Assembly (NCBI GenBank): GCA_964035545.1
Contig: CAXIUT010000311.1
Coordinates: forward strand, 1-23,220
Source: Bugula neritina
Lineage: Eukaryota; Animalia; Bryozoa
DNA: 23,220 nt
Direction of reading: 5' to 3'
Notes under the pieces: model-generated
Seen by the model: the letters and a program-made list of their open reading frames with translations, nothing else
What the model was told of the DNA's origin: nothing
Databases searched by the model: none
Position numbers and translations under genes: made by a program
Shown here: piece after piece, positions 1-23,220 of the stretch
How positions within the stretch are numbered: the stretch's first letter is position 1
How the letters are laid out: every line of letters starts with the position of its first letter

Positions 1-105
1 CCCAACCCCAACCCCAACCCCAACCCCAACCCCAACCCCAACCCCAACCCCAACCCCAACCCCAACCCCAACCCCAACCCCAACCCCAACCCCAACCCCA
101 ACCCC
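1..105. repeat. Telomere, (CCCCAA)n / (TTGGGG)n, about 17.5 perfect units
   Basis: Uninterrupted C4A2 hexamers from base 1 to 105, ending ...accccttaat. C4A2 is the established Tetrahymena-type macronuclear telomere repeat, and the C-strand at the 5' end is the expected orientation. Confidence 0.98.
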
Positions 106-214
106 TTAATATATTTATTCTTCATGAAAATGTACATATATTATCAAATTTGTTAGGGTTTTGATATTTTGAATTGATTAGAATAAGGTTTCATTATTAC
201 TTTAAAATTCAAAA

Positions 215-2209
215 ATGCAACAAAACAAAATGCCTGATGGTCAACGTACTAAGATCATCTACACACTCATCAAATAAGCCAAGTACCAAGACGTACATCT
301 TTTCTTCTTCAGGCCATCAACTATCTCAGCTATGAACTACAGTTCTGTCCTCGGAGTAGATCCATGTCCCTTCTGGCTTATTGCTACTACATGAGTCAAG
401 ATTTCCTCAACTCTGCTCGTGTATACTAACAGCTATCCAAATTTTATTCGGATGTTACTGAATATAAACTTTACTTGGCTCAGAGTCACTACAAAAATGG
501 AGATTTTGAGCAAGCATTGAAGGTATCTCAATCGATCAGCGACCCAGCTTTCCAGCAAAAGGTAATTCTTCTCCAGTCACTGATCAGATATGAACAAGAT
601 GAGATCCAACATGCCAAGTCTCTACTTCGACAAGGTAGTTGTATTTTAAGATAGCCAACCAGGAAGATTCAGATATTGTTGTCAATGGAGGATGCATTTT
701 ATACAAGGAAGGTAAGTACTAAGAAGCAAGAGTTAAGTTTGTTGATGCAATGAATTCCATTGGCTATGATTGTGAAATAGCCTATAACATTGCCTTATGC
801 CACTACAAACAAAAACAGTTGGCTCCCTCACTCAAATACATAGCCTAGATCATTGAAAAAGGAGTTAGAGAACATCCTTAGTTGGGAGTAGGATCATATG
901 CTCCTGATATAGAAGTCAAAAGTGTAGGCAATAGTCAAACTCTTAAGGAAACAGCTCTTATCTAGGCCTTCAATTTGAAAGCTGCAATAGAATATACTAT
1001 TCGCAATTATGCTGCAGCTAGATAGGCTTTACTGGATATGCCTCCTAGATCTGAAGAATAGTTGGACTCAGTATCACTATTAAACCAGGCTTTGATGAAC
1101 ATTGACGATGATCCTAATGGTTCATTTAAGAAGTTGAACTTTTTGTTGCAAAATCCTCCCTTCCTGCCTGAAACCTTCAGCAACCTGCTTTTGCTTTACT
1201 GTAAGTTTGGATATTACGACTTGGCTGCAGATGTTCTAGCTTAAAACTCTCAATTTACTTACAAGATGCCTAACCAATAAGATTTTTAGTTTATCGATGC
1301 TATTATTCTTCAAAAGGCATCTCCTGAATAATCACTAAGGAAGTTGGATTTGATAGCTAACAGATATATTGATTCTTTGAGACAGTTCACTAAAAGTATT
1401 CAAGATGCAAGATTGTCGAAAGATAATGAAGGTATTAAAAAGTCTTTAAAAGAATTTGATTAATGTCTCTAGAAGTATATTCCTGTTTTGATGTCTCAGG
1501 CTAAAATCTATTGGGATAAGTAGAATTATTCAGTAGTTGAGAAGCTATTCAGACAGAGTGCATAATTTTGTGCAGATCATGATACTTGGAAGTTAAACGT
1601 AGCTCATGTTTTTTTTGTTCTTTAGAGATACAACTAAGCTATAAGATATTATTAACCTATTGTTAACAAAAATGCAGATAACATGTTGAGTTTGACAGCT
1701 ATAGTGATAGCTAATCTTTGTGTTAGTTACATTATGGTCAATAAAAATGAAGAGGCAGAGGAAATTATGAAAAGATTGGAAGCAGAAGAAGAAAAAGCTG
1801 CATAAATCGCTTAAACTTAAAAACAGGCCAACCATTATCATCTATGTATCGTCAATTTGGTCATTGGAACTCTTTATTGTTCAAAAAATAACTACGACTT
1901 CGGCGTTGGCAGAATAATAAAATCTCTTTAGCCTATTCAAAAGAAAGTACTTTTTAATTAATGAAGCTTAATACTGATACTTGGTTCTATGCGAAGAGAT
2001 GCTCTTTATCATTATTGGAAATTCTATCAAAGCATATGATCGTGGTGAAGGACACTACTATTAGCGAGATAATTGACTTTTTGGACTTGGCTGATTAACA
2101 TGGCAAGACAACGCCTACTGTTTTCAACCCTCTGGAAGAACTTGATTAAAAACACACTGTTTCTTATTAGGCCCGAGAACTGAAAAGAATGTACATCAAA
2201 ATGAGATGA
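215..2209 (+). CDS. IFT70: Intraflagellar transport protein IFT70 / TTC30 / fleer (TPR protein), about 644 aa
   Basis: Exons 215-292, 313-634, 655-1946, 1967-2209 (three 20-nt introns). With TAA/TAG=E it reads MQQNKMPDGQRTKIIYTLIK...GCILYKEGKYEEA...IAEIIEKGVREHPELGVG...TALIEAFNLKAAIEY...DMPPRSEEELD...LLYCKFGYYDLAADVLAEN...WKLNVAHV...YHLCIVNLVIGTLYCSK...TDTWFYAKRC, matching TTC30 family motifs throughout. Ends in TGA. Confidence 0.97.
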
Positions 2210-2299
2210 TTCCCTTAAATATCATTATCAAGTCAATACTATCAGCTATTTAATGATTATCAATTGGTGCCTTAAAATTATCTATTGAATTCGCTGAGA

Positions 2300-2599
2300 T
2301 CATCTTACCAGTTTTTGGGGAGAGTTTTAAGCCAAGGTCTATCTCTTAGATATTTGCACTTTTTAGTATTGCGATAGTGAGCTCCTATTTGCTTTCCTTT
2401 GAACTATCCGCTGCAATAGGGACAGTTGTAAGATATCTATTCGAGTCTACTAGGGATATTGGTACATTGGGTCGAATTATTGGTGCATTGAACGTTATAT
2501 TCTTTGCATAAATGTTTTTCTTTGGTTGCTAATAAAAGAAATCATTGTCATTTATCTTTTTTGTTCTTGCGAAAGGAAGTTTTTTGGATTTGGTTGCAT
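2300..2599 (-). CDS. Small hypothetical protein, about 99 aa
   Basis: ATG 2599 to TGA 2300 is open under UAR=Glu (MQPNPKNFLSQEQKREMTMISF...). No recognisable domain. It could extend to TGA at 2260 if the GGGG at 2317-2320 is one base too long. Confidence 0.55.
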
Positions 2600-2676
2600 G
2601 ACTCCCTAGCTATAAAATACTATAATTATCATAAAAGGTAAATATTTCAAAAACAACAAAATAACTTAGATATAGG

Positions 2677-2791
2677 TTGAAGTTAAAGGAAGTAGTGAAG
2701 ATATTGAAGTTAAAGGAAGTAGTGAACATATTGAAGTTAAATGAGATAGTGAAGATATTGAAGTTAAAGGAAGTAGTGAAGATATTGAAGT
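2677..2791. repeat. 27-bp tandem repeat (TTGAAGTTAAAGGAAGTAGTGAAGATA), about 4.3 copies
   Basis: Units start at 2677, 2704, 2731, 2758, with a partial at 2785; units 2 and 3 carry substitutions. It lies immediately 3' of the stop codon of the 2795-3939 gene. Confidence 0.92.
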
Positions 2792-2794
2792 AGA

Positions 2795-3939
2795 TCATTT
2801 ATTTTTGGCTGTTTTGAGTTGTTCTAGGAGATTTTTATTTATTTTTTTAATTTAATTTAACTGCAGCTCTTTATCTGTAATCGTTTATGTTAATTTGTTG
2901 ACTAGTAGTTGCAATCCTGAATTATTTTATCCTTGTCCACTTTTATATCTAACTAGCATTTATAAGTTTTTTAATTTCATTTCCAACTACTTGATTCTCT
3001 ATTACGACTAGGTATCTTTTATGTTGCTATTTTTGTTGTTCTTAGGTGGTGGTAGTATTCCTTTTTAGTTTGCGAGTGATTATAATTTTTTTTTTAGTTT
3101 AGTGTTTTAATTTTATATGTTTTAGTATTTGAGGTTGAATTTTTATATTTATGATTCGTATTTTTAGCATTTTCTCTATGCTTGTTGTTTTAATAGTTTA
3201 GTCTATTGATATTAGTTTTGATATTTTTATATTTCTTTTTATAATTCTTCCTATTTTTTATTTTATATCAATTCTAATTTCTTTTGACAACTTCTATGTT
3301 CTTATTTCTATTATTTTAGCTCTTTCTTTATTATCATTATTTACTATATTATACTCTATTTACATTCTTGTAAAATCTGTTGTCTTATTTTAGTTGTCCT
3401 ACCTTCCTAACTGCAACCATCCCCTCTTCTCTTTCCTTCCTTATCATCTAGAGTTATCTCTTTGCGTTTATTAGATCTCCTTCTGCTTGGCATTTTCTTT
3501 CTCTTTCGATATTGTAGTTATGTTCTAACATTTAGTATTGTCTTTTGAGTGTTTTAAGTTCTTTATTTAGTTCATCTACCTTTAATACGAAAAGAGTATT
3601 ATTTTTCTTATCTTCTCCTTTGATTTTCTTCTTCTAATCTAGTTAAATAGTCGATTTCATGTTTATTTATAGCTATTCATTCGAAGATACTACTGGAGAT
3701 TACTTATTACTCTTATTCTCATCCTTTTTACTCTATTTTTTAACTACTTCGATTGACTAGTTATTTATTTATTCTTTATTGATTCTTTATTAATTTTGGA
3801 TGATGATATTTTTTGTTTAGTGATTTTGTTCAACTGATATTTAAGGATTTATACCTAGGTTGGAAGAATGGACAGAGCAGGTGCGAACAAGTAGAACAAA
3901 GAGATCTCTATTGAAGTTGTTATTTAGATTAAGTTTCAT
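2795..3939 (-). CDS. Coiled-coil hypothetical protein, about 374 aa
   Basis: ATG 3939, one 20-nt intron (3344-3363), TGA 2795. E/K/L-rich heptad-like sequence (...KVDELNKELKTLKRQYEMLE...KLTETITDKELQLNEIKKINKNLLEQLK). Confidence 0.8.
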
Positions 3940-4073
3940 AGATTATTTTTAATTATAGTTGAAGAGAAGAGAACTAAAAGTTTTTCTAATAAACTATATA
4001 TTAGGATATTATTGACTAATTTTCATTTACTATATTATTTTTTAACCTGATTTAAAAACTATACTATCTTGCT

Positions 4074-4618
4074 TCACTTGAATTAGAACTTATACCGGAA
4101 GCTACAACTCTTAAAACTTTTAATTTTGTGAATAAACGACTTATATTTTAGCTTACAATTATAAATATTTATCTTAGAGGAATTTATCTAGTTGCTTTTA
4201 TAATTAGTTATCGATTTATATTATCTAGGTTTATTCCATAAGAGTTATGCCATTGTATTTTTTACCCTCCACAAAAGGCTCAATCTGGACACAAATACTA
4301 TATACTCTCAATATTACATTGAACCGACATCATCTAAACAAGGCTGGTAGTATGAAGACTGTACTCCTTATATCTATTTGAAATCATGTGAATTTTTTAA
4401 ATACCATTTACATCTGATCTCATCTAAGGCCTATCCCGCTGAATCGTAAGATTAGTACTTTATTTTAGTTGAGTTTTGATATTTATTAAATCAGTATTGA
4501 TTCCTTTGCTTACCAGTCGACAAGTAAAAGAAGTCTAGTCAAAAAAATCAGAAGGCTTCGGCTACTAGCGACGAGTTTATTTTCTGAGAAAAAGGTCTGA
4601 TAATTTTTTATTAATCAT
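4074..4618 (-). CDS. Hypothetical protein, about 174 aa
   Basis: ATG 4618 (MINKKLSDLFLRKETRREEPKP...). A 20-nt GTA..AG intron at 4298-4317 removes the frame stop; TGA at 4074. No recognised domain. Confidence 0.6.
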
Positions 4619-4656
4619 TTATATTGTGCCTCTAAATATAATATTAATCGATAATA

Positions 4657-4896
4657 ATGGATTCTTCTGCATCGAAAGAAGTCATTGATTTCAACTAGGC
4701 AGCTGATTTGGTATTTTAAAGAATGGGCAAAAGCAAGGAATAGCTTAGGTAGTTTCATAATTCTATATAAAATCTTAGAAGTGATAACTAGGAGCTAAAA
4801 TCTTTAATTAAAAAGATTAAACAATAATCCAAAAGATAAATAACAACTACCCAAAAACTTATTATCATTCAAAAGCTACTCAAAGAAAGGTAGTGA
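4657..4896 (+). CDS. Small coiled-coil protein, 79 aa
   Basis: MDSSASKEVIDFNEAADLVFERMGKSKEELREFHNSIENLRSDNEELKSLIKKIKQE...LLKERE-TGA, open with UAR=Glu. Confidence 0.7.
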
Positions 4897-4904
4897 AGTG
4901 ATTA

Positions 4905-4965
4905 ATATATCTGATTTTATTCTATATATCTGATTTTATTCTATCTTTTATCCTTTTATCCTTTT
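4905..4965. repeat. 19-bp direct duplication (ATATATCTGATTTTATTCT x2) followed by short ATCCTTTT-like repeats
   Basis: Copies at 4905-4923 and 4924-4942, starting 8 bp after the TGA at 4896. Confidence 0.8.
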
Positions 4966-5023
4966 TGAACATTAGTGATAAAACTTTTTAGGTTAATTAT
5001 ATGAAACAGTTGATTAGATAATA

Positions 5024-6790
5024 ATGAGTTAGGATTAAAAACCTGAAGAGTTGGTCTACCATCCTCCTGTTCGTAATCAACAATCAGCCAATAGTTCTCG
5101 TAATAATACTCCTCTTCGCCTGCCTCCTCGCATCCCATCAAACAAAAAAGCTATCCTAAACGGAATGGCTTTACCACCTCAATTGAAAACTAAACCCAAA
5201 AGTAAATCAGTAAGGATGAATACTCCACATGAGTTGGCTTAGACAGAGCCAATGCACTTGGCTAGTATGACTGAAGAGATCAGGAACCAGGTGGTAAGAT
5301 ATAACTAAGATAAAAAAGCAGGTCGGCCTTAGTTCAATGTGAATCAACCAGTTAATCGATGTGTTACTTCTGCACAGAAAAGTAGAAGAAATTCAATTTT
5401 ATCTGGCTATAAAGCCTCCTTAAAAGCAGAGACAGCTGCCTATTTGATAAGCAAAGCTCCTTATTTGGCTTCCCAACAAAAAAGACATGACATGTTCCAT
5501 CGAACTCCAATAAACGAGCAGCAAAAAATAGTATCTCAACATAGCGAACAAGAAAATGAGTTATATTTCAAGTTGCCAGAAAGGAACTAGCAGAGACAAG
5601 TACTACATAACAAAACTATTATCTTTTCATCAAGGCAGTCATGCTTATACGAAATAGCATTGATTGGTTAAAGGGTACTGATTACTGCTCATTTGATGGG
5701 ATCGAGTAACTATACTGTTACTGAGTTGCTTTCAGTTGAGAAGACTAAGGTAGTATTGAGAGATTATAGTAATAATTTTGATTAATTGTATGTAAAGATA
5801 ACTTTGGAGGGTAAAGGAGAGAGATATGAATCGATTAAGGTGAATTTATCTGAGTAGAGTGAAAATAAAATGAAGGGAAAGGAGTATCAAAAGATAGTTT
5901 AAGGCGAAAAGTATAAAGTAAAGCAAAAGAGGCAAAAATAATTTATACAGAGAAATTATTATACATTTCAGAAAAAGTATTAATCTTGTAGATCTGAACA
6001 GTCTAAAAATAAACCCTCTATTACTCATTAAAAAATGGAAGAATTAGTAGAAAGATTAGCTGCTCCTAAAAGATATCAAATCAAGTCTAATAACTATTTG
6101 CCTCAAAATGAAAATAGTTAAAAATCTATCGAGGAAAAAAGACATAAATAAAAATAAACTTTGAAAATGATTGAGGCTATTGAGAAAGATATCAAAGAAG
6201 CAGATGTTTTCTAAAAGCCTAAGTAGTCTAAATAGTTGAAAATGAGGGAATAAAATATGAATTAAAATAAATCTGCTGTCATTAAACATACAGACTCGAT
6301 ATAGATCCTAGACAAATCAATTAAATTGGCAGAATCAAAGGAAAATACTTCAAACAATATGCTTGAATCTTAAATAATAGTCAAAAAATAAACAAAAAAA
6401 TAAATAAAAATTTAAAATAAGGATGGCTAGGATTATTAATATGACGAGTCATTTGAAAATCCTTCTATTCTTTCTAAGAAAGAACCAAGTTTGTGTCAAT
6501 CAGATGTTCCTCAATAGAAAAATAAATCACAACTTTCTTCAAGATCAAAAAAATCAAAGAGAAACAACTCTAAAGTGCCTGTTGAAGGTGAATATGAAAA
6601 TATTTACGAAGATGACTACTAAAATGAGGAATATGCTGATTAGTAGTATGAACAAATCGATTTGGAAGATCTCTAGGATACGAAGCCTGTGGTTCAGAGA
6701 TAGGTTGTCCGGGAGAAGATACGGGAGAAGATAGTGAATGATTCAGAACTGAAAGTGGAGTAGGAGTATGCTTAATAATTTTAGAATTGA
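5024..6790 (+). CDS. Hypothetical protein, about 588 aa; P/R/K-rich N-terminus, acidic C-terminus
   Basis: Single TGA-free frame from ATG 5024 (MSEDEKPEELVYHPPVR...) to TGA 6788-6790. It joins ORF-track fragments 5051 and 5339. Confidence 0.85.
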
Positions 6791-6821
6791 TTATATTCTA
6801 TGTTTATTGTTAGTATAGTCA

Positions 6822-7299
6822 TCATCCTTTCGCAGTGTAAAGAGCTATTGCTATTTCAGAGACAAGAGGAAGTAAGCTAAACACGTAAAAGATAGTCCAT
6901 ATGTTTTCGTATTGCCAGCGGGTGTGACTATAGTAGAGATAGCTGCCTAATACTAGCAGAAAAGCATCTACGTGGAATATATTGTACTGTAGAAGGTAGG
7001 TTTTACTCTGAAACGGTTTGTTCCTACATAAAGCACGATAAATTGCATAAATAAAAAGACTAAAGCCATTGTGTTTGCTGCTTTGAAGGCTTGTTCGATT
7101 GCTTTGAACTCAGTTGATGTTGAACTCTATAGTTCTGGAATTGATATGAGGATGTTGTGAGACTGAGTTTGAGAGAAGGTACTTGATCTGATCTGTTCGA
7201 GAGGATTATAAGGAGTTGCGTGAGAAGGAGAAGTAATCTGAGAATAGTCAATTTTCTTTAATAGGTTTTGTCTTATTCCTCAACTAATATGATGCTCAT
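6822..7299 (-). CDS. TMEM107: TMEM107-like ciliary transition-zone membrane protein, about 145 aa
   Basis: Two 20-nt introns (7163-7182, 6968-6987). Four hydrophobic segments. The C-terminal RWQYENIWTIFYVFSLLPLVSE resembles the TMEM107 signature RWECTTYWYIFVFCSALPAVTE, and size and topology fit. Ends TGA TGA. Confidence 0.72.
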
Positions 7300-7454
7300 A
7301 AGTTATTACTAAATATAAAGCCTTTGAGTATTAGAATAAAAAAGTTCTGAAAAGATAATTTTTTAAAAAGTTAAATGCTTTGATTAGTTTGATTTAAAAA
7401 GAAAGATCAATTTCAGTCTTTATTAAATTATTTACTTTTATTTTTGATATTAAT

Positions 7455-10400
7455 ATGCAGAGGTGGAAAGATCTAACTATTGAGACACAGTTCTTCGAAG
7501 ATGGTATAGAAGGCATTCCTGATGCTATTCTTGTCGAACAAAGTCCATAGCGTAAAAGATTCAATTCTGTTTTTACTTAGGAGAATGATCTATCCTCGAA
7601 AACATCAATTTAAATCATTGAAAGAATTCTAAGCAACAAAATCATTCAAAATTTTCTAGATTGCTGGGAAACACTTAAAAATAGTACTCTTTCGCCAATA
7701 GCCTGTCAATCTCATCAGAGAGAATCTCGTAGTTCATTGATATCTCATATCAGGAGTCGATAGGAATTTCCTATTCTCAGAGCTCATAGATAAAAAGATA
7801 TGATTCTGAATGATTAAAGTCATTCAAGCAATTTGGAATGGTTTTAACAACAAAGAGATGGATTTAATGTTAAAAATAAAATAGCTCAGACTCATATTGA
7901 TAGAGCTAAATTGTTGAAATAGATCGTTAACAAACTAAAAAAGGGTAAGCTAGAAGCCGAACAAGTAAATGATCAGAGACAAAGAACTCAGGGAAACCAT
8001 TAGTTGCTAATGCATGTAAAGTAGATATAGTAAGTAACAAATCAGTTGCAAATGGAAAGATATCAAGTACAGTCAGTGCAGATGCCTGTTATGATATCTA
8101 GATCGTCTAAATAATAACAATATAGAAAGGAAATGGCGAAGATAATGTAGTAAGAGAAGAGATAAAGAGAGGATCAGGAGATGGAGAGACAAGTTTGTTA
8201 AGAATTGTTGCTTTTAAAAAGATAGCTTCAGAGTTTAAGGTTGGAAAATGAAGCGATTATATCAAATCAAGTGTATAAACAAGATGAAATTCACTTTTTA
8301 AGGTAAAATAAATAACAATTACAAAGATAGTTTGATATTTTGAAGAAGCAGTATTTGTAACTTCAACTTGAAGTTGAACAAAAAAGAATTAGTTAACAAA
8401 ATATCTCGTCAAAGCAAGTTAGAACAGAATGTGGTAGTGATAGTACAGGATTGTCCATTGGTCAATCAAAGCAGTTAGAAAGAGTTCAAGCAGACTTGGA
8501 ATTCAAATCAAAATTTTAAAAAGAAATGTCTTTGCTGAATGAGAGAATCAGAAATGTAGAAATGAAAGAAGAAGCATTGAAAGGTCAATTTTCAAGAGAA
8601 CTTCAACATAGACAAGAAATAAGGCAGGATAGTGAAATTCATCAATAGAGGTTACAAAGGGAGGTAGTAGAGTCAGTGAGAAAAGAAGTCCAAGAGTCTG
8701 CTCGGAGAGAGACAGTTTTGTTAGAGCAGTGGAGACAACAAAATACCATAGAATAACGAGAGCGTGAAGAGAATATGAGACAATTATTAAGAAAAGAGAA
8801 AAGTTTAGAGTAATCATTAATGCAATAAAGATTCAGGAAAGAACAGATGATTCAGGAATTTAATTTAAAATAACAAGAATTGAAAAGACAAATGGCTGAG
8901 GAGTTATTGAGAAGATAGGAAAGTATTAGATAAGAAAAGTTCAAACAAGAATAGAGATACAGGCAACAACTGAGACAAATATAATAGTTATAGCATAGGA
9001 TAAGAAGCAAAGCTCTATAGGCAGATAATAGTATTAAAATTACAAATGAAATAAATAAAGGTGTGAATAATTCAATCAATTATGCGATAAATAGTGGAAA
9101 TGAGCCATGGCATAAATAACTAAATAAATAAAGGAAGAGCTAGCTCAATAAATAAAGGAAGAGCTAACTCAATAAATAAAGGAAGAGCTAACTCAATAGA
9201 TAAAGGAAGAGCTAACTCAATAGATAGCGAAATCAGTAATTCAATAAACAAAGGAATGAGTTATGATCTAAATAGCATTAACAACTAGATAAATAAAAGA
9301 GGTCTGAGGAATAGAAAAAGTAGTGAAATATCAAGTGGTATTAGGAGGTAGCTTAGTCAGGATAATGAGCAAATTTATAGCATAAGAGAAGAGTATCATA
9401 GCAATGATGTGAATCGAAGGGATGTGAGTAATAGTAATAATGAATTTAAATCTGGTATTGGTAGTGGGGTTAATAATGAGATAAGTAATGTGGAATTGGA
9501 AAACAAGTTGAGAGGACTTATGCCTTATTCATAAGATAAAAACATTAATTCTTATTAGAGTAATAATATTGTGGAATCAATTAAAAATCATAAAATGAAT
9601 TAAAATAAACCTATTCATCACGAATAAATCATTTAAAGATCTTTTGGATCATCAGTACCCAATCAATATCAAAAATAACATAAATTAAGAGGTGTTCCTG
9701 CATCTAAATCTGACAATCAATCACAACCAAAAGTTAAAGATAACCATATTATAACAAAACACTAAAATTAGTCATTCGATTAAGTGATTCATTCAAAAGG
9801 TTAAATAAATTAATACTATCCTCAACATGATGTCAAAAACTATCTAGTAAGAGATTAGATACCTGATAAAGAGAGAATGATCAATCAAAATTTGATACTT
9901 AATAACTAAAAGATATTAAGAAATGATAGAAATCAATAGGAGAGATTGCCTAGATAGAATAGAAGGAGTAGTAGAGCTGCTTAGTCGTAAATTGATAGAA
10001 TAAATCCTAATATATCATCAGTAGATCGTAATAAACAGAATTATAGAGTTGGAAAATCATTCTAAAAAATAAATTAAAGTATCTCATTAAATAAAAATCA
10101 AAAGTAAATAAATATTCAATCAAAAATGGTCTTTAAATAAACCTAAAGTACACAAAAATTGATTTACAATGAAAATGGATCAATAAGATCTTCAATCAAT
10201 CCTATAAAAACCTATAACAACAGCCATTATCAATCTGTAGAACCTACTCTTGATCAGACTGTCAACATTGGATATTCAAAACATCCTGCTACAGGATATA
10301 TACAACCAATAGGCAATCACCAACATCTTACCTCTAACTTATCTCAACCTGCAAATATCAGCTACTCAGCTGATAAGTACTATAGAATTCCTGGAGATGG

Positions 10401-10578
10401 AAGTACTACAAGAGATACAAAGGTGTTGATGAATGTGCCACGCGATTCGAGTGATTCTCGAGGAGAGTGGCAATTAAGAGGACGTCGAGCTTAATCTCCA
10501 TCAAGTCCTAGATATGATACAGTGTTGTAGTGGCCTAAAAGAGAACCAACTGAAGATGGCTGCCATTGTTGCTATTGA
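7455..10578 (+). CDS. Large coiled-coil / N,S-rich protein (about 1040 aa) with one +1 frame break near 9098
   Basis: Frame A is open 7455-9266 and frame B is open from about 9100 to 10578. The NEINKG-type motif runs in frame A before 9098 and in frame B after it, implying one gene. C-terminus ...EDGCHCCY-TGA. Confidence 0.75.
9127..9226 (+). repeat. 24-bp coding tandem repeat (about 4 copies) encoding NKGRANSI / DKGRANSI
   Basis: AATAAAGGAAGAGCTAACTCAATA units repeated four times inside the 7455-10578 gene. Confidence 0.9.
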
Positions 10579-10668
10579 TCTTTTGTATTATCTCATAAAT
10601 CAACTTATTTTATCTATTTTTAATTAAAGCTCTTAAAGATGACATAATAGATTAAATTTGTGTGATGA

Positions 10669-11766
10669 TCAATGAGATTTGTAGAGGCTGATAAATTTTT
10701 GCCACCTTTGTGTTGATTTACTTGATAGAGGAATACCTTGACTCACGAGTTAGAATTTCCATCCATTTATTCTTAAGAATTTAAGAATAGTCATCACTTT
10801 ATTTTGTACTACAACTATAAAATGCTCCTAGTTGGGTACTACTGAAACCAATCTTAAGTTAAATTATTTAAAAGAAGTCAAAGATTTACATAATTCTTTA
10901 AAAGGATTTTCACAAGGTACTGTTGATATTCTGGTTGCTTTTATTTGTCGATTTCTGATGGCTGCTAGGAGTCCTTGTCCTCGAATATCTTCTTCTTGTA
11001 GTAATAAGAGCATTCCTTCAGTGGCACTTGTTCCTGCTAGTAAGTTGTTGATGAGAGGTTGAGATCTTAGACTGATAGCAAAGTAGGAAACTTCTTCTTG
11101 TGTTTCTTCTTCAACTAGAATTTAGTTTTTAGCACATCGAAGAGTATCAATGAGTAGTACTTTGATCGATTATAACTGTCCAATCAGGAGGAGCAAATAT
11201 TCCCCAAAGTTTACCTATCCAACTTTACCTTCTTTTCAATGTTTTTTATTTTTACCTTGATCTTGACCTTGAAGAGTTATCTCTATCATTGCTTTTTCTT
11301 TACGGTGAAATACTATTTTATCTTTTTCCTAAGTTATTGAGTGATGTTTGTTATTTCTTTGCCTAGTAGATTATCTTGAAAACACTGGCTAGCTCAAAAT
11401 CTATTTATTGTTTTTAAAAGATAAATTTTTTTACTTTGATGTAGATGGTTTCAGCATCGATGTCTCTTCTAAAACCTAGTAGCACATCATGACAGTTCAA
11501 GTTATAACTTTCGGATATTTATATTGTGTGAATGGCAAGGTTGGAAAGATTACAATCTTGAAATCCCAGATGAACATTTTTGGCAAAGTTTTAGAAGTCT
11601 TCTAGAGGGAAATTAACTTTTTTAAGAAGGAGATGGTAGTTGAATTCTGAAAGGGCTTGGTCGGAGTTGAGTAATTCGAGGTGAGTCTGAGAGCATAAGA
11701 AGGTACGATTCTGTAGGTTCGATTGGAGTGTTCTGGAATCATTGATTTGGACTGTTCTTTGATCAT
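10669..11766 (-). CDS. Hypothetical protein with a divergent RRM-like N-terminus and RS-type linker; frame break or longer intron near 11115-11208
   Basis: ATG 11766, 20-nt intron 11687-11706. YHLLLKKVNF...DVLLGFRRDIDAETIYIKVKKFIFEKQEIDFELA resembles the RRM pattern, then SSRSRSRE. The frame stops at TGA 11147-11149, while the +1 frame continues to TGA 10669. Confidence 0.6.
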
Positions 11767-11851
11767 TGGTATTATATTAAGTCAGATCTAAGTAGATGAC
11801 TTATCTGATAATCTATAAATAATATATAGGTGAAGATAATAGATCAGGCGG

Positions 11852-12415
11852 ATGGGAAGTATTTGTGCTAACACATTTGAAAAAGAAGAAGGAACTTAAA
11901 CGATAGATACATATAAGAATTCAGTTTAGTTGTAGGTGCAGTTGGGCTAACGTAGCCACTTGTATTTTATTTTGGGTATTCTATTTTCTATGAAGGTCAC
12001 TATAAACAGCATAGATCTGACTCTCTTTTGGTTGTGACTCAACTAAAACATATCAAATATTGCGACCCTATTCGAGATTATACTCATGATCCTGATAAAA
12101 CTCTATAAATCATCAATAATATGCGCAGTAGGGATTTCTGTTATCTTAGAAACTTTCTATAAGGCCATTACGACCAAAAATTGTCCGTATAAAAAGCTGT
12201 TTCTTTGCATTTTGCCTCCCTACCTCAGTGAAGAAAGAGAGGATTATATTCAGCAGTTTCAGAATATAGTGAGGGAGGCTTTGGATTGGAGTAGAGATAT
12301 AACTATAGAGTTTTTAATACAATAGAAAGCATTCATAATGTGCCTAGTCAGATGCTTTTAAATATATTTTTAAAGGAATTAATAAAAACAGAAAAAGATA
12401 CTCGGGTAGCCATGA
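11852..12415 (+). CDS. Hypothetical protein with N-terminal MGSIC (possible myristoylation/palmitoylation)
   Basis: ATG 11852, 20-nt intron 11976-11995. Needs a +1 adjustment before TGA 12229, either a 22-nt intron at 12128-12149 or an extra A at 12191-12195. The 3' end is uncertain (12415, or 12501 with a further -1). Confidence 0.55.
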
Positions 12416-12689
12416 TAACAACAGAGAAAAAGATGCTTAATATGTATAGATATGAACTACTAAAAAGTTAAGCTTATATAGTAACTCAGAATTCAGTTTG
12501 ATAATTGTAATATTTAAGATAATTATATATTTTTAACTCAATTAGTGACTAAAAGCTCTTCTAATCTAGCTATTTATTTAGTTAAATTCTATATACATCA
12601 TGTTGATTTTAACTAATTGCAATTCTATAAATAGAAGTGTCTTTAAAGTTATTGAAAACTAAAGGTTATTATCCTAACTAATCTTGTCA

Positions 12690-14005
12690 ATGAAAATAAT
12701 CACTCTCAATCATAAAAAAATTAAAATATAAAATTAAGAAAAGAGGTACACCCTTAGATCTTAAAATCAAAAAGAAAAACAAATTGCTCTTTCCAATACT
12801 AAAATAAATAAATCAGTTAAAACTAAAAAAATAAAGAAAACTGTGAAGAAAAATCAACTCAAAAATAATAACAAAAAATCTATAAATGATAATAAGAAGA
12901 AAAACAATAAAAAGCAATCCAAAAAAGTAACAAAAAAAGTTAAAAAGTAATCAAAAAGTAAACAAAAGAGTCAAATAAAACTTGAAATTCTTCAAAAGCA
13001 AAAGAAAAAGTAAACTAAAACAAATTCTAGATCAAAAGGATTAAAAAAAGAATTTATTCCAAAGAATAATAAAGAATAAACTTCTAAGAGATAGTTAAAA
13101 AAAAATAGACCTTCTTCAAAGTTTCCAAAAAAATCAAAGACAAAGCCAAGATAACGTTCAAATTCTCAGACAATAAAAAAGATATCACAAAAAAAGAAAA
13201 AGTTACCTCCAAAGAAGACTTCAAATTAGGCTTATCAAAAATAATCTAGAAGGGTTTTATCTCCAGTAAAAATATAGAAGATAAGTAGAAAGCTAGATGT
13301 TTCTAAAATGAGAGCAAAGAAAGTGAAAGAGGAAGCATATATACTGAAGATATAATAATCTTAAATATAGAATATAAAGTTGAGATAATAGTAAAAAAGC
13401 AATAAATTTGATCAGAAGACTGTTCCTCAACAGAAGTTTAAATCTATTGCCTAATTGTAGCGGATAAAGAAATATGTTGATGAAAGGATATGTCTATACA
13501 ATGTTGAGAAGTTAGATAGTGGGGAGTGGAAGTTTAGAGTTTTTGCTGAAAAAGGTAAAATATATACAGTTAGATTACATAATAAAGTAGTTGTTTGCAG
13601 TTGTTTGGAATCAAGAATAAGTAGAAAGCCTTGCAGACATATTTACTTCATTCTGGGCAGAGTTGGCAAAAATGAAGCAGTTCTTCAGGAATACATCAAC
13701 GACAATGCCAATCTTGATGCATTTAGTCAAATAGATAAAGATCTAACAAAGAGACTAAGGTTGAGAATGAATGGAATTGAGACAGAAGATCCAATTAAAG
13801 ACAATGAATGTCAATTTTGTTTTAGTGAGTTAAAAGAGAAGATGAAGTTTTGAGTGAATGCAGGGAATGCAAGAAATATTTTCACAGTGATTGTATAAAG
13901 AGATGGAAGACATTCAGAAGCTACTGTCCGTGTTGTAGCAAACAAATGGATGTCAATGTTAAAATGTAGGAATCTGAGTTATAGTTATAGCTAGAGTAGA
14001 TCTGA
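12690..14005 (+). CDS. SWIM zinc finger + RING finger protein (ZSWIM2/MEKK1-type module) with a long Lys-rich N-terminus; -1 frame break inside the RING
   Basis: SWIM: FRVFAEKGKIYTVRLHNKVVVCSCLESRISRKPCRHIYFILGRV. The first half of the RING (CQFC) is in frame 0, which stops at 13851. The second half (CRECKKYFHSDCIKRWKTFRSYCPCC) is in the -1 frame, ending TGA 14003-14005. An in-frame ATG also exists at 12600. Confidence 0.82.
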
Positions 14006-14166
14006 TGGTTTATTCTTCTTTATTAAAATTATCTATTGATTTTGATAGTGTTTTTCGTTATCAAAGGCTATTATATTGTTAGTTATGCCTGTATTTTATT
14101 ATTTCTATATTCTACTATGTTCTTCTATTAGATTTAAGGAATAGAAGTAATTAATTATTCTATAAG

Positions 14167-17100
14167 ATGGGAAGCGAATGCTTGGCAACAACCCCTTTCT
14201 AAAAATACAGTATCTATCATCTTATTTAGATCGATTCTTCTAAGGTATCAACATCGCCTAACTGAAAGATCTTTGGCCAACAGTTAAAATTTACAAGATG
14301 AAATCTATATTTGAGGACAACTCTGAACCTAATCCTCAATATCCCAGTCACTCACATTTGCCTTATTAAAAATTCAAGAATGTTTTTCCTGAATTAGCCT
14401 CTTATCCTGAACAGCAGATCAAAATACTATTCGAGTTTTTCGATACTGATAGTAAAGGATTTGTAGATTGGGATTCTTTCTTATCAGCTTTGACAATATG
14501 TTACTATGGATCTGAAAAAGACTTGTCTGTTATAATGTTTCTGATGTTTGATCACTCTTTGGATTTCCAGTTAGATGATGCTTATCTCAAATTGATGGTA
14601 TAATGTAATGAAGCTCATCTAAAGGGAGATGACCTTGAATTACTTGATTACTAGGAAGTTATTGAACAACTAAGACAAGGTTAGTTTTTCACTATAGAAA
14701 GGTGGTTGAAAGAAGGATTAAAATACTTTGATTTTAGTAAGTTTAGAACAGTATTCAAGTTATTTCAGGAATAAAAAATGGAAAAAGAACTAATTAAAAA
14801 CTTCCATAGTTGGAATAGCGTATTTAATGAGTAGAAGGGAAAGTATATAGGTTATTTAGTGAATTTGAAATGGTTTTAAAGCTGGAGAATGTATGTTTTC
14901 CATCACTATAACATCAATATTGACATCTACTGCACAGATCTACAAACTATTAATACTGTCAAAACAACCAAAAGAGGTATGAAATCAACAAAGTCTCTTA
15001 AATAAACAAAAAAAGCTCTACTTGACTCGAATAAAGAACAACATGGATTTAGAGTTATGAAATTGCCTAGAGATACAACCAAGGAGTCCATTATCAAAGA
15101 TTTCGACTGTATTCATCGACATCTAGGAGAAAGACCAAGATAAATAACCAATTAGTTGCTTTAAGGAGAGTTCCAATAAGTATTAAGGAGTAATATGAGT
15201 GAGAATATGGATTATGTAATAATCTCAGAGAAAATATGGAAAAATTTGAAAAATATTTACGGAGGGTATCTCTAATTAAGAAGAACTGGATTTGACACTA
15301 TCTAGTTATATCCTAAATTGGCATGTATTTATTCTTCTTTTTTCAAGGGATGCCTTGACTATTCTTCTTAAACTTTGAGAGAAGTAAGTTCTTATATTCA
15401 AATTAGTCAAGTCTTGATGAGTTCATGTTAGATTACAGAAGAACAACTTAGTTCTAAGATAGTATATTTTAAGACTATTGGAATGAAAACTTGGTAAGAA
15501 GTAGAGGATATATCGATATTGTTTGCTGAGTTGACTTCATAGGTTTTGATCTTTTTGGTTTGTTTGTCTGAAGATCAAAAGGAAGCTTTCTAGAAAGCTC
15601 ATCAAAAGCCACCAAAATCAGTAACTGAAGTCAACCTTGGAGATTATTTGCTATTCGTGGATGCTAAGGGTCAATAACATACAGTAGTATTTATGGGTAA
15701 AAGTGTTGAAGGAAAGTATATTTTACACTTTAGTGGAGAATCTCATAGCAAGGATCTTTGTATGCTTGAAGTTTAATTTCGCAAGAAGTGTAAGTTAAGG
15801 CCTCGTATGTCTGAGATTGAGCCTGAGAAAAGAATTCACTGTGGAATGATGGGTTTGCCTAGTGGTCCTGGTTTGGGATTTATCAATACTATTCTAATAC
15901 AGTTATTTGGACATCGATAAATAAAGAAGTTGTTTCAGATGACAAAAGAATACAGAGATGATAAGTTGTTTTACTGTTTGACAAAGATCAATAATCTTTT
16001 GTTTAATCAGGAAAAGGTGGATAGTAGTGAGATAAAGATCATAGTTGAAGTATTTTTGAGTAGATTTAACAACTTTGACGTGACTATGTGTTTGGGGGTA
16101 TAAATATTTAAATTTAGGTTTTGAACGAGATGTTTACCCTGTTATCAACTGAATTTCAGGAGTAGAAATATCCAAATGTTCCTGGACAATATTTTGAGAT
16201 CTAGTTGTAGAAGAATATAAAGTGTTTTTAGTGTTCGAAGGTCAATTCTACGAGAGAAAGTTCATATGTGTATAAAGTGCTATTACCTTAACAATAATTT
16301 CAATATTTCAAGATAGTTTGGGTTCCTTTATACATGAACTCATAAAAAATAGTTTAAATTGTCCTTAAAATAGGTAAAGATGCTACTTTGGTACTTTACT
16401 ATCTATTTAGGAATAACTTATGAAAGCGATGGAAATGGAAATAGGCATAAATTAAAAACCATATATTTTGGCATAAGTTCAAGGCAGTGACATTATTAGA
16501 AATTTCAATTTTACTCTCAAAACAAGCAAATTAGAAAGTCTTAAAATCAGATAAGGAGACCAACTATTTGCCTTCTAACTAGTTAAAGACTTTAATTCTT
16601 TTGTGGGAAGTCATTTTAGCAATAGAGAGATGATTCACTAGGATTAGATCAAAAAAGATCAATTAATTGATTGCAAACACGATTAAAAAGGATGGATATT
16701 TGGAAAAGTTATCGAGTTAGAATTTTTACCTTACACTCAGGCTTCATTGGTAAGAGTCATGCATAAATTCAATAAAAATGAGAACTGGGAGATCACTTAC
16801 AACTGCTTCGAGGAGTATGTAGCGAGATTTCCTTTGAAAAGTCATCAAAATAGTTAACATTATCACTTGAAGGTGCAACAACGTTGTTTCAATGAGGTGT
16901 CTAACTCTATGCAGCTGATAGGTATTCCTTTAATTATGGGTTTGCCTGCTTGGATGAGATGGAAATAATTCTTTTTCTTTATTTATCTACAAATCAACCG
17001 TTTTATTACTGAACAATTTGGTTTTGATGTGTCAACTTTTTCTGAGCCGCCTATTAAAAAATCAACTACTAAAGGTAAAAGTACTTATTCTACTGTTGAT

Positions 17101-17811
17101 AAATTCAAAGAGTATAAGAGTAGTAGTCGTTTTCCTTATGATTTGAGATTTGTGGATAGTGAGAGTAGATGTGTGGTCTGTTTGAAATTTTTGAAGTCTT
17201 AAGTTTTCAAGGGAGAAAGATAAAGTTACTGTTAGGGTTGTTAGTTGTCTCAAAGTGAGCCTATTAGTTGGCAGGTCAAGCCTACTGATTTGATAGTTTG
17301 CATTGATTGGAGAGGAGCTGATAGATATAAAAGAGAATATATTAGCAATAGTGGAGCTGCTGATGCAAAGATATCTGAGCTGCATAAACAGGAAGAGTGT
17401 TCTCTTGGCACTTGTTTATCTAAGATGAAAACTGAATATATAGAAAAAGATGAGTTTTTATGCTGCAATATGCTAACTTAAAAGAAGATATCAGAAAAGA
17501 TACTGAAAACACCAAACAACTTGACCATCTATATTGAACGAATTCAACAAGAACTTGATGGGTTTAAGAAGATAGTGAATCGTCCAATGAAGATAGTGTT
17601 TGAGGGGTTAGTTATGCAAGATAAGAAGTACAATTTGATTGGTTTGACATCTGTGGAAGGAGAAAATCTTAACATCAGATATAAAACTTATACTATCAAG
17701 GGCAAAGGAGAGTGGTATGAATATGATGGACAACTCGTTCGGGTAGTCGATCAAAAACACCTTGAGAAGTAGTGCGCCTTGGTACTTTACTACTAAAAGA
17801 TATAAAAATGA
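14167..17811 (+). CDS. USP32-like protein (EF-hands + DUSP + split USP domain), catalytically degenerate, about 1194 aa
   Basis: Three 20-nt introns (14210-14229, 16098-16117, 16391-16410). EF-hand LFEFFDTDSKGFVDWDSFLSAL; DUSP YLVNLKWFESWRMYV...DYVIISEKIWKNLKNIYGG...IELYP; USP finger IKCFECSKVNSTRE; USP32-type FPYDLRFVD..CVVC..YCEGC..IDW; terminal YNLIG...WYEYD...ALVLYYE. Confidence 0.88.
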
Positions 17812-17955
17812 TCTACTTACTTTTTATACTTTATAGCTAATTTATAATCTTGTAACTTACTCTTTACTTTAGAGTTAATTTATAACTTAGTAACTTTTTT
17901 AGTTTCTTCTTGATCTACTTGATGATAATATTAGTCGTGATATTTATAATAGATA

Positions 17956-19176
17956 ATGCAGGAAGAGGATAGAGGAATGGAGGTGGAGGGTGGAGGTGAA
18001 GAGAACGGAGAAGAATATTTGCAGAGCAGTGTGTCTATAAACAAGGTCGTATTCGAATGCTGATAAAGAGAACTTTGAAGAGTCTCATCGGAGACATCTT
18101 GCTCTCCCACAGTGCATATGATTGTATGCCTATCAACTCAGCCATGTGTTCAATTGACAAGTCAGTTTCGTTGGTTAGTGCAATAAATATTTTTATCAAC
18201 TAGAAGGTACAAGGTTAATGATGAAGGTTGACGAGTTGTTGGTCTGGGACGAGGATGAATCCAAGTGGGTGTGGATGCTAACAATAGCTGACATATTGAG
18301 GCTGATTATTCACGCTATCAAATGTGTAACTCGTAAGTTGCCTTTAAGTGAGTTTGTTCTAAGTAGACTTCTAACATTTTTAAATAGGAAAGGAGGAGAA
18401 TATTCCTGAGGTCGAGAAGTAAGAAATGGATGATTTAGAGAGCAGTTGTCGGTGGCAATACAGGAATTGAGCAATAAGTGTTTGGGCTAGATAATAAGTG
18501 AGTTTCCCAAGCACTCTACTGTGAGGGGTAACTATATAAGGCTGAAGTCTGTGGTGAAGGAATCAAAGTTGTCTTATATCGTGTTGACGATGATCGACTA
18601 GAAGATCCATAGAATGCTGATTGAAGATGTGGATTCAAAGATGATGATATCTATCATCAACTTTAAAGACATTTTGATATTTTTGTTGAGAATAGCCAAT
18701 TAATCTTCAATTTAGGTCTATTCACGAGTACCTATTCAATCCTTTTTGGAGAGTAACTTTCTCAGAGAGAAGTATGTCTTTAAAGATCAAAAAGTCATCT
18801 AGGCTTTTAGACTCATGTCTGAAATACATCAGAGCTTGTGGATTAACGTGGTTGATAGAGAAATGAAGTTTGTAGGAGTTATGTTTAGAAAAGATATCAA
18901 GACTGTGCTCAGAGAGTGGAATATTGAGTGGGTAAATCAGTTATGAGATAGATGTGGATGACAGTAGGAGACTTTCTGAATTTGAAGACTAAAAAAGACC
19001 AGTCTAGGATTCCTGAGTATCGTTATTTTGATTTGGAGGATACTACTAAGTAGATACTATGGAAGATGGTGATGAGTAGGAATAATGTGATAGTTTGTTT
19101 GGATAAGCAATCCAATCGAGTGATAGCCACTATCGGTCTAATGGAACTCTTCAACCTTTATGTCCAGTACTCTTGA
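17956..19176 (+). CDS. AMPK gamma / SNF4-like CBS-domain protein, about 361-371 aa, divergent
   Basis: Introns 18049-18068, 18207-18226, 18419-18438, 18932-18951 (all 20 nt) plus one ending at 18387 (25 or 55 nt). LSHSAYDCMPINSAMCSIDKSVSLVSAINIFINEKVDELLVWDEDESKWVWMLTIADIL matches the AMPK-gamma CBS1 pattern, and KIHRMLIED matches KIHRLPVID. Confidence 0.85.
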
Positions 19177-19256
19177 CTTCAACTTCTATAATTTCTATAA
19201 AACTATTATTATCTAAAGATATCTGATTAAATTCATTAAATTAATGCACTAGACAA

Positions 19257-20737
19257 TCACAATTGTATCAGATTAAGAAATCCCTCTCTATCTCCCAGCA
19301 GCAGTCCCTCTCTATCTCCCAGTAACAGCCCTTCTCTATCTCCCAGCAGCAGCCCTTCTCTATCTCCCAACAGCAGTCTTTCTTTATCTTTACTGGAATA
19401 TAGATTGATTATTTATTATTTTTAATTTTATCTTTGTTTGTATGTCTAGATCATCTTTGATATTAGATCTTTTCTACTATCTATTTTAAAGGATATATAC
19501 TTTGAAAAACCAAATTTTTGATTATATTGCTGGTAAGATTTGTATATTTTTAAAGAAATTGGCTAATTGATGGATCAATGGAGATAGGTTCTGAGTTGAT
19601 GTTTGTATTTAAGTTGTACTATGCCTGGTAGTGATAAGAGCAGTATAATATTGTTGATAATTATTTTGTTTTTATTAGTTTATAGCTACATATTTTCTAT
19701 ATTTATTTACAACTACAAATTAATATTCTGCCTAACTCTATATCTTTTATCTCTGATATTTGATAAATCCTAACTATACCTTCATCTGTGCCAATAACTA
19801 GTTGATCTTAGAATGTTTAAAGCATGACAAGAGTATCAAATTTATCCATTTTAATGGTTTGTTTTCGTTATCCTTTCAAATCATAGACCATCAGTTGATG
19901 TTAGTGATTATAGATGAAGATTATTTGATGTTTTTGAGAGTAAGTAGAAGTTATTATTCTTTATAAATTATAAATATTTACTTTTAGTGCCAAATTAGAA
20001 CACATCTATGCCTGCTCTTTACACCTATTCAAACTTTAAAAACTATTTATAACTGCTAGTTCTTGATTCGACTGAGGAGTCAACCATTGCCATAAGTTAT
20101 TCAGTCCAAAAATAGCTACTGTATGATATTACTCGCATTGATAATCTTCTTGCATGTAGATAGTTGATTATTAGATATTCCCCTCATTAATTTATCTTTG
20201 TTACTTTGAAGAGATGCTGTGTTTGATAGTAATGACTAGATGTGATGAATTGACTCGATAGTTGATGTTAGATTTGTTATTTTTTATTTTTTATTTCATT
20301 TTTTATAAATTATCTTCTCTTAGTAAAAATGCTTACATTTTACTACTCTTTTTTAGTGATTAATAAAGTTGACTTAACCTATTTAGTTTGTCTTATCTTC
20401 TGCTTCTTTTCTAATCGTATTCTGCTATCTTATACTCATCGATATCTACTTCTTAAATTCCATCATAATTCATCTAAATATCACTTTTCGAGTGTTTGAG
20501 TCGAAGTTGTTCTAATATGCTTTATTTTAAAATCTCAACTGAAAATTCTATCTTTTTTATTTTAAGGGAATTATTTATGTAGATCTGATAAAGTTTGCTG
20601 TACTATTTAGGCTGTTAAGGAAAAACTATTGATTTAGATATGGGTTGTTCAAGCTGGTTGGTCTACTATTCGTTGTTACTGGAAGAAAAACTTTAATAGA
20701 TATCTTATTAGTCGTAGTTGGACCTTGACTTTCTCAT
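19257..20737 (-). CDS. Hypothetical protein with C-terminal WD40/beta-propeller-like motifs, about 486 aa
   Basis: ATG 20737, 20-nt intron 19481-19500, TGA 19257. Motifs IFIYNHEHQLMVYDL, LVIGTDEGIVRIYQI and LLLGDREGFLNLIQL resemble WD40 blade ends. Confidence 0.72.
19281..19376 (-). repeat. 24-bp coding tandem repeat x4 encoding LLLGDREG
   Basis: Plus-strand units TCCCTCTCTATCTCCCAGCAGCAG and variants at 19281, 19305, 19329, 19353. All differences between units are synonymous in the minus-strand frame. Confidence 0.92.
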
Positions 20738-20814
20738 ATTATGATATGAGATGATGAGTTATTATTGTTATTATTGGTGATAACTGAAATATTGAGGTGA
20801 TATATAAACATATG

Positions 20815-22080
20815 TCACCAAATCAAAATTTATTCTATCTCCTATGCTATCTTCTACAGTTCCTATCTATTTCCTTCCACACCAAATTTCAACTAGTGCT
20901 TCTAGTCTTCCTCGAAAAGGTCTTCTAGCTCATTAGCTATATTTATTGGCTCAGATCGATGCATATTCTTATTCCTCTATGGTTTCTCTTTTATATTCTA
21001 CTATTAATATCTTTCTAAATTGCTTTCTTTGTTTCTCTCATCTCTGTAGCTATTCTTATCACTCTGTTATATCAATTTTAATGTTTTCTTTTTATTTACT
21101 GTTATCTTTAGCTTTTAGGTAAATTTCTAAAGAGTACTTGAGGTCGACATGAGATTGAACTTCTTTTTTGTCATTCTTACTTCATGTATTACTTTTGCTG
21201 GCTTTATCTCATCATAAATTGAATTCTTCATGTCTTTTGAATCATATAATATCCTTTGATCTACCTTTCTATTTATTACCTTCTTTTCTTCATCTACTAT
21301 TGTATAACTACTACTCATCTAGGCTGATATTCCGTCTAAACTGATCCCCTTCTTTATATTGTTTACTGATTTACATCCTTTAATACCCTTATTTTACAGT
21401 TAAAACTAGCTCAATTCAAAAGAAACCATCGAATCTGGTCTGGCAAAGACTTCTTTACTGGCTTGGATAGCAGTCATGCTCCCTCTTCTCAATTGACTTC
21501 TCCATTCAAGGAGTTTGATGATATCCTCGACTGAGTGAATATTTTATACTCTTTACCATTCTTTCATTTATTATTCCAACATTTTGAGAAACCCTTGAAT
21601 GAATTACTGTTATCCTCTGTAATCATTTCTTAGAAGATACTCAGGGTGGTTTTAAAAGATATTGGAACTAATCCAGACACAGATTTCCCTTTTACTTACA
21701 AAAATCATCTTGGCTGTAGGTATAAAGTAGCCGTAAGTTCTCACTAAAACATAAAAACTTTTAAAAGTTCTTAAAAGGTATTCATAGGGATTACCTAATT
21801 GCCCTTTGTTGACTTTTTAGAAGAAAGTTGCACTACATCTGGGACTCTGGAGAAGAAGCCATCTCTTGCTTGAGTGTAGCACTTCAATGATGGGCACATC
21901 TGCTCCTGCTATATGGTTTCTAGCTGCATAACATTCTGCTAGTTCTGGAGGAGGGTCAAAGAAAGACTTTCTCTGCCAGAAGACTTTGAGATCGAGGGGC
22001 TTGATGTCTAGATGTAAGTTGGAAAAGCTTCGAGAGTAGTGACTCCAGCAATTACGGTCTATAAGGTGCTTTTAGTTCAT
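20815..22080 (-). CDS. Hypothetical protein, about 421 aa; possible degenerate kinase-like fold plus acidic low-complexity tail
   Basis: TGA-free frame from ATG 22080 to TGA 20815, including ORF-track fragment 21127-21318. TYGYFIPTAKMIFVSKREICVWISSNIF has the spacing of kinase subdomains VIb-VII without HRD/DFG; the fold call is inference. Confidence 0.75.
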
Positions 22081-22095
22081 GATTATCAATTTGGT

Positions 22096-22400
22096 TCAGC
22101 TCCTAATTTATTAATTGTATTATATGGATAAACTTACTTCTTCCTCTTTGGGAGTCAACTGACCTGAATACTCTCTTTCAAACCTGAAAGTATCTTCAAA
22201 GACTTCTATCTGATTGAAAATAAGGTCAAAAATATCGAATAATTTAGTTAAAATAAAAATATTCATATTTCTTTCCATAAAAGTTCGATTAGTACAAAAT
22301 ATTCAGGACTAAAAGAGGTCTATATTTGAATGTTTTATTGGTGAAAACCATGTATAGATATTTGAGAGGAGGAAAAGTGAATAGTAAAGGTGTTATCCAT
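22096..22400 (-). CDS. Possible small hypothetical protein (about 100 aa) with a -1 frame break near 22268
   Basis: MDNTFTIHFSSSQISIHGFHQE...LIELLWKEI-TGA (22400-22263) overlaps MERNMNIFILTKLFDIF...EEIRS-TGA (22278-22096). No homology recognised. Confidence 0.3.
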
Positions 22401-22603
22401 TAAATTGGTAGTTTTTAATTCTTTGAATCTGTTATTGAAATTGATATTATAAGGTTAAAATAACAAAGATTATCATAAAATCATATTTATATTCTAAAAA
22501 TAAATAATAAATCAATATTAAAAAATATTGAAAACTTCGTCAGAAATGAGAAAAAAATGAAAGGCTTTTATTTATTACTATACACATATCTTTTGATATA
22601 TTT

Positions 22604-23220
22604 ATGTAAGGAGGTAAAATAAAAGTAAATAACCCTGTTGCTGAACTAGATGGAGATTAAATGACCAGGATCATCTGGAAGGCCATCAAAGATGAACTCA
22701 TCCTGCCTTTCCTTGATCTAGAAATTCTCTACTTCGATCTCGGAATGGAATATAGAGACAAAACAGATGATAAAGTTACTATTGAGGCTGCTGAGGCTAT
22801 CAAAAAATGTAAAGTAGGCATTAAGTGCGCTACAATTACTCCTGATGAGGCTCGTGTTGAAGAATTCAAGTTGAAGAAGATGTGGAAGAGTCCCAATGGA
22901 ACCATCAGAAACATTTTAAATGGAACTGTTTTCAGGGAGCCTATAATCATCAAGAACATTCCTAAGTTGGTTCCAGGTTGGAAAAAACCTATCATCATTG
23001 GAAGACATGCCTTTGGAGACCAGTATAAAGCCACTGATTTTGTTGTCGATAAGCCTGGAACTTTTTAAATGACATTCAAGGGAGATGATGGCTCAGAGGA
23101 AAAGATGGAAGTTTATAAGTTTACAGGTCATGGAGGAGTAGGTATGGGTATGTACAATACTGACGAAAGCATTGATTGCTTTGCTCATAGTTGTTTCAAA
23201 TACGCATTAGCTCGAAACTA
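22604..23220 (+). CDS. IDH: NADP-dependent isocitrate dehydrogenase, 5' part (runs off the window)
   Basis: [18 protein letters not shown][TAA=E]MTRIIWK...[41 protein letters not shown]...[16 protein letters not shown]...[10 protein letters not shown]. No N-terminal transit peptide is evident. Confidence 0.97.

Follow-up and report, generated by a model that had tools for sequence, protein, structure and literature searches.

The nuclear code of peritrichs is NCBI translation table 30; it was reportedly first described, for UAA, by Sanchez-Silva et al. in Vorticella and Opisthonecta. In Tetrahymena, Paramecium and Oxytricha, the two codons UAA and UAG (together UAR) encode Gln (table 6), while in the nuclear code of Blastocrithidia they encode Glu and UGA encodes Trp (table 31). 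A split reading, with UAA as Lys and UAG as Glu, is known from the ciliate Oligohymenophorea sp. PL0344 (PMC10553269). The reading of UAR as Glu is reported to have evolved once, in Peritrichia (PMC11687900, PMC10553269, PMC4967479), a group which published phylogenomics place as sister to Paramecium (PMC10553269).

The whole stretch of DNA analysed here, hereafter the window, is 23,220 nucleotides long. Judged from its sequence, it comes, with a probability of about 0.93, from a ciliate with a peritrich-type nuclear code, in which UAA and UAG encode Glu interchangeably with GAA and GAG, and UGA is the stop. Such a code is already known as the peritrich nuclear code, and is ordinary for an organism of this kind. 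The comparison with the peritrichs reveals no difference in the code: UAA and UAG are Glu, UGA is stop, and the host is an oligohymenophorean, sister to Paramecium in our tree; it is the membership of this host in Peritrichia that we infer. With the Gln code of other ciliates the window shares UAA and UAG as sense codons, UGA as the only stop, and the C4A2 telomeres known from Tetrahymena and Paramecium, but it reads UAR as Glu and has only CAA and CAG at its Gln positions. The code of PL0344 is similar in its Glu at UAG, its UGA stop and the ciliate class of its host, and differs in UAA, which in the window is Glu. Blastocrithidia likewise reads both UAA and UAG as Glu; the window, in contrast, has no UGA in frame and has TGG for Trp, and its host is a ciliate and not a trypanosomatid.

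Materials and methods

Two conserved genes, IFT70 (TTC30) and NADP isocitrate dehydrogenase (IDH), and one fast-evolving neighbour of IFT70 served to test the code. Searches used stop-free pieces of the translation, and an X was put at each TAA or TAG only for the read-through alignment. A first set of homologs held 31 distant IFT70 homologs plus two other ciliates. Because a word search with fish TTC30A gave teleosts only, a profile made of ciliate pieces was then used for diversity, and it yielded 120 full-length sequences of IFT70, covering animals, fungi, algae, excavates and ciliates. The final scoring of alignment columns, as mean BLOSUM62 fit, covered 122 full-length IFT70 homologs.

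Codon pairs were pooled over five relatives (L001, L003, L091, L093 and L096) with 85-90% amino-acid identity to the window. Contigs from sequencing runs X1, X3, X4 and X5, which belong to three studies, were compared over positions 150-2400. The maximum-likelihood tree of IFT70 was built under LG+C20+F+G4 from 38 rows, among them no peritrich, with TAA and TAG as gaps; support is given as ultrafast bootstrap/SH-aLRT.

Results

The window begins at a chromosome end. Its first 105 positions, read directly, are 17.5 repeats of CCCCAA (C4A2), a ciliate macronuclear telomere. The G+C content is about 31%, and a Rfam scan of the whole window returned zero matches. The features on which the analysis of the code relies are the following:

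1-105, no strand: telomere, CCCCAA (C4A2) repeats, read directly
215-292, plus strand: IFT70/TTC30 exon 1, with ATG at 215 and TAA codon 21 at 275-277, from the three-frame translation
293-312, plus strand: IFT70 intron 1, 20 nt, GT..AG; the frame demands its removal, and L001 has it at the same place and length
313-634, plus strand: IFT70 exon 2, with TAA codon 65 at 427-429, from the gene model
635-654, plus strand: IFT70 intron 2, 20 nt, GT..AG; kept in L001, its exact 20 letters absent from an X4 contig
655-1946, plus strand: IFT70 exon 3, with 11 TAA and 10 TAG in frame, from alignment columns and codon pairs with relatives
1947-1966, plus strand: IFT70 intron 3, 20 nt, GT..AG; kept in L001, absent from an X4 contig
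1967-2209, plus strand: IFT70 exon 4, with the stop TGA at 2207-2209; TGA at the same codon in L001 and L096
2260-4611, minus strand: fast-evolving gene or genes, rich in TAA/TAG, C-terminus ending in TGA; found by tblastx, syntenic with L001:8583-10811
22604-23220, plus strand: NADP isocitrate dehydrogenase, 5' part, truncated where the window ends; matched in the PDB at E = 5.6e-69

In the three-frame translation of 215-2230, the IFT70 protein lies across all three frames. Excision of the three 20-nt GT..AG stretches joins it into a coding sequence of 1935 nt (644 codons and the TGA stop), which contains 15 TAA, 11 TAG and no TGA in frame; the two off frames hold 19 and 26 TGA. The resulting protein is as long as IFT70 of Tetrahymena, Paramecium and Pseudocohnilembus (644), and is 50% identical to fish TTC30A/IFT70A over 654 residues and 54% identical to IFT70 of Palpitomonas. 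Structure-based look-ups were less specific. For a 68-residue piece of IFT70, the PDB gave weak matches only, with Chlamydomonas IFT70 (E = 9e-4) ranking below designed TPR proteins, and the ESM Atlas returned generic TPR clusters only.

All three introns are exactly 20 nt long, and L001, a relative 79% identical in nucleotides, keeps their position and length but not their sequence. Narrowly distributed intron lengths have also been described for peritrichs (PMC13685798). As 20 leaves a remainder of 2 when divided by 3, overlooked introns of this size mimic frameshifts or yield false in-frame TGA codons. A paper cited in PMC12411067 is quoted there for 'more prevalent programmed ribosomal frameshifting' in peritrichs; speculatively, such reports might in part be an effect of overlooked 20-nt introns.

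Distant homologs point to Glu at the in-frame TAA and TAG codons of IFT70. In the first homolog set, E outnumbered every other residue at 10 of 14 TAA and 10 of 11 TAG sites. Across the 122 full-length homologs, the columns at TAG codons 209, 237, 257, 269, 406, 559 and 632 are 95-100% E, those at TAA codons 330, 359 and 437 are 97-100% E, and those at TAA codons 65 and 467 are 86-89% E. The sites named in the preliminary description as conserved Glu positions are all present in the reading frame, both for TAG (x; IA-x-II at codon 198, HP-x-LGVG at 209, LI-x-AFNLK at 237, SEE-x-LD at 269 and KSL-x-P at 559) and for TAA (z; VY-z-QL at 65, VLA-z-N at 330, SA-z-FC at 437 and YY-z-PI at 467). Overall, E was the commonest residue at 20 of the 25 scored TAA/TAG sites, compared with 7% of all columns (binomial p = 3e-19). 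Five sites (codons 457, 517, 520, 608 and 625) lie in variable columns and are uninformative.

Scored separately, each codon fits Glu best. The mean BLOSUM62 fit for TAA is 2.91 for E, 1.72 for D, 1.06 for Q and 0.14 for K, and for TAG it is 4.15, 2.07, 1.61 and 0.68, respectively. The same procedure recovers the expected residue at control codons, with GAA/GAG read as E, CAA/CAG as Q, AAR as K, GAY as D, TAY as Y and TGG as W, in agreement with the earlier observation that conserved Gln is written CAA or CAG and conserved Trp TGG.

Close relatives show the same from the exchange of codons. The 68-residue piece at 430-633 matches many metagenomic fragments at 77-94% identity, and the 24 related metagenomic proteins that extend over TAA codon 65 all have E there. 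Furthermore, several related metagenomic open reading frames end exactly at GAG or GAA positions of the window. The ortholog L001:2550-4559, from a marine metagenome scaffold, aligns without gaps at 79% nucleotide identity, and has its three introns at the same positions and with the same lengths. Opposite the 26 TAA/TAG codons of the window, it has GAA/GAG 19 times, GAC once and TAA/TAG six times, with zero CAR, AAR or UAY partners. This pairing holds for both codons, as 12 of the 15 TAA and 7 of the 11 TAG stand opposite GAR, and the other four TAG opposite TAA. Two extra TAA codons of L001 are GAA in the window. The CAR, AAR and TGG codons all pair with their own kind.

When the five relatives are pooled, the UAR codons of the window pair with GAR 58 times, with UAR 34 times, with GAY six times, with CAA/CAG once and with others twice. 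In the reverse direction, UAR codons of the relatives stand opposite GAR 26 times and opposite CAR never. The 133 CAR codons of the window pair with CAR in the relatives, and the partners of TAA/TAG and of CAA/CAG differ with a Fisher p of 3e-47. Introns and reading frame are kept in all five relatives.

Two more distant ciliates behave differently. L010 has seven UAR codons in IFT70, of which three, the largest single class, pair with Gln of the window, and the four UAR codons of L004 stand opposite Gln (one), TAA/TAG (one) and others (two). Few as they are, these pairings with Gln indicate that the method is able to separate the two codes. L004 is part of a set of loci (L004-L009) from a different ciliate of marine biofilm metagenomes, with 48% G+C and an IFT70 59% identical to that of the window; positions 1-24 of L007 are C4A4 telomere repeats.

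The clade of the window is widespread. At least 27 protein clusters with 77-94% identity were found in ENA, JGI and Logan assemblies, and the sources (L001-L003, L091-L107; P0289-P0315) include contigs of up to 74 kb and a marine time-series metagenome. Owing to the code, gene calling had broken all of these proteins into short fragments. The surroundings of IFT70 vary within the clade. In the window the gene starts 110 bp from the telomere and adjoins a minus-strand gene. In L001, IFT70 and the neighbour gene are about 4 kb apart, with UCH-domain genes in between, and IFT70 is preceded by 2.5 kb of other coding sequence. Close relatives therefore differ in their chromosome ends and in the order of their genes.

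The codons also vary between strains. Contigs from X1, X3, X4 and X5 hold IFT70 at about 99% identity. Among the 14 differences in the coding sequence, 11 are synonymous in the standard code, two are TAA to GAA (275 and 1653) and one is TAG to TAA (1025); X1, for example, has G at 275 and thus GAA at codon 21. All 14 are silent only if TAA and TAG both mean Glu. Two X4 contigs are missing introns 2 and 3 to the letter, 20 nt each, and otherwise match, and this exact loss of two introns suggests that they are spliced cDNA. Of the 20 TAA/TAG codons that they cover, 19 begin with T, and the sole exception, G at 1653, is shared with X1 and X3 contigs that contain the introns. If they are indeed cDNA, the introns are confirmed, and the TAA and TAG kept in them argue against RNA editing.

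The two other genes of the test agree with IFT70. In the neighbour gene (about 2260-4611), UAR codons of the window stand opposite GAR 30 times in L001, opposite UAR 11 times, GAY three times, CAR twice and AAR twice. Pairings of UAR with CAR amount to 2 of 68, and true Glu codons show an equally low rate of pairing with Q. The IDH fragment has in-frame TAA at 22607, 22658 and 23066. As claimed earlier, the TAA at 22658-22660 lies in DGD-TAA-MTRIIW, a position at which 80 of 80 bacterial NADP-IDH loci have E. The TAA at 23066 is at a variable site (T/S/K/E) and uninformative. The TAA at 22607 is the second codon, directly after the ATG (22604-22609), which indicates that the reassigned codon is not avoided near the start.

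Conservation in the remaining genes of the window was too poor for evidence on codons. Searched against Pfam, the remaining stop-free pieces gave SWIM, UCH and EF-hand domains only. A USP-type gene at 14046-17811 (plus strand) has EF-hand and UCH domains, and its Cys-box region, GLPSGPGLGFINT, is without the catalytic Cys, so that the gene looks like a pseudo-deubiquitinase. At 13461-13850 (plus strand) lies the C-terminal part of a lysine-rich protein with a SWIM zinc finger (Pfam E = 4.6e-5).

UGA is the stop in the genes where this could be read. TGA follows directly after codon 644 of IFT70 in the window, in L001 (as TGA TGA) and in L096, and it is absent in frame from the IFT70 orthologs (about 2,600 codons) and from the IDH fragment. 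In the neighbour gene, TGA stands eight codons past the last similar residue in both the window and L001, and in the window two TAA lie inside these final eight codons. The earlier statement that all gene models end in TGA thus holds for IFT70 and the neighbour gene, the two genes for which it is a meaningful test. In the USP-like gene, a TGA at 16122-16124 seems to interrupt the frame; the break vanishes on removal of a candidate 20-nt GT..AG intron (16098-16117).

Scans of the window and 17 related loci found no tRNA, and no eRF1 gene was present in the window or in the scanned related loci. By analogy with known cases of reassigned stops (PMC10553269), the decoders of UAA and UAG would be tRNAs derived from tRNA-Glu, with the anticodons UUA and CUA, and eRF1 would have lost the recognition of UAA and UAG while keeping that of UGA. 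In the peritrich Carchesium, the N-domain of eRF1 reportedly has its Thr missing from the GTS motif (PMC10089648).

In the IFT70 tree, the window groups with its five relatives in a single clade (100/100), on a stem of 0.32. This clade is nested within the group of Tetrahymena, Pseudocohnilembus and Paramecium (100/97), as sister to Paramecium (93/89), and the next branch out is the colpodean Platyophrya (100/100).

Discussion

The single-gene tree places the organism in Oligohymenophorea, and its C4A2 telomeres fit this class. Taken together, the code and this tree, built without peritrich rows, suggest that the organism is most probably a peritrich. The preliminary description had left the choice between a peritrich and an independent reassignment; here the tree adds a position next to Paramecium, the one published for peritrichs, and so favours the first.

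An independent reassignment of UAR to Glu in a non-peritrich lineage of the Oligohymenophorea is unlikely, though of the alternatives it survives best. The clade of the window sits on a long stem in a tree without any peritrich row, and Oligohymenophorea are known to hold several code variants, including that of sp. PL0344 (PMC10553269). Against this stand the reported single origin of UAR=Glu in Peritrichia and the agreement of the tree position with the published one (PMC10553269), together with telomeres that fit the class and the presence of the clade in marine and other metagenomes, as expected of a large group like the peritrichs. There is a small chance that this widespread clade might be a separate lineage with its own UAR=Glu, or might combine UAR=Glu with a context-dependent decoding of UGA in other genes.

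A related and still less probable reading is an ambiguous code, in which UAR is Glu and UGA would be Trp inside genes while still serving as stop. The absence of in-frame TGA from IFT70 of the window and from the orthologs, and conserved Trp codons that are all TGG, speak against it. These two observations also separate the window from the Blastocrithidia code, as previously proposed. The single apparent TGA break, in the USP-like gene, is removed by a candidate splice of 20 nt, and introns of this size could fake in-frame TGA elsewhere.

That the window uses the Gln code of other ciliates or the split code, with its Glu-like columns a product of chance, has a negligible probability: the few UAR-CAR pairings that would speak for it (1 of 101 in the IFT70 relatives, 2 of 68 in the neighbour gene) are matched by the equally low Q-pairing of true Glu codons and opposed by the Fisher test, by E scoring far above Q and K for each codon separately, and by invariant-E columns that include both TAA and TAG. 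For the genes tested, both codes are refuted by the codon pairs of the relatives and the columns of 122 homologs. The description made from the sequence had rejected them too, and the numbers bear it out, with Q at 1.06 (TAA) and 1.61 (TAG) against 2.91 and 4.15 for E and one CAR against 58 GAR partners in the case of the Gln code, and K at 0.14 against 2.91 for E at TAA and zero AAR partners in IFT70 in the case of the split code. It is just as improbable that the TAA and TAG codons are not translated as such, whether due to a pseudogene, assembly errors or editing of the mRNA to GAA/GAG, since the same codons occur in contigs of runs from three studies, 14 of 14 strain differences are silent, introns and frame are kept in five relatives, and in the X4 contigs without introns 19 of 20 TAA/TAG codons still start with T. 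No evidence in favour of this reading was found.

Glu at UAA and UAG is also supported by evidence independent of deep homology: the exchange of codons between relatives, the silent TAA/GAA polymorphism among strains, and intron-less contigs that keep TAA and TAG. The code has practical consequences. Under the standard or bacterial code, gene calling chops every gene of this genome and of related metagenomic contigs into fragments, and the relatives were indeed retrieved as pieces of 40-150 residues. Translation with Gln (table 6) would make roughly 4% of the residues wrong. Should the organism not be a peritrich, UAR=Glu would have arisen twice in ciliates.
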